Shown here piece by piece: positions 1 through 64,000 of a DNA stretch of 64,000 nucleotides; positions within the stretch are counted from its first letter, which is position 1; every line of letters starts with the position of its first letter. The stretch is from Chloroflexota bacterium. Lineage in GTDB: Bacteria > Chloroflexota > UBA11872. A program made the translations under genes and the position numbers. The stretch spans positions 6,827 to 70,826 of the forward strand of contig JAPPLN010000010.1 of assembly GCA_028874175.1 (NCBI GenBank). The letters are read 5' to 3'. The notes below the pieces were generated by a model. That model was not told where the DNA came from and ran no database searches. It saw only the letters and a list, made by a program, of their open reading frames with translations.

Positions 1-786
1 AAGCTGACCGACGAAGTCCACCTCGCCCCGGCCCACGCACTCCCAGGCAATCAGGCCGGTCGAATGATCGACCACGCTCGCATCCTTGATGTGGACGTGC
101 TCGGTCCAGGGTTGGGCGATCGCGTACCCGGGCGGGAAGGGGTTGCCGCCAGAAACGAAGTCATTGGAGGGGTCCCAGTTCAGCTTGACGCGGGGGTGGT
201 CGGTGGCTTCCAGGATGCGCACGGTGTTGACGGCGGTGTTGCCCCAGCAGCTCCGGACGTTCTCGACCAGGAGGGTGATGCCAGCGGCCTCGGCGCGGTC
301 GCCGGCGTCGCGCAGCACGGCCGCGATTCCAGCCAGGCGGTCGGCCGGCACGGGTCCACCATCGGGCAGGCGGGGGCTTGGATTACCCATGCCGACCATG
401 TCGTCACGGCGGCAGGAGAAAATTCGGACAAACGGCGACCCAAGGGCCTGGGCGACGCGGATGCCGCCTTCGAGTTCGATGCGGTGCTGGTCCCAGCCGT
501 CGATCGACGCCAGCTCGCCCACGTCGCCGGGCGGCAGGATGAGGACCTTAAAGGCCTGCGTGCCGACGGCGGATACGTTGAGGCCGGCGCGATCGACGGC
601 GGCGCGGGTGCGATCGACGAGGGTGTCGTCGCACTCGAAGGCCGCGCGGCCCCAGAAGTCCTCGATTTCGATCTGGGACATGCCCAGGTCGGCGGCGACG
701 TCCACGCCGACGTTGACATCCGGAGAGATCTCGCTGTTGACCACGCCGACCGAGAACGTAAGGTTGCTGTCGATTCGGTTCGACAC
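1..786 (-). CDS. Sugar phosphate isomerase/epimerase (xylose isomerase-like TIM barrel); C-terminus runs off the window edge
   Basis: Not in the ORF track (no stop inside the window). Hand translation of the minus strand from GTG 786-784 stays open to base 1 (262 codons): VSNRIDSNLTFSVGVVNSEI...AGITLLVENVRSCWGNTAVNTVRILEATDHPRVKLNWDPSNDF...EHVHIKDA. This is typical of AP-endonuclease-2/xylose-isomerase-like TIM barrels. The listed 64..894 + ORF is its antisense shadow. Confidence 0.7.
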   Translation of the reverse strand, partial: MSNRIDSNLTFSVGVVNSEISPDVNVGVDVAADLGMSQIEIEDFWGRAAFECDDTLVDRTRAAVDRAGLNVSAVGTQAFKVLILPPGDVGELASIDGWDQHRIELEGGIRVAQALGSPFVRIFSCRRDDMVGMGNPSPRLPDGGPVPADRLAGIAAVLRDAGDRAEAAGITLLVENVRSCWGNTAVNTVRILEATDHPRVKLNWDPSNDFVSGGNPFPPGYAIAQPWTEHVHIKDASVVDHSTGLIAWECVGRGEVDFVGQL

Positions 787-787
787 G

Positions 788-1012
788 TCAGGCCGCCGTA
801 CTTCGAGACCAGAACGACATCAGCAATTCCTCCGCTTCGGTGCGCCGGTCCACCGCCGCACGCAGCGCCTTCATGTCCAGGCCCTGGCTGCTGACGGAAA
901 CACCGCGCAGATGTTCAGCCACATCGTTCGAGGCTCGGGTCCAGCTTTGCATGAGGCTGCGGAGTTCGCGGGCCTGCTCCCGCGTCAGCGCCATGGGCGG
1001 CTCTCCGGGCAC
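788..1012 (-). CDS. Hypothetical small protein (74 aa)
   Basis: ORF-track ORF. Its stop (790-788) lies 1 nt before the GTG of the downstream isomerase gene on the same strand. Helical, charged sequence; no family recognised. Confidence 0.3.
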   Translation of the reverse strand: MPGEPPMALTREQARELRSLMQSWTRASNDVAEHLRGVSVSSQGLDMKALRAAVDRRTEAEELLMSFWSRSTAA

Positions 1013-1165
1013 GTAGGTGCGCGAGCGTAGCGCGTCCAGAGTCGTGGCGGACGGGGCTTTGGCGGAAAAGAGCCGGTGGTAGACTCCGCTTCTTGTTACC
1101 GGCGTGCGCCGCTCAGGGGATTTTTGGCGTCCGCCGACGCTCGCCCCTTAGCCACGGGAGGGCCA

Positions 1166-1684
1166 ATGGCGATTCATGCTGGCGCGCCGCGTCGCTCGAC
1201 GCTTGCGCCCGGGGACCACGCCAAGCTGGACGACCTGCGAGCGCGCCTGGCCGATCTCAAGGACGAGCCGGGCGCCACGCTGGAAGCGCTGTACGCGGCG
1301 CAGGCCGTCTTTTCGTACGTGCCGCCGGAGGCGGTAACGATGATCGCCGAGGAGCTCCGGCTGCCGGAGAGTGAAGTCTTCGGCGTACTGACGTTCTACA
1401 CGATGTTCCACCGCAAGCCCTCAGCCAAGTATGTGCTGAGGGTCTGCCGGGACCTGAGCTGTCACATATCAGGCGCTCCCGTGGTGTTGAACGCCTTAAA
1501 CGAAGCGCTGGGCACGCGGGTTAGCGAGGTGACCGAGGACGGGCTGTTTGAGACCGAGTCAGTCTCCTGCCTGGGCCTGTGCGATCTGCAGCCGGCGGTG
1601 ATGGTGAACCTGGAGCAACACGGTCCGCTGGACGCGGAAAAGGCCCGCAGCCTGCTGGCCGACCTGCGCGCGCGAGAAGCCTGA
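1166..1684 (+). CDS. nuoE: NADH dehydrogenase 24-kDa subunit-like [2Fe-2S] protein (NuoE/HoxE family)
   Basis: Part of ORF 1076..1684; ATG 1166 preferred (GGGAGGG a few nt upstream). FYTMFHRKP, VCRDLSCHISG and SCLGLCDLQPAVMVN supply the four Cys of the NuoE-type 2Fe-2S site. Confidence 0.85.
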   Translation: MAIHAGAPRRSTLAPGDHAKLDDLRARLADLKDEPGATLEALYAAQAVFSYVPPEAVTMIAEELRLPESEVFGVLTFYTMFHRKPSAKYVLRVCRDLSCHISGAPVVLNALNEALGTRVSEVTEDGLFETESVSCLGLCDLQPAVMVNLEQHGPLDAEKARSLLADLRAREA

Positions 1685-2931
1685 TGGAACTCGTCGTCAC
1701 CAAGAACTTCGGGAATCCCCAGTCGTGGACGCTGGAGAGTTATCGCAAGGCGGGCGGGTACCAGGCCCTGGAGAAGGTCCTCAACGAGATGACGCCCGAG
1801 GACGTCTCGGAACTGGTCAAAGAGTCAGGGCTTAGCGGTCGCGGTGGGGCGTTTTTCCCCACCGGGCTGAAGTGGCAGTTCGTGCGATCGGATCCCAAGA
1901 CTCCGCGCTACGTGGTGATCAATGGCGACGAGAGCGAGCCGGGCACGTACGTGAACCGCTACTCGCTGGAACTCGACCCGCACCTGATGCTGGAAGGGAT
2001 GCTGATCGCGGCCTACGCCTGCAACGCGACGCTGGGATACGTGTATATCCGCGGCGAGTACGGGCTGGCGCACGAGCGCACGCAGGCGGCGATCCGCGAG
2101 GCCTACGAGGCGGGCTACCTGGGCCAAAGCATCATGGGCAACGAAGGCTTCGACTTCGAGGTCACGTTCCGCCGCGGGGCCGGGGCGTACATCGTTGGCG
2201 AGGAGACCGCGCTGTTTAACTCGCTGGAAGGCAAGCGCGGGAACCCGCGTTATAAGCCGCCGTTCCCGACCAATGTGGGCGTTTGGGGGCTGCCGACGGC
2301 GATCAACAACGTGGAGACGCTATCGGCGGCGCCGGCAATCATCCAGAACGGGGCCGAGTGGTTCCAGAACCTGGGGCACGGCGAGGCGACCGGCACCAAG
2401 ATGTATTGCCTGTCGGGCCGGGTGGCCAAGCCCGGCGTGCATGAACTCCCGCTGGGCACGACGGCGCGCGAATTGATCTACGATTACGGCGGCGGGGTGC
2501 TGGACGGGCGGCCGCTGAAGGGCTTCAAGCCGGGCGGCGCATCTTCGGCGGCGCTGGGTCCCGAGCACCTGGACGCACCGCTGGAGCCGCGTTCGATGGC
2601 AGAGCTGGGCACCATCATGGGTACCGGCGGGGTCGTCGTCTACGACGATACGGTCTGCATGGTGGACGCGGCCTACCGGGACGCACTTTTCTTCGAGGAG
2701 GAGAGTTGCGGGTTCTGCATACCCTGCCGCGAAGGTACCCCCAACCTTGTACAGATCCTGGAGCGAATCATGCACGGGCAGGGAACCATGGACGACCTGG
2801 ACCTGCTGGAAGACCTGGGCGCGAGCATGATGTCCTCGTTCTGCGGCCTAGGGCAGTTTGCGCACCAGCCGGTGCGCGGGGCCGTGCGGGCGTTTCGCGA
2901 CGAATTTGAGGCGTACATTCTGGGCCGTTAG
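1684..2931 (+). CDS. nuoF: NADH dehydrogenase 51-kDa FMN/NAD-binding subunit (NuoF/HoxF family)
   Basis: In-frame ATG 1684 inside ORF 1579..2931 overlaps the nuoE stop (TGATG). Motifs: GRGGAFFPTGLKW (FMN/NADH site) and ESCGFCIPCREGT (4Fe-4S). Confidence 0.9.
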   Translation: MELVVTKNFGNPQSWTLESYRKAGGYQALEKVLNEMTPEDVSELVKESGLSGRGGAFFPTGLKWQFVRSDPKTPRYVVINGDESEPGTYVNRYSLELDPHLMLEGMLIAAYACNATLGYVYIRGEYGLAHERTQAAIREAYEAGYLGQSIMGNEGFDFEVTFRRGAGAYIVGEETALFNSLEGKRGNPRYKPPFPTNVGVWGLPTAINNVETLSAAPAIIQNGAEWFQNLGHGEATGTKMYCLSGRVAKPGVHELPLGTTARELIYDYGGGVLDGRPLKGFKPGGASSAALGPEHLDAPLEPRSMAELGTIMGTGGVVVYDDTVCMVDAAYRDALFFEEESCGFCIPCREGTPNLVQILERIMHGQGTMDDLDLLEDLGASMMSSFCGLGQFAHQPVRGAVRAFRDEFEAYILGR

Positions 2932-3012
2932 TGCGAGGCGGGCGTCTGCCAGTTCTCGAACAGCGGGCGGCTGGCCTAAGCGGTATTAGGGTATCGGTGA
3001 ATCGGCTGGCGC

Positions 3013-3774
3013 TTAGCTCGAGGTCTTCGTTTCCCGTCCCTCTTCGGCGTCCTCGGTCCAACGAAAGTCACAGCGGTCGTTGTAGTCGCAGTAGCGGCAG
3101 TGTTTGCCCGGAGTCGGTTTGAAGTCGGCGGCGCCAACACGCTCGGCCAGCGCCTGGTAGCGGTTGAGCACGTCGTCGGCGACGGCGGGGTCGGGTGACT
3201 GGGAAATGCCCTGGTTGTCGGTGAGGTAGTAGACGGTGAGTCGCGACACGGCGCTGTTGAAGCCACGCTCGAGCGCGAGCGCGTAGGTGTGGAGCTGGGT
3301 GCGCAGGCGGCCGGGTAGTTCCGTGGGGCGGCTGCCGCTCTTGTAGTCGATGACTTCAAGGCCGTCGGACCGCTGGTCGACGCGGTCGATGACGCCTTCC
3401 ACGGTGTAGGCGTCGTCCGATCGCAGGCGCAGGCGGAAGCGCCGTTCAAGCATGACGGGGCGGCCCGGGGCGTGGCCGCGGGCAGACCAGAAGCCGTCAA
3501 GGAGTTCGTGGCCGCGCTCCCAGATGTCGGGGAAGCGCTCGCGGTTCAGGCGCGGGGCCTCGCGCCAGTAGGCGGCGTGCAGCTCGTGGAGGTCGGCGCG
3601 GGTGAGGCGGACGCCGTCGCACAGGCGCGCGAAGGCGCGGTGCAGGACCGAATGGACGATGGCGCCGACGGTGAGGCGAGGGGAGAACGGGATGGGGATG
3701 CGCTCGACGTAACGGAAGCGGTAGGCGTAGGGGCAGAACTCGTAGAGGGCGAGCTTGGTGAAGCTCAGGCGCAT
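3013..3774 (-). CDS. PD-(D/E)XK nuclease, Cas4/RecB-like with Fe-S cysteines
   Basis: 253-aa ORF. Motifs: EFCPYAY near the N-terminus, IDRVDQRSDGLEVIDYKSG (D...D-x-K block), QLHTYALAL (QxxxY) and C-terminal CRYCDYNDRC. This is the 1+3 Cys pattern of Cas4/AddB-type nucleases. Confidence 0.8.
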   Translation of the reverse strand: MRLSFTKLALYEFCPYAYRFRYVERIPIPFSPRLTVGAIVHSVLHRAFARLCDGVRLTRADLHELHAAYWREAPRLNRERFPDIWERGHELLDGFWSARGHAPGRPVMLERRFRLRLRSDDAYTVEGVIDRVDQRSDGLEVIDYKSGSRPTELPGRLRTQLHTYALALERGFNSAVSRLTVYYLTDNQGISQSPDPAVADDVLNRYQALAERVGAADFKPTPGKHCRYCDYNDRCDFRWTEDAEEGRETKTSS

Positions 3775-3786
3775 GGGGGCGGCATT

Positions 3787-4923
3787 CTACGGAGAGTCCG
3801 CCGAGCTGGACGCGGAGTAGGACGGGCGGCGGCCGGCGGCCGTGTAGGCGCGGCGCAGAACAGCTTCGGCGGGCTTGCCGTTGGGTGGGAATGCGGAGTC
3901 TTTGGCGTCGGTCGAATCGGGGTCCCAGCGCCACCAGAAAACACCCTGCAGGGCCTCGCGACGGTAGGGCAAACCGAAGAAGGCGGTGTAGAGGTTGGCC
4001 TGGAGATCGGAGTCGACTTCGTGCGGCTTGACCGGATCGGCGGCGCGGGGCTGGGAGGCGGCGGTAGCGGCGCTGCGGTAGCCGAGTTCGGTGAAGAGCA
4101 CGGGAATGTCCAGGCCCTTCCTCTTGCGCCATTGCTCGATTTCGTCCAGCCAGACATTCCAGGCGTCAGCGAGCTGAGCGTGGCTGATCTGGCGATCCGC
4201 CAGCGGGAAGTAGGCGTTGATGCCGATGAAGTCCAGATCGTCCCAGAAAGGCACGTCGGCGTAACCGCCCAATTTGGCTGAGGGTGCGTGGCTGGCCGCG
4301 TAGGTCAGGGGTCCGCTGAAGCGCCCCCTGACGTCGGCTATCAGCTTGCGCCAGTCTTCGGCCCGCGCGGCCTCGGAGAACCCCAGGTCGGTACCGAGAC
4401 AGAGCAAGTCGGCGTCTCCTTGAGCGGCCAGGTCGGCATAGCGCTGCGTCATCAGCGTGTAGTCGGCAAACCAAGTCGCGAGGTCTGCGGGCCGGATGTC
4501 GCCGCGCCAGACGCCGTCGTCGGTGTTGACGAATGGTTTGAGCATGACGCGCAGGCCAGCGGCGTGAGCCTGATCGATCAACTGCCGGATGTCACCGTCC
4601 GGGGGTGTTCGCGCGGAGTCCGGGCTGATGTGGGATGCGTCGCTGGTTGCCTGATACCAGCCGGGAGCAATCGACACCCAGTCCGCGCCAGTTGCCGCGG
4701 ATGACTCGACCAGCCGGCCGGCTCGCTGCTGGGCAAAGTCGGTTCCGGAGAGTCCGGCAAGGGTGAGGCCATGCATGAAGGGGGCGTCGGTGGGATCGCG
4801 GCGGCTGACGCCGGCGAAGCCGCAGGCGGCAAGGGCGACGGCAGCCGCGGTGAGCGTCGCACCGGATAGGAGCGTGCGGCGGCCAAGGGACGAAGCTACG
4901 CGCCTGCTCTTCGGCGCCGACAT
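3787..4923 (-). CDS. Putative secreted/lipoprotein glycoside hydrolase (clan GH-A-like TIM barrel)
   Basis: 378-aa ORF with signal peptide plus lipobox-like LAACG. Motifs DQAHAAGLRVMLKP, GINAYFP, VLFTELGY and VFWWRWDPDS resemble GH5/GH113-like beta-glycanases. The exact family was not determined. Confidence 0.6.
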   Translation of the reverse strand: MSAPKSRRVASSLGRRTLLSGATLTAAAVALAACGFAGVSRRDPTDAPFMHGLTLAGLSGTDFAQQRAGRLVESSAATGADWVSIAPGWYQATSDASHISPDSARTPPDGDIRQLIDQAHAAGLRVMLKPFVNTDDGVWRGDIRPADLATWFADYTLMTQRYADLAAQGDADLLCLGTDLGFSEAARAEDWRKLIADVRGRFSGPLTYAASHAPSAKLGGYADVPFWDDLDFIGINAYFPLADRQISHAQLADAWNVWLDEIEQWRKRKGLDIPVLFTELGYRSAATAASQPRAADPVKPHEVDSDLQANLYTAFFGLPYRREALQGVFWWRWDPDSTDAKDSAFPPNGKPAEAVLRRAYTAAGRRPSYSASSSADSP

Positions 4924-4947
4924 TGGGAAAGGCTCAGGCAGCGGAGG

Positions 4948-5292
4948 CTAGCGGCCGAGGATCCAGCGCACGTCCTCGCTCATCATTTCTTCGTTCCACA
5001 TGGGGTTGAAAGTGAGATCGATCTCGGCCTTGCGCACGTGGTCCAGGGACTCGGCTTCCTGTTTGACCTGCTGCAGGATGTACGGCCCGGCCGGGCAGCC
5101 GGGAGTGGTCAGCGTCATGGTGACGGTGGCGCGTTCGTCGCCGTCAGCGGCCGCGGGTTCGCCTTCGCCGGGGACGTACGGGACGACGTCGACCTCATAG
5201 ATCAAGCCCAGGTCGACAATGTTGATGCCGATTTCCGGGTCGATGACGGTACGTAGCTGGTCTCTGACCTGGTCGGGGGTTGTGGTAGCCAC
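4948..5292 (-). CDS. DUF59 / SufT-like Fe-S assembly protein (MIP18 family)
   Basis: 114 aa. Motifs: VRDQLRTVIDPEIGINIVDLGLIY and MTLTTPGCPAGP with the conserved Cys. Confidence 0.85.
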   Translation of the reverse strand: MATTTPDQVRDQLRTVIDPEIGINIVDLGLIYEVDVVPYVPGEGEPAAADGDERATVTMTLTTPGCPAGPYILQQVKQEAESLDHVRKAEIDLTFNPMWNEEMMSEDVRWILGR

Positions 5293-5383
5293 GGGGATTC
5301 TCGCTTTCAGGAGTCACCAGCAAGCTTGGCAGCCGGCCAAGGGCGCGACAAGGCCCGAATGCCGATCCTTGGCCGGCAAGGGG

Positions 5384-6112
5384 TCAGCCGGCCTCGTAGC
5401 CGGGGAGGATGCGGACGCCGGGATAGTTGACGGCGCGGCCGGCTTCGATTTCGAGACGGTGGTCCCATTCGACCTTGTGCACGCGATAGGCCCAGGCGGC
5501 TTGTTCCTTGTCCCACCAGACCTCCGCCCAATGGGCCACGCTGGCCCATTGCGGCTCGTATTTCAGACCGACGCTGCCGGGGCGAAGGATGGTGGTGGTC
5601 TTGTATTCGAGCTGGAGCGGCGCGTGGATGTGGCCAACAACCATCAAGGCGGGGGGGTTGGGACCGATCAAGCGCTCGAGCTCATTAGCCGGCGTGTCGG
5701 CCCAGATGAAGTCCTGCAGGTTGACGCCGTTGGCGTGGGCGAGCAGCAACGCCGGTCCGTTGTCCACTTGCAGCCGCAACGTCTCAGGCAGGGCCGCGGA
5801 ATGTTCTCGCAGGTCCTTCGGGACACGCTTCATCGTCCAGTCGAATACGGCCAGGATCAGATCGCGACGCAGCCCCCGACCGGGCACCGCCTTGAACGAG
5901 CCGATTTCCAGATCGCGTTCGGTGTCGCCTTTGAGCATCGTCACTCCAGCGGACTCCAATGCGTCCCAGGTTTCCATTGGACGCGGACCGCCGCAGATCT
6001 GGTCGCCACCCGAGACCACGACTTGAAACGGCCCGTGCGTGCGGATGTCGTCCAGGACCGCGCGCAGGGCGGTGAGGTTGGCGTGTACGTCGGTGAGAAC
6101 CGCGATTCGCAT
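5384..6112 (-). CDS. Metallophosphoesterase (YfcE/MJ0936-like)
   Basis: MRIAVLTDVHANL (DxH), SGGDQ (GD), VVGHIHAP (GHxH). Confidence 0.8.
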   Translation of the reverse strand: MRIAVLTDVHANLTALRAVLDDIRTHGPFQVVVSGGDQICGGPRPMETWDALESAGVTMLKGDTERDLEIGSFKAVPGRGLRRDLILAVFDWTMKRVPKDLREHSAALPETLRLQVDNGPALLLAHANGVNLQDFIWADTPANELERLIGPNPPALMVVGHIHAPLQLEYKTTTILRPGSVGLKYEPQWASVAHWAEVWWDKEQAAWAYRVHKVEWDHRLEIEAGRAVNYPGVRILPGYEAG

Positions 6113-6265
6113 GCAGCGGCCGAGGGGGCGGGCTCCGGGCCGGACCCGCGACGGGGCGGCACTCGGAAAAGGGCTTGTTCAGCCTAAGCAGCGCGCGCCG
6201 GGGCTGGCAACAGAATTGACCCAGGCGGCCGGTTCCCCGCTAACCTGTGTTAAGCTCTGCGTGAG

Positions 6266-6297
6266 CGCGACGCCGTTCCGTGCGTCGCGTCCTTTTT
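6266..6297 (+). promoter_or_regulatory. Terminator-like hairpin in the rpmI leader (possible attenuator)
   Basis: CGCGACGC (6266-6273) pairs with GCGTCGCG (6282-6289), 8-nt loop. A T5 run (6293-6297) follows, ending 7 nt before the rpmI ATG. Confidence 0.4.
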
Positions 6298-6304
6298 GTC
6301 CCCA

Positions 6305-6502
6305 ATGCCGAAACTCAAAACCCGGAAAGCTGCCGCCAAACGCCTGCGCCGCACGCGGCGCGGCAAGATCACGTCCGCCAAGTCGTGGGCGGGTCCGTAC
6401 CGGCGGCGTAAGAGCCGGCGCGCGCGGCGCGCGAAGAACCGTGAACACGCGCTGCCGCCGGGGCAGCGGCGGCAAGCTGAACGCTTGCTGGCGGCGAACT
6501 GA
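6305..6502 (+). CDS. rpmI: 50S ribosomal protein L35
   Basis: MPKLKTRKAAAKRLRRT...; ATG 6305 lies inside ORF 6296..6502. Confidence 0.9.
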   Translation: MPKLKTRKAAAKRLRRTRRGKITSAKSWAGPYRRRKSRRARRAKNREHALPPGQRRQAERLLAAN

Positions 6503-6511
6503 GGCAGACGA

Positions 6512-6865
6512 ATGGCTCGGGTTAAACGCGGTGTAACCAAGCGCCGCCGCCATAAGAAGGTGCTAAAAGCCGTGCGCGGACATCGCGGCGCGCGCAGCCG
6601 GCACTTCCGTGCCGCGCATGAGGAACTCATGCACGCGCGGCAGTACGCCTACCGTGACCGCCGGGCTCGGAAGCGGCAGATGCGGCGCCTCTGGATCATG
6701 CGAATCAACGCCGGCGCCCGGCTGCATGGGCTGACCTACAGCACGTTCATCCGGGGCTTGCAGGCCGCGAACGTCACGCTTGACCGGAAGGCGTTGGCAG
6801 ACTTGGCGGCCAACGAGCCAGAAGCCTTCGAAGCTCTCGCCGACACCGCTCGAGCCGCGGCCTAG
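6512..6865 (+). CDS. rplT: 50S ribosomal protein L20
   Basis: [30 protein letters not shown]...[23 protein letters not shown]. Confidence 0.95.
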
Positions 6866-6898
6866 CCCGCCGAGCTCCCGCGCGGTCGCGGTTCCGCC

Positions 6899-7678
6899 GT
6901 GATAACCAGCGTTCGCAATCCGCAGGTGGCATTGGCGCGTCGCCTGCATCGCGCCTCGGTTCGACAGCGCGACGGGCTGATCCTGCTGGAAGGCCCACGT
7001 TTGGTGCTGGAAGCCGCGCAGGCCAAGATCCTCCAGGCCGTCCTGGTGGCGGACTACCCCAAGCCCGACGTCAAGCTGGCAGCGGACGCGGCGGCGGAGG
7101 CCGGGGCGCGGGTGCTAGCGGCCGCGCCGCACGTGCTGGCGGCGGCTGCCGACAGCGCTTCGCGGCAAGCCATCGTGGCGATCGGTCGACGTCCCCAGGT
7201 CGCGACGCCGAGTGGCACTCCTTTGATCCTGGTAATCGACGGTGTTCAGGATCCGGGGAATGTGGGAACACTGGTCAGGTCGGGCGCGGCCGCCGGGGCG
7301 ACGTTGATTGTGCGAACGCCGGGCAGCGCGGATCCATTTGGTCCCAAGGCGCTGCGCGCCGGTGTGGGCGCGCACTTCCGGGTCCCGATTCATGACGCGG
7401 CCGAGCCGAACGACCTTCAGCCGTTGGCGGAAGGCGTCGACCTTTACGAGGCATCGGCCAACGCCGAGCGCGCGTATCACGGCATCGACTGGACCGGCCC
7501 CCGCGGGCTGGTGGTGGGCGCCGAGACGCGTGGCGTGTCATCCGCCTGGCGCGCGGCCTGCCGAGGCACGGTCGGGGTACCGATGGAACATGGCGTGGAG
7601 TCGCTGAATGCGGGGGCGGCGGCCGCCGTTATCCTGTTCGAGGCCGCGCGGCAGCGCGCGGCAATCCCCCAGAGCTGA
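6899..7678 (+). CDS. TrmH/SpoU-family RNA 2'-O-methyltransferase
   Basis: GTG start. Motifs: VIDGVQDPGNVGTLVRS, LVVGAETRGVS and VPMEHGVESLNAGAAAAVILFE (SpoU motifs 1-3). Confidence 0.8.
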   Translation: MITSVRNPQVALARRLHRASVRQRDGLILLEGPRLVLEAAQAKILQAVLVADYPKPDVKLAADAAAEAGARVLAAAPHVLAAAADSASRQAIVAIGRRPQVATPSGTPLILVIDGVQDPGNVGTLVRSGAAAGATLIVRTPGSADPFGPKALRAGVGAHFRVPIHDAAEPNDLQPLAEGVDLYEASANAERAYHGIDWTGPRGLVVGAETRGVSSAWRAACRGTVGVPMEHGVESLNAGAAAAVILFEAARQRAAIPQS

Positions 7679-7685
7679 CCCGACG

Positions 7686-8708
7686 GTGCAAGAGCGACTT
7701 GACACCCTGCTGAGCGCCGCGCGCGCGGAACTGGCCGCCGCCGCGGACGACGCGGTGCTGGAGCAATGGCGCGTGACGCACCTGGGCCGCCGCAGCGAAG
7801 TCACCGGCTTGCTGCGTTCGGTCGGCAGCCTACCGCGCGAGGAACGGCGCGCCGCCGGTCAGGCCGCCAACGCCGCGCGACGGGAACTGGAAGCGGCCTT
7901 CGAGGTCCGCCAATCGGAACTGCGGCGCGGCGCCGACGGCGCGCAAGTGGACGTGACCATGCCCGGCTATCCGGTCCGCCTGGGCAGCCTGCATCCACTG
8001 ACACGAACCCTGCGCGAGATTCGCCGGGTACTGGCGCCGCTGGGCTTCCGGGCCATCAGCGGTCCCGAGGTGGAGTGGGACCGCTACAACTTCGAATTGC
8101 TGAACATCCCGGCCGACCACCCGGCGCGGGATATGTGGGACACGTTCCACATCGACGACAAGGCTCGACCGGGAGAGTTGCTGCTGCGAACCCACACATC
8201 CCCCGTCCAGGCGCGGGTGATGGAGCAGATCAGACCACCGGTTCGGGTGATCGTGCCCGGGAAGGTCTATCGCTACGAGGACCGCGACGCTTCGCACGAG
8301 GCCGAGTTCATGCAGGTGGAGGGGCTGGCCATCGACAAGCACATCACCATGGCCGACCTGCGCGGGACGCTGACATATTTCGTGCGCGCCATGTTCGGCC
8401 CCGACCGCGAACTGCGCATTCGGGCCAGCTACTTCCCCTTCACGGAACCCAGCGCCGAGGCCGAGATGTCCTGTCACGCCTGCGACGGCGACGGCTGCCC
8501 GGTGTGCGGCGGGACCGGCTGGATCGAGATCCTGGGTTCGGGAATGGTGCATCCGAAGGTGCTCGCCGACGTGGGCTACGACCCCGACGCGTACCAGGGC
8601 TTCGCCTTTGGCATGGGCGTAGAGCGAATTGCCATGCTGAAGTACGGCGTGACGGATATCCGTTCCTTCTACCGCAACGACCTGCGGTTCCTGCGGCAGT
8701 TGCGCTGA
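7686..8708 (+). CDS. pheS: Phenylalanine--tRNA ligase alpha subunit
   Basis: GTG 7686 inside ORF 7608..8708. Motifs: HPARDMWDTF, FPFTEPSAE, GFAFGMGVERIAMLKYG. Confidence 0.95.
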   Translation: MQERLDTLLSAARAELAAAADDAVLEQWRVTHLGRRSEVTGLLRSVGSLPREERRAAGQAANAARRELEAAFEVRQSELRRGADGAQVDVTMPGYPVRLGSLHPLTRTLREIRRVLAPLGFRAISGPEVEWDRYNFELLNIPADHPARDMWDTFHIDDKARPGELLLRTHTSPVQARVMEQIRPPVRVIVPGKVYRYEDRDASHEAEFMQVEGLAIDKHITMADLRGTLTYFVRAMFGPDRELRIRASYFPFTEPSAEAEMSCHACDGDGCPVCGGTGWIEILGSGMVHPKVLADVGYDPDAYQGFAFGMGVERIAMLKYGVTDIRSFYRNDLRFLRQLR

Positions 8709-8711
8709 GCC

Positions 8712-11234
8712 TTGCGCGTACCTTTCCAGTGGCTATGCGAACTGACGGGAATCGACGCGTCAGTTGACGACGTGGCCACCCGCCTGACCAACGCCGGATT
8801 CGAGGTCGGAGCGATCCACCGCGCCGGTGAGCACTGGGACCGCATCGTGGTGGGCGAAGTCGCACGAATCGACCCGCACCCCAACGCCGACCGCCTGAAC
8901 CTGCCGACCGTGAATACGGGCAGCGAGGAGATCCAGGTGGTCTGCGGGGCCTGGAATTTCGAGGTTGGCGACCGGATCGCCTTCGCGCCCGCAGGCGCGC
9001 GCCTGTGGGACCCCTACGCCGACGAGCCGGTGTTGAAGGAACTGAAGCCGACCCGGATCCGGGGCGTGGTCTCGCGCGGGATGTTGTGCTCCACGAAGGA
9101 GCTGGGCATCAGCGACGACCACGAGGGCATCCTGGTGCTGGATCCCGACGCGCCGCTGGGCCGGCCGCTGGCTGAGGCGCTGGGCGGCGAAGTGCTGGAG
9201 TTCGAGCTCAAGGCCAACCGCCCGGACGCGCTGTCGGTGCTGGGCATTGCGCGCGAGGCAGCCGCCCTGTATGGAACCGAGGTTCGGTCGCCGATTCCCA
9301 AGGATCGTCCGAGCGGGAACGGCTCGCAGCCAACGGTGCGGCTAGCAATCGACGACCCGGCGCTATGCGCGCGCTATTCGGCCGCCCTTGTCCATGACGT
9401 AACGGTGGGCGAGTCGCCCGCCTGGATGCGGGACCGGCTGGAGCAAGCCGGTGTGCGTCCGATCAGCACGATCGTGGACGCCACGAACTACGTGATGCTG
9501 GAACTGGGGCAGCCGCTGCACGCGTTCGACTGGGACACGGTGCGCGGCGGGTTCATCGGGGTTCGGACGGCGCGGCCGGGCGAGCGACTGGTAACGCTGG
9601 ACGGACAGGACCGCGAGCTGACACCCGACACGCTGTGCATCGTGGACGCCGAGGGGCCGGTGGCGCTGGCCGGGGTGATGGGCGGGCTGGATACCGAGGT
9701 CACCGACAAGACCGCGACCGTGCTACTGGAGTCGGCCACGTTCGATCCGATCAGCATCCGGCGCACGGCGCATCGCCTGAACCTGCGCAGCGAGGCGTCG
9801 CGGCGTTTCGAGAAGGGCCTGCCGCCGGAACTTACGTTGCTTGCGCTAAAGCGCTGTGTGCAAGTGATCGAAGAGATCGGGGCAGGCCGGGGTGAGTTCC
9901 TCACCGCCGATGCTTATCCCGAGCCGTCGGATCCGGCGCCGGTGGGGCTGGCGTTCAACCGGATCGAGCGGCTGATGGGCGTGGCTTACGACCGTAGCGA
10001 AGTCCGGCAGGCGCTGAGCGCGCTGGAGTTTGGGCTGGAAGAAAACGGGGACGAGTTGTGCGTGACGCCGCCGTTCTGGCGACGCGACGTGACCGCGCCG
10101 GCGGACGTCATTGAGGAAGTGGCGCGGCTGGTCGGCTACGAGCGCATCCCCGACACGCTGCCCACCGGGCAGGTGATGGACCTGGCGCCGGGCGAGATCG
10201 ACGAGCGCGACGACGAGGCGCGCGACGTGATGGCCGGCCTGGGTTTCGCCGAGTGCGTGACCTACGCCCTGACGAGCGAGGCGCGCATGGCGCGGCTGCT
10301 GCCGCCGGACCTGCTGGACGCTTCGCCCGACGCACCGCTGGGCGATTCCGAGGCCTGGGCGGCGGTGCGCGAGACGGCCATGAACGACGCCGGACGGACC
10401 CTGAGCGACCGGCTGCTGCCGCTGGACCGCGAGCCGCTGCGGCTGCGCAACCCGCTGTCGATGGAAGAGAACGCCCTGCGGCTCACCGGCCTGGGCACGA
10501 TGTTAGAAACCCTGCGGGCCAACCGGCGGCACGCCGACCGCGACCTGCTGCTCTTCGACTATCAGCCCTCGTTCCTGGCGCGCGACGGCGACCTGCCGGA
10601 AGAACCGAACTTCCTGACTGCCGTGATCGGCGAGCGGGTCAGCGCTGACCGATGGAACGAAACCGCCAACGTGGAACTGCCGTTCGTGCGGGGCGTGGTG
10701 GACGAACTGCTGTCACGCTCAGGAGTGCCGACCGACGAGGCCAGCCACGACGGGCTCCAGCACCCCACGTTTGCCGCCGGCGCCGCGGCCGCCGTCACCG
10801 TTGAGGGCCGCTTGCTGGCCGCCTACGGCGAGGTGGACGCTGAGGTCGCCTCGGCGTTCGACCTGGACGAGCGCGCCTGGGCGCTGCTGGTGGACATGCC
10901 CGCGGTGCGGGCGGCGTCGGGCGGCCCACCGTCGTTCAGCGCCTGGTCCGAATACCCATCAGCCCTGCGCGACCTGGCGATCGTCGTCGACGCCGACGTG
11001 ACGCAAGCCGAGGTTCAGGACACCATCCAGCGCGCCGGCCGCCCGCTATTGCAATCAGCCCGGCTCTTCGACGAGTACCGCGGCGAACAAATCCCCGCCG
11101 GCAAACGCAGCCTCGCCTACGCCCTCAGCTACGCCGCCCCAGACCGCACGCTCACCGACAAGCAGGCCGATCGGGCGCACAACCGCGTGGTGCGGGCGTT
11201 GCAGCACCGGTTGGGGGCGGAACTGCGCGGCTAG
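8712..11234 (+). CDS. pheT: Phenylalanine--tRNA ligase beta subunit
   Basis: 840 aa, TTG start 4 nt after pheS. MRVPFQWLCELTG, tRNA-binding domain (HPNADRLNL), B3/4 and B5 regions, C-terminal anticodon-binding domain. Confidence 0.95.
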   Translation: MRVPFQWLCELTGIDASVDDVATRLTNAGFEVGAIHRAGEHWDRIVVGEVARIDPHPNADRLNLPTVNTGSEEIQVVCGAWNFEVGDRIAFAPAGARLWDPYADEPVLKELKPTRIRGVVSRGMLCSTKELGISDDHEGILVLDPDAPLGRPLAEALGGEVLEFELKANRPDALSVLGIAREAAALYGTEVRSPIPKDRPSGNGSQPTVRLAIDDPALCARYSAALVHDVTVGESPAWMRDRLEQAGVRPISTIVDATNYVMLELGQPLHAFDWDTVRGGFIGVRTARPGERLVTLDGQDRELTPDTLCIVDAEGPVALAGVMGGLDTEVTDKTATVLLESATFDPISIRRTAHRLNLRSEASRRFEKGLPPELTLLALKRCVQVIEEIGAGRGEFLTADAYPEPSDPAPVGLAFNRIERLMGVAYDRSEVRQALSALEFGLEENGDELCVTPPFWRRDVTAPADVIEEVARLVGYERIPDTLPTGQVMDLAPGEIDERDDEARDVMAGLGFAECVTYALTSEARMARLLPPDLLDASPDAPLGDSEAWAAVRETAMNDAGRTLSDRLLPLDREPLRLRNPLSMEENALRLTGLGTMLETLRANRRHADRDLLLFDYQPSFLARDGDLPEEPNFLTAVIGERVSADRWNETANVELPFVRGVVDELLSRSGVPTDEASHDGLQHPTFAAGAAAAVTVEGRLLAAYGEVDAEVASAFDLDERAWALLVDMPAVRAASGGPPSFSAWSEYPSALRDLAIVVDADVTQAEVQDTIQRAGRPLLQSARLFDEYRGEQIPAGKRSLAYALSYAAPDRTLTDKQADRAHNRVVRALQHRLGAELRG

Positions 11235-11254
11235 ACGAGACTCTCATTGAGGGT

Positions 11255-11272
11255 CGGGGTAAACCCCGTTTT
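11255..11272 (+). terminator. Weak intrinsic terminator after pheT
   Basis: CGGGG-TAAA-CCCCG followed by TTTT, 21 nt after the pheT stop; only 5 bp. Confidence 0.35.
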
Positions 11273-11350
11273 GACTTCGTCCTAGGGCGGCGGATGCCCC
11301 GCAGCTTCACGCCGAGCCGAGTCCGTCAGTCCCTGTTGGGGCGCTAGCGC

Positions 11351-11692
11351 CTACTCCTCGAAGGTGACGCTGGCCGCGTGGAGTTCGTCGGGGCAGGCGC
11401 GGTCGATGGGGACGGGGGTGGGGAGGTTGTTTTGCTGGATGTAGCCCTTGTCGGCCAGCCAGGCTTCGACTTCCTCGCCACTGACGTCGGCCAGCATGCG
11501 GCCGTCGACGACCACGCAGGGTGAGAGCGGCTGCCCGCTCCTGGCGACCATCTCGTAGTAGTTGGCCGCGCTGTTGATGATGTCCTTGTCCTCGTAGTCC
11601 AGGTTGTACTTGTCCATCACGGCGCGGACGCCGGCGCTCCAGCCGCAGACGGGCTTCAGGTAGGCGGTGATGGCGGGCTGTTCGGTTGTCAT
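11351..11692 (-). CDS. Glutaredoxin/NrdH-like thioredoxin-fold protein, monothiol (C-G-W-S)
   Basis: ATG 11692 (MTTEQPAITAYLKPVCGWSAGVRAVMDKYNLDYEDKDI...SPCVVVDGRML) inside the over-long ORF 11351..12235. The upstream part of that ORF is antisense to the next gene. Confidence 0.7.
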   Translation of the reverse strand: MTTEQPAITAYLKPVCGWSAGVRAVMDKYNLDYEDKDIINSAANYYEMVARSGQPLSPCVVVDGRMLADVSGEEVEAWLADKGYIQQNNLPTPVPIDRACPDELHAASVTFEE

Positions 11693-11842
11693 GGGATTCA
11701 CTCTCGCACGGGAGAAACGGGCTGCCCGATTCTGGCAGACGGGGGCGGCGGCAGGAAGAGCTAAGGCTGAGGCAGCCCCCGGGTTGACCACGGATGCGCA
11801 AGCCGCCACGCTGCGGGTGTTGCGCTGGAGAGGATGACCGGC

Positions 11843-12301
11843 ATGAATCGACTGAACGTGGGCGACCGATTTCCCGAGCTGACGGGGCGCTGGGACGACG
11901 GCCGACCAGCCCACATCCCGGACGACCTGGACGCCGGACCGGCGGTGCTGCTGTTCTACCGCGGCCACTGGTGATCGCATTGCCGGCGGCAGTTGGTCGC
12001 CTATAGCTACGTGCTGGATGCCTTTACCGCGCTGGGCGTGCAGGTGGTGGGACTGTCGGTCGATTCGGCCGCGGACGCCGCGGCGACGCGCGAGCGTTTG
12101 CAGGTGGACGTGCCGCTGGTGGGCGATCTGGCCTACCCCGAATCGGTGGACACGCTGGGGGCGTACCGCAACGAGGACCGGCAGTCGCACCAGGCCAGCG
12201 CGTTTGTGCTGGATGCCGACCGCCGCATTGAACACGCCGTGTACAGCGCTACCAACGTCGGGCGGCTGATGCCCGAAGAGGTGCTGCGGATCCTCAGCTA
12301 G
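11843..12301 (+). CDS. AhpC/TSA (redoxin) family protein with in-frame TGA at the redox Cys position: candidate selenoprotein (alternative: nonsense pseudogene)
   Basis: ATG 11843 (GGAGAGG 11827-11833) reads MNRLNVGDRFPELTG...PAVLLFYRGHW-TGA(11972-11974)-SHCRRQLVAYSYVLDAF..., in the same frame as track ORF 11993..12301. Together they form one ~152-codon thioredoxin-fold domain. The TGA replaces the first Cys of the FYRGxWCxxC motif. Confidence 0.55.
11985..12001 (+). promoter_or_regulatory. Candidate bacterial SECIS hairpin
   Basis: GGCGGC-AGUUG-GUCGCC: 6-bp stem (one G.U), 5-nt loop containing GU, starting after a 10-nt spacer downstream of the TGA. Confidence 0.4.
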
Positions 12302-12307
12302 CGGGGC

Positions 12308-13324
12308 TCAGGCCAGGTTTGGGTTGACGGAGGACCACTCGTCGATGGACGGGATGATGCCCATGTCGATGGTCTCGTCGCGCAGCGCCTGCAGGTGGGC
12401 GTAGGCGGCGTCCAGTTCGGCTTGTTCGTCGGCGTCGCCCCGCGGCATGGACCAGCTGACGCCGTCCGGCCCCAGCTCGGCCGGCATGGCCATCATCACA
12501 TGGGAATACGGCTCGCCGGTGAGGTAGGCGCCGCAGGGCCACTCAAAGGTCGATCCGCCGGCAGCGGCGTGGACCATCATGGCCGTCTGGTGGCCGGGCG
12601 ACTGGAACGATGAGCGTCCGCGCAGCTTGATGATGCGGGAGCCGCCGTCCAGCACATCCTGGCGGATGCCCTGCCAGCCGTCGGCGTCCAGGCCGACGTC
12701 GTTGACGGTTGCGCCGGCGATGACGTCGTTCAGCAGCACGCCGTCAATGCGCGTTTCGCCCTTGAACAGCGCCATCTCCTGGCCGTGGCCGCCGTAGGTG
12801 CGGCAGCCGGTGACCCGGGATTGGGGCACGCCGAAGTGCTCCGCCAGGCGGGTCTGCAGGCGGGTGCTGTCCAGGCCCGCCAGGGTGCTGACGCGGGAGG
12901 CGGGGAGCCCGGAGTGCACCAGGGTGACCAGCCCGGTGACATCGGCGGGATTGAAGACGATCACGACCAGCTTCGCGTCCGGCGCGTTGGAGGCGATGTC
13001 GCGGCCCAGTTGGGCGGCGATCTCGGCGTTGCCGCGCAGGAGATCTTCGCGCGTCATGCCCTCGCGACGCGGCGCGCCGCCGGAACTGAGCACGTAGGCC
13101 GCGCCGGTCAGAGCTTCCGCCACGTCGGTGGTCCAGGTGACCTCGGCGTCGGGGAAGCCGCAGTGGTGAATCTCGGCCGCGGCGCCTTCCAGGCCCGGGC
13201 CGAAGGGGTCGAACATGGCAATGCGGTTGGCGGCGCCGGTGGCCAGCAGGGACTGAACGATGTTAGACCCCACGGCGCCGGCCGCGCCCATGACGGCGAC
13301 CCTGTCGTTAGTGACGTAGTTCAT
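12308..13324 (-). CDS. Malate/L-lactate dehydrogenase family NAD-dependent oxidoreductase
   Basis: RVAVMGAAGAVGSN (Rossmann), GGAPRREGMTREDLL, VFNPADV, GLDSTRL: the LDH/MDH signature blocks. Confidence 0.8.
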   Translation of the reverse strand: MNYVTNDRVAVMGAAGAVGSNIVQSLLATGAANRIAMFDPFGPGLEGAAAEIHHCGFPDAEVTWTTDVAEALTGAAYVLSSGGAPRREGMTREDLLRGNAEIAAQLGRDIASNAPDAKLVVIVFNPADVTGLVTLVHSGLPASRVSTLAGLDSTRLQTRLAEHFGVPQSRVTGCRTYGGHGQEMALFKGETRIDGVLLNDVIAGATVNDVGLDADGWQGIRQDVLDGGSRIIKLRGRSSFQSPGHQTAMMVHAAAGGSTFEWPCGAYLTGEPYSHVMMAMPAELGPDGVSWSMPRGDADEQAELDAAYAHLQALRDETIDMGIIPSIDEWSSVNPNLA

Positions 13325-13335
13325 GGCCGCCGGGG

Positions 13336-14142
13336 TCAGGCCTTCATGCCCGCGAGGGCGTCGCTGGCGGCGGTGGTGAGCATGCGCAGGTCATTGCCGA
13401 AGTCGATCAGGGTGAAGCCCTGCTGGACCAGTTCGCGGGCCTTGGCCACGTCCGAAATCGGTGTGCCGGCCGGCTTCCCGTTGGCCTGCGCGCCGGCCAG
13501 GATCGCGTCGATGGCGGCCACGTGGTCCGCGTCGACAAAGGCCTCGGACGTACTCAGGCCCATCGAGATGGCAAGGTCGTTAGGACCGATGAAGGCCACG
13601 TCGATGCCGTCCACGGCCATGATGGCCTCGATGTTGTTGACGCCTTCCATGTCCTCGATCTGCGGGCAGACCAGGAGTTCGTCGTTAATGCGGTCGCGGT
13701 CGGCCATGTTGATGGTGGCGCGGCCGGAGCCGGCGGAGCGGTGGCCGATGGGCGGATAGCGGCAGGCGTCGGCGATGGCCTCGGCCTGTTCGACGGTGCT
13801 GACGTGGGGAACGATCACGCCCATGGCGCCGGCATCCAGCGTGCGGGCCAGGACGACCGGGTCGTGCGACTCCACGCGGGCCATGGGAATACCGCCGCGG
13901 GACTCGATGGCGCGGAAGGCCTCGGTAGTGGTGCCGATGTCCCACTGGGCGTGCTCCACGTCCACGGCCAGCCACTCGTAGCCGGCCACGACGAGAGCCT
14001 CAGCGGCGATAGGTGAAACCAGGTTCAGGAACGAACCGTAGGAGGGCTCTCCGGCCTGGATCTTCAGTCGAACTGGATTGGGGAACTGCAAGGGAAACCT
14101 CTCTTGGTGAGGCAACACGGAACTGCGTCGATTGTTACGCAC
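13336..14142 (-). CDS. HpcH/HpaI-family aldolase
   Basis: GSFLNLVSPIAAEALVVAGYEWLAVDVEHAQ, GAMGVIVPHVST, CRYPPIGHRS. The start is uncertain (GTG 14142, or TTG 14091 preceded by GAGAGG). Confidence 0.8.
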   Translation of the reverse strand: MRNNRRSSVLPHQERFPLQFPNPVRLKIQAGEPSYGSFLNLVSPIAAEALVVAGYEWLAVDVEHAQWDIGTTTEAFRAIESRGGIPMARVESHDPVVLARTLDAGAMGVIVPHVSTVEQAEAIADACRYPPIGHRSAGSGRATINMADRDRINDELLVCPQIEDMEGVNNIEAIMAVDGIDVAFIGPNDLAISMGLSTSEAFVDADHVAAIDAILAGAQANGKPAGTPISDVAKARELVQQGFTLIDFGNDLRMLTTAASDALAGMKA

Positions 14143-14222
14143 GGATGGGGGGCTGTCAGTCGGACGCCGGGCTGAAACACGCGCCTACACTGGCTTCAGC
14201 GAGTGAACCTGGAGATTCAAAT

Positions 14223-14915
14223 ATGCGGACCGAGATCGAGTACAACCCGGCTTACACGATGCTGACGCTGGAGCTTTCCAGCGGCGAGTCGGTAAAGGCG
14301 GAGCCGGGGGCCATGGTGGCCCAGCAGGACGTGGAGATGACCACCGGCATGGGCAGCGGAGGGGTATTCGGCGGCCTGAAGCGCATGATGGGCGGCGAGT
14401 CCTTCTTCGTGAACACCTTCACGTGCGAGGGACCCGGCAACGGCTGGGTGAGCCTCGCGCCGCCGGTTCCCGGGGACATCGTGGGTCACGAACTGGGCGG
14501 GGGCGAAAGCCTGATCGTCCAGTCAGGTTCGTTCCTGGCTTCCACCGGCGGCGTGGAGTTGGACACCAGCTTCTCGGGCGGCCGCGGTTTGTTCAGCGGT
14601 GAGGGTCTGTTCCTGCTGAGGGCCTACGCCGACAGCGGCGGCGGCACGATCTGGTTCGACTCCTACGGTGCGGTCAAGGAGCTGGAGATCACCCACGGCT
14701 CCGAACTGGTGGTGGACACCGGGCACATGGTGGCCTTCACCGAGGGCGTGGACTACAGCATCGGCAAGGTCGGCGGCATCCGCTCGCTGATCGGCGGCGG
14801 CGAGGGCCTGGTCATGAAGTTCCGGGGCATGGGCACCGTGTGGGTGCAGAGCCGGAACATCTCGGCGCTGGCCAACTCGCTCATCCCGTTCCTGCCGAAG
14901 CCGAGTTCCAGGTAG
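14223..14915 (+). CDS. AIM24/DUF124 (TIGR00266) family protein
   Basis: ATG 14223 inside ORF 14013..14915. MRTEIEYNPAYTMLTLELSSGESVKAEPGAMV...GEGLFLLRAYADSGGGTIWF...VMKFRGMGTVWVQSRN. Confidence 0.8.
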   Translation: MRTEIEYNPAYTMLTLELSSGESVKAEPGAMVAQQDVEMTTGMGSGGVFGGLKRMMGGESFFVNTFTCEGPGNGWVSLAPPVPGDIVGHELGGGESLIVQSGSFLASTGGVELDTSFSGGRGLFSGEGLFLLRAYADSGGGTIWFDSYGAVKELEITHGSELVVDTGHMVAFTEGVDYSIGKVGGIRSLIGGGEGLVMKFRGMGTVWVQSRNISALANSLIPFLPKPSSR

Positions 14916-14966
14916 GGCGCAGCCCGCCGCGGCGGGCCGACCTTCCGCAGTTTCCGCCGCCGGGCC

Positions 14967-15434
14967 TTAGCCGGAAAGGCAGGCCATGACGGGGTCGTAG
15001 TCGGGCAGTTCCGGCACGTCTGGCGCGGTCTCGATGTGGGCGATCTTGCCGTCCGCGTCGACCACGATGACCACGCGATTGGCGATATTCATGCCCTCCA
15101 GCAGCACGCCGTAGGCGCTGGCCGTGGCCCCGAGCGGGTTGAAGTCGCTCAGCACCGGATAGCTCACGCCGGTCTGCTCGGCCCAGGCCTGCTGCGACCA
15201 CCCGTTGTCCGTGGAGATCGCGACCGTTACCGTATCGGCGAGTCCAACCAGCTTCTCCTCGATGATGGGGAGCTGGTTGCTGCATGTCGGCGAGAACGCG
15301 GCCGGCACGAAGTTAATCACCACGGTCGAGCCGCGATGGTCGCTGAGCTTGAACGGCTCTTCGCCCCTGGGCTTCGACGGAAGCTCGAAGTCCGGAGCCT
15401 CGTCACCAACCTTCAACGTCGTTGTCTCTGACAT
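14967..15434 (-). CDS. Peroxiredoxin (AhpC/TSA family, Cys form)
   Basis: ATG 15434 inside ORF 14967..15824. MSETTTLKVGDEAPDFELP...VVINFVPAAFSPTCSNQLP. Confidence 0.85.
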   Translation of the reverse strand: MSETTTLKVGDEAPDFELPSKPRGEEPFKLSDHRGSTVVINFVPAAFSPTCSNQLPIIEEKLVGLADTVTVAISTDNGWSQQAWAEQTGVSYPVLSDFNPLGATASAYGVLLEGMNIANRVVIVVDADGKIAHIETAPDVPELPDYDPVMACLSG

Positions 15435-15490
15435 CTCATGTCTCCCGCAGAAATCACTGACGAGATCGTACGGACCGGCGCGAACGCTGG

Positions 15491-17347
15491 CTATTGGTAG
15501 GCCGACGCCTGCATGCCGAACCAGGTGGCGTAGGTGCCGTTGAGGGCGATGAGTTCCTCGTGGGTGCCGTGCTCGGAGACGCGGCCGTCCTCGATGACGT
15601 AGATGCGGTCGGCCATGCGCACGGTGGAAAAGCGGTGCGAAATCAGCACGGCCATGCGCCCGGCCACGAGTTCCTTGAAGCGTTGGAACACCTCGTACTC
15701 CGAGCGGGCGTCGAGGGAGGAGGTGGGTTCGTCCAGGATCAGCAACTGCGCGTCGCGCATGTAACCGCGGGCCAGGGCGATCTTCTGCCACTCGCCGCCG
15801 GAGAGCTCCGTGCCGTCGCCCCACCAGCGGCCCAGGGTGGTGTCATAGGTGCGAGGCAAGCCCTCGATGGCCTCGGCGGCGCCGCTGCGGCGGGCGGCCG
15901 ACTCAATCAGCCCCGGTGTGTCCTTCACGGGCAGGTTGCCGTAGCCGATGTTGTCGCCGGCCGTGGCGTGGTAGCGCACGAAGTCCTGGAAGATCGCGCC
16001 GATCTGGCTGCGCACGCTGGCCACGTCATAGACGCGCATGTCGAGTCCATCGATCAGCACTCGGCCGGCGGATGGGTCGTAGAGCCGGGTCAGCAGCTTG
16101 ACGATGGTGGTCTTGCCCGCGCCGTTGGCACCGACCAGCGCGATCGTCTCGCCCCTGTTCACCTTCAGGTTGATGCCGCGCAGCACCGGCTCGCGGACGC
16201 CCGGATAGGTGAAGTTGACGTCGCGCAGTTCGATTCCGTCCTTGATCGGCCGGGGAACCGCGTGGCGGCCCGGATCGGGGCGAATGTCCGGTTCAAAGGC
16301 CAGGAAGTCAAAGAGGTTGGTCAGAAACAGGTTGGCCTCGTACATGGAGTTGACGCTGGCGAAGATCAGTCGCAGGCGATCCTGGGTCTGCACCAGCGCC
16401 TGGTGATAGAGCGTCAGATCGCCCAGGGTGAGGCGGCCGGCGATGGTGGCCAGCGCGACGAAGATGTAGAGCCCGGAGGCCGTGCCCGCCGAGAGGATGC
16501 CCAGGACAAAAGTGACGCTCTCGCGGGAGATGGTGAGCTTGCGGTTCTCTCGGTAGAAGCGGGCGAAAGTGCGGCGGTACTGGTCGAGCAGATGGCCGCC
16601 CAGGTCGAAGAGCCGGACTTCCTTGACCGTCTCGTCCGACGTCATCACGTAGCCGAGGTACCAGAGCCGGCGCGCGTCCGGAGCGCGCCGCCACTGGATC
16701 CGGTGATTGAGGCGGGCAAACCACATGTCCGCGCCCAGGTAGGGGATCGACGTGGCCGCCACGACCAGCAGAATCCACCAGGCCAGCGAGGCCAGCAGCG
16801 CCGCGACGGAAACCAACTGGATGACGCTGCCAACGAGCGAAAAGGTGTTGGTGACCAGGCCGGTCGGGCGCATGTTGGCTTCGCGGCGGGCACGTTCCAG
16901 CATGTCGTAGAAGGTTGAGTCCTCGAAGTACGCCAGATCGAGGGACTCGGCCTTCTCCAGGATCATGATGTTGATCCGGTTCGAGAAGCGGTCGCCCAGC
17001 ATGGCCCGCAGCGCGCTGCCGCCGTGGTCGAGCGCGGTGCCCGCCAGCGCGAGGGCCAGTTGCAGCACCACCAGCATGACCACGCGGTTGACCGATTCAC
17101 CGGTCCCGCCGACGGCGATGGCTTCGACAACTCCGTCGATCACCAGCTTGGTCAGCCAGATCGTGGCCGCCGGAATGAGGGCGCGAACACCGGTGATGGC
17201 GGCCACTCCGGCCGTAAGACCGGGGCTGGTCTGCCAAACCATGCCCAGCACGCGGGGCGTGTAGGCGAAGGTGGTGCTGAGGGCGCGCAGGTACTCGCGG
17301 GGACTAAAACCCGCCCGCCCGGACGGAGGCCCGTGGCGAAAACCCAT
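15491..17347 (-). CDS. ABC exporter, fused permease/ATPase (MsbA-like half transporter)
   Basis: 618 aa. N-terminal six-helix TMD, Walker A GANGAGKTT, signature LSGGEWQKIALAR, Walker B LLILDEPTS. Confidence 0.9.
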   Translation of the reverse strand: MGFRHGPPSGRAGFSPREYLRALSTTFAYTPRVLGMVWQTSPGLTAGVAAITGVRALIPAATIWLTKLVIDGVVEAIAVGGTGESVNRVVMLVVLQLALALAGTALDHGGSALRAMLGDRFSNRINIMILEKAESLDLAYFEDSTFYDMLERARREANMRPTGLVTNTFSLVGSVIQLVSVAALLASLAWWILLVVAATSIPYLGADMWFARLNHRIQWRRAPDARRLWYLGYVMTSDETVKEVRLFDLGGHLLDQYRRTFARFYRENRKLTISRESVTFVLGILSAGTASGLYIFVALATIAGRLTLGDLTLYHQALVQTQDRLRLIFASVNSMYEANLFLTNLFDFLAFEPDIRPDPGRHAVPRPIKDGIELRDVNFTYPGVREPVLRGINLKVNRGETIALVGANGAGKTTIVKLLTRLYDPSAGRVLIDGLDMRVYDVASVRSQIGAIFQDFVRYHATAGDNIGYGNLPVKDTPGLIESAARRSGAAEAIEGLPRTYDTTLGRWWGDGTELSGGEWQKIALARGYMRDAQLLILDEPTSSLDARSEYEVFQRFKELVAGRMAVLISHRFSTVRMADRIYVIEDGRVSEHGTHEELIALNGTYATWFGMQASAYQ

Positions 17348-17721
17348 GAGGTTGAGGGGCCGGGGAGCTAACGAGGACTAGAGGCTAGCAACCGATGCCG
17401 TGACGTCTTACGTCGGGCTCGACACCAGTCGCGTGCCCGGAAAGTGGACGGCCCAGGCCTACCAATACGGCGTGCTGTGTAGGAGCGGCGGCAATTGCGC
17501 GTTCGTCATCGACATTGTCGAGGCGCAGCTTCTCGATCTGACTGGGGCGACGGCCCTCGCGTTCGCCCGTGCCCATTTCTGAGAGAGGCACCCAGGCGAT
17601 CGGCAAACCGCTGCTCCATACCTGGCCGCGCAGTTCCGCGGCCCGTTGCAGATCGGCCGGGCTGGATTCGACCAGTGTCGCCTGGCGCGCCGCTACGACT
17701 TCCGGCGGTTGATCCGGCGGT

Positions 17722-19155
17722 TCAGGAATTCGAATCGGCCGTGTACACCCGCGTCGCGGGCCTGAAGGCCGCCCAGGCGAACCAGAAGTGGTTGGCGTGC
17801 ACCAGCGGCGGCAGTTCCGCGCCAGCCAGCGGCCCGGTCAGCGCGCGGCCGGTCACGTCCCACGTCGATCCCGTCTCCTGGTCGGTGAACGCATCGTCCT
17901 TGACGGCAAAGGTCAATTCGCGACCGTCGACGACCCGTCCGTAGGCGACCCCCGATCCGACCGCGTCGGCGTCCGCTATCGCGGAACTCCCGAGCGCGGA
18001 CGCCGTTTCGGGTGTCCATAACACCACGATCTTCTCACCCCCGACTTCGTCGTTGACGACGCGCTGGCTGCTGAGCTCGGTAAAGGGGTAGGCGGCGGAC
18101 TCGCTGCCTACCTCCACGGCCACCACGCGTTCGGTGGCCCGCAGGCGCTCGTCCATGCGTCCCTGGAACAGGAACGGCCGGCCGTCGGTGGTGTCGTAGC
18201 CACTGTAGGGGTTGCGTCCGTAGGGGCGCGGGACGCCGGTGTCGCGTGAGAGCACCTGGCCGTTCGGATACGCCGCCTTGAACTCATCAAATGCGATCAG
18301 CTGCGAGGGGACGAAACTCAGGTTGACCCCGGCCAGATGGCCCACCAGGCCCTCGCCGGTCAGCTGCTGCCACCAAGTCTCGGTGACGTCGTCCCACATG
18401 ATGAGGTCGCTGTTGCGCAGGTTGCCGGAGACGCCGAATCGCAGGACCGATCCGAAGACTTCGCGATCGAACACCACGGACGAGTTGCAGAGCGGGCAGA
18501 AGGTGACGGCGACCGGCCGCCCGCCGATGACGTCGTTGACGATCTCGTGGTAGGTCAGGATCTGCAGCGGGTAGGCGCGGGCCTCGCCGTTGACGCGCAG
18601 CGCGACGACCGGCTCGCGACCGGCGACAAACTGCACGGCTTCCGCAAAGTCGGTGAACTTTGGCTCGTCGATCGGCGGGATACCGTCGCGGGGCACACCG
18701 CCCGAGAAGATCTCGTCAAAGTGGACCAGCGAAGAATCGAAATCCGTCTTCCAGCCGATGTTGCGCCACGCGGTGGCGGATAGCTGATCGCGGTCGCTCA
18801 GCGTGATCAGGCGATCGGCCCGCGCTGCGAGGATGTCGGCGGGCACCTCCACGGGGCTGTCGGAGGCGGTAGCAGGTGCCGGCGGAAGGATGCCGACATC
18901 GCCCTGGGCCTGCCGCACGCGGGCCGCGATATCGGGCAGCCGGGTTCCGGCCGGCGGGCCGGAGGCGGGCGGTGGTTCCGCCGCCCGAGTGGCAGCCGGT
19001 GCTGCGGTCGACGCCGACGGCGGGGAAGCTGTAGCCTCCATCGCGGGCGGGGGCGGCGGCGGGTCCTCGCCACACGCGGCCAACACGCCAAGCGCGGCAC
19101 CGCCCAACGCGGCTGTGAGCAGGCGGCGGCGGGTCAGATGGATGGGAGTCTTCAT
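17722..19155 (-). CDS. DUF3179-domain lipoprotein
   Basis: Signal peptide plus LAACG lipobox, Pro/Ala-rich linker, then VAVTFCPLCNSSVVFDR and LRNSDLIMWD typical of DUF3179. Confidence 0.75.
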   Translation of the reverse strand: MKTPIHLTRRRLLTAALGGAALGVLAACGEDPPPPPPAMEATASPPSASTAAPAATRAAEPPPASGPPAGTRLPDIAARVRQAQGDVGILPPAPATASDSPVEVPADILAARADRLITLSDRDQLSATAWRNIGWKTDFDSSLVHFDEIFSGGVPRDGIPPIDEPKFTDFAEAVQFVAGREPVVALRVNGEARAYPLQILTYHEIVNDVIGGRPVAVTFCPLCNSSVVFDREVFGSVLRFGVSGNLRNSDLIMWDDVTETWWQQLTGEGLVGHLAGVNLSFVPSQLIAFDEFKAAYPNGQVLSRDTGVPRPYGRNPYSGYDTTDGRPFLFQGRMDERLRATERVVAVEVGSESAAYPFTELSSQRVVNDEVGGEKIVVLWTPETASALGSSAIADADAVGSGVAYGRVVDGRELTFAVKDDAFTDQETGSTWDVTGRALTGPLAGAELPPLVHANHFWFAWAAFRPATRVYTADSNS

Positions 19156-19259
19156 GCGTATTCAGAGATCCGAGTCATCGACTTAACAGTACGGCGAGCG
19201 AGTCCGTTCATCGGGAAGTATTCGAACACAGCCGGCGCCCGCGTCGGCCAGGGGTGGAT

Positions 19260-20948
19260 TCAGAGTCCCTGGGCGGAGGCCGTATGGAAGACGTCCACGC
19301 CGGCGCCGAGACCGCCGTCGGCATCGCGCAGAATGATGGCGGGACTGGCGAAGGCGGTGCGGCCGGGATAGATCGGAACGCGCACGTCCCAGCCGCGTGA
19401 CCGCAGGTTGGCGATGGCCTCGTCGCCAAAACGCGGATCCACGGTCACCCAGGGGGTGCTGGCATCCAGGCGCGGCGCGGCCACGGCTTCCTGGGCGCCC
19501 ATACCGAAGTCGAACACGTGCGCAATGAGCTGTGTGAGGCAGTTGGTGATGCGCCGCCCGCCGGAGGCGCCCACGGCCAGCGTGCGACCGTCCGGCGCGC
19601 GCACGATGGTTGGCGTCATGTTGTTGAGACCCGTGCGGTTGGAAGCAACCGAGTTGGGACGGCCCGGCACCGGATCGAACCAGAACATGCCGTTGTTCCA
19701 GGCGATACCGGTGTCACCGGGCACGACTTCCGAACCCCAGGAGCCCCCGAGGGTGTTGGTCAAGGACACGAGGGTGCCTTCGGCATCGGCGGTGCAGAGG
19801 TGGGTGGTGGAGGTTTCCGACTTCTGGCGCTCGAGTGCGCGAGCCGGATCCTGGTAAGCCCAGGCGTCACCGGCGTCGGGGATTGGGGGCGGGGCGTCGG
19901 CGTCGATCCGGGCTGCGCGTGTGGCGGCGTATTCCTTGGAGGCCAGCGCCTCCCACGGCGCGTCGGCCCGCTCGGGATCGGTCATGAACTCGAACCGGTC
20001 GGCGAATGCCAGCCTGGACGACCAGAGGTAGGCGTGCAGGCGCTCCACATCGTCGTGCGCCATTCCGGCCGACGCGGCGCGTTCATAGATGTTGAGGGTC
20101 TCGATGGTGGTCGGTCCGGCGCAGCCGGGTCCAGGCGTCAGGACCTCGGACCCTCGGTAGGTGGTAGTCAACGGCGGCGAGACGCTCGCGCGATACGCGG
20201 CCAGGTCAGACCGCTCGATGACACCATCGTTGGCAGCGCAGGCGTCGGCAATGGCGGCCGCGATGTCGCCCCGGTAGAAGGCCTCCGCGCCGTCCTCTGC
20301 CAGGACCGCCAGCGTGGCCGCCAACTCCGGCTGACTGATTCGGATTCTTTCCATGTGGTCGGACTGCGGCGGTTCGCCGTTGGGGTAGAAGTTCCGCTGG
20401 AGTTCGGGGTGACGCCGGGCGGCGGCCGCGGTGCCCTCCATGTACATCAAATCGAACCAACTGAGTTCAAAGCCCTCACGAGCCAGTTCAACGGCAGGGA
20501 GCACCAGGTCGCGCCAGGGCAGGCGGCCGTGACGCTCGTGCAGCAAGCCCAGTCCGGCCACGGCGCCCGGCACGCCCATCGCCCGGTAGCCGTGGATGTT
20601 GGCGTCGTCCACTACGCCGTCCCACAGGAAGGCGCTGACGTTGGCGCGGCCATCGCGCGGATAGCGGTCAGGGGTAGCGCCGGAACCCGAGCGCATGGGG
20701 AAGGCAACGACTTCAGCCAGTTCGGGACCGGCAATCACGGCATAGCCGCCGCCGCCGATGCCGCTGCTCCAGGGTTCGACCACGCCGACGGCGAGGGCGG
20801 CCGCCACCGCCGCATCCACGGCTGATCCGCCGGCGGCCAGCGCCTCCACACCTACCGCACTCGCAGCCTCGTGCTTGGTGGCCACCATGCCGCGCCGACC
20901 GCGGGCTTCGGACTTCTGAATGGTGAGTTGCGTGCGTGACGCGGACAT
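19260..20948 (-). CDS. ggt: Gamma-glutamyltransferase
   Basis: 562 aa. GGSAVDAAVAAALAVGVVEPWSSGIGGGGY, autoprocessing site SETSTTHLCTADAEG, GASGGRRI. Confidence 0.9.
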   Translation of the reverse strand: MSASRTQLTIQKSEARGRRGMVATKHEAASAVGVEALAAGGSAVDAAVAAALAVGVVEPWSSGIGGGGYAVIAGPELAEVVAFPMRSGSGATPDRYPRDGRANVSAFLWDGVVDDANIHGYRAMGVPGAVAGLGLLHERHGRLPWRDLVLPAVELAREGFELSWFDLMYMEGTAAAARRHPELQRNFYPNGEPPQSDHMERIRISQPELAATLAVLAEDGAEAFYRGDIAAAIADACAANDGVIERSDLAAYRASVSPPLTTTYRGSEVLTPGPGCAGPTTIETLNIYERAASAGMAHDDVERLHAYLWSSRLAFADRFEFMTDPERADAPWEALASKEYAATRAARIDADAPPPIPDAGDAWAYQDPARALERQKSETSTTHLCTADAEGTLVSLTNTLGGSWGSEVVPGDTGIAWNNGMFWFDPVPGRPNSVASNRTGLNNMTPTIVRAPDGRTLAVGASGGRRITNCLTQLIAHVFDFGMGAQEAVAAPRLDASTPWVTVDPRFGDEAIANLRSRGWDVRVPIYPGRTAFASPAIILRDADGGLGAGVDVFHTASAQGL

Positions 20949-21931
20949 CAGCGAACCGCGGCGTCGGAGAAGAGGGCACTCACGGATTCGCCGGTGTGAA
21001 TCCGGCGGATCGCTTCGGCCAGCATGCGCGCCACCGAGATCACGCGGATCTTGCCGCTGGGGCGATCGGGGTCCAGCGGCACGCTATCCGTCACGACCAT
21101 TTCCTCAACGGGGGAATCTGCAATCAGTTCGTAGGCCGCGTCGACGAAGACCGGATGCACACAGGCAGCGTAGATGGCCTTGGGGTTGTGGCGCAGGACT
21201 TCGCGCAGGCCCTCACGAATGGACTGGCCGGTCACGACCTCGTCTTCCACGTAGAGCACGGTGCGTCCGCGCACGTCGCCGGCCAGGCCGCGGATGGTCA
21301 CGTCCGAGGTGATGGGATCGCGAAACTTGTCCAGCACCGCCAACTGCGTGCGCAAACGGCGTGCGCACTCGCTCGCGGCCTTGATGCGGCCGGTATCGCC
21401 CACCACGACCAGGTCGTCGATGCCGAGTCCGGCGAAGTAATCGGTGAGCAACGGCATGCCGGTGAGGTGGTCGCTGGGCATGCTGAAGAAGCCGCCGATC
21501 TGGTCCGCGTGCAGATCCAGCGTCAGCACGCGGTCGGCCCCGGCCGTCGCCAGCAGGTCCGCCACCAGCCGGGCGGAAATCGGCACGCGCGGCTGGTCCT
21601 TCTTGTCGGAGCGCATGTACGGGAAGTACGGCAACACGGCCGTCACGCGCGCCGCCGAGGCGCGGCGCATGGCGTCGATGGTGATGAAGAGTTCCATCAC
21701 CGAGTGGTTGACCGGACGCTGCGAGGTCTGCACGACGAACACGTCGGCCTCTCGCACGTTTTCCATGACGCGGACGAACGTGTTGTCGTTGCCGTACTCG
21801 AAGATCTCGATCTCGCCAGGACGGCAGCCCAGTTCGCGGCAGATGCCGTCAGTGAGCACGGGATGCCCGCGGCATCCGAAGACCATCAGCCCGTCGTCCG
21901 CCATGCCCATTCCCCGCCCGCGCAGCGCCAC
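20948..21931 (-). CDS. prs: Ribose-phosphate pyrophosphokinase
   Basis: LDLHADQIGGFF, VVVGDTGRIKAA, YVEDEVVTGQS. The true start is probably a few codons downstream of the listed one (MGMADDGLMVFG). The stop overlaps the ggt ATG by 1 nt. Confidence 0.9.
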   Translation of the reverse strand: MALRGRGMGMADDGLMVFGCRGHPVLTDGICRELGCRPGEIEIFEYGNDNTFVRVMENVREADVFVVQTSQRPVNHSVMELFITIDAMRRASAARVTAVLPYFPYMRSDKKDQPRVPISARLVADLLATAGADRVLTLDLHADQIGGFFSMPSDHLTGMPLLTDYFAGLGIDDLVVVGDTGRIKAASECARRLRTQLAVLDKFRDPITSDVTIRGLAGDVRGRTVLYVEDEVVTGQSIREGLREVLRHNPKAIYAACVHPVFVDAAYELIADSPVEEMVVTDSVPLDPDRPSGKIRVISVARMLAEAIRRIHTGESVSALFSDAAVR

Positions 21932-21934
21932 GGG

Positions 21935-22366
21935 CTAGCGTATCGGGTCGTAGCAGACGACGACCGGCGTCACGGCGTGGCGGAGGACGTGGGTGGCGGT
22001 GCGGCCGAGATCGCAGTCGTGCTCGCCCAGAAAGCGATGCGCACCGACGACGATCGTGTCGGCTTCCTCGGCCAGGCTGGTTTCGACGATTGCGCTGAAC
22101 GCGGAGCGCGCCTGCTTGACTTCCGTACGCACTGGTGCGCCATTGGATGGCAGCAAGCGCCTGGCGTCATCCAGCACAGCTTCGGCCTGGCCAAGCATCT
22201 CGTCGCTGGACACGTTCAGGGGAAGGCGGTGGCTGACTTCGATGACGTGCAGCAGCAGGACCGAGGTGTCATGTGCGCGTGCGAGAAGCGCCGCGGTGGT
22301 AACCACCGCCTCGTCCATGTGCTGGCCGCTGACGGCGGCGATTACCGGGTTTTGGTTGGACGCCAT
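21935..22366 (-). CDS. Universal stress protein (UspA family)
   Basis: 143 aa. VLLLHVIEV...ADTIVVGAHR...LGRTATHVLRHAVTPVVV. Confidence 0.8.
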   Translation of the reverse strand: MASNQNPVIAAVSGQHMDEAVVTTAALLARAHDTSVLLLHVIEVSHRLPLNVSSDEMLGQAEAVLDDARRLLPSNGAPVRTEVKQARSAFSAIVETSLAEEADTIVVGAHRFLGEHDCDLGRTATHVLRHAVTPVVVCYDPIR

Positions 22367-22380
22367 GCCATAGGGCGAGG

Positions 22381-23424
22381 CTAGGTCGCAACGGCTTCCT
22401 GGGCGTGCCCGCTGCCGTTGGCCTGGGTGCCGTCCGGCCGCTCAAGCAGCAGTTCGCGCAGTTCGGCGTCCAGCTCTCGGGCAACGTCGAGGTTCTCTCG
22501 CAGGAAGGCCTTGGCGTTCTCACGCCCCATCCCCAGACGAATGTTGTCGTAGCTGTAGTGCGCGCCGCTCTTGGTGAGCACGCCGTGATCCACGCCAAGC
22601 GTCAGCAGGTCGCCCTCGGAGGAAATGCCCTGCCCGAACATCATGTCGAACTCACAGAAGCGAAAAGGCGGCGCGACCTTGTTCTTGACGACCCGCACGC
22701 GCGTACGCGCGCCGATGACGTCGGTACCCTTCTTGATCTGCCCGATGCGCCGGATGTCCAGGCGCACCGACGAGTAGAACTTGAGCGCGCGGCCGCCGGG
22801 CGTGGTCTCCGGGTTGCCGAACATCACGCCGATCTTCTCGCGCAACTGGTTGATGAAGATCACGATGGTGCGCGAACGGCTGATGTTGGCGGTCAGCTTG
22901 CGCATCGCCTGGGACATCAGGCGGGCCTGCAGGCCAACCTGCGTGTCACCCATGTCGCCGTCGATCTCGGCCCGTGGCACCAGGGCCGCCACGGAGTCCA
23001 CCACCACCAGGTCCACGGCGTTGCTGCGGACGAAGACGTCGGTAATCTCCAGGGCCTCTTCGCCGGCGTTGGGCTGAGAGACAATTAGCTCCCCCACGTC
23101 CACGCCCAGGGCCTCGGCGTACGTGGGGTCCATGGCGTGTTCCACGTCCACATAGACTGCGGCGCCGCCCGCCTTCTGAACTTCGGCTACGACGTGCAGC
23201 GCGAGGGTGGTCTTGCCGGATGCTTCTGGTCCGAAGACCTCGACCACGCGACCCCGGGGCAATCCGCCCACGCCCAGCGCCACGTCAAGGGACAGCGAGC
23301 CAGTTGAAACGGCCGGCACCTGGTCAGCCTGCATAGCGCCCATGCGCATGACCGAACCGGTGCCGAACTTGCGTTCGATCTGTTGAATCGCGGAGTCGAT
23401 CGCCTTTGCCTGGTCGTTGGCCAT
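22381..23424 (-). CDS. recA: Recombinase RecA
   Basis: [14 protein letters not shown], Walker [41 protein letters not shown]. Confidence 0.97.
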
Positions 23425-23574
23425 ACGCCTGATCCCATCACCCCTGGCGCCGGGGCGGCCGGCGCACGCTCGTGCGGTTCATGGTATCGGAAGGGGCGAC
23501 AACCCTGCCCGATGTTGCGTCCGGCGGCGTGCTCGGATAGCGTGCCAGGGCAGCACTGTGGGAGCCGGTGGCCG

Positions 23575-24612
23575 ATGCAGTCGAAGCGAACGAGAGCCGC
23601 CGTGCTCTACGGGCCGGGCGACCTGCGGATCGAGTCGCGCGACGTCCGCGAGCCCGAGGCCGACGAGCTGGTGCTGCAGGTCGCGGTGTCCGGCATCTGC
23701 GGAACCGACCTGCATTACTGGGACGGCTGGCAGTTCGATTCGTGGTTCCCCGAGCGATCCGATCCATGGATTCCCGGGCACGAGTTCACCGCCACGGTGC
23801 AGGCCGTGGGCCCCGCAGTGCACGACCTGAAGCCGGGCGACAGCGTCGCGGTGGAGCCCAACAACTCCTGCGAGGATTGTCCCGAGTGCGACCGCGGGAT
23901 GCTGAATTTCTGTTCCAACCGCATGCCGATGGCCTGGGGCGCCTGGTCCGACGTGGTGATCGCCAACCGTCACCACCTCACCCCGCTGCCAGCCGGGGCC
24001 GACATGCGCACGGCCAGCCTGGCGGAACCGCTGGCCTGCGTGGTACGCGGGTTCGATCGCGTGACGGTGGACCCCGGCGACACCGTGTTCATTGCCGGCG
24101 CGGGGCCGATCGGGCTGCTGGCATTGGAGGTCGCCAAGCATCAGGGTGCCGGTCAGACGATTGTGAGCGAACCAGGCGCGACGCGCCGCAAGCTTGCGGC
24201 CACGCTCGGAGCGGACGTGGTACTGGACCCCAGGCGGGATGACCCTGTGGAGGCCGCCCGCAGCCTGACTAGCGGCTTTGGCGCAGACCTGGCCATCGAG
24301 GCCGCCGGAGCCGGGCCCGCCTTTCAGGCGTGCCTGGATACGGTTCGCGACTCGGGGACAGTGCTGGTGATCAGCGTCGGTAATCCGTCCGAGAAGTTCG
24401 AGTTGCGGCTCTACGACTTCTTCGCGCGCGAACGCACGATCGTGGGCAGCAATACACGCGTGCACACCTTCGAGCGGGCCCTGGATCTGATCCCGAAAAT
24501 CAACGTCGAGCCGATCATCACGCACACGTTCGACCTCAACGACGCGGTGGAGGCGGTAATGACGGCCAAGTCCGGCGCGGGCGCCAAGGTGGTCTTCGAC
24601 TTTCGGTCCTGA
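23575..24612 (+). CDS. Zn-dependent medium-chain dehydrogenase (threonine/sorbitol dehydrogenase-like)
   Basis: ATG 23575 inside ORF 23383..24612. GICGTDLHYW, GHEF, structural Zn site CEDCPECDRGMLNFC, GAGPIGLL. Confidence 0.85.
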   Translation: MQSKRTRAAVLYGPGDLRIESRDVREPEADELVLQVAVSGICGTDLHYWDGWQFDSWFPERSDPWIPGHEFTATVQAVGPAVHDLKPGDSVAVEPNNSCEDCPECDRGMLNFCSNRMPMAWGAWSDVVIANRHHLTPLPAGADMRTASLAEPLACVVRGFDRVTVDPGDTVFIAGAGPIGLLALEVAKHQGAGQTIVSEPGATRRKLAATLGADVVLDPRRDDPVEAARSLTSGFGADLAIEAAGAGPAFQACLDTVRDSGTVLVISVGNPSEKFELRLYDFFARERTIVGSNTRVHTFERALDLIPKINVEPIITHTFDLNDAVEAVMTAKSGAGAKVVFDFRS

Positions 24613-24618
24613 TCCCGG

Positions 24619-25650
24619 TCAGCGGCAGCGACCCCGTGCGGCGGTCGGCTGGCGGCAACTGAAGACCCGGGCGCCGTGGGCGCTGGCGACTGGAGATATC
24701 TCGCGGAAGTGCGGCTGAAGCAGGTCGCGCGGGCTCTGGGCGCTGGTGAGGACCACGCGTAGCTCACCGTCCGCCTGAAGACAGTTGCAGGCAGCTCGGA
24801 TGAGACGCGCGGCGGGACCGTGGTCTACGCGCGGTCCGACGTGAAACGGTGGGTAGCAGAGGGTCACGTCAAAGGCCTCCTCGCCGGACGGCCCGCCGTC
24901 AGCCAGAAGCACGTCCGCCTCAACTCCGTTGGCCGCCAGGGTCCGACGCGTGGTCTCCACGGCGGCATAGCTCCAGTCCAGGGCGGTCAGTTCGCGGTCG
25001 GGTCGCGCGGCGGCCACGGTGAGTGCGCCCGAGCCGCAGCCGAGATCGAGCCAGCGGCCGTCGTTATCCGGCAGGTTCTCGGCGAGCAGCGCCGTAGCCG
25101 GGTCGACACGGGTCGGCGAGAACAGGGTTGGGTGCCGGCAGAGGTTGACTTTCCGACCTGCGATCCGCTGGGTGGACGTCCACGCGAACTGCTGGGGCGG
25201 CGGATCTTCAACCTGGCGCTCGAACACGTACAGGCGGCGGTGCTCGGCGGCGGCGCGGTCGATGATCGGCCCGACCATCGGGGTCAGGCGACGGCGGAGC
25301 GACTCGATTCCGCGTGCCCGGTCGCCCAGCAGCGCCAGCAGGCCGCCTGGCGGCAGCGCCCGTGCCGCAGCGCGGACCACCCATTCCACACCGGTGCGGC
25401 CCAGCCAGTGCGGGGCGCGAACCACCGCGAAGCTGGCCTCCGCCGGCAGCAGCTCGTCCGGCGGCACCACGGCCCAGGCGCCGGCCCCGGCCTGACAACT
25501 CACCGAAGCTCCTATGTTCAGCGGAACCAGCATGCCGTCGTCCGGCCAGCCCGCGGCGTTCGCAGCTATTTCCAGTCCAGCGTCCCAGGCACCGCATTCC
25601 AGCAGCGGCGCCTCCGGCCGCCGGTCCAGCGCGCGCATGAGCAGTCGCAA
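24619..25650 (-). CDS. Class I SAM-dependent methyltransferase (RsmC/RlmG-like MTS domain)
   Basis: LDLGCGSGALTV and LCYPPFHVG (NPPF/H-type motif) in the C-terminal half. Confidence 0.7.
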   Translation of the reverse strand: MRLLMRALDRRPEAPLLECGAWDAGLEIAANAAGWPDDGMLVPLNIGASVSCQAGAGAWAVVPPDELLPAEASFAVVRAPHWLGRTGVEWVVRAAARALPPGGLLALLGDRARGIESLRRRLTPMVGPIIDRAAAEHRRLYVFERQVEDPPPQQFAWTSTQRIAGRKVNLCRHPTLFSPTRVDPATALLAENLPDNDGRWLDLGCGSGALTVAAARPDRELTALDWSYAAVETTRRTLAANGVEADVLLADGGPSGEEAFDVTLCYPPFHVGPRVDHGPAARLIRAACNCLQADGELRVVLTSAQSPRDLLQPHFREISPVASAHGARVFSCRQPTAARGRCR

Positions 25651-25898
25651 TTCCTGATCCAGCTCGCCGCCCGGCTGGTCGGCACGCGAGGGAATCGCAA
25701 CCGACCCGCCGGATATCCGGAGGCGACGCCACGTAAGGGCGGCGGTCAGAGCAATGGAAGCTGAGTTGCCATGCGGCGAGAGTAGCTACCGCTGCACGAA
25801 GCGTCGGCCATTCGTGGCAATGCAGAGATTCAATACGCCTTGTCTCTATCCTAAGAACAATGCGACAATCCAATTAGTAATGAGACGGAGCCTGGCCC

Positions 25899-26132
25899 AT
25901 GATCGAGTCACGCATCACCTCAAAGGGTCAGACCACCATCCCGAAGGCCGTGCGCGAGGCGTTGGCGGCCCAGCCCGGTGACCGCCTGCGGTACACGATC
26001 TTGGACGGCGAGGTGCGCATTCGTACCGTTCGCCCGCTGCAGCAGCTCTACGGCGTGCTGAAATACGAGGGGCCGCCTGTGTCACTTGACGACATGGACC
26101 GAGCCATCGCCGAGGGAGCTTCGGGCGATTGA
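25899..26132 (+). CDS. vapB: AbrB/SpoVT-fold type II antitoxin (VapB-like)
   Basis: MIESRITSKGQTTIPKAVREAL; 77 aa; 4-nt overlap with the PIN gene. Confidence 0.8.
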   Translation: MIESRITSKGQTTIPKAVREALAAQPGDRLRYTILDGEVRIRTVRPLQQLYGVLKYEGPPVSLDDMDRAIAEGASGD

Positions 26133-26527
26133 TCGCCATCGATACGAACGTGCTCGTGCGATACCTCGTGCGGGACGACGCTCGGCAAGCTGAAGCCGCC
26201 CGTGAGTTGCTGGATGGCCTAAGCGTCGAACGCCCTGCATTCATCTGCCGGGAAGTCATGATCGAGACTGTCTGGGTCCTGGAACGCTCCTATCGGTTCG
26301 CCCGCGAGCAAATCGCAGGCGTCCTGGCGGACCTCGTCACTGCCGAGACCCTCGTGGTGGAAGCCGCCGATGCCGTGTCGCGCTCAGCCGCCCGCTATCG
26401 CCAGAGCAACGCAGGCTTCGCCGATCTGATGATCGCCGAGGCGGCGGACCGCGTTGAGGCCTGGCCGCTATTCACGTTTGACCGCCGGCTGGCCCGCGAG
26501 GAGGGCGTCGTCCTCGTCCAACCCTAA
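26129..26527 (+). CDS. vapC: PIN-domain toxin (VapC)
   Basis: TTG start. (M)IAIDTNVLVRYLVRDD...ADLMIAEAA...TFDRRL: acidic PIN residues are present. Confidence 0.85.
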   Translation: MIAIDTNVLVRYLVRDDARQAEAARELLDGLSVERPAFICREVMIETVWVLERSYRFAREQIAGVLADLVTAETLVVEAADAVSRSAARYRQSNAGFADLMIAEAADRVEAWPLFTFDRRLAREEGVVLVQP

Positions 26528-26696
26528 GCGTCGCCGAGAGCCTGAACCGATCGGCTCGATCCCACGCGTCCGCTAGCAGCCGAGGCCTGAAAATCCTTGA
26601 CTCGCGTAGCATGCCCGCGGCGCACTTGCGCCAATTGCACATGCCTGGGGCCGCGCGAACCTCGCCGGCCATGGCGGACGGGCCGGTGACACCGCG

Positions 26697-29600
26697 ATGC
26701 AACTGATCGACCAGCGTCTGGCCTACTCGGCGACCGACCTGGTGGGCTTCCTGGAGTGCCGGCACCTGGCGAATCTCGAGCGCGCGGCGACGCTGGTCCC
26801 GGATGTCCGGCGTCCGGTCCGTGACGACCCCGTGCTGGACCGCATGGCACGGCGCGGGCAGGAGTTCGAGGCGCGCTACCTCGAAGAGCTGCGCGCCAGG
26901 GATCGCAAAATCGCCGAAATCCGGCCGCCGGACACGGTGTCCCCCACCCGCCTGATCAGGCCGGAACACGAAGCCACGCTGCAGGCCATGCGACGAGGCG
27001 CTGAGGTGATCTACCAGGGCGTCTTGCTGGACGAGCGACGGCTGGGGTACGCGGACTTCCTCGAGCGGGTCGATACACCGAGCGACCTGGGACCGTGGAG
27101 CTACGAAGTTGTGGATACCAAGCTGGCCCGCCAGCCGTCGGCGCCCGCGGTGCTGCAAATCTGCATGTATTCGGACCTGCTGGGCACCATGCAGGGACGC
27201 CTGCCGGAACGGATGCACCTGGTGCTGGGCGGCGTCCAGCGCGAGACGGTGAGCTTGCGGGTGGCCGACTACGCCGCCTACTACCGTTTGGTGGCGAGCG
27301 AGTTCGAGGAGCTGCTGGACAGCCCGGAGGACGTTTATCCGGTGCAGACGAAACCCGAGCCGGTGGGGCACTGCGATTTCTGCAGCTGGACGCTGGAGTG
27401 CCGCGCCCAGTGGCGGCGGGAAGACGACCTGGCGCTGGTGGCGGGTCTGACGTCCCGGCAGCGCCGCGCGCTGCACGCGATCGACATCATCACTCGGGGC
27501 GGGCTGGCTAACCCATCCCCGCCGCTGCCGGAGCGGATGGAGGGCGTCAGCCCCGAGGCGCTGGCGCGGGTGCAGGCGCAGGCTGCCATCCAGGTGCGCG
27601 GCGATGGCCGCGTGATCTCGGAGCGCATTCCGCCCGAGCGCGACCGCGAAAAGGCCCTCGTGCCGGACCGCGGGCTCTGGGCGCTGCCGGAACCCTCGCC
27701 GGGCGACCTATTCCTGGACCTGGAGGGCGACCCCTTCTACGGCTCCGACGAGGTCGATGGCATCGACTACCTGTTCGGGGCGATTGAGCCGGGCCTGCCC
27801 GACGCGGCGGGCGAGCTCACGTTTCACGCGTTCTGGTCGATCGAAGACGGCGACGTGATGACGGCGGCCGAGCGCCAGGCCTTCGAGGACTGTATCGACC
27901 TGATCATGGACCGCTGGCGCGCCCACCCGGGCATGCACGTCTACCACTACGCGCCCTACGAGACCAGCGCCATGAAGCGGCTCGCCGGGCGCTATGCCAC
28001 GCGCGAGACGGAGGTGGACCAGTTGCTGCGCGGGCAGGTGTTCGTGGACTTGTATCGCGTGGTGCGACAGGGCATCCGGGCGTCGGTGGAGAGCTACTCG
28101 ATCAAGCGGCTGGAGCCGCTCTACGGCTTCAAGCGGGAAATCGACCTGCGCGACGCCGGCGAGAGCATCGTCGAGTTCGAGCACTGGCTCGAGCCCGATC
28201 CTGACACCGACCGGGACGCCCTGCTGGACCAGATCAAGGCCTACAACCGCGACGACTGCGTCTCCACCTGGCACCTGCGCGAATGGCTGGAGGAGCAGCG
28301 GGCGGCGCTGGTGAGCGAACTGGGCGCCGAGGCGCTGCCGCGGCCAACGGTCATCGAACCCGAAGAGACGGAGGACACGGAAGAGCAGCAAGAAATCAAG
28401 GAGCTCGTAGACCGGCTGACCGACGACCTGGAGAAGGACCTCACCGACGGCACGCTGCTTGAGGACCCAACCCAACGCGGACGCTGGCTGCTGGCGCAAC
28501 TCGTCGACTGGCACCGCCGCGAGCATAAGGCCCTCTGGTGGCGCTATTTCCATCTGAAGGACGAGCTAACGGAGGACGAACGCGCGGAAGAAACCGATGT
28601 GCTCGGACGACTCACGTTCCTTGACGCACGGCCCGACCCCAACCCCCGCGCCCGGTCCACGATCTATCGCTTCCGCTTTGCTGAACAGGACCACAAGCTC
28701 TCGGTCGGCGACTCGGTTCGGACTCAGGTCGGCAAAGACGCAGGACGCATAGTGCGCCTGGACGACGAAGCCTGCGAAGTCGAGCTGCGGCTCGGATCGC
28801 GGCGGCCGCCGCCGCAGCCGACATCGCTAATCCAGTTCAACTACGTCAACCCGAAACCAAAGCCGAGCAGCCTCAAGTGGCTAACGCAGTGGGTTGTCGA
28901 AAACGGTATCGACGCCGAAGGCCCGAACCAGGCGGCGCGCGATCTATTGATGCGCCGACCGCCGCGCGTTGGCCAGTCCGAGGGCGCGCCGCTGGCCGCA
29001 GAGGACGACAACGCACAGGACGCGGCGCGCCGGCTGGTTCAGGAACTGGAGGACAGCTACCTCGCCGTCCAGGGACCGCCCGGCTCAGGCAAGAGCACAG
29101 TGGGCGCGGAGATGATCGTGGACCTGGTGGAGGCCGGAAAGCGCGTCGGCGTCACGGCCAACAGCCACAAGGTCATCGGCGAACTGCTGGAGAAGACGGC
29201 GCGGGTCGCTGAGGACCGGGGAATCCACGTCAGGATCGGCCAACGCACCAACGAGGAGCCCGCCTCCGAGAGCTTTCAGCACCTGGAGAGCACCGACGAC
29301 GCCTGCGACGGCCTGGCCGCCGGATTCCTGGACGTTGTTGGCGGTACCACCTGGCTCTGGTCGAGCGAAAAGGCGCACGGCGCGGTTGACGTGCTCTGCA
29401 TCGACGAGGCCGGCCAGATGTCGCTGGCCGACGCCCTGGCCGCCGCACCCTGCGCCACCAGCCTGCTGCTGCTGGGCGACCCGCAGCAGTTGGACCAGCC
29501 GCTGCAAGGCGTGCATCCGCCGGGAGCCGACCGATCGGTGTTGGCGCACTTACTTGACGGCGCCCGCGTCATGCCGCCGGACCTCGGTCTGTTTCTCGAC

Positions 29601-30218
29601 GGCACCTGGCGCCTGCACCCGAGCATCTGCGAGTTCACATCCGAGGTCTTCTATGAAGACAGCCTCAAGTCGCATCCTGGCCGCGAGAACCTGGATCTGT
29701 CCGGCGCGTTGCCGTTTGATGGAACGGGGCTGCGATTCGTGTCGGTGCCGCACGAGCGTCGGGTCAGCGACTCGAAGGAAGAGGCCGAGGCCATTGCCGA
29801 GCAGGTCCATAGGTTGCTCCGCGCGCATCCATCTTGGACCGACGCCGAGGGCGCGGCTCACTCGCTGACCGACCAGGACGTGCTCATCATCACGCCCTAC
29901 AACCGGCAGATCCGGGAACTCGGCTCACGGCCCGAACTCAAGGGATTCCGTATCGGCACGGTGGACAAGTTCCAGGGCCAGGAAGCCCCGATCTCCATCT
30001 ACTCCATGGCCACCAGCTCCGCCGACGACGCCCCCCGTGGCATGGAATTCCTCTACAGCCTCAACCGCCTCAACGTCGCCACCAGCAGGGCCAAATGCTT
30101 GGCCGTGGTGGTGGCCAGCCCCGGCCTCCTGGCAGTCCGCTGCCGCACCCCCCGCCAGATGCACCTCGCCAACGCCCTGGCCCGCCTGTGGGAAATGGCG
30201 GCGGACTGGACAGCGTGA
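26697..30218 (+). CDS. Three-domain nuclease-helicase: Cas4/RecB-like PD-(D/E)XK + RNase H-fold (DEDD-like, TM0106-type) exonuclease + Upf1/DNA2-like SF1 helicase
   Basis: 1173 aa. N-terminus: FLECRH, YADFLERVD, EVVDTKLA, LQICMYSDLL, HCDFCSWTLEC. Middle: DLFLDLEGDPF, YHYAPYETSAMKRL, AYNRDDCVSTWHL. C-terminus: GPPGSGKST, CIDEAGQ, LLGDPQQL, VDKFQGQE, LNVATSRAK. Confidence 0.85.
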   Translation: MQLIDQRLAYSATDLVGFLECRHLANLERAATLVPDVRRPVRDDPVLDRMARRGQEFEARYLEELRARDRKIAEIRPPDTVSPTRLIRPEHEATLQAMRRGAEVIYQGVLLDERRLGYADFLERVDTPSDLGPWSYEVVDTKLARQPSAPAVLQICMYSDLLGTMQGRLPERMHLVLGGVQRETVSLRVADYAAYYRLVASEFEELLDSPEDVYPVQTKPEPVGHCDFCSWTLECRAQWRREDDLALVAGLTSRQRRALHAIDIITRGGLANPSPPLPERMEGVSPEALARVQAQAAIQVRGDGRVISERIPPERDREKALVPDRGLWALPEPSPGDLFLDLEGDPFYGSDEVDGIDYLFGAIEPGLPDAAGELTFHAFWSIEDGDVMTAAERQAFEDCIDLIMDRWRAHPGMHVYHYAPYETSAMKRLAGRYATRETEVDQLLRGQVFVDLYRVVRQGIRASVESYSIKRLEPLYGFKREIDLRDAGESIVEFEHWLEPDPDTDRDALLDQIKAYNRDDCVSTWHLREWLEEQRAALVSELGAEALPRPTVIEPEETEDTEEQQEIKELVDRLTDDLEKDLTDGTLLEDPTQRGRWLLAQLVDWHRREHKALWWRYFHLKDELTEDERAEETDVLGRLTFLDARPDPNPRARSTIYRFRFAEQDHKLSVGDSVRTQVGKDAGRIVRLDDEACEVELRLGSRRPPPQPTSLIQFNYVNPKPKPSSLKWLTQWVVENGIDAEGPNQAARDLLMRRPPRVGQSEGAPLAAEDDNAQDAARRLVQELEDSYLAVQGPPGSGKSTVGAEMIVDLVEAGKRVGVTANSHKVIGELLEKTARVAEDRGIHVRIGQRTNEEPASESFQHLESTDDACDGLAAGFLDVVGGTTWLWSSEKAHGAVDVLCIDEAGQMSLADALAAAPCATSLLLLGDPQQLDQPLQGVHPPGADRSVLAHLLDGARVMPPDLGLFLDGTWRLHPSICEFTSEVFYEDSLKSHPGRENLDLSGALPFDGTGLRFVSVPHERRVSDSKEEAEAIAEQVHRLLRAHPSWTDAEGAAHSLTDQDVLIITPYNRQIRELGSRPELKGFRIGTVDKFQGQEAPISIYSMATSSADDAPRGMEFLYSLNRLNVATSRAKCLAVVVASPGLLAVRCRTPRQMHLANALARLWEMAADWTA

Positions 30219-31381
30219 GCGAAGCGTCCACGTCTGGCGAGACCCTCAAGGCCACCGAGGCGTGGTTTCGCCGGCAGGGCGTGCCCCACCTCATCGAGGA
30301 CTACAGCACGCGGCGAGACATCCTGACTCGCACCCTGCCGTTCCTCGCAATCGTCTTGGCGATCCAGATTCTTTTGATTCCCCGAGTGGATTGGCCGTGG
30401 TGGGCGAGCGTTCTCTCGGTCGTCGGCGCGGTGGCGGCCGTGGCTGCGGCCTGGATGGGTATCAACGCCCTGCGCCGTCGGAGGCTACGTGCGCTTCCGG
30501 AGAAGGTCGGCGCGGTGGAGGTGCTCGTGTTCCTGCTTACGGCGCCGATGCTCACCGGATTCATTCTGGGTGATTGGGAGACCGCGGCGGTCGAAGTCCT
30601 ATTGAATGCCCTGCTTTTGCTGGGCGCCTACCTGACCGTGAGCTTCGCGCTGATACCGATTCTGCGCTGGAGTGCGCGACGGCTCATTCGCGATGCGCTG
30701 GACGTTCTGGGTCTCTTCGCGCGGGCGCTACCGCTGCTGCTCATTTTCGTCACATTCATGTTCATTACCGCCGAGGTATGGCAAATGGCCGGCACGATCG
30801 AAGTCACGCGCCTGCTCGCGGTGATTGGACTCTTTGCGCTGGTGGCGGCGGCGTTCCTGATCTCGCGGCTGCCGGCCGAGCTCAGTGATCTTGCGGCCTT
30901 CCAAAGCTCCGATCGGGTGACGGAACTTGCGCAGGGGACTCCTGCTGCCAGCCTTGGCGTCGCGTCCGACTCGCTGAAAATGGACGCGCCGCTCCGACGC
31001 GCGCAATGGGCGAACGTCGGTCTCGTCGTGCTCGTCGCGCTGGCGCTACGGGTTCTCTTTGTCGGCGCGCTGGTGGGCGTGTTCTTTCTCGTCTTCGGAG
31101 CAATCGCCATGGACCTGAACGCAGTCTCGTCATGGACGCAGAACGATCCGCGGATCCTGCTGAACCTTCCCTGGTCGGGAACGGCGATGACCGTGGAGCT
31201 GCTGCAGGTGTCCGTGTTCATGGCCGCCTTCTCGGGCTTCTACTTCACCATCAGGGTCCTGACCGACCACGAGTACCGCGACGAGTTCTTCGAGGACGTG
31301 GTGGGCGACGTTCGGCAGAGCCTTGCCGTGCGCGCCGTGTACCTGGGCGCGCTCGCTCAGCATGAGATGGACGGGGACTGA
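30215..31381 (+). CDS. Polytopic membrane protein, family not recognised
   Basis: GTG 30215 overlaps the helicase stop (GTGA) inside ORF 29834..31381. A ~40-aa soluble N-terminus is followed by about 7-8 hydrophobic helices and an acidic C-terminal tail (DHEYRDEFFEDVVGD). Confidence 0.7.
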   Translation: MSEASTSGETLKATEAWFRRQGVPHLIEDYSTRRDILTRTLPFLAIVLAIQILLIPRVDWPWWASVLSVVGAVAAVAAAWMGINALRRRRLRALPEKVGAVEVLVFLLTAPMLTGFILGDWETAAVEVLLNALLLLGAYLTVSFALIPILRWSARRLIRDALDVLGLFARALPLLLIFVTFMFITAEVWQMAGTIEVTRLLAVIGLFALVAAAFLISRLPAELSDLAAFQSSDRVTELAQGTPAASLGVASDSLKMDAPLRRAQWANVGLVVLVALALRVLFVGALVGVFFLVFGAIAMDLNAVSSWTQNDPRILLNLPWSGTAMTVELLQVSVFMAAFSGFYFTIRVLTDHEYRDEFFEDVVGDVRQSLAVRAVYLGALAQHEMDGD

Positions 31382-31486
31382 GGCCCGATTCCTCGGACGG
31401 GTGCGAGCGTTCGCGCGTCTCACCGTCCACCTGCCGGCGACGCCCCGTGGCAGACTGCCCACACCGAGTTCCCGGGGAATACGGGT

Positions 31487-32830
31487 ATGTCCGCCAGCGC
31501 CGATCTGAAAGAGCGCATCGCCGCCGTCGTTGAGTCGCATCGCGACGACATCGTCGAAGTCGGCGAAACCATCATGCGCAACCCTGAACTGGGCTTTAAG
31601 GAATTCGAGACCGCGGCGCTGGTCCAGCAGAAGTTCGACGAGTTGGAACTGGACTACCGGGCGGGACTGGCGCGAACCGGGGTCAAGGCCCGCATCGACA
31701 CAGGCAGGCCGGGTCCCACGCTGGCATTGATCGGCGAACTGGACGCGCTGGTAGTGGCCGGTCACCCGATGGAGAACCCCGAAACCCACGCCGCCCACGC
31801 CTGCGGCCACAACGCCCAGATCGCCGGCCTGATGGGCGCGGCGGCCGCGCTGAGCGATCCCACCATCCTGCGAGACCTCTGTGGCTCAATCGTGCTGTTT
31901 GCCGTGCCGGCCGAGGAGTACGTGGAGGTTGAGTACCGCCACGGCCTGGTGCAGGAGGGCGAACTGGAGTTCCTGGGCGGCAAGCCTGAACTCATCGCGC
32001 GCGGCGAGTTCGACGACGTGGACCTGGCCATGATGATCCACACCCACTCGCGGCCGGACGAAAACGGCATGGCCTCCGTCACCGCCTCCAACAACGGCTG
32101 CGTGGTCAAGCAGATCCGCTACATCGGCAAGGCGGCGCACGCGGGCGGGGCGCCCCATATGGGTGTCAACGCGCTTTACGCCGCCCACATCGGCCTGGCG
32201 GCGATCAACGCCGTGCGCGAGACCTTTCGGGACGACGACGCGATCCGCGTGCATCCGATCATTACCCGCGGCGGCGACCTGGTGAACGTGATTCCGTCAG
32301 ACGTGACGCTGGAAACCTACGTGCGCGGCAAGACGACTGACGCCATCGACGTGGCGGCCGCCAAGGTGGACCGCGCGCTCAAGGCCGGCGCCCTGGCGCT
32401 GGGCGCCGAGGTGGAGATCATCACGCTCCCCGGCTACCTGCCGCTCGTCAACGATCAGGATCTCACCGAGTTCTTCCTGGCCAACCAGCGCGTCGTGCAC
32501 GGCGAGCCCCAGGCGCGCCGGCAGGGGCACCGCACCGGATCCACCGACATGGGCGACGTTTCCCACATCATGCCGGCGTTGCATCCCTCCATGGCCGGCG
32601 CCGTGGGCAGCAACCACGCGGTGGACTGGCTGATCGACGACCCGCAGATGGCTTACCTGGAACCGGCCAAGGCTTTGGCCTGGATGGCCGCCGACCTGCT
32701 GGGCAACGGCGCCGAAGAGGCGCGGCGGGTGCTGGATAACTTCCAACCGCGCATGAGCAAGGATGAGTACCTCGCCTACCAGCGGGGCCTCAGCCAGGTC
32801 GAGCGCTGGTCGGGCGCGGAATCAGCCTGA
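31487..32830 (+). CDS. M20-family amidohydrolase (AbgB/hippurate hydrolase-like)
   Basis: NPELGFKEFETA, HACGHNAQIAG, GSTDMGDVSH. Confidence 0.85.
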   Translation: MSASADLKERIAAVVESHRDDIVEVGETIMRNPELGFKEFETAALVQQKFDELELDYRAGLARTGVKARIDTGRPGPTLALIGELDALVVAGHPMENPETHAAHACGHNAQIAGLMGAAAALSDPTILRDLCGSIVLFAVPAEEYVEVEYRHGLVQEGELEFLGGKPELIARGEFDDVDLAMMIHTHSRPDENGMASVTASNNGCVVKQIRYIGKAAHAGGAPHMGVNALYAAHIGLAAINAVRETFRDDDAIRVHPIITRGGDLVNVIPSDVTLETYVRGKTTDAIDVAAAKVDRALKAGALALGAEVEIITLPGYLPLVNDQDLTEFFLANQRVVHGEPQARRQGHRTGSTDMGDVSHIMPALHPSMAGAVGSNHAVDWLIDDPQMAYLEPAKALAWMAADLLGNGAEEARRVLDNFQPRMSKDEYLAYQRGLSQVERWSGAESA

Positions 32831-32875
32831 TCCTGCCGCCTACAATGCTCGGCAACGGCTCCTGAGGGTGCTCGC

Positions 32876-33505
32876 ATGCGACGGATCCTGGCAATTGGAC
32901 TGCTGCTCATCGCGCTGGCGGCGTGCGGTGAAGCCGAACCGGCCGCCGAGGCTTCGGAACCCGCGGAGGGTGGTGTGAAACAGTATTCGGCTCATCCCGG
33001 CACGGTGATCGAGGCCGGCAAGAGCTACTCGGCCGTCATCAGGACCAACCTGGGCGACATGACCTTTGATCTGCTGGCGGACAAGGCGCCGCTGGCGGTC
33101 AACAGCTTCGTGTTCCTGGCCCGCGAGGGTTATTTCGACGGCGTCATCTTCCACCGCATCATCCCCGGCTTCATGGGCCAGAGCGGCGATCCCACCGGAA
33201 CCGGCGGCGGAGGCCCGGGATACAAGTACGACATTGAGACGCCGAGCGGGCCCTACATTCGCGGTTCGCTGGCCATGGCCAACGCGGGTCCCGGAACCAA
33301 CGGATCGCAGTTCTTCATCGTGTTCGACAACCTGACGGAGCAGGGACGACTGAGTCCGGACTATTCGCTTTTCGGGCAGATGACAGGCGGCGAGCCGGCG
33401 CTGGAAGCGCTGGAGAGCGTGCCGGTGACGGCCAAGCCCAGCGGTGAGCGATCGCAACCGCTCGAAGAGGTCCGCATCTCCACGATCGAGATCATCGAGC
33501 GCTGA
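32876..33505 (+). CDS. Cyclophilin-type peptidyl-prolyl isomerase, lipoprotein
   Basis: LALAACGEA lipobox. FHRIIPGFMGQSGDPTGTGGGGPGY, LAMANAGPGTNGSQFFI. Confidence 0.9.
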   Translation: MRRILAIGLLLIALAACGEAEPAAEASEPAEGGVKQYSAHPGTVIEAGKSYSAVIRTNLGDMTFDLLADKAPLAVNSFVFLAREGYFDGVIFHRIIPGFMGQSGDPTGTGGGGPGYKYDIETPSGPYIRGSLAMANAGPGTNGSQFFIVFDNLTEQGRLSPDYSLFGQMTGGEPALEALESVPVTAKPSGERSQPLEEVRISTIEIIER

Positions 33506-33546
33506 CATCCGTGACTACCAGCCATGTTGACGGCCCCGCCTCTTCT

Positions 33547-33600
33547 CCCTCTCCCTTGAGGGAGAGGGTTGGGGTGAGGGTGGCTGCTGGCCTCAGCAGC
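33547..33600 (+). terminator. Two consecutive hairpins after the PPIase gene (REP-like element)
   Basis: CCCTCTCCC-TTGA-GGGAGAGGG (33547-33568) is followed by TTGGGGTGAGGGTGG. Then GCTGCTG-GCCT-CAGCAGC (33584-33601). Confidence 0.4.
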
Positions 33601-33668
33601 GACGCCCGGGATAGGCAACCGCTCGCCTCCCGCCTGCCAACAAGGCTCACGTGAAACACAGCTAGCCG

Positions 33669-34610
33669 GTGGCCCGCGGCGCCGCGCCAGCGCTGCGCCT
33701 GGCGGTCGATCCCCCGTTTAGCCTGTGGACGGCGGCCCTTCTGCATGGGTGGTACGCGCTGGCGCCATTCCGCTGGCTGCCGGAGTCGGAGACGCTGGAG
33801 CGCGTGGATCGGTTGCCGGCAGGGGCCGTCTTCGAGGTGCGCGTGCGGCAGGGCGTCGACTGGTCCGACGGGCGGCGCGGGATTGAAGTGGACGCCTGTC
33901 CCGAACCGTCAGCCGCGGATGCTCAGGAACTGGCGGCGCGCGTCAGACGCATGCTGCGACTGGACGAAGACCTATCGGACTTCCACGCCCGCTGCCGCCG
34001 CTCGCGCGCGTTGCGGCCGGTGGCCGAGGCTGGCGCCGGACGGCTGCTGCGTAGTCCGGATCTCTGGGAAGACGTGATGAAAGGCATCTGCACCACCAAC
34101 GTCACCTGGGAACGGACCAAGCGCATGGTGGCGGCACTGACTACGCTGGGCCCGACACCGCCAGGCGGCAACACGCGGGCGTTTCCTACGCCGAGCGAAG
34201 TCCTGGACGCCGGATCCGAGTTCCTGCTGAAGGAGGCCGGCGCGGGATACCGGGCGCGCTCCATGCTCAAGTTGGCCGAAGGCGTGGCCGACGGCACGAT
34301 CGACGTGTCGGCCCCCGACCATCCCGACGCAACTTCGGCCGATCGCCTGGCCGCCCTCGAAGCGCTACCGGGCATCGGTCCCGTGACCGCGGGATACCTG
34401 GCCATGCTGCTGGGCACGTACGACACGCTCACGCTGGACAGCAGCACGCGCGCCTTCGCGGTCCGCACGTTCGGCGAGGCCGCAGCCGACCCGCAGCGGC
34501 TGGCGCGGCACTACTCGCACTTCGGCCGCTGGCGGGCGCTGGCCTTCTGGTGCCAGCGCTGGGTCGGCGGAGCGCAGGTACGGGAACGGCTGGCGATCGA
34601 ACTGGCATGA
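33669..34610 (+). CDS. HhH-GPD base-excision DNA glycosylase (AlkA/Ogg-like)
   Basis: GTG start. Helix-hairpin-helix LEALPGIGPVTAGYLAMLLG; WEDVMKGICTTNVTW. Confidence 0.7.
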   Translation: MARGAAPALRLAVDPPFSLWTAALLHGWYALAPFRWLPESETLERVDRLPAGAVFEVRVRQGVDWSDGRRGIEVDACPEPSAADAQELAARVRRMLRLDEDLSDFHARCRRSRALRPVAEAGAGRLLRSPDLWEDVMKGICTTNVTWERTKRMVAALTTLGPTPPGGNTRAFPTPSEVLDAGSEFLLKEAGAGYRARSMLKLAEGVADGTIDVSAPDHPDATSADRLAALEALPGIGPVTAGYLAMLLGTYDTLTLDSSTRAFAVRTFGEAAADPQRLARHYSHFGRWRALAFWCQRWVGGAQVRERLAIELA

Positions 34611-35116
34611 CTGGCGCGGAGACACCCGTTCCCGTCCCACCGCCACCGAGCGAAGGCCTTTCGCCAGCCGCGCGGCGCGTTTTCACCTTCGGTCTGGCCG
34701 GATTGGTGGCGGCGTTGGACCAGGTAGTAAAAGTCGTCGTCGACAACGTGCTGCCGCCCTGGGGAACGACCGTGGGGCCGCTCTTCGACTTCCAGCGGGT
34801 GTACAACCCGGGCGTCAACTTCGGACTGCTGTCCGATTTCCCGCAGGTGGTCATCGTCGCAACGCTCGTCATCGGGGTCGGCTTCGCGGCGTACGTCCTT
34901 ACGCGCCCGCCCCAGCGCTGGACCACCATCGGCGGATTCGCGCTGTTGCTGGGCGGCGGATTCGGCAACCTGGTGGACCGGTTCCGCTTGGGCGCGGTCT
35001 TCGACTACCTGAACATCACGCCGTTCGTGGGCTACCTGAACCTGGCGGACCTGGCGATCGGGGCCGGGGTGATCCTGCTTTTACTGGACGCCATGCTTCG
35101 CCGCGAGCCGGGCTGA
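34607..35116 (+). CDS. lspA: Lipoprotein signal peptidase II
   Basis: ATG 34607 overlaps the preceding stop (ATGA). YNPGVNFG, GGGFGNLVDR, VFDYLN. Confidence 0.9.
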   Translation: MTGAETPVPVPPPPSEGLSPAARRVFTFGLAGLVAALDQVVKVVVDNVLPPWGTTVGPLFDFQRVYNPGVNFGLLSDFPQVVIVATLVIGVGFAAYVLTRPPQRWTTIGGFALLLGGGFGNLVDRFRLGAVFDYLNITPFVGYLNLADLAIGAGVILLLLDAMLRREPG

Positions 35117-35158
35117 CTTCGCAGGCGCGCCCGGATTATTGCCAGGCTTAACGATGGG

Positions 35159-35230
<72 letters not shown>

Positions 35231-35265
35231 AGAACTGGACAGGCATTCTAATAAGCTGCGGTTCC

Positions 35266-36042
35266 ATGGAATCCTGGCGGCTGCTGGTCTCGCCGGCCGA
35301 CAGCGGGGCGCGAAATCTCGCCACCGATCAGGCCGTGGCCGAACACGTGCGCGACGGCGCGTCGCTACCGACCCTGCGCTTCTACACCTGGCGGCCGGCG
35401 GCCCTGAGCCTGGGTTACGGCCAACCGCTGGCGGCTGTGGACGTCGCCCTGGCCCTTCAGAAGGGCATCGACCTGGTTCGCCGGCCGACTGGCGGACAGG
35501 CCATCCTGCATAACGACGAGTTGACCTACGCCGTCATGCTGCCGCGAACGCACGCGCTAGCCGCCGGCGGCGTGCTGGCCTCGTACGAACGCCTGAGCGC
35601 CGGTTTCGAGCGCGGATTCGCCGCCCTGGGGCTGAAGGCGCGGCAAGGGAACTGGCAACCCGCCGCGTCCGACGCTGAGGGCCTGCTCTGTTTTGCCTCG
35701 CCCAGCACGCATGAACTGTCGGCCGACGGCGTTAAGCTCATGGGCAGCGCACAAACCCGGTTGGGCGGCGCCTTGTTGCAACATGGGAGCATCCCGTTCG
35801 CGCACGATCCGCGCATCCACGACGTACTGCGGCTGCCGCGGCCGGCAGCCCTGCGCGGACTGCGGGCCCTACGATCACCGGCCCCAACAGTTGGCGCGCT
35901 AGTCGAGATCCTGGCAACCGGATTCGTGGAGGCGTTGCGCGTGGCCCTAACGCCCGGCGGCCTTAGCGCGGCCGAGCGCAATCGCCGCGATGAGCTGGTA
36001 CGGAAACGCTATGCCTGCGATGCCTGGCTTGCCCGACGCTGA
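35266..36042 (+). CDS. Lipoate-protein ligase / octanoyltransferase family (BPL_LplA_LipB domain)
   Basis: LRFYTWRPAALSLGYGQ, RRPTGGQAILHNDELTYAV, VKLMGSAQTRLGGALLQHGS. Confidence 0.8.
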   Translation: MESWRLLVSPADSGARNLATDQAVAEHVRDGASLPTLRFYTWRPAALSLGYGQPLAAVDVALALQKGIDLVRRPTGGQAILHNDELTYAVMLPRTHALAAGGVLASYERLSAGFERGFAALGLKARQGNWQPAASDAEGLLCFASPSTHELSADGVKLMGSAQTRLGGALLQHGSIPFAHDPRIHDVLRLPRPAALRGLRALRSPAPTVGALVEILATGFVEALRVALTPGGLSAAERNRRDELVRKRYACDAWLARR

Positions 36043-36061
36043 GCCGCCGCTGACGGAAGTC

Positions 36062-36583
36062 ATGCAGCGCGCCCTGACCGTCCTCTGGGCGCTCGGTCCG
36101 GAGGTTGTGCTTGACCTGGGATGCGGTCCAGGACGGGAGACCCTGGCCCTGACTGCCCTGCCGGGTGTGCGCGTTGTGGCCATCGACACCGACGGGGAGG
36201 CGCTCGCCGCCGCGCCGGCGCACGCCAACGTGCTCTACGTGCGAGCGGACGCGACCCGCCTGCCGCTGGCAAGCAGCGCCGCCCAGGCCGCCTACAGCTT
36301 TGGTCTGTTGCAGGCACTCGGTGGAACCAGCGACGCGCCGACTCGCCATCTGACGCAAGAGTTGCAGCGCGTTCTCGATCCGTCCGGGGTCGTCGTCATG
36401 GGGACGCTGGCCGACTTCCGCCGTATCGAGCGGCCCGACCGCAGCCTGACGGGCGCCGAGGTGTCGAAGGCGCTGCGTGGACGGTTCGTGCTGCAGGAGT
36501 TGATCGGCTTGATGGACCTCGAACACGATGGCCAGCGCTGCCGCTACTGGTACATCGCCGCGACGCCTATCGCGGCTGGGTGA
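36062..36583 (+). CDS. Class I SAM-dependent methyltransferase
   Basis: VLDLGCGPGRETLAL, VVAIDTD, YVRADATRLP. ATG 36062 is preferred over 35990, which would overlap the previous gene by 53 nt. Confidence 0.7.
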   Translation: MQRALTVLWALGPEVVLDLGCGPGRETLALTALPGVRVVAIDTDGEALAAAPAHANVLYVRADATRLPLASSAAQAAYSFGLLQALGGTSDAPTRHLTQELQRVLDPSGVVVMGTLADFRRIERPDRSLTGAEVSKALRGRFVLQELIGLMDLEHDGQRCRYWYIAATPIAAG

Positions 36584-36595
36584 TCGGCTGATCCG

Positions 36596-37423
36596 CTAGC
36601 CGTAGTTCGAGAAGGGATGCTCGCCCAGGTAGCGCCGCTGCCGGGACGTGGCCTGGGCCAGGATGTCCGGATCGAAGCGGAAGTCCAGGTACGGCGGGAA
36701 CTTCTGCACGACCATCCGGCGGCCGTAGTGGACCTGCAGCAGGTAGCGGATCCTGGAGCTGGTGTTGGCCGTCCCGCGATGCCAGACGTCGGACCGGAAC
36801 AGCACCACGTCACCCGCGTTACAGAGGATGTTCTGCCCTTCCACGCCCTGCCAGCTCGTTTCGCCCTCGTGCGGTTTGCGGCCGGCGCGATGGCTGCCCG
36901 GAATGAAGTTGGTCGGCCCCAGCGCCTCGTCCAGGTCGTCCAGGTAGTAGTGGGCGGTGGCCGTGAAGACTGGGATCTCCACCCGCGGGTCGGCCATGAG
37001 GTCGCTGGGCAGCTCGATCGGCTGATAGTCCGAGTGAAAATCCTGGTCCAGCCGGCCGGGACCCGTCACCCAGCCCGTCATGCTGATGCAGTGGCAGTCA
37101 TCGCCCATCACCGCGTCGGCCACCTCGGCCACCGGTGCGCGGTCCAGGAACTGCAGGAAGTAGGCGGAGCGGTTAAAGAGCATGTTGACGACCTGCTGGT
37201 AGAAAGTCGTCGCCTCGCCGCTGGACGGATCGATGCCGCGACGGAGACTTTGTTCCCGCCGATCGTTGGTGCGGGGATTCGGCTCGACGCCATCGATTCG
37301 GCGCCGTAGCTCAGCTACCTCGGCGCCGCTCAGCACGCCCGGCATATAGGCAAAGCCGTCGCGGCGCACGGCCTCGGCCAATTCCTCCACGGTTTCGTAG
37401 GCGACCAGTTCAAGGCCGGGCAT
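36596..37423 (-). CDS. Phytanoyl-CoA dioxygenase (PhyH) family Fe(II)/2-oxoglutarate oxygenase, copy 1
   Basis: 275 aa. FHSDYQ (HxD), VWHRGTANTS (distal His/Arg). Confidence 0.85.
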   Translation of the reverse strand: MPGLELVAYETVEELAEAVRRDGFAYMPGVLSGAEVAELRRRIDGVEPNPRTNDRREQSLRRGIDPSSGEATTFYQQVVNMLFNRSAYFLQFLDRAPVAEVADAVMGDDCHCISMTGWVTGPGRLDQDFHSDYQPIELPSDLMADPRVEIPVFTATAHYYLDDLDEALGPTNFIPGSHRAGRKPHEGETSWQGVEGQNILCNAGDVVLFRSDVWHRGTANTSSRIRYLLQVHYGRRMVVQKFPPYLDFRFDPDILAQATSRQRRYLGEHPFSNYG

Positions 37424-37494
37424 CGTCTCGACCCTCCTGTGTTGGCTGTGGACCGTGGCAGCCGCCGCCGGATCCGCTCAGAAAGCGGCGCCCC

Positions 37495-38319
37495 CTAGTC
37501 GTAGTTCGAGAACGGGTGCTCACCCAGGTAACGCCGTTGCCGCGGGGTGGCCTGGGCCAGGATGTCCGGGTCGAAGTGGAAGTCCAGGTAGGGTGGAAAC
37601 TTCTGCACCACCATCCGCCGGCCGTAGTGAACCTGCAGCAGGTAGCGCGTCCTGGAGCTGGTGTTGGCGGTGCCGCGGTGCCAGACGTCGGACCGGAACA
37701 GCACCACGTCGCCCGCGTTGCAGAGGATGTTCTGCCCTTCCACGCCTTCAAAGCTGGTCTCGCCCTCGCCCGGCGGGCGCCCCGCGCGGTGGCTGCCCGG
37801 GATGAACTGGGTCGGTCCCAGCGCGTCGTCCAGGTCGCTCAAGTAATAGTGCGCGGTGGCGGTGAACACCGGGATTTCCACGCGCGGGTCGGCCATAACC
37901 TCGGTGGGGAGCTCAATTGGTTGGTAGTCGGAGTGGAAGCTCTGGTCCACCCGGCCGGGACCGGTGATCCAGCCCGTCATGCCGATGCTGTGACAATCGT
38001 CGCCCATCACCGCGTCCGCCACGTCGGCCACCGGCTCGCGGTCCAAGAATTGCAGGAACCACGGGTGGCGGTTGAACAGCAACTTGGTATGCACCTCGTA
38101 GAACATGCCCTCGGAGTCCGAGCCATCCGCCGCGCGCGGGCGCAAGTGTCGCCGGTCGTTGGCGCGGGGATTCGGTCCAATCTCGTCGATCAAGTCGCGC
38201 ATGTGCGCGACCTCGTCGGCGCTCAGCACGCCGGGCATGAAGGCGAATCCGTCCCGGCGGACGGCTTCGGCCAGTTCGGCCACGGTGTCGTAGGTCTTGA
38301 GTTCCAGGGCCATCGCCAT
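37495..38319 (-). CDS. PhyH family Fe(II)/2-oxoglutarate oxygenase, copy 2 (tandem paralogue)
   Basis: 274 aa, collinear with copy 1. The C-terminal ~165 aa are about nine in ten identical by manual alignment. Confidence 0.85.
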   Translation of the reverse strand: MAMALELKTYDTVAELAEAVRRDGFAFMPGVLSADEVAHMRDLIDEIGPNPRANDRRHLRPRAADGSDSEGMFYEVHTKLLFNRHPWFLQFLDREPVADVADAVMGDDCHSIGMTGWITGPGRVDQSFHSDYQPIELPTEVMADPRVEIPVFTATAHYYLSDLDDALGPTQFIPGSHRAGRPPGEGETSFEGVEGQNILCNAGDVVLFRSDVWHRGTANTSSRTRYLLQVHYGRRMVVQKFPPYLDFHFDPDILAQATPRQRRYLGEHPFSNYD

Positions 38320-38326
38320 AGCGTTC

Positions 38327-39292
38327 CTAGCCTTCCCGCTCCAGCCGGTCCACGGCTGCCTTCGTGACGTCCTGCGGGCCGCCCGCTGATCTTACCGAGA
38401 CGGCCCCGGCTGCGTTGCCCCGGCGGCAGGCCGCGTCCAGGTCGGCGCCCGCCAGCCAGGCGCTCAGCAGACCGCCGGCAAAGGCGTCGCCGGCGCCGAT
38501 TGGGTTACTGGCCTGCACCGCAAAGCCCGGCACGTGCCGCGGCTCCTGGCCGGGTCCCGGATCCAGCAGGCTGCCGCCCGCGCCTAACTTGACCACCACT
38601 GGACCGTCAAACCGCCTGCGTAGGCGCTCGCGCCCTTCCGCGTACTCGCAGCCAAGCGCCGCGGCGAACTCGGCCCGGCTGCCGATCAGCAAGTCCATTT
38701 CAGTGCCAATGGCCGTGATTTCGTCGAAGTCAAGAGCCCCCGGTCCGCCCTGGCCAATGTCCAGCGCCGCCCGCGCTCCCGCTGATCGAGCGGCGCTTCC
38801 GAACGCGCAGGCGGCGACCGTCAGTGGGCGCTGAAAGCAAAGATTGATCCCGGATAAGTACACGTGCCCGGGCGTCCAGGCGGCCAGCAGCGGGGTAGGG
38901 TCCAGCGGCGGTCCCGGATACCAGTAGGCCTGCCGGCGGCCGTCCACGCCCAGCGCGATGGTGTGCGTGGCGGTGCTGCCGGCGCGCTCGCCAATGACTT
39001 CGACCCCATGATCGGCGAGCCCGCCCGCCAGGAAGTCGCCGAACGGGTCGGCGCCCAGCACCCCTCCCAACTGGCAGGCGCCGGTCAGCCCCGCGTAGAC
39101 CATGGCCGTGTTGGCGGCCGTGCCGCCAAGCAGCAGCCGGGCGGGGTCTTCGTGAGCCACGTCGCTTACGTCCGTGAACTCCACGTCCGGCACCGGGAAG
39201 CGTGTGAGCCCCTGGATATTGACGTCGACAACCGTGCTGCCGACACACAGCAGGCCGGGTGCATCGCTGCTGGCTACGGTCGCCGGACTCAC
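38327..39292 (-). CDS. PfkB-family carbohydrate kinase
   Basis: GTG 39292 inside the over-long ORF 38327..39526. LLCVGSTVVDV, GGTAANTA, GAGDAFAGGLLSAW. Confidence 0.8.
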   Translation of the reverse strand: MSPATVASSDAPGLLCVGSTVVDVNIQGLTRFPVPDVEFTDVSDVAHEDPARLLLGGTAANTAMVYAGLTGACQLGGVLGADPFGDFLAGGLADHGVEVIGERAGSTATHTIALGVDGRRQAYWYPGPPLDPTPLLAAWTPGHVYLSGINLCFQRPLTVAACAFGSAARSAGARAALDIGQGGPGALDFDEITAIGTEMDLLIGSRAEFAAALGCEYAEGRERLRRRFDGPVVVKLGAGGSLLDPGPGQEPRHVPGFAVQASNPIGAGDAFAGGLLSAWLAGADLDAACRRGNAAGAVSVRSAGGPQDVTKAAVDRLEREG

Positions 39293-39347
39293 GATGATCC
39301 GTCGCGATCGATGCGCTCGGGCGTGTACATCTGACCCACGAACAGCC

Positions 39348-40226
39348 CTAGTAACGCACGACGATTTCGTCCGCGGACAGTGGAAGCCCGGCGACGCTGG
39401 ACGTCGCGCCGCCAAACGCCCAGCCGAACACCCCGCGCACGTCCTCCCGATGATCGTTCCGGCAGGCGGTCTCGGCCTGGTCGCCGAACGTGCGCTGGTA
39501 GATGCCCACGTTGCCGTGATTGCCAAGGTGGTTCTCCACGATATCGTTCAGATCCACGCAATCGGTGGGCCACGCCAGATCCTGCGTTCCTGAATCTGCG
39601 GATTGCGCCGTCTGATCGAAGGCCCAGCTAAACACCGCGCGCACGTCGTCCCGGTGGTCGTTCTGGCAGCCCTGCTCGGCCTGGTCGCCAAAAACCCGTT
39701 GATAAATGCCCACGTTGCCATCGTTGCCCAGATGCGCCTCAACGATGTCGTTCAGATCAACGCAGGTCGTCGGCCACTGCTCCGGCGCCGGCGTCGCGGT
39801 TGGGGTAGCCGCGGGTACGGGCGAGGCCGTCGGTGTGCTTGCGGTTCCGCCATGCAGCGTGACGCTATCCAGCGTGGCCACGCTCAACTCGGCGCCGCCG
39901 GTGGCTTGACCGCGCTGCACCAGCAGCCAGGCGATCACGTCCAGGTACTGTCGCTCCGTCAACGATCCCTCGGCAGCCAGCGGCATGGTGGTGCTGGTGT
40001 AGTCGTACAACTCCCGCGTGGATGCGAATCGCACCAGCGTGCCGAGACCCTTGAGCGGCGTGGCGAAGCCGTCGTTGCCATTTGGTCCGTGGCAGGTGGC
40101 GCAGGACTGCTCGAAGACGGTGGCGCCCCGAGCCACCTGCGCGTCGGTCAACGCGAGCGCGGCGCCGGCCACCAGCAGACCAACGGCAAGCGCGGCGGCC
40201 AGGGCCGGGCCCAACCTCCGCCTCAA
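39348..40226 (-). CDS. Secreted mono-haem cytochrome c fused to two copies of an unrecognised Cys/His-rich module
   Basis: TTG 40226 overlaps the upstream stop (TTGA) and gives MRRRLGPALAAALAVGLLVAG (signal peptide). CATCHG haem site and TTMPL distal Met, a Thr/Pro/Ala linker, then the two repeats. Confidence 0.8.
   Translation of the reverse strand: MRRRLGPALAAALAVGLLVAGAALALTDAQVARGATVFEQSCATCHGPNGNDGFATPLKGLGTLVRFASTRELYDYTSTTMPLAAEGSLTERQYLDVIAWLLVQRGQATGGAELSVATLDSVTLHGGTASTPTASPVPAATPTATPAPEQWPTTCVDLNDIVEAHLGNDGNVGIYQRVFGDQAEQGCQNDHRDDVRAVFSWAFDQTAQSADSGTQDLAWPTDCVDLNDIVENHLGNHGNVGIYQRTFGDQAETACRNDHREDVRGVFGWAFGGATSSVAGLPLSADEIVVRY
39417..39776 (-). repeat. Intragenic tandem repeat, period 204 nt (68 codons)
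   Basis: WPTTCVDLNDIVEAHLGNDGNVGIYQRVFGDQAEQGCQNDHRDDVRAVFSWAF (39776-39621) versus WPTDCVDLNDIVENHLGNHGNVGIYQRTFGDQAETACRNDHREDVRGVFGWAF (39572-39417). Confidence 0.85.
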
Positions 40227-40789
40227 CGCTGGGCCGCCTGCGTACGTCGTCGCAGTTCGGCGATCAACTGCTCGGGCTCGGCCACGCCCAGCCACACGCG
40301 GTCTACCCGCAGGAAGGGGAATAGCCAGGGCGTCCCCATGCGCACGCGCCGCCGCAGCGCGACTTCCACCGCGCGCTCCAGGCGGCCCAGGCTGAATTCA
40401 TGCCGTCGGTACGAAGGCGACACGCCATAGCTGGACCGCGGCCTCTGAATCGGTCCGCCCACCAAGTCGATGTCGGCGTAGGGTATCGCCGTATCCACCA
40501 GGAATCCCACGCGCAGGTACAGGTCGTCCGGGCGCAGTTCCACAAAACCGTCACTCGCGGCCCGGTAGATCGCCACGATGAAGGGCGCCACCGCAAACAG
40601 GGCGAGCGACGTGGCCAGGTTGACCGACCGGCCCGGCGAGTCCGCCGGATTCCCCACGGCGCGCATGAGGGCAAAGACCCCCAGGAGGGCCACGCCGCCG
40701 GCCAGCAGATAGAGGGCGTTGCGGTCCACGCCGGTGCTCAGCCGCCAGCGGCGGCCGCTTACGTCCAGCGGGGCCGGCTCAGGCGCCAT
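40223..40789 (-). CDS. Membrane protein, two TM helices plus bacterial PH-like (DUF304/YdbS-like) domain
   Basis: ATG 40789 inside ORF 40223..40900. Helices LYLLAGGVALLGVFALM and LALFAVAPFIVAIY, then GFVELRPDDLYLRVGFLVDTAIPYADI. Confidence 0.5.
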   Translation of the reverse strand: MAPEPAPLDVSGRRWRLSTGVDRNALYLLAGGVALLGVFALMRAVGNPADSPGRSVNLATSLALFAVAPFIVAIYRAASDGFVELRPDDLYLRVGFLVDTAIPYADIDLVGGPIQRPRSSYGVSPSYRRHEFSLGRLERAVEVALRRRVRMGTPWLFPFLRVDRVWLGVAEPEQLIAELRRRTQAAQR

Positions 40790-41732
40790 ATAGACCCTCC
40801 ATGCGGTCGATCGCCTGGGTGCCCAGCAAACGCACGTTGTCACGAACGTAGGGGCGGCATAGCGCCTCGCGGTCAAACCAGCCCACCGCACGGTGTTCAC
40901 CGTTCGATGGTCGAACGGCCCCGTTCACCGGGCGGACGAAGTAGACCAGATCGACGAGCGCGTGGCCATCCCCAATGTCGTGCAGCAGGAGGGTCTCCGG
41001 CGCAGGCAGGACGTGAACTCCCTGCTGGTCGATCGCGGGACGCTCCGCCACGATCTCAATCTCCAACCCGGTTTCCTCGCGCGCCTCGCGGTGTAGCGCC
41101 TCGACCGGGTCTTCATTCGGCTCGATGTGCCCGCCGAAAGGGAGCCACATATGAAACCTGCGGTGGTTGAGCAGCAGAACCTTGCCATCACGCACCAGGT
41201 AGCCCGAACTGGTGAATCGCTTGTCGACGGCCGGCACCACCTGATTGCTGCGTTCGCGCGCGGATTGTACGGACGACAGCGGTCGGGCGTGCGCAATGCG
41301 GTCGATCGCCCGGGCACCCAGCAAGCGCACGTCGTCGGTAATGGCGGGGTCGCAGAGCGCGTGGCGGTCAAACCAGCGCATCTCGCTGTGCTCGGACACC
41401 GCCAGCCGCTGCGCGCCTCCTACCGGACGGACGAAGTAGATCAGGTCGATGTGGATGTGGCCTGGCTCAATGTCCTCTAGCAGGATGGTCTCCGGCGCCG
41501 GAAGCACGTGAAGCCACCGCTGGTTGATCTCGGGTCGCTCGGCCACGATCTCGATTTCGAACCCGGTCTCTTCGCGCGCCTCGCGGTGAAGGGCCTCTAC
41601 CGGGTCCTCGCCCGGCTCGATGTGCCCGCCAAAGGGGAGCCACATTCTGAGCTTGCGGTGGTTAACCAGCAGGACCTTGCCGTCACGCACCAGGAAGCCC
41701 GTGCTGGTGAAGTGTCTGTCGACGCCCGCCAC
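40779..41732 (-). CDS. Double Nudix hydrolase (two complete Nudix domains in one polypeptide)
   Basis: 317 aa, GTG start. Two Nudix boxes: GGHIEPGEDPVEALHREAREETG and GGHIEPNEDPVEALHREAREETG. Confidence 0.85.
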   Translation of the reverse strand: MAGVDRHFTSTGFLVRDGKVLLVNHRKLRMWLPFGGHIEPGEDPVEALHREAREETGFEIEIVAERPEINQRWLHVLPAPETILLEDIEPGHIHIDLIYFVRPVGGAQRLAVSEHSEMRWFDRHALCDPAITDDVRLLGARAIDRIAHARPLSSVQSARERSNQVVPAVDKRFTSSGYLVRDGKVLLLNHRRFHMWLPFGGHIEPNEDPVEALHREAREETGLEIEIVAERPAIDQQGVHVLPAPETLLLHDIGDGHALVDLVYFVRPVNGAVRPSNGEHRAVGWFDREALCRPYVRDNVRLLGTQAIDRMEGLYGA

Positions 41733-41771
41733 CCACTGGTTGCCAAGTTCGTGCGCGGATTGTACGGACGG
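40782..41771 (-). repeat. Tandem in-frame duplication, period 495 nt (165 codons)
   Basis: GCGCGGATTGTACGGACG occurs at 41258 and 41753. The inter-domain linker (SSVQSARERSNQVVPAVDKRFTSSGY) is homologous to the in-frame sequence running across and upstream of the GTG start (PSVQSAHELGNQW-V-AGVDRHFTSTGF). Confidence 0.75.
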
Positions 41772-41801
41772 CGGCGGTCCGTTGGGGACCCGCCACCTAC
41801 G

Positions 41802-42157
41802 TGGTGGAGATGGGGGCGAGTTGAACGCCCCGTCCAGAGCCGGTCACCCCGATGCATCTACAGGTTTAGCCGGACTCTTAGAGTCTCGCCGTGGCGTCGC
41901 TATCCGGCCGCAACGGCGCACGACCAGCCCGCGTGTCTTAGTCGGTCTACGCGAGCGCCTTGACCGACGCACCCTAGATTCCTTGCGCCCGGAACGCCCC
42001 GCTAGGGACGGGCCGGCCGGACGTCGCGGGGCTTAGGCCGCGAGCGGGAGCGTTTGCTCTTCGCCAGTTACTTGATTGCCAGGGGGATTTACGAGCTCCC
42101 CGGCAGGCTCGACCTGCAGCATCGGACTTCGGGGCTCTGTCAAAACCCGTCATCCCC
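41802..42157 (-). ncRNA. ssrA: tmRNA (SsrA)
   Basis: Minus strand 5' GGGGATGACGGGTTTTGACAG ... GGACGGGGCGTTCAACTCGCCCCCATCTCCACCA 3'. Acceptor stem GGGGATG/CATCTCC with G3.U, T-arm and encoded CCA. Tag frame 42080-42036 is GNQVTGEEQTLPLAA, followed by TAA (42035-42033). Lies 12 nt downstream of smpB. Confidence 0.9.
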
Positions 42158-42169
42158 GAGCCGAAGACG

Positions 42170-42661
42170 CTAGCGAACGTAGCGAGCGATCTGACGTGCC
42201 GCTTCGCGCGCTCGAATCTTCTCCCGATTATCGTACCGTCGCAGCCCGCGCACCAGTCCAATTTCCAGCTTGGCCCAGCCGCGGGCCAGGAACAGCCGCA
42301 GCGGAATGGCAGTCCGCCCCTTGGCGTTGACGTGTCCGGCCAGCAGGTCGATCTCCGCGCGGTGCAACAGCAGCCGCCGCGGACGGTCCGGATCGTGATT
42401 GGCCTGCGCGGCCGGCTTATAGCGCGCGATGTGCACGTCGCGCAGGTAGGCCTCGCCCTCTTCCACGCTTACAAAGCCCTGCGCCAGGCTGGCGGATCCG
42501 TTGCGGATGCTCTTGATCTCGGACCCTCGCAGTTCGATTCCGGCCGTCAGCGTGTCCAGCACCTCGTAGTCGCGGCGCGCGCGACGATTGACGGCCACCG
42601 TGCGTTGACCCGACGGGCTTGGCGTGCGGTCCGCCCGGCGTTTGCGCCGCTTTCGTGCCAC
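42170..42661 (-). CDS. smpB: SsrA-binding protein
   Basis: NRRARRDYEVLDTLTAGIELRGSEIKS, LLLHRAEI, AKLEIGLVRG. Confidence 0.95.
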   Translation of the reverse strand: MARKRRKRRADRTPSPSGQRTVAVNRRARRDYEVLDTLTAGIELRGSEIKSIRNGSASLAQGFVSVEEGEAYLRDVHIARYKPAAQANHDPDRPRRLLLHRAEIDLLAGHVNAKGRTAIPLRLFLARGWAKLEIGLVRGLRRYDNREKIRAREAARQIARYVR

Positions 42662-42747
42662 GGTGTCCTACTGCGCCGTCCGCGCGTGCCAGGGGCCGAA
42701 CGGCCCGGCACTTGCATTCTGCCCCGGCCCGCGGGACCGGGAAGGTT

Positions 42748-43005
42748 CTAGACGGCGGCGAACCCCCGCGCGGCCGGCGCCTCCACCATGTCGCTCATCA
42801 GCTTGGGCAGCGCCATCGTATGGCTGCAGGTGCGCCAGCCCTGGAAAAACTCGCAGTCGCAGGTCCAGGATCCGTCAGCGTAGGTAATGATGTGACTACT
42901 GTTGTCGCCGTCGAACCTGACGCGCAACGACTCCACGTGCACGCGCTCCGGCTCGCTGGCGTATTGATGCGCCTTTTGTACCTTGCTGATCAGGCTGGAT
43001 TGCAC
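42748..43005 (-). CDS. Small stand-alone SWIM zinc-finger protein (85 aa)
   Basis: GTG 43005 with GGAGG 7 nt upstream, inside ORF 42748..43044. WTCDCEFFQGWRTCSHTMA is the CxC...CxH SWIM signature. Confidence 0.65.
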   Translation of the reverse strand: MQSSLISKVQKAHQYASEPERVHVESLRVRFDGDNSSHIITYADGSWTCDCEFFQGWRTCSHTMALPKLMSDMVEAPAARGFAAV

Positions 43006-43042
43006 CCTGGAACCTCCTCGGCGGCACGGCCGCGCCGAAACC

Positions 43043-43070
43043 AAAAACGCCCGGCCAAACAGGCCGGGCG
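43043..43070 (-). terminator. Intrinsic terminator (minus strand) after the metallophosphoesterase gene
   Basis: CGCCCGGCC-(5-nt loop)-GGCCGGGCG, a 9-bp GC stem (43048-43070). On the minus strand TTTTT (43047-43043) follows. Confidence 0.6.
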
Positions 43071-43165
43071 CATCACGCCACGCGAACCGACGGCCGCCCC
43101 CTCACAGCGCCGACTCTCGGTTCATATTCCGAGTATAGCCCTGCCGGATTCCGAGGGCCGAATCG

Positions 43166-43903
43166 TTAGGAGCCGTACTGAAGCCGGAACGCCAGACGCT
43201 CAGGCAGGCCCGCGGCGCGCATGGCGGTCTGGGTGGCTGCAATGTCGTAAGCGACGCGGTGGAAGGTAAACCGGCCAGTAGCCGGCTCGTAGCGCGCGTA
43301 CGCCGCGCGCGGATCGCCGTCCCGCGGCTGCCCCACGCTGCCCGGATTGAAGATCAGGCGGTCGTCCTCCGGGTCGATCGCGTCGCCCGCGTTGGGGACG
43401 GCCGTTAGAAACGCACCGGCGCCGTGCACGCCCTGGCGCCAGCGAAACATAATCGGCACGTGGGTGTGGCCCACCAGGCATACCTGCGTGCCGAAGTAGC
43501 CGAAGTTGATCTCCGCCAGCCGCACGTTCGTCAAGTATTCCCAGAGCGGCTCGCGCGGGCTGCCGTGCGCCACGTGCACCGAGCCAAAGACCGACGAGAC
43601 CTCCAAACCCAGCAGGTACTCCCGGGTCTCATGCGTCAGCACCCGGTCGGTCCATTCACAGGCGGCGCGCGCGTCGGCGTTGAAGACCGACAGGTCCGCC
43701 TGGCCGGTGGCGCCCCAGTCGTGATTGCCCGCCAGCGATCGAAACGGCAGGGAGCGCAGCAGCTGCACGACCTCGTTGGGATGGGACCCATACCCCACCA
43801 GGTCGCCCAGCGACCATATTTCGTCCACCGGCCCGGCGTCCGCCAGCACGGCTTCCAGGGCGGGCAGGTTGCCATGCACGTCGGCAATGATCAGCACGCG
43901 CAC
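43166..43903 (-). CDS. Metallophosphoesterase (YfcE-like)
   Basis: MRVLIIADVHGNL, SLGDLVGYG, LAGNHD, LVGHTH. Confidence 0.85.
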   Translation of the reverse strand: MRVLIIADVHGNLPALEAVLADAGPVDEIWSLGDLVGYGSHPNEVVQLLRSLPFRSLAGNHDWGATGQADLSVFNADARAACEWTDRVLTHETREYLLGLEVSSVFGSVHVAHGSPREPLWEYLTNVRLAEINFGYFGTQVCLVGHTHVPIMFRWRQGVHGAGAFLTAVPNAGDAIDPEDDRLIFNPGSVGQPRDGDPRAAYARYEPATGRFTFHRVAYDIAATQTAMRAAGLPERLAFRLQYGS

Positions 43904-43963
43904 TGGCGGGCCTCCGCTGGTCGTGGGCCGGCCGGCGCGCCGGTGCGTCTCATTATGCGGCCG

Positions 43964-45277
43964 TTACCCGCGGCCGGAGCCGGGAGCCGGCCGCAGGCCG
44001 CGGTCCCGCAATCGAGCCACGAACTGATCGCCGCGGTCGAATTCGTTGCTGAAGAGGCCGAACGACGCGCAGGCCGGCGACAGCAGCACGGCGTCCCCCG
44101 GCCGGGCCAGCGCCAGGGCCTGATCCACGGCCTGGGCCATATCGGCTGCGGCTGCGATCCGGCAATCCCCCAGCAGCGGTCGTAGCCGGTCGGTTCCGCT
44201 TCCGGGCAACAACACCGCCCCGCGCAACCCGTCGGTCGCGCTGAGCCGCTTGGCCAGGGGCGCGAAGTCGAGTCGCTTGTCGGAACCGCCCGCAATCAAG
44301 ACCCACGGCCCCGGAACGGTTGCAAGCGCCGCTAGCGCGGCCTCGGGCGTGGTCGCCGTCGTGTCGTTATAGGCACGCACGCCGTCGATGGTTCCCACCA
44401 GTTCCTGGCGAGCCGGAACGCCGCCAAAGCCGCGCACGGCGCGTTCAATCGCCTCATCGTCCACCCCGGCCTGGCGGGCTGCTGCCGCCGCCAGGGCCAG
44501 GTTGGCGCGGTTGTGCCGACCCGAGAGCGGTGCGTCTCCCCAGCCCGGCGGCGCGTCCTTGAGGTCCGGGCGCACCACGGTCCCGCCCGCCCGCGCCGCG
44601 AACCAGTCCGCCCAGCCGCCCCCCTCCGGGATCACGGCCCAGTCGCCCGCCCTTTGATTGGCCACCAGTGACAGCTTGGCCTCGGCGTAGGCCCGCATGT
44701 CGTCATAGCGGTCCAGGTGGTCGGCCATCAGGTTGGTAACGATGGCGCCGCGCGTGCGCAGCCCCGTTCCGGCCAATCCCTCCAGTTGGGCGCTGGAGAG
44801 CTCCAGTACAACGGTCGATCCCGGCTCGATTTCCTGCAGCCGCGCCAGGGCCGATACGCGCATGTTGCCGGCCAGCAGTGCCTGCTCCCCGCCCGCCACG
44901 AGCATGGCGTGCAACGCCGTAGCGGTGGTCGTCTTGCCGCGCGTGCCGGTCACGCCGATCACGCGCGCCTGCCGGCACCAGCGCAGGAAGAGCGTGAACT
45001 CCATCTCGATGTAGGCCCCGGCGGCGCGGGCGGCGCGGAGGTACGGCGAGTCGTCCCGCACCGCCGGGTTGCGCACTACGATCTCGGCGTGTCGGAAGTC
45101 GTCGAGTTCGTGCCCGCCCAGCACATAGCGCACGCCGGCCGAACCCAGCGCAGCCACGCTGGACACCAACTGGGCTTCCGAGCGCAGGTCCGTGACCACC
45201 AGGTCGGCGCTGTGGTCGCGCATGAAGGCGGCCACGCCCAGGCCGCCGCTCTGCACGCCCAGTCCCATGACCACCAC
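43964..45277 (-). CDS. murD: UDP-N-acetylmuramoylalanine--D-glutamate ligase
   Basis: VMGLGVQSGG, P-loop GVTGTRGKTTT, IAGGSDKRLDF, FSNEFDRGDQF. Confidence 0.9.
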   Translation of the reverse strand: MVVMGLGVQSGGLGVAAFMRDHSADLVVTDLRSEAQLVSSVAALGSAGVRYVLGGHELDDFRHAEIVVRNPAVRDDSPYLRAARAAGAYIEMEFTLFLRWCRQARVIGVTGTRGKTTTATALHAMLVAGGEQALLAGNMRVSALARLQEIEPGSTVVLELSSAQLEGLAGTGLRTRGAIVTNLMADHLDRYDDMRAYAEAKLSLVANQRAGDWAVIPEGGGWADWFAARAGGTVVRPDLKDAPPGWGDAPLSGRHNRANLALAAAAARQAGVDDEAIERAVRGFGGVPARQELVGTIDGVRAYNDTTATTPEAALAALATVPGPWVLIAGGSDKRLDFAPLAKRLSATDGLRGAVLLPGSGTDRLRPLLGDCRIAAAADMAQAVDQALALARPGDAVLLSPACASFGLFSNEFDRGDQFVARLRDRGLRPAPGSGRG

Positions 45278-45338
45278 GCGCCGTCCGCGCAGAGCGCGGG
45301 GATCGTGCGCCCAGGCCGGCTCGGAGGCGTCGTTCAGG

Positions 45339-45367
45339 TTGACACCACCTGTTGATCGAGCGTTAAT
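45339..45367 (+). promoter_or_regulatory. Sigma-70-like promoter candidate
   Basis: TTGACA (45339-45344), 17 nt, GTTAAT (45362-45367). Confidence 0.25.
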
Positions 45368-45548
45368 CGCAGCGACAAACGGTTATGACAACTCGCGCAC
45401 GGAATATCAAGAGGTTTGCCCTCGCGGGCACGAAAGGCCGAACGATCTACGGACGCTTTGTTCGCGTTTTGAAGCGACAAATTATCCGGCCCCCAAGCAT
45501 TGCGGTTGACCGGCCGTCGGCCAATTCCGAACGCTATCAGATTCAGAG

Positions 45549-45576
45549 TTGACGAAATCGTACCGAGACTTACACT
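45549..45576 (+). promoter_or_regulatory. Sigma-70-like promoter candidate
   Basis: TTGACG (45549-45554), 16 nt, TACACT (45571-45576). Confidence 0.3.
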
Positions 45577-45678
45577 GGCCACAGTGCGGGAACGGTTCGG
45601 ACGTTGCTGCATAACGGGTTCAGGGAGGACGGTTTGATCGTGAGGCGTTGCCACCGTCGTCGCGATTAACTGAGACAT

Positions 45679-45710
45679 ACGCTCGCCCCTCGGGGCGAGC
45701 GTTGTTGTGT
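45679..45710 (+). terminator. Terminator/attenuator-like hairpin in the leader of the 45774 gene
   Basis: ACGCTCGCCC-CTCG-GGGCGAGCGT: perfect 10-bp stem (45679-45702), followed by TGTTGTGT. Confidence 0.45.
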
Positions 45711-45773
45711 CAAGGGGCCGAACCGTCTGCCTGGCGCTACGCAGGGATCACATGCACGGCGGGGAGGCACGGC

Positions 45774-46184
45774 ATGGCATCGGACTGCTCAACGTTTCAT
45801 TCGGCGCTTTCCTGGTACTCAGGCCGACTCACGGAAAACCGGCGGTTCCCGCCCGGAGAAGTCAAACGCCACCTGAAGTGGCTGCGCGAATTCGGCGAGT
45901 CGTTCCCCCAGCGCATGGACCCCACCAACATCGGACAGCGCGAGGTCGTGCTCTATTTCGCCGAGCACTGCGACGACTTCGGCGACCCGGTGGAGTGGTA
46001 TTACCGCTATAAGGCGATCGAAACGTTCTATGAAGACATGAGTTCCGAGTTGGATCTGCCCAACAATCAGATCAAAGGCTTATACGACGAGTCCGACCTC
46101 GATCCCGAACTGCTCGAACGGATTCCCGACCGTCCGCGCATGGCCCCTGTTGACTGGTCGCGCGACGACCGCCACATGTACTAG
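45774..46184 (+). CDS. Hypothetical acidic protein (136 aa), family not recognised
   Basis: ATG 45774 with GGGGAGG 6 nt upstream, inside ORF 45648..46184. Lies in an AT-richer stretch. The sequence is protein-like (VKRHLKWLREFGESF...VEWYYRYKAIETFYEDMSSELDL). Confidence 0.55.
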   Translation: MASDCSTFHSALSWYSGRLTENRRFPPGEVKRHLKWLREFGESFPQRMDPTNIGQREVVLYFAEHCDDFGDPVEWYYRYKAIETFYEDMSSELDLPNNQIKGLYDESDLDPELLERIPDRPRMAPVDWSRDDRHMY

Positions 46185-46269
46185 CCCGTGGCGCCGGGCC
46201 CTGCGCCTGGCGTCCAATACCGCGGGGCCGCGCTACCATCCGGCCACGCCGCGCCGCTGAGTCTCACCC

Positions 46270-47091
46270 GTGACGGTTTCCGAGTTCCGCGCGTGCAAGG
46301 GCGTCGGCGACCCACTGGTCTGCGTGACGGCCTACGACGCCCCCTTCGCCCGGCTGGCCGAACGCGCTGGCGTGGACGCCCTGCTGGTTGGCGACAGCGT
46401 GGGCCGCACCGTGCTCGGGTACGAGAACGAATTGCCCGTGCGTGTGGACGACATCATCCACCACGCCGCCGCCGTGACCCGGGCGGTCACGTCCACGCTG
46501 GTCATCGCGGACCTGCCATACATGTCCTACCCCACGCGCGATACCGCCCTGCGCAATGCCGCCCGGCTGCTACAGGCGGGTGGGGCCACCGCCGTCAAGC
46601 TGGAGGGCGGCCGGGAAACCGCCGAAGTCACCGAAGCGCTCACCAGCCGCGGATTCCCCGTGATGGCGCACGTGGGCCTGACGCCGCAGTCGGCCCACGC
46701 GCTGGGCGGATACCGGGTGCAGGGTGTCAGGCTGTCCGCGGCCCAGGCCATCGTGGATGGCGCGCGCGCCCAGGCCGACGCCGGCGCATTCGCGATCGTG
46801 CTGGAACTCCTCCCCGCCGGGCTGGCCCGGGCGATCACCGGGCACCTGGACATTCCGACCATCGGGATCGGCGCCGGCCCGCATTGCGACGGCCAGATTC
46901 AAGTGCTCCACGACCTGTTCGGCTTCGCCGAGACCACCCACCGGCACACGCGCGTCTTCGCCGATGTTGCCGGGCTGGCCAAATCCGCGTTAGCCGACTA
47001 CGCCCGCGACGTACGCCGCGGCGCGTTCCCCGCGCCGGAACAGAACTTCAAGGGCAATCGCGGCGTGCTGGACCGCCTGAAGTTCGACTGA
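46270..47091 (+). CDS. panB: 3-methyl-2-oxobutanoate hydroxymethyltransferase
   Basis: LVCVTAYDAPFARL, LLVGDSVG, GATAVKLEGG, MAHVGLTPQS, IGIGAG. Confidence 0.95.
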   Translation: MTVSEFRACKGVGDPLVCVTAYDAPFARLAERAGVDALLVGDSVGRTVLGYENELPVRVDDIIHHAAAVTRAVTSTLVIADLPYMSYPTRDTALRNAARLLQAGGATAVKLEGGRETAEVTEALTSRGFPVMAHVGLTPQSAHALGGYRVQGVRLSAAQAIVDGARAQADAGAFAIVLELLPAGLARAITGHLDIPTIGIGAGPHCDGQIQVLHDLFGFAETTHRHTRVFADVAGLAKSALADYARDVRRGAFPAPEQNFKGNRGVLDRLKFD

Positions 47092-47092
47092 T

Positions 47093-48766
47093 CTAGTCGT
47101 CGACGCGGCCGTGCCGCGGCTCGTCAATGAAGAAGCCGTGCTTCTTGGCCACGCGCTCGCGGTAGTACTCGTTCCAGCGATGGAACGAGGGTGTGTCGCC
47201 AACCACCGCTTCGGACGTGATCAGCATGGCCGCGGCGCTGCCGGCGTTGCGTAGGGCCGAGCGCGTCACCTTGAGCGGATCGATGACGCCGATCGCCACC
47301 AGGTCCTCGTATTCGCCGGTGGCGGCGTTGAAGCCCATGTGCCCATCCAGCTGCAGGACTTCGTCGACCGCCACAGCCCCGTCGTAGCCGGCGTTATCGG
47401 CAATCACTTCCAGCGGCACGCGCAACGCGTCGCGCACAAGCGCGCGGCCAATGGCCTGGTCGGGCGATAGCGACGGGTCGTCCTTGATCGCTTCCGAGGC
47501 GCGGGCGAGCGCCGTGCCGCCGCCGGGCACGATGCCCTCCTCCAGGCCGGCGCGGGTCGCCGAGATGGCGTCTTCGATCCGATGCTTCAACTCGAACTGC
47601 TCCACCTTGCTGGCGGCGCCGACCCAGATCTCCGCGAAAGACCCGGTCAGATTGTTCGCGCGCTCCTGGTGCTTCTCACGGTCGAAGTGGTTCTTCATCC
47701 GTCCGTGCTGCATCCAGATGTATTCCACCCGCTCGCGGATGGCCATGGGGTCGCCGTGACCCTTCACAAAGAACGTCTGCTCCTTGGTACAGCGCACGCG
47801 CTCGGCCTTGCCCAATACGTCCAGGCCAATCGCCCGCCAGGGCTCGCCGGTCTCGTGCCCGACCAGCGTCCCGCCGGTAAAGATCGCCAAGTCTTCCAGC
47901 ATCCAGCGCTGCCGCTGCCCGAACACCGGCGCATTGACGCAGATGACTTCCAGATTGCCGGCCTGCTTGTTGGTCGCCAGCATCGTCACCACTTCGCCAA
48001 TGAGCTTGTTGGCCACGATCACCAGCTTCTTGCGCCCGCTGGCCGCGTATTGCTCCAGGAATGGCAGGAAGTCGCGCAGGTGCTCGACTTCACGGTCGGT
48101 GATGAGAATGTCCGGCTCGTCAATCACCGCCTCGGTTTCGGCCTTGTCGGTGGCGAAGTGCGACGACAGGTAACCCGTATCGAAGCGCATGCCGTCCACG
48201 TACGTGACTTCGGTCTTGAGTCCCTTGCCGTCGTCCACCGTGATCGCGCCCTCGACACCCTGGCGCTCGAACACGTCGGCAATCAGCTCCCCAACAAACG
48301 GGTCATTGGCGGACATGCCGGCCATCGAGGCGACTTCCTGGCGCGACTCGGCCCGCACGGCCTGCTGATAGAGCGCGGACTCGGCCTCGGCCAGCGCCGG
48401 GTCCATGCCGCGCCGGATCATCATCGGATTGGCGCCGGCCACGATGGCCCTGAACGCCTCGCTGTACATGGCCTGCGTCAGCACCGCCGCCGTGGTCGTG
48501 CCGTCGCCGGCCACGGTGTTGGTCTGGCGACAGGCCTCATAGACGATTTGCCCGCCGGTGTGGAGGAAGGTGTTTTCGACTTTGATGTCCCGCGCCACGG
48601 TCACGCCGTCGTTGGTCACCGTGGGCGGACCGAGGCTGGGCTTATAGGCAACGTTGCGACCCTTCGGTCCCATGGTCACCTTGACGGCGTTGGCCACCAG
48701 ATCCACGCCCTCGCGCAGGGCGAGCCGGGCTTCGAGGTCGAACACGACAGCGCGATCCATTACCAC
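47093..48766 (-). CDS. groEL: Divergent Cpn60/GroEL-family chaperonin paralogue, no adjacent GroES
   Basis: GTG start. VKVTMGPKGRNV, AGDGTTTAAVL, VPGGGTAL, VIDPLKVTRSALRNAGSAA. The C-terminus is PSFHRWNEYYRERVAKKHGFFIDEPRHGRVDD instead of a GGM tail. Confidence 0.9.
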   Translation of the reverse strand: MVMDRAVVFDLEARLALREGVDLVANAVKVTMGPKGRNVAYKPSLGPPTVTNDGVTVARDIKVENTFLHTGGQIVYEACRQTNTVAGDGTTTAAVLTQAMYSEAFRAIVAGANPMMIRRGMDPALAEAESALYQQAVRAESRQEVASMAGMSANDPFVGELIADVFERQGVEGAITVDDGKGLKTEVTYVDGMRFDTGYLSSHFATDKAETEAVIDEPDILITDREVEHLRDFLPFLEQYAASGRKKLVIVANKLIGEVVTMLATNKQAGNLEVICVNAPVFGQRQRWMLEDLAIFTGGTLVGHETGEPWRAIGLDVLGKAERVRCTKEQTFFVKGHGDPMAIRERVEYIWMQHGRMKNHFDREKHQERANNLTGSFAEIWVGAASKVEQFELKHRIEDAISATRAGLEEGIVPGGGTALARASEAIKDDPSLSPDQAIGRALVRDALRVPLEVIADNAGYDGAVAVDEVLQLDGHMGFNAATGEYEDLVAIGVIDPLKVTRSALRNAGSAAAMLITSEAVVGDTPSFHRWNEYYRERVAKKHGFFIDEPRHGRVDD

Positions 48767-49075
48767 GCGAAGCCTCCTCGGTCGGGTTTAGGGGACAGTC
48801 GAAAAGGCGCGGCTCAACAGGCCGCGCGGGTTAATCATTGTCCGCTACACGCCGCCGTCCGACAAGGACTCCCTTTACGTGGCCGTGGGCCGCGTTGAAC
48901 CCTTCGGCGCCAAGCGTCGGCAGCCCCAACGACATCGCCGGTCCGTACGGAGGGCGCTGGGGGCGTGAGCCTGACAGTGCTCGCCGCGTCTCCCGGATTT
49001 CACCGGCGGCTAGAATCGGAGCGGGGCGGCGGCCGGGTTTGGGACCCCGCCTCGTTCCTGAAACAGGGTCTGCCT

Positions 49076-50407
49076 ATGCGCCGACGCATCGTCACTGTTG
49101 CCGTCGTTGCTCTGGCGTGCCTGACCGGGTGGCTCGTCTTGACGCCGGCCGCGGCCGACAGTCCGACCGTGCTGGTGTTGGACATCCACGGCCCCATCAG
49201 GCAGTTGACGGCCGACCGCATCGCCCGGGGGCTGGACACGGCGCATGCGGATGACGTCGAGCTGGTCGTCATCCGCCTGAACTCGCCCGGCGGGCTGTTC
49301 GACCCCACGCGCTTGATCGTGCAAGACCTGCTGGACTCCGAGGTCCCGGTCGCCGCATATGTCACGCCTGCCGGCGCGTACGCCGGATCCGCTGGGACCT
49401 TCATTGTGGCGGCAGCCAATTTCGCGGTCATGGCGCCGGCCGCGAACCTCGGCGCGGTCTCGCCGCTTGAGGCCGCCGGCGACAAAGTTCCAGGATCCCA
49501 GGCGCACAAAGTCAGCCAGGACATGCGCGCGTTCATTCGCGGCATCGCCGAGGTGCGGGGACGCAACGCCGACGCTCTGGAAGACACCGTGTGGAATGCA
49601 ACCGCGTATTCGGCGCACGACGCCCAACGCGTCGGCGTCATTGACCTGGTCGCCTCCGACCTGCCCGCCCTGCTCGATCAGCTCCACGGGCGGCAGACGA
49701 CGACCGCATCGGGCTCGATCACCGTGGCGTCCAGCGACGCGACCGTGCGCTACCTGGGTCCCACGATCCTGGAACACCTCATCGGGATTCTCACGATGCC
49801 CGAGGTCGTGTTCGTTCTGTTCGTGACCGCCTGCCTCGCGCTCCTCGTGGAGGTGTTGTTTCCCGGCTTAATCATTCCGAGCCTCCTGGGTGTGGTCGCG
49901 CTGGCCCTGGCAGTCCTTGGATTCCTGAACCTGCCGGGCAGCTGGCTGGGGGTCGTGTTCATCGTCTTTGCCGCCGCACTGTTTTATGGGGAGACCACGG
50001 TGCCGGGCTATGGGTTTTTTGGCGCTGGCGGCGTCCTGTTTCTGGTGCTTGGCGGGATCTTTCTGTTCGGAGACTTCTTCCGCCCGTCGGATCTGCCGGA
50101 ACCCAGCTTCATGGTGAATCCGTTTGTGATCGCCGTTATGGGCGGAATCGCGCTGGGCATCTGGGTGTTGTTCGTTCGCCTCGCTCGCGCGGGTGGCGGG
50201 GAGGCAGTCGGCTTTCAGACTGCGGCCGAGGCGGCGCTGGTGGGACAGAAGGGTGTCACGCTATCCGACCTGCGGCCGTCGGGACGCGTCCGCATCGGCG
50301 ACAAGGACTGGGTCGCGACGGCCGATCCAGGCGTATCGATCGACCGCGGCGAACAGGTCAGGGTCAGAGCGGTCTACGGCGAAGTGCTCAAGGTCGAACG
50401 AGCCTGA
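49076..50407 (+). CDS. NfeD-family membrane-bound ClpP-class serine protease
   Basis: ATG 49076 (signal peptide MRRRIVTVAVVALACL) inside ORF 48965..50407. IRLNSPGG, AGSAGTFI, central TM helices, C-terminal OB-fold (VRIGDKDWVATAD...VRVRAVYGEVLKVE). Confidence 0.85.
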   Translation: MRRRIVTVAVVALACLTGWLVLTPAAADSPTVLVLDIHGPIRQLTADRIARGLDTAHADDVELVVIRLNSPGGLFDPTRLIVQDLLDSEVPVAAYVTPAGAYAGSAGTFIVAAANFAVMAPAANLGAVSPLEAAGDKVPGSQAHKVSQDMRAFIRGIAEVRGRNADALEDTVWNATAYSAHDAQRVGVIDLVASDLPALLDQLHGRQTTTASGSITVASSDATVRYLGPTILEHLIGILTMPEVVFVLFVTACLALLVEVLFPGLIIPSLLGVVALALAVLGFLNLPGSWLGVVFIVFAAALFYGETTVPGYGFFGAGGVLFLVLGGIFLFGDFFRPSDLPEPSFMVNPFVIAVMGGIALGIWVLFVRLARAGGGEAVGFQTAAEAALVGQKGVTLSDLRPSGRVRIGDKDWVATADPGVSIDRGEQVRVRAVYGEVLKVERA

Positions 50408-50467
50408 GCGCCGACGCGGCATCCCTCGGAACGCGACTTGGACGGCCGAGCATCCAAACCCGGCCGC

Positions 50468-51211
50468 TTAGGTGTCGCAGGGAGGAAACTCGTCCATGAG
50501 CTGGCGCTCTTCGGCCGAAAGCGCGCGGCCCTCCAGCAAATCCGGACGCCGACGCTCGGTGCGGTGCAGCGCCTGCGCGCGACGCCAGCGTTCGATTCGC
50601 TCGTGGTGTCCGCTGAGCAGCACGGAAGGCACGCGCCGATCCCGGAACTCTTCGGGGCGCGTGAATTGCGGGTGGGAGAGCCGTTCGTCGGCGTGCGACT
50701 CGCCAACCAGCGAGCCGGCGTCGCCCACCACCCCCGGCACCAGCCGGGCCGCCGCGTCGATCACCACCATGGCGGCCACTTCGCCCCCGCTCAGCACGTA
50801 GTCGCCCACGCTGATCTCCTCATCGACCACCAGCGTCCGCACCCGCTCGTCCACGCCCTCGTAGCGGCCGCAAATCAGGATCAGGTGCGGCCGCGCCGCC
50901 AGAGCCGCGACCCGCGGCTGCGTCAGCGGCCGCCCGTGCGGGGTCAGCAGGCCAACCCAGCCGTCCGCCCCCCGCAAATCCTCCACCGCCGCGATGATCG
51001 GTTCGGGCTTCAGCACCATCCCCAGACCGCCGCCGTAGGCGTAGTCGTCCGTGACTCGATGCGGCGGGTCGGCCCAGTCGCGCAGGTTGTGCGCCCGTAC
51101 CTCGACGGTTCCAGCCGCCCGCGCCTTGCCCAGCAGGCTGACCTCCAGGAAGCCCTCGAAGCTCTCGGGAAACGTCGTGATCACATCCACCCGCCAGGCC
51201 GGAGTCGTCAC
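50468..51211 (-). CDS. trmD: tRNA (guanine37-N1)-methyltransferase
   Basis: [43 protein letters not shown]. Confidence 0.95.
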
Positions 51212-51675
51212 CGCAGCCCCTCGATCAAGTCGATCGTCAGCACCCGGCGTTCCGGATCGAACGCCTGCACCACATCGGGGATGGCCGGCACCAGCACTTC
51301 GCCGTCGGGACCTCGCACCAGGTACACGTCGTTGCTGCCGGTGGACATCACCTCGCGCAGAGTTCCGATCGGCTCGCCGGAACTTGTCACGACGCGCACG
51401 CCGATCAACTCCACGCCGTAGTAGCTGCCATCCGGCAGGGGCACCGCCTCGTCCAGCGGAACCGCGATCTCGGCGCCACGCAGATCACGGGCCTCCTCGC
51501 GGGTATGCACGCCCTGGAGCTCGAGACGCGGCTTGACGCCGGGGTGGAAAGCCTTGATCTCGGTGTCGTCCCGATTCGGGCCGACATACACACGGCGGCC
51601 TGCCTCGAGATTGGCCAGGACATCGGTTTCCAGCCGGACTCGCACCGCGCCGCGGACACCGAACGCCCCCAGCAC
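51208..51675 (-). CDS. rimM: 16S rRNA processing protein RimM
   Basis: GTG start. [11 protein letters not shown]..., PRC-barrel end [12 protein letters not shown]...NDVYLV. 4-nt overlap with trmD. Confidence 0.9.
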
Positions 51676-51707
51676 GGTGGCGAGGACAATCTCCGTGGGC
51701 GCTTCCG

Positions 51708-51944
51708 TCAGTGGCTCTCCTGGATGTCCAGCGCCAGCCGCCGGTCGCCGCCGATCGGCGCGGCGTGCATCACCGCGCGAACGGCCCGGGCAACCCGCCC
51801 CTGCCGTCCAATCACCCGGCCCATGTCCGTGGGGTGCACGTACAGCTTGTAGATGCTCAGATGGTTGCGCTGGACCCGGTTTACACGCACCGCGTCAGGC
51901 TCCGTCACCAGGTTGCGGGCGATGAACTCGACCAGTTCGTCCAT
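51708..51944 (-). CDS. KH-domain RNA-binding protein (YlqC/UPF0109)
   Basis: DMGRVIGRQGRVARAVRAV (GxxG KH motif); 78 aa between rpsP and rimM. Confidence 0.85.
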   Translation of the reverse strand: MDELVEFIARNLVTEPDAVRVNRVQRNHLSIYKLYVHPTDMGRVIGRQGRVARAVRAVMHAAPIGGDRRLALDIQESH

Positions 51945-51953
51945 GCGACGATG

Positions 51954-52229
51954 CTAGGCGCTGGGCCCGGCGGCCGCGGCGGGCGGCTGCGGCATGTTCT
52001 TGGCAATCTCCAGCAGCTTCCGCACCCGGTCGGTCGGCTGCGCGCCCTTGCGGATCCAATCCTCGGTCGCGGCCACGTCCAGCCGGATCGTGGACGGGTC
52101 GGTCAGTGGGTCGTAATAGCCCAGCTCGGCGATGCGCCGGCCGTCGCGCGCCCAGCGCGCCTCGGCCACCACCACCCGGTAGCTGGGACGCTTCTTGCGC
52201 CCGGTGCGGGTCAGACGAATTTTCAGCAT
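51954..52229 (-). CDS. rpsP: 30S ribosomal protein S16
   Basis: ATG 52229 inside ORF 51954..52376. [41 protein letters not shown]. Confidence 0.95.
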
Positions 52230-52374
52230 GTGGAAGAAACTCCGGTGCAGTCGATGGGAGAAGCCGGCGGCGGGCCTCAAGCCCTCGAAGCACACCGGCC
52301 CCCGATCATACCCACGCCACCCGCCCCTGTCACCGGCGGCTAGACTTCCAAGTCCGCCTTCGAGGCTTGCGCGC

Positions 52375-53424
52375 ATGGCCGTTCGGGTTGGGGTGATCGG
52401 AGCCGGGGCCTATGCCCAACGCGCCCACCTGCCGCCGCTCCAGGAGCATCCCGACGCGGAAATTGCCGCCCTTTGCCGCCGCAATCCCGTCCGCCTGGCC
52501 GAAGCCGCCGACGCGTTTGACGTAGCCACCCGCTACACCGACTACACGGACCTGCTGGCCGACGACTCGCTGGACGCGGTCACGATTTCGCTGCCGCACA
52601 ACCTCCACTACCAGGCAACCCGCGCGGCGCTCGATCGCGGCCGGCACGTGCTGGTCGACAAACCGCTCACGCTGCGTCGAGATCACGCGCAAGAGCTCGT
52701 GACGCTGGCCGAGCGCCGCGGCCTGACGCTGATGGTCGCGTTCAACCGCCACTACGAACCGCCCTTCACCAAGGCACACCAGCTCCTGGCCGGCGGCGCC
52801 ATCGGTGAGCTTCGCCTCATCCAGGCCTACATGGCCTACGACTGGGATCTGTGGATGCAGCCGTCCGATCACAGGTTCACCGGCGCGGGCGCTGCCATGC
52901 TGGATGGTGTGTCTGAAACCCAGGCCACGCTGCTGCACGAGACCAGCTTTCGGGGTGACGCCGCGGCCAATGGCGGCGGATTTTTCGCCGATGGCGGCGC
53001 GCATGTCCTGGAGGCCTGCCTCTGGCTGGCGGACTCGCCGGCGTCCACGGTCTTCGCGCTGATGGACTCCCCGCAGGCCGACCTGTACACCGCCCTCAAT
53101 CTGCGGCTGGAGTCGGGCGTTCTGTGCAGCCTGGCCTGCGTGGGCGACACCCCGACGCCGCGCGACTTCGGTTTCCACCTCTACGGGACGACCGGCACCA
53201 TCCACATGCGCTGGGGCCACCTGACCCTGGAACGCGAACTGCGCGACGCCGAGACCTTCGACAACACGTCCATGCCCTTCATGGGCAGCGCCCCGGGCAA
53301 TTTCATCGACGTCATCCTGGGGCGCGACGAGCCAAGAGCAACAGCCCTCGACGGCCTGCACCAGGTCGCCGCCATGGAAGCCGCCTACCGCTCGGCACGC
53401 ACGGGCGCACCCGAGCGCGCCTAG
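52375..53424 (+). CDS. Gfo/Idh/MocA-family NAD(P)-dependent oxidoreductase
   Basis: ATG 52375 inside ORF 52195..53424. [26 protein letters not shown]. Confidence 0.85.
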
Positions 53425-55358
53425 TTCTGGCCCGCGTTCTGCTCCGTCGCTGAGGATTCCTCGGCCGGCGGTTGGTCGTCGTTCGCCGGCGCGCCTTCGC
53501 CTTGCGACTCGGCCTCTGCTTCGGCCTGGGCCTCGGCGTACGCGGGCACCAGGTTCGGATCGAAGTTGCCGTCCTCGTCCTGGCCGACCTCCCAGCGCTC
53601 CGCCCAGGGTAGGAAGATCGAGGGAAATCGGTCCTTGAACAGGACATGGCCGCCCAGCATGACCTGGCGGGTGATCACCGTCCGCAAGCCGGGGATCGCG
53701 CTGTCGGTCTTCTCGATCTCACCCGGCGGCAGTTCCGTCGTGGGTTCCACGCGCAGCGGCGGGGGTTCGATCTCCTCGCCCTTCCAGGCGTCCAGCCTCA
53801 CTTCACGCTGGAGCGACGGCCCCATCAGCCTGAACGTCAGCCGATGTCGTCGAGCGTCAAACTCGCGCCGGATCAGGATGTGATTCGGCGTGTCGTTGGT
53901 AAATGCCAGGTCCTGCGCCGGCTGCCAGATCGCCGCGTCGAACCCCGGCGGATTGCCGGGGCCAAGCTCGTAGTACCTGACCCGGTAGGCGTGTTGCCAG
54001 CGCTCGCTGATGGGCAGCCCGGCCCAGAACGCCGCCCGAAACAGCGTGGTCGACACCTGGCAGATACCGCCGCCGATGCCCGGCTCCGTGCGAGTCGGCG
54101 CGATCACCAGGCCTTCCACGAACCCGTTGCCCTCGGTTATCGGCCCCACCGTAGCGTTGAAGGAGAACGTTTCGCCGGGCGGTATCACCGTGCCGTCGAT
54201 CAGCCGCGACCCGTTGTCGATGTTGTGGATGCGGTTGTCGCTGGAGCCGGCAAAGCGAGACTCGCCTTCCGCGATCAGGTTGTCGAACCGCAACTCGCTC
54301 GCGCTCACCCGGGTGATCGAGGGCTGGATGGTCACGAGCGGAACACTCACCCGCTGCTGCCCGCTGTCGAAGGCTGTCTGGACTCGCGACCAGAGACGCT
54401 CGGCGTCGATTGTGCGGCCGGGCGTGCCCTGAACCAGCGGCACCACGTCGCCGTTCGCGTTCACGCGGATCTTCGGCTCCACGGCTGCAACCCGCAGCGT
54501 GTCCGCGATCTCGCGCGCCACCTGCTCAAAGGCCCGATAGCTCACATCCACGTTGATCTCGGGCGCCGTGGGCGGCCCGACCACGCGCATGTCCTGGGCC
54601 AGGTCCTCGCGCGCAATCGACCACCGGTGACCTGGCGCGATCAGTTCGATGTGTCCCTCCATCAGCTCGCGCGCGCGTTCGGACGCGGGCGTCAGGTCGG
54701 CTGTCGCGACCTGGGGCGCAAGCGAGCGCGACTGCAAATCAATCATCAGCCGCTGGGGCGTGTCGAACCGTCGGCTCATTACCGCCAGCACGTCCGCCGG
54801 TACCAGTTCGCGACCTTCGCTCGACGGGTAGACCCGGGCGATGCGTTGGCCGCCCTGGGTTTCGATCCGCAGTGCGGCGTCGGTCGGCGCCTGCGCAATC
54901 TCGGCGGCAATGCGCTCCACGTACTCCGCAAAGGCATGCGGGTCGAGACTGACGGAGGTTCGCCAGTCTCGCGGCGCTTCCAGGGTCTGCCGCTGCTGGC
55001 GCAGACGCGTGTCCCAGCTACCCAGCCGCCCCCAGGCGTAGGCCTGCGCCAGCGGCGTGGCGTAGTCGACCTCGATGCCGACTTCATCACCTGTGGGGTT
55101 CCACGTTCGCCCATCCAGTCGAAAGAGCACCGGAGCATCGCGAAACTTGTCCCAACGCGCCGACAGCCGGGCGTGCGCTTCGGCCCGTGTCAGACCGCCC
55201 ACGTCTTCGCCGTCCAGCCGCACGCCCGGATAGAACCGGCTTGCGTAGCGCGCCTCGCCCACCGCCACGAACGTGGCGGCGCCGGCGACGGCTGCTGCCA
55301 CGCTGCCGACCACGCCGGACCCGGCAAACAGCAGGATGGTGCGTCGACTGAGGTTCAT
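53421..55358 (-). CDS. VanW-family protein with N-terminal membrane anchor
   Basis: ATG 55358 (MNLSRRTILLFAGSGVV) inside ORF 53421..55397. PPGETFSFNATVGP, GGGICQVSTTLFRAAFWAGL. Acidic low-complexity C-terminal tail. Confidence 0.85.
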   Translation of the reverse strand: MNLSRRTILLFAGSGVVGSVAAAVAGAATFVAVGEARYASRFYPGVRLDGEDVGGLTRAEAHARLSARWDKFRDAPVLFRLDGRTWNPTGDEVGIEVDYATPLAQAYAWGRLGSWDTRLRQQRQTLEAPRDWRTSVSLDPHAFAEYVERIAAEIAQAPTDAALRIETQGGQRIARVYPSSEGRELVPADVLAVMSRRFDTPQRLMIDLQSRSLAPQVATADLTPASERARELMEGHIELIAPGHRWSIAREDLAQDMRVVGPPTAPEINVDVSYRAFEQVAREIADTLRVAAVEPKIRVNANGDVVPLVQGTPGRTIDAERLWSRVQTAFDSGQQRVSVPLVTIQPSITRVSASELRFDNLIAEGESRFAGSSDNRIHNIDNGSRLIDGTVIPPGETFSFNATVGPITEGNGFVEGLVIAPTRTEPGIGGGICQVSTTLFRAAFWAGLPISERWQHAYRVRYYELGPGNPPGFDAAIWQPAQDLAFTNDTPNHILIRREFDARRHRLTFRLMGPSLQREVRLDAWKGEEIEPPPLRVEPTTELPPGEIEKTDSAIPGLRTVITRQVMLGGHVLFKDRFPSIFLPWAERWEVGQDEDGNFDPNLVPAYAEAQAEAEAESQGEGAPANDDQPPAEESSATEQNAGQN

Positions 55359-55572
55359 GAAATGTGGGCCGGCCGCGCGGCAAACATGTGCGGCCACGCT
55401 GCCTCAACTATAGGCGTCGTTCCAGGAGGGGCTACGGAATTGCCGCACGACACGGAGCGCCCGGCACAGGCGCCTGTGCTATCGTCGGCGGTGCCGACCT
55501 ACCGGTTGGCGCCCCCCGTCGCGACCCTTTGTTTGTGGCGTCCCACGCCGTTCGTTCTCCGGCATTGCACCC

Positions 55573-55920
55573 ATGGCGACTCTCATCCAGGAACTCGAAA
55601 AGACCTACCTCAAGCCCGACGTGCCCGACTTCAGAGTCGGCGATACCGTGCGCGTGCATGTAAAAGTGCGCGAGGGCGAGCGCGAGCGCGTCCAGGTGTT
55701 CGAAGGCACGGTCATCCGGCGCCGCGCGGGAGGCGTCAACGAGAACTTTACGGTCCGACGCGTTTCCGGCGGCGTCGGCGTGGAACGCACGTTCCTCTTG
55801 CACTCCCCGATCGTGGATGACATCCAGGTCGTCCGCTACGGCAAGGCCCGCCGGGCCAAGCTCTACTACCTGCGCGACCGGGTCGGCCGGGCGGCGCGTG
55901 TCAAAGAGCGGCGCGCCTAG
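55573..55920 (+). CDS. rplS: 50S ribosomal protein L19
   Basis: [31 protein letters not shown]...[16 protein letters not shown]. Confidence 0.95.
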
Positions 55921-55989
55921 CGGGCGCGGGAGGCCAGACCAGTCCCCACCCTCCCGCTCAGGCTCCCACCGCCGCACCGGGAACGCCGG

Positions 55990-56616
55990 TTGCTGCGGGA
56001 GGGGCATCGCCTGATCGCGGGGGTTGACGAAGCCGGACGCGGCGCCTGGGCGGGCCCGCTGACCGCCGCCGCGGTCATCCTGCCGCCCGTTGCCTACGCT
56101 GACCCCCGGCTGTTCGCGGGCGTAGCCGACTCCAAGCAGCTTTCGCCCCGCGCCCGCGAGCGCCTCGCCCGCCTGATTCACGCCCGCGCCGCCGCGGTCG
56201 GCGTCGCCCATACCTCCCCGCGTGAAATCGACGAGTCCGGCATTGCCGCCGCCGGCCGCCTGACCATGCACCGCGCGCTTGACCGCCTCGCGCTTGATCC
56301 CGATCACGTAATCGTGGACGCCTTTCCGCTGGACGCCGCCAGCCGGTTCGCCAACCGACAGACGGCCGTCATCCGGGCCGACGCCACCTGCCTGGCTGTC
56401 GCTGCCGCCTCAATCTGCGCCAAGGTCGCCCGCGACCATCTGATGCGGCAGCTCAGCCGCCGCTTTCCTGACTTTGCCTTCGACCGCAATAAGGGCTACG
56501 GCACCGCCCGCCACCGCGCCGCGTTACAGGCGCTGGGGCCGATTTCGCTGCACCGTCAGAGTTTCGCTCCCGTTCGACAGGCCAATGCCGCGCATTCCCT
56601 GGCCCTGGCGGTCTAG
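55990..56616 (+). CDS. rnhB: Ribonuclease HII
   Basis: TTG start. IAGVDEAGRGAWAGPL, DSKQLS, ASICAKVARD. Confidence 0.9.
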   Translation: MLREGHRLIAGVDEAGRGAWAGPLTAAAVILPPVAYADPRLFAGVADSKQLSPRARERLARLIHARAAAVGVAHTSPREIDESGIAAAGRLTMHRALDRLALDPDHVIVDAFPLDAASRFANRQTAVIRADATCLAVAAASICAKVARDHLMRQLSRRFPDFAFDRNKGYGTARHRAALQALGPISLHRQSFAPVRQANAAHSLALAV

Positions 56617-56989
56617 GCGCCGTGCGCCGACCGAGCGCACAGAACTCGGCCGCTGGGGCGAAGATCTGGCAACGCGCGAACTCAAGCGCCGCAAGTACCG
56701 CATCCTGGGCCGCAATGTTCGAGTGGGCCGAGGCGAGCTCGATATCGTCGCCGCAGACCGCGACGAAACCGTGTTCGTGGAGGTCAAGACGCGGCGCGAT
56801 CAGACCTTTGGCGGAGCGCGCGCCGCGCTTACGCACGCCAAGAGCCGTCGGTTGGAGCGTCTGGCCCAGACCTACCTGCGCCAACATCCCGACCGCGCGG
56901 GCCCGTATCGTATCGATGTCGTCGCCATTGACGTTGACCCTACGGGCGACTACACCGTGGACGTGATACCGAATGCCGTGCAGCTCTGA
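56585..56989 (+). CDS. YraN-family (UPF0102) endonuclease-like protein
   Basis: ATG 56585 inside ORF 56474..56989. GEDLATRELKRRKYRILGRNVRVGRGELDIVA...VFVEVKTR. Confidence 0.8.
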   Translation: MPRIPWPWRSRRRAPTERTELGRWGEDLATRELKRRKYRILGRNVRVGRGELDIVAADRDETVFVEVKTRRDQTFGGARAALTHAKSRRLERLAQTYLRQHPDRAGPYRIDVVAIDVDPTGDYTVDVIPNAVQL

Positions 56990-57034
56990 CGCCCTGCTGT
57001 TGATGCCCCCGAGGGCCAAGAAAATATCCGCCCG

Positions 57035-58672
57035 ATGACGACGCCGCGGTGGGCTTCGACAACCCCGGCTGGTCGCTGGCTCGGGCACTGGGCGCGTCGT
57101 GCGGCCTTACTGGCAGTGCTGGTTCTCATGGCGCTCGCCGCAGCTGCACCGGCCCGTGCCGATACCCATGACTACCCGGTCGAGGGCGGACGCCTGTTCA
57201 CCCAAGCCGCTGACTCCGACGTTCCCGACGCCGGATTCGCCGTCACCGACGCCGGCGGGCTCCCATTCTGGACCGAGTTTCAGCGCCTGGGCGGCGTCCA
57301 AGCCCTCGGCTACCCCATCTCGCGGCGCTTTGTCTGGGACGGCTTCACCGTCCAGGTCTTCCAGAAGGTCGTGTTGCAGTGGCAGCCGGAATTCAACGGC
57401 TTTGCGTTCGTCAACGTGTTCGACCGGCTCACTTTGGAAGGCTACGACCACACCCTTGAGGATCTGTTGGTCCCGCCATCGGAGAATTTCGATGAAGCGG
57501 GCCTTACGTGGGACCAGATCATCGCCAGCCGGCAGGGCCTGCTGAACGCCAATCCCGCCCTCCGCAACGTCTACTTCGCCGTGGACGACCCGTTGCGCTG
57601 GTACGGGCTGCCCACGTCGCACGTGGTGACCTACGAGCACGTGCACACGATCAGGCTGCAACGCGCGGTCCTGCAGCAATGGCTGGTTGATCTGCCCTGG
57701 GCTTCGGCGGGCGAAGTCACGGTCGCCAACGGCGGCGATCTGGCCCGCGGGGCCGGGATATTCCCGGCTGCGGTCCTGGTGCCCGAGGTTTGGCACCGTC
57801 TCGGTGGACCCGCGCCGCCACCGGCCCCCGCGCCGACTCCAAGCCCCACTCCCGTCGCCACGCCGCAACCCACGGTCGCGCCACCTCAGCCCGCGCCCCC
57901 GCCACCCCAGCAGGTGGACCTCCTCGGCCCTGTCACCGCCTTGCGCGCGGTCCTGGGCCTGCCGTCGCTGATCGTCAGCCCCGAACTCATGCGGGCGGCC
58001 CAGGGTCATGCCGACTACTACATCACCCACCGGGACGACCCGAACTCCGGCGGCCTGCACACCCAGGTGTTCGGCTATTCCGGCTTCACCGGCCGCACCA
58101 TCGGCGACCGCGCCCGTGCCGCGGGGTACCAGCTGGGCTGGGTTGACGAAGTCTTCGCCTTCTTCACACCCGCGGACACGCTGGCCTGGGCCCTCGAAAC
58201 CGTCTGGCACCGCTACATGTACGTCCATCCCTCCGCCGTCCACATCGGCTATGGAACGGCGACTGGCGGCGGCACCACCGTGACCGTGTTCAACGTGGGG
58301 TTGTCGCCGGCGCACACCGCTAATGCGCCCCTGCCTGTCGTGGTCCCGTTCAACGGTGCGACTGACGTGCCGCGCAGCTGGGCCGGCTGGGAAGCGCCCA
58401 ACCCGGCGCCGGGCGCCCTTCGCCCCTTCGGACCGCCCGTATCGCTGCAATTCGGCCTGGGCGACGAGGTCACCTGGGACGAGGCCGCCCTCTACGGACC
58501 GGGCGGCGCGCTCGTCACCACGGCCCGCACCACCAGCGAGTGGCGGCGCGCTCTGTCACTCGTGCCGCACGACCCCCTGGCTCCGGCCACCACCTACACC
58601 GTCCGCGTTAGCGGAACCCGTGACGGCGCGCCATTCCAGGTCGAGTCCAGCTTTACCACGCGCGCGGCCTAA
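57035..58672 (+). CDS. Secreted protein with Pro-rich linker, CAP/SCP domain and C-terminal Ig-like domain
   Basis: Signal peptide ending APARA. PAPPPAPAPTPSPTP linker. MRAAQGHADYYITH...TVWHRYMYVHP (CAP-like). C-terminal TTYTVRVSGT beta-rich end. Confidence 0.65.
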   Translation: MTTPRWASTTPAGRWLGHWARRAALLAVLVLMALAAAAPARADTHDYPVEGGRLFTQAADSDVPDAGFAVTDAGGLPFWTEFQRLGGVQALGYPISRRFVWDGFTVQVFQKVVLQWQPEFNGFAFVNVFDRLTLEGYDHTLEDLLVPPSENFDEAGLTWDQIIASRQGLLNANPALRNVYFAVDDPLRWYGLPTSHVVTYEHVHTIRLQRAVLQQWLVDLPWASAGEVTVANGGDLARGAGIFPAAVLVPEVWHRLGGPAPPPAPAPTPSPTPVATPQPTVAPPQPAPPPPQQVDLLGPVTALRAVLGLPSLIVSPELMRAAQGHADYYITHRDDPNSGGLHTQVFGYSGFTGRTIGDRARAAGYQLGWVDEVFAFFTPADTLAWALETVWHRYMYVHPSAVHIGYGTATGGGTTVTVFNVGLSPAHTANAPLPVVVPFNGATDVPRSWAGWEAPNPAPGALRPFGPPVSLQFGLGDEVTWDEAALYGPGGALVTTARTTSEWRRALSLVPHDPLAPATTYTVRVSGTRDGAPFQVESSFTTRAA

Positions 58673-58718
58673 CCGTCCGTAGAATGACGCCATTCCACCC
58701 CCGGTTGGCGGTCCCTCT

Positions 58719-59330
58719 ATGCACCTGATCTCCGAGCTTGGCCACTGGGTGCTGGCCTGGGGCGATTCACCCTGGGGCGGCCTCGCCCTCTTCGTCCTGG
58801 CCTTCTGGGAGTCCAGCTTTTTTCCCATCCCGCCGGACGGCCTGATGATCGCGCTGGCCGCTGGCAACCTTCAGTTCGCGCTGGGGTTTTCGGCCATCGC
58901 GACCGTCGGATCGCTCCTCGGCGCAATGCTCGGCTACTGGATCGGCCTGCGCGGCGGCCGACCGCTGCTGAACCGCCTCTTCGCCCACGAGCGCATCCTC
59001 TACGTCGAGCGCCAATACCAGCGTCGCGACGTCTGGGCCGTCACCATCGCCGCCTTCACCCCTATCCCCTACAAGGTCTTCGCCATCGGCGCCGGCGCCT
59101 TTCGGCTCAACTTCCGCCGCTTCATGCTGGCCTCCCTCGTGGGACGCGGCGGGCGCTTTTTCCTGGTTGGGATCCTGATGACGATTTTCGGCACGCAGGT
59201 CGAAGCCGTCATCGACGAGTACTTCGACATCCTGGCCATCGCCTTCGTCGTGCTCCTGATCCTCGGCTTCGTGGTCATCCGCTTCGTCATGCGCCCGCGC
59301 GCCGCGGCGGCCGACGCCTCGACCGACTAA
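58719..59330 (+). CDS. DedA/YqaA (VTT-domain) membrane protein
   Basis: FWESSFFPIPPD, LGYWIGLRGGRPLL, FTPIPYKVFAIGAG. Confidence 0.8.
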   Translation: MHLISELGHWVLAWGDSPWGGLALFVLAFWESSFFPIPPDGLMIALAAGNLQFALGFSAIATVGSLLGAMLGYWIGLRGGRPLLNRLFAHERILYVERQYQRRDVWAVTIAAFTPIPYKVFAIGAGAFRLNFRRFMLASLVGRGGRFFLVGILMTIFGTQVEAVIDEYFDILAIAFVVLLILGFVVIRFVMRPRAAAADASTD

Positions 59331-59334
59331 CCCC

Positions 59335-59751
59335 GTGCCTGCGCCGAGCCGCTACGCTGTGGCGGCCGACGTTGTGGTCATTGCCGAAACGCCGGAACCC
59401 TCGGTCCTGCTGATCCGCCGCCGCAATCCCCCGCTCGGCTGGGCCATCCCGGGCGGCTTCGTCGAGCCCGACGAAGATCTCATTGACGCCGCCCGCCGCG
59501 AGCTCCACGAGGAAACCGGCCTCGAACCCCCACGACTCGAACAGCTGGCCACCTTCGGCCACCCCGACCGCGACCCCCGTGGCCGCACCATTTCCGTCGT
59601 CTACGGCGCCCGCCTCCACCACGCCGCCCTCCCCGCCGCCGGCGACGACGCAGCCGCCGCCCGCTGGTTCCCCCTCACCGCCCTCCCCACCAGCCTCGCC
59701 TTTGACCACGCCACCATCCTGGCTCACGTCCTCGCGCGACTCGTGGATTGA
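59335..59751 (+). CDS. Nudix hydrolase
   Basis: GTG start. Nudix box GGFVEPDEDLIDAARRELHEETGL. Confidence 0.85.
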   Translation: MPAPSRYAVAADVVVIAETPEPSVLLIRRRNPPLGWAIPGGFVEPDEDLIDAARRELHEETGLEPPRLEQLATFGHPDRDPRGRTISVVYGARLHHAALPAAGDDAAAARWFPLTALPTSLAFDHATILAHVLARLVD

Positions 59752-59874
59752 ACGCGCCAGACTTCAAGAAGGCACGATTGACCCGAACCCGCCTGAGGAC
59801 TACCTTGGTCTCTATCTACTCCCCGCCCGCTGGACGGCGGCTTCAGCTCCGTCCCCGGGCGGGTGTTTTGTGTC

Positions 59875-60471
59875 ATGCGCACGATCGTATTTGTTGACGG
59901 CCAAAACCTCTTTCATTTGGCACGCAGGGCATGGGCGTCCAACAATCCCGTCGCCTCGTCGCCATACGCGTGGCCAAGTTACGACGTCGAAAAGCTCGCG
60001 CACGCCCTGGTAGCCAAGTCGCCTGGTCGGTCACTCGATGAGATTCGCTTCTACACAGGCGTGCCGGATCGAGGTGCCGGCTCTTCGCAGAGGCGCTGGC
60101 ACGGTTTCTGGTCCAACAAGCTCCGATTCTTGCGAAGCAGGAACATCTACGTGTATCGAGGAAGGGTAGGCGGTGGTGGCCAGGAAAAGGGTGTCGATGT
60201 CAGCCTGGCTTTGGACCTGGTTCGCGCTACCTACGAGCGCCGGTACGAAAGCGCGATCATCGTTAGCCAGGACTGGGACTTCGGACCTGCGGTGCGCTTG
60301 GCGAAGCTGATCGCCCAGTCTCAGAATCGCAGCCTCACCTTCGAGTCCGCATTTCCGGTCGGTCCCGGTAGCTCCTCACGCAGAGGTGTTCCCGGAACGA
60401 TCTGGGTTCCGATAGATCAGCTGACCTACGACGCCTGTCACGATCCAACGGACTACCGTCCGCGGCGATAG
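59875..60471 (+). CDS. NYN-domain (LabA-like) predicted ribonuclease
   Basis: ATG 59875 inside ORF 59863..60471. MRTIVFVDGQNLFH, EKGVDVSLALDLV, IIVSQDWDFGPAV. AT-richer than its neighbours by eye. Confidence 0.8.
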   Translation: MRTIVFVDGQNLFHLARRAWASNNPVASSPYAWPSYDVEKLAHALVAKSPGRSLDEIRFYTGVPDRGAGSSQRRWHGFWSNKLRFLRSRNIYVYRGRVGGGGQEKGVDVSLALDLVRATYERRYESAIIVSQDWDFGPAVRLAKLIAQSQNRSLTFESAFPVGPGSSSRRGVPGTIWVPIDQLTYDACHDPTDYRPRR

Positions 60472-60630
60472 CCAGCGGCTTGGCGGTCGATACAGCCGAC
60501 GGTCTCGGGTAGCCAACGCACTGGCGCACGTCTGTGGCTCAAGCGAATTAGGCGGTCGTGACCGCAACGGATAGCAGAAGCGCGACGCAGGTTGCCAGCG
60601 TCGCGGGTGCGCCGTAGCGTGCCTAATGTC

Positions 60631-62091
60631 ATGGCCGTTACAGCCAATACGCCCACTACATCCTCCGCCGCCCTGCTGGCCGACTTGCGGCGCATCGTCG
60701 GCGACGCCTGGCTCCTCTCCGACCCTGACGACCTGCTGCTCTACGAATACGACGGCTCCGTGGACCGCGCCCTGCCCGACGCCGTCGTGTTCCCCGACTC
60801 CACCCAACAGGTCCAGGCCGTCGTCCAATCCGCCCTGAAACATGGCGTGCCCGTCGTGGCGCGCGGCGCCGGCACCGGGCTCAGCGGCGGCGCCATCGCC
60901 CGCTGCGGCGGCGTCGTCGTCGCCACCTCCCGCATGAACCGCATCCTCGAAGTCGATACCCGCAACCGCCGCGCCGTGGTGGAACCGGGCGTCGTCAACG
61001 CCGACCTCAGCGCCCACACCCAACGCTTCGGCTTTCACTACGCCCCCGACCCCTCCAGCCAGTACGCCTGCACCATCGGCGGCAACATCGCCACCAACGC
61101 CGGGGGCCCCCACACCCTCCTCTACGGCGTCACCACCAACCACGTCTTGGGCATCGAGTTCGTCACCATGGACGGCCGCGTGGTCACCACCAGCGGGTTG
61201 CCGGACAGCCCCGGCTACGACCTGACCGGCCTGTTCTGCGGCAGCGAGGGCACCTTCGGCATCGTCACCCAGGCCGTCGTGCAACTGGTCCACACGCCCG
61301 CCGGCGTGCGCACGTTGCTGGCCTCATTCGACTCCGTGGCCGCCTGCAGCGCCGCCGTATCCGGCATCGTGGCGGCCGGCATCGTCCCCGCAGCCGTCGA
61401 GATGATGGACCAGCTCGCCCTCAAAGCCGTGTCCCAGTTCATCCCGAGAGCCAATCTCCCGGTGGACGCCGCCGCCGTCCTGCTACTTGATGTTGACGGC
61501 GTGCCCGCTGAACTGAAGGACCGCGAAGCCGAAATCCGCGACGTCCTCCTCGCCAACGAGGCCCGCGACATCCGCGTCGCCCAGAACGACGCCGAACGCA
61601 ACCTCTTCTGGCTGGGCCGCAAGAGCGCCTTCGGCGCCATGGGCCGCATCTCGCCCGACTACTACGTGCAGGACGGCGTCATCCCCCGCACCACCATCGC
61701 CCACGTGCTGGACGAGATTCGCCGCATCAGCCGGTCCTTCGACCTGCCCATCGCCAACGTCTTCCACGCCGGCGACGGCAACCTGCACCCCCTCTTGCTC
61801 TTCGACAACCGCGTCCCCGGCGAGCTGGATCGGGTTTTGGACGCCGGCACCGCCATCCTGCAGGTCTGCGTGGACGTCGGCGGCATGCTCAGCGGCGAGC
61901 ACGGCATCGGCATGGAAAAACAGGCCGCCATGCCCCTGGTCTACTGCCCCCACGACCTGGACGCCATGCGCTGCGTCCAGCAGGTCTTCGACCCGCACGC
62001 CCTCTTCAACCCCAACAAGATCCTCCCCGCCCCCGTCGGCTGCGCCGAAGTCAACAACCTGCGCCGCTCGGCCTCGGAGGCCTCCGCCTGA
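60631..62091 (+). CDS. FAD-linked oxidase (GlcD/D-lactate dehydrogenase family)
   Basis: ATG 60631 inside ORF 60592..62091. VVARGAGTGLSGGA (FAD-binding PCMH), SGEHGIGMEK. Confidence 0.85.
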   Translation: MAVTANTPTTSSAALLADLRRIVGDAWLLSDPDDLLLYEYDGSVDRALPDAVVFPDSTQQVQAVVQSALKHGVPVVARGAGTGLSGGAIARCGGVVVATSRMNRILEVDTRNRRAVVEPGVVNADLSAHTQRFGFHYAPDPSSQYACTIGGNIATNAGGPHTLLYGVTTNHVLGIEFVTMDGRVVTTSGLPDSPGYDLTGLFCGSEGTFGIVTQAVVQLVHTPAGVRTLLASFDSVAACSAAVSGIVAAGIVPAAVEMMDQLALKAVSQFIPRANLPVDAAAVLLLDVDGVPAELKDREAEIRDVLLANEARDIRVAQNDAERNLFWLGRKSAFGAMGRISPDYYVQDGVIPRTTIAHVLDEIRRISRSFDLPIANVFHAGDGNLHPLLLFDNRVPGELDRVLDAGTAILQVCVDVGGMLSGEHGIGMEKQAAMPLVYCPHDLDAMRCVQQVFDPHALFNPNKILPAPVGCAEVNNLRRSASEASA

Positions 62092-62159
62092 GTCCAGCCT
62101 CGCGGCGGCGGCGCCCCCGCCTCGCCGCCATCCTGCTCGCCGCCGGCGAGTCCACCCGC

Positions 62160-62741
62160 ATGGGCCGTCCCAAGGCCCTGCTGCCCTGGGGCGGCGTGCC
62201 CCTGATTCGCCACCACGTGGACCTGCTTACGGCCCAGCCCGCCATCGACCAGCTCATCGTCGTCGTCGGAAACCTTCAGGACGAAGTGCGCCACGCGCTG
62301 CAAGGCACGCCGGCCCGCGTCATCGTCAATCCCCGCTATCGCGAGGGCCGCGCCACCTCGCTGGCCGCGGGCGCACGCGCGCTGGAGAACCAGCCAGCCA
62401 GCGTTCTCGTGGTCAACGTCGATCAGCCGCTCGCCGCCAACCTGCTCGACCCCCTCGTCGCCGCCTGGCGCACCGAGCCCGCCGCCCTCTGGCGGCCCAG
62501 CTACCACGGTCGCGGCGGCCACCCCCTCATCGTCCCCGCCGACGTCACCCCCGAACTCCAACAGGTCACCGAAGCCACCCAGGGCCTGCGCGCCGTCGTC
62601 ACCCGCCACCGCCAGCGCCTCCGCTCCGTGCCAGTGGACTCCAAACTCGCCGTCCTCAACCTCAACACCCCCGCCGACTACGCCGCCGCTCAACCCTCCA
62701 GCCACCCCGCCCCATCGCCTAAACTGTCGGCGGGCCCATAG
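62160..62741 (+). CDS. MobA-like nucleotidyltransferase (molybdenum cofactor cytidylyl/guanylyl-transferase family)
   Basis: MGRPKALLPWGG... The conserved N-terminal LAAILLAAGESTR continues in frame upstream of ATG 62160 back to about 62118 with no ATG/GTG/TTG. The true start is therefore unresolved (5' coordinate is a minimum). Confidence 0.65.
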   Translation: MGRPKALLPWGGVPLIRHHVDLLTAQPAIDQLIVVVGNLQDEVRHALQGTPARVIVNPRYREGRATSLAAGARALENQPASVLVVNVDQPLAANLLDPLVAAWRTEPAALWRPSYHGRGGHPLIVPADVTPELQQVTEATQGLRAVVTRHRQRLRSVPVDSKLAVLNLNTPADYAAAQPSSHPAPSPKLSAGP

Positions 62742-62804
62742 CTCAGCTGGAAGAGCGCCTCAATGGCATTGAGGAGGTCGTCGGTTCGAATCCGATTGGG
62801 TCCA
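62732..62804 (+). tRNA. tRNA-Ala (anticodon GGC)
   Basis: GGGCCCA-TA-GCTC-AGCTGGAA-GAGC-G-CCTCA-ATGGCAT-TGAGG-AGGTC-GTCGG-TTCGAAT-CCGAT-TGGGTCC-A. G3.U70 Ala identity pair is present. CCA is not fully encoded (ACCG). Confidence 0.9.
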
Positions 62805-62906
62805 CCGACGACACAGGCCCATCACTAGATTCCAACGGGTTTCCTTCAGCGGCCACGCGTAGCATGGGCGCCTGGGGATAGGCAACGAATCCGAAATGGC
62901 TCAACC

Positions 62907-63281
62907 ATGCGCGTGATGGTCTTGGTCAAGGCAACCGCCGACAGCGAAGCCGGCGTCATGCCCTCCATGGAACTCATCCAGGCCATGGGCGCCTTCAACC
63001 AGCAGCTGATTGAGGCCGGCATCATGCGCGATGGCGACGGCCTGCGCCCCTCCTCCCAGGGCAAGCGCGTGGCCTTTGACGGCGATAGCCGCACAGTCAT
63101 CGACGGCCCCTTCGAAGCCACCAACGAGCTGGTCGCCGGCTTCTGGCTCTGGCAGGTCAACGACATGGACGAAGCCATCGAATGGGTCAAGCGCTGCCCC
63201 AACCCCATGCTCGTCCCCAGCGAGGTCGAAATCCGCCCCCTCTACGAACCTGCCGACTTCGCCGAAGCCTTGGCCCAGTAG
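62907..63281 (+). CDS. YciI-like (DGPF-domain) protein
   Basis: MRVMVLVKATADSEAG...DGPFEATNELVAGFWLWQVNDMDEAIEWVKRCP. Confidence 0.8.
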   Translation: MRVMVLVKATADSEAGVMPSMELIQAMGAFNQQLIEAGIMRDGDGLRPSSQGKRVAFDGDSRTVIDGPFEATNELVAGFWLWQVNDMDEAIEWVKRCPNPMLVPSEVEIRPLYEPADFAEALAQ

Positions 63282-63360
63282 CCCGCCGACCGGAAACAAC
63301 GCGTCCGCGACAAGGTGTCAGGCTGGCGACGCGTCGTCCGTCTTCATCGCCGCGTGCCGA

Positions 63361-63867
63361 TTAGTCGTCTCCCTCGTACACCGCGGCCTGCGCGCTTTCC
63401 AGCATTCGCCGAATCGTCCGCATCATGGCTTCCTGCTCACGCTTGGTAATGCCGGCCAGAAACTTCGCGTTATTGGCCTGGACTCGCTGGGCCAGCTCCG
63501 GCACCAGGCGATTCCCCGCGTCGGTCAGGGACAGTCGTACGAGGCGTCGGTCCCGCGTGCTTCGACTTCGATGAACCAGGCCCACCCGCACCAGCCTGTC
63601 GACGTGTCGGCTGATGGATGCGGAGTCGAGCGGGATCACGCGCGACAGGCTCGTCAGCGTGTCCGCCTCCCCTTCATGGCACGCATCGAGGATCGCCCAC
63701 TGGGCGGACGAGATATTGAAGGGGGCCAGCTCCCGGTCCAGCCCGATTCGCATCGCGGAGGCCAGACTGCCGACGAGATATCCAAGCTCCCGTTGGATGT
63801 CCGAGGGGCTGGATTTGGACCGCATGGCCCCGCATCTTGCCCGCGAGAGAATCGCTTGGCAGATCAA
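63361..63867 (-). CDS. MarR-family transcriptional regulator
   Basis: Winged-HTH LTSLSRVIPLDSASISRHVDRLVRVGLVHRSRSTRDRRLVRLSLTDAGN. Confidence 0.85.
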   Translation of the reverse strand: MICQAILSRARCGAMRSKSSPSDIQRELGYLVGSLASAMRIGLDRELAPFNISSAQWAILDACHEGEADTLTSLSRVIPLDSASISRHVDRLVRVGLVHRSRSTRDRRLVRLSLTDAGNRLVPELAQRVQANNAKFLAGITKREQEAMMRTIRRMLESAQAAVYEGDD

Positions 63868-63965
63868 TCATTGCAGCCGAGATTTTCAACTCCCGACCCA
63901 TTCGCTCCACCGCGCTGCACCGCGCCCCGCCCCTAAAGCCGCGCCCATCCACACCACAACTTCCC

Positions 63966-63995
63966 AACAAATCTGTTGCCAACAGTCCTGTTGGA
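63966..63995. promoter_or_regulatory. Cluster of CAACA/TGTTG inverted repeats (operator candidate)
   Basis: CAACA-aatc-TGTTG-cc-AACAG-tcc-TGTTG, about 100 nt upstream of the marR start. Confidence 0.3.
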
Positions 63996-64000
63996 ACCAC

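Follow-up and report, generated by a model that had tools for sequence, protein, structure and literature searches.

In light of a TGA triplet that interrupts the coding region of a redoxin of the AhpC/TSA type, we became interested in the question of whether this triplet terminates translation or whether it is decoded as selenocysteine (Sec). The respective locus is part of a 64-kb stretch of DNA from a Chloroflexota bacterium, in the following referred to as the window, where the track of open reading frames (ORFs) lists a single protein of 102 residues initiating at a TTG at position 11993, which corresponds to Leu51 of a longer frame and is contained within the loop of a potential hairpin. 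A preliminary description of the locus had joined this fragment with the sequence preceding the TGA, proposed that the combined frame encodes a selenoprotein with a SECIS-like hairpin following the UGA and named a nonsense pseudogene as competing explanation. Our analysis supports the former proposal by the conservation of the TGA, the covariation of the hairpin and the signs of purifying selection before as well as after this triplet. It is thus very likely that the region between 11843 and 12301 constitutes one gene for a selenoprotein of 152 residues, in which UGA-44 would be decoded as Sec by means of the hairpin. The positions of relevant features are compiled in Table 1, and those initially assigned to the Shine-Dalgarno sequence, the ATG, the frame, the TGA, the hairpin and the ORF starting with TTG were each found to be correct.

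Table 1. Features of the window and of the betaproteobacterial locus L086, with their positions, strands and supporting observations.
Sequence	Feature	Position	Strand	Observation
Window	Glutaredoxin-like gene, 113 aa, C-G-W-S	11351-11692	-	Pfam Glutaredoxin, E=1.4e-9
Window	GGAGAGG, Shine-Dalgarno-like	11827-11833	+	9 nt before ATG 11843; read from sequence
Window	Selenoprotein gene (predicted), 152 codons and stop	11843-12301	+	Translation; Pfam PF00578; 41 intact orthologues
Window	TGA, Sec codon 44 (predicted)	11972-11974	+	TGA column in all close relatives
Window	TGC, Cys47, partner Cys of UxxC	11981-11983	+	Invariant Cys in clade; PDB profile alignment
Window	SECIS-type hairpin, 17 nt	11985-12001	+	5' arm 11985-11990, loop AGUUG 11991-11995, 3' arm 11996-12001
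Window	Second AhpC/TSA gene, Cys-type, Bcp-like (..FSPTCS..), 155 aa	14967-15434	-	2.7 kb downstream; conserved in L001-L003
Window	tmRNA gene	41802-42157	-	Rfam 134.6 bits; predicted tag peptide GEEQTLPLAA
L086 (betaproteobacterial MAG)	TGA orthologue	3001-3444		
L086	tRNA-Sec(UCA)	3758-3852	-	
L086	selB	3918-5054	-	Cut by contig end

The reading frame and its relatives

The frame of 152 codons is closed by a stop at 12299-12301 and contains a single internal TGA, which resides in the context LLFYRGHW-TGA-SHCRRQL and would give rise to a redox centre of the sequence W-U-S-H-C. Its start at ATG 11843, with the sequence M-N/T-R-L-N-V-G-D, is common to the relatives; an alternative ATG at 11834 is not conserved in three of them (L003, L004 and L006). 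When translated with Cys in place of Sec, the product matches the Pfam family AhpC-TSA (PF00578) between residues 6 and 131 (E=1.4e-18, 67.4 bits at a cut-off of 26), and the predicted protein of about 17 kDa would be a Prx-like (AhpC/TSA-fold) thiol:disulfide oxidoreductase. In the window, whose G+C content is 67.6%, the distribution of G+C over codon positions displays a coding signal in the frame of the gene on both sides of the TGA. A scan of the 64 kb for other TGA triplets with coding signal on either side retrieved only the junction between pheS and pheT, which was rejected as second recoding site as it consists of the ordinary stop of pheS abutting pheT. Since TGA serves as normal stop for about 20 of the 58 ORFs of the window, including pheS, there is no global reassignment of the codon.

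A protein search with the redoxin as query yielded 231 candidates and revealed 13 relatives with 60-95% identity, which were without exception called as fragments of 102 residues (13/13), besides N-terminal fragments of 83 residues and two full-length proteins. In the DNA of seven of these loci, the TGA and its context are the same as in the window, and so is the order of genes, which comprises pheS-pheT, a divergent glutaredoxin-like gene, the selenoprotein gene and a convergent gene of the Ldh/Mdh family. On the level of genomes, we have scanned one representative per species for the pattern LLFYRGHW, with the next codon left unconstrained, and selected the best 80 of 279 relatives. Among these 80 sequences, the critical column contains TGA in 66, TGC in seven, TGT in four and TAA in three cases. 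The close relatives are exclusively MAGs of Chloroflexota, many of them obtained from sponges or sea water, and in this Chloroflexota clade, all 41 intact orthologues (at about 60-95% protein identity) consist of 152 codons with a TGA at codon 44. Closed chromosomes containing the gene are represented by OZ242271.1, OZ244802.1, OY764080.1 and OZ240251.1. TGA forms were identified in Chloroflexota, Gemmatimonadota, Acidobacteriota, Nitrospirota, Nitrospinota, Myxococcota and in Alpha-, Beta- and Gammaproteobacteria, and Cys forms in Ktedonobacteria, one Chloroflexia MAG and two Gemmatimonadota. In latter, as illustrated in the alignment with the Cys orthologue P0015, the column is occupied by the first Cys of the motif FYRGHW-C-x-x-C. 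The assignment of the TGA to the position of a redox-active cysteine in the preliminary description is thus borne out by orthologues from Ktedonobacteria and some Gemmatimonadota.

A small number of loci showed a different organization. An apparent 'Trp' form (P0014), which is named peroxiredoxin by its source, was rejected since its DNA (L095:527-1003, JGI contig Ga0669124_0363704) contains a TGA that was translated as W in the gene call of the source. In a Rariloculaceae MAG (L073:3001-3441), the TGA is followed by P-Y-Y, with the second Cys being lost and a further stop found in frame, and a Cys form from Ktedonobacteraceae (L078:3103-3159) is interrupted by a TAG in frame, located two codons behind its CxxC. 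Both are probably decaying copies or the result of sequencing errors. The TAA at the Sec column is confined to three Chloroflexota chromosomes (L043/L044/L045:3130-3132; OZ253578.1, OZ244593.1, CAXXFA010000002.1), where the frame of 152 codons is otherwise intact. These are 99.3-99.8% identical to each other and thus reflect one TAA event. The TAA homologue, at 51% identity, contains a hairpin that is reduced to 4 bp and has no glutaredoxin-like neighbour. The lineage represents either a recent pseudogene or a case of natural UAA-to-Sec recoding, a process that is cited in PMC10778597. A scan of metagenomes for TAA or TAG at the Sec column provided only four chance matches in DNA of low G+C content.

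A covarying hairpin downstream of the TGA

The stem-loop following the TGA (GGCGGC/AGTTG/GTCGCC) consists of six pairs, including one G.U, and is separated from the triplet by a spacer of 10 nt. Bacterial SECIS elements are characterized by a stem-loop that follows the UGA at short distance and contains a G (GU) in its apical loop. A stem-loop with a GU-containing apical loop is present in the TGA forms described here and conserved among them. If viewed in isolation, the hairpin of the window is within chance. Its z-score in single-sequence folding is +0.34 compared to shuffled sequences, with values ranging from +0.34 to -1.86 across fold tests, the local 49 nt adopt another structure at minimum free energy, and about 3.5% of the TGA triplets of the window precede the start of a 6-bp hairpin by 9-12 nt. 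A search of Rfam at gathering and permissive thresholds returned no match to a SECIS-type element, and a scaRNA match in the permissive run was attributed to chance. We have therefore placed no weight on single-sequence folding, and the significance of the hairpin comes from the comparison with relatives.

In an alignment of 54 distinct TGA forms, the six pairs are standard in 95.1% of the cells, 49 of which contain double changes. Compensatory changes are found in four of the six pairs, as illustrated for the pair 27-41, which appears as G-C in 19, as C-G in 18 and as U-A in 14 instances. None of 500 shuffles reached the observed values of pairing and covariation (0/500), and sliding of the 3' arm by 1-3 nt decreased pairing to 10-54%. 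In this covariation, the third positions of the Arg48 and Arg49 codons, which are synonymous, are joined with amino-acid-changing positions of residues 52 (Ala, Val or Gly in TGA forms) and 53 (Ala, Gly or Asp), a relationship that cannot be explained by selection on the protein level and which thus points to an RNA element that is coupled to the TGA. Of the 54 TGA forms, 47 contain the loop sequence AGUUG or AGUUA, with the corresponding codons CAG-TTG being nearly invariant, and Leu51 is in the Chloroflexota clade always encoded by TTG or TTA, compared to CTG or CTC at the other Leu codons of the gene. Conversely, in the same columns of 11 Cys forms, 54.5% of the cells are paired, one pair never forms and compensatory changes are not observed, while the codons for Gln-Leu are freely variable (CAA CTC, CAG CTG, CAA TTG etc.). 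As judged from these sequences, the hairpin is absent in the Cys forms. The combination of the TGA with a conserved hairpin, for which relatives were to be inspected according to the preliminary description, extends in covarying form to relatives that have diverged to about 35% identity and belong to at least eight phyla.

The element shows resemblance to the minimal SECIS of E. coli fdhF. In the genome sequence NC_000913, fdhF carries its UGA at codon 140, followed at a distance of 11 nt by the start of GGUUGCAGGUCUGCACC, in agreement with the 17-nt element and the distance given in the preliminary description. In both cases, a hairpin of 17 nt with a GU in its apical loop is embedded in the coding sequence. 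Differences concern the spacer, which amounts to 10 nt in the window and 11 nt in fdhF, and the stem, which in the window is continuous and G+C-rich with 6 bp and lacks the bulged U of its counterpart. The loop contains five nucleotides (AGUUG) instead of four (GGUC), with its GU located 2 nt nearer to the UGA, and unlike in fdhF, there is no long lower stem. By analogy, the hairpin would work like the fdhF element but differs from a SECIS of the fdhF type. On the same basis, the mRNA would fold into the 17-nt hairpin with its 6-bp stem and AGUUG loop 10 nt after UGA-44. Once the ribosome has reached the UGA, this hairpin would be bound by the complex SelB.GTP.Sec-tRNA(Sec), with Sec being delivered in competition with release factor 2.

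Decoding of the UGA codon and alternative readings

Neither selA, selB and selD nor a gene for tRNA-Sec was detected in the 64-kb window and in the flanks of the Chloroflexota loci in searches that employed tblastn with the E. coli proteins SelA, SelB and SelD, ARAGORN and Rfam. When the same tblastn and ARAGORN search was applied to all loci, the betaproteobacterial MAG L086 was the only positive case. Indirectly, a link to the Sec machinery is supported by this locus, where about 310 nt separate the end of the TGA orthologue from the gene for tRNA-Sec(UCA), which in turn is followed by selB. Further indirect support comes from the phylum of the window, for which a 2026 database paper lists MAGs of Chloroflexota/Dehalococcoidia with 46-49 selenoprotein genes (PMC13326102). 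A 93-nt 'tRNA-Glu(CUC)' assigned by ARAGORN in L040 (4790-4882) reads as coding DNA in a place where syntenic relatives contain a gene for a HpcH/HpaI aldolase, and it is most likely a false positive.

The lack of Sec machinery in the window and in the Chloroflexota flanks would be compatible with a read-through of the UGA that does not involve selenium, where the codon is read as Trp or Cys by near-cognate or suppressor decoding in an organism without a Sec system. In such a process, the hairpin would act as stimulator, as read-through can in general be enhanced by a hairpin that follows the stop codon. We consider this scenario improbable, since the column holds the redox-active Cys in homologues and thus represents a classic Sec/Cys pair, and since the hairpin exhibits the position and the GU-containing loop of a bacterial SECIS. 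It is further opposed by the linkage of the L086 orthologue to selB and tRNA-Sec and by the consideration that a Trp at the nucleophile position of CxxC would kill the redox centre.

A still lower probability is assigned to a split gene, in which two polypeptides of 43 residues and of 102 residues, the latter starting from TTG 11993, would assemble into one thioredoxin fold. This is how automated callers annotate the locus in every public assembly examined. However, the TTG is part of the hairpin loop and not preceded by a Shine-Dalgarno motif, and the Cys forms are all single ORFs. Moreover, the codons 45-50, which are located after the TGA and before the TTG and thus covered by neither of the two called fragments, would not be translated, yet they are conserved as S-H-C-R-R-Q. 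In the clade, these codons show synonymous variation with ratios of 26:13 for CAT/CAC, 23:16 for TGC/TGT at the invariant Cys47 and 24:14 for CGG/CGC. Their conservation in combination with synonymous change is the most incisive evidence for translation through the TGA and excludes a gene coding for two polypeptides and a pseudogene alike. In comparisons of the window gene with relatives at 60-90% identity, the ratio dN/dS ranges from 0.18 to 0.41 in codons 1-43 and from 0.14 to 0.40 in codons 45-152, which in light of the 41 intact genes indicates purifying selection on both halves of the gene. The nonsense pseudogene, in which a single TGC-to-TGA mutation would have inactivated a redoxin of the AhpC/TSA type, could draw on the one-step distance between the two codons, on public gene calls that provide only fragments of 43 and 102 residues and on L043-L045, whose TAA and weakened hairpin may reflect real decay, but its probability is negligible and this competitor of the selenoprotein is effectively refuted by the occurrence of the same TGA in other phyla and in 41 intact orthologues, whose protein identity extends down to about 60%, by dN/dS values well below 1 on both sides with no further stops or frameshifts, and by a covarying hairpin that is found in TGA forms only.

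Active site, genomic neighbourhood and family

When the family profile of the predicted selenoprotein is aligned with solved structures, Cys47 coincides with the peroxidatic Cys and Sec44 with the conserved Thr of the TxxC motif (6q5v, E=1.6e-12), with the catalytic Arg of 6q5v (..TVRAVFIID) aligning with Ala118. Canonical peroxiredoxins (Bcp/PrxQ, AhpC, Prx6) thus share the same fold and a peroxidatic Cys at the position of Cys47. However, the signature Thr/Ser-x-x-Cys plus Arg, which defines these proteins, is absent from the window protein, where the Thr and the catalytic Arg are replaced by Sec44 and Ala118. The protein also differs from the Sec-containing Prx of the TxxU type, where Sec is the last residue of the four-residue motif, whereas it is the first in the window protein. 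With ResA/TlpA-type proteins and thioredoxin (W-C-x-x-C), it shares a thioredoxin fold with a W-[C/U]-x-x-C at the N-terminal end of a helix. In contrast to ResA/TlpA-type proteins, there is no evident signal peptide or membrane anchor, and the sequence similarity to ResA/TlpA and thioredoxin is lower than to peroxiredoxins. Structural properties were inspected in an AlphaFold model of the Cys orthologue P0015 in place of the window protein (pLDDT 85.7, pTM 0.84). In this model, the first Cys of CxxC is located at the start of a helix encompassing residues 44-55, and the closest folds are those of Bcp/Prx proteins (TM about 0.83; Bcp4, 3hjp), with ResA-type oxidoreductases reaching TM values of 0.70-0.75. 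As suggested by the model, the active site would be a thioredoxin-like W-U-x-x-C on a peroxiredoxin scaffold. Since the Thr and the Arg of peroxiredoxins are missing, the sequence makes a function as thiol:disulfide (or thiol-dependent) oxidoreductase more likely than one as classical peroxidase. In the catalytic cycle of such an enzyme, Sec44, which according to the fold of the Cys orthologue would cap the N-terminus of the first long helix, might act as nucleophile with its selenolate attacking the substrate. Cys47 would subsequently resolve the intermediate to a selenenylsulfide, which would then be reduced by a thiol partner. The enzyme may be recycled by the glutaredoxin-like protein encoded next to it or by thioredoxin.

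The gene of this glutaredoxin-like protein occupies the same divergent position in all 41 loci of the Chloroflexota clade that include the respective flank, with identities of 76-98%, and no such gene was detected in the loci of other phyla. Its conservation beside the selenoprotein gene throughout the clade and only there makes the protein a candidate redox partner, with the functional link being suggested by the shared location. In NCBIfam, the protein shows weak sub-threshold similarity to the family 'Uxx-star glutaredoxin-like (seleno)protein'. The spot between pheT and the glutaredoxin-like gene is empty in the window (11235-11350). In relatives, it contains a GmrSD-type nuclease (L002:7116-9224, L007:1-2089), a trypsin-like protease together with a PIN-domain pair (L003:6196-9119) or a DUF4411 protein together with a M78 peptidase (L008:570-2258) and thus looks like a variable defence/toxin-antitoxin islet.

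The existence of Sec-containing Prx-like families, on which the preliminary description had relied, is documented in the literature (PMC1088965, PMC2398784, PMC13188914). A survey of the Sargasso Sea lists 22 selenoprotein sequences as 'Prx-like protein' (PMC1088965), the GOS survey contains 225 sequences of "Prx-like 1" with the assignment pfam00578 and a UxxC motif (PMC2398784), and surveys of bacterial genomes describe Prx-like selenoproteins in Geobacter, Syntrophus and Desulfotalea (PMC1794560). A 2026 review refers to the family, with WP_010940744.1 as representative, as "predicted with high confidence" and not experimentally verified (PMC13188914). This family is abundant in marine bacteria (PMC1088965, PMC2398784, PMC13188914) and shares with the window protein the PF00578 domain, a UxxC in place of TxxC or TxxU, the occurrence of Cys homologues and a stem-loop after the UGA. 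By these features, the gene fits the description of the Prx-like selenoprotein family (PF00578, UxxC), which is known from computational prediction. In the passages of these papers that were searched, we found no mention of a sponge-associated or marine Chloroflexota host or of a glutaredoxin-like neighbour. In NCBIfam, none of the selenoprotein models matches at its cut-off (SelL_rel_redox with 26 bits compared to 120, PrxU with 21 compared to 270), and the peroxiredoxin equivalogs score with 17-43 bits at cut-offs of 140-456. Since no NCBIfam model reaches its cut-off, the FYRGHW-U-x-x-C group may be a separate subfamily. A more far-reaching proposal, by which the group would form a distinct and uncatalogued Prx-like subfamily, whose 17-nt SECIS (AGUUG, encoding Gln-Leu) has remained nearly unchanged in at least eight phyla and whose members in sponge-associated and marine Chloroflexota form a dedicated pair with the divergent C-G-W-S glutaredoxin-like protein, is a tentative one that we regard as doubtful.

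The described relationships amount to the correction of an annotation within a known family and not to a new kind of system. The error is systematic, as the public assemblies examined split the gene into parts of 43 and 102 residues or, in one case, place a Trp at the TGA. With its covariation across phyla, the very short hairpin offers a natural test case for the minimal requirement of bacterial SelB. Finally, with the corrected gene, an uncultured Chloroflexota clade of marine and sponge origin gains a predicted selenoprotein and hence evidence that selenium is used.
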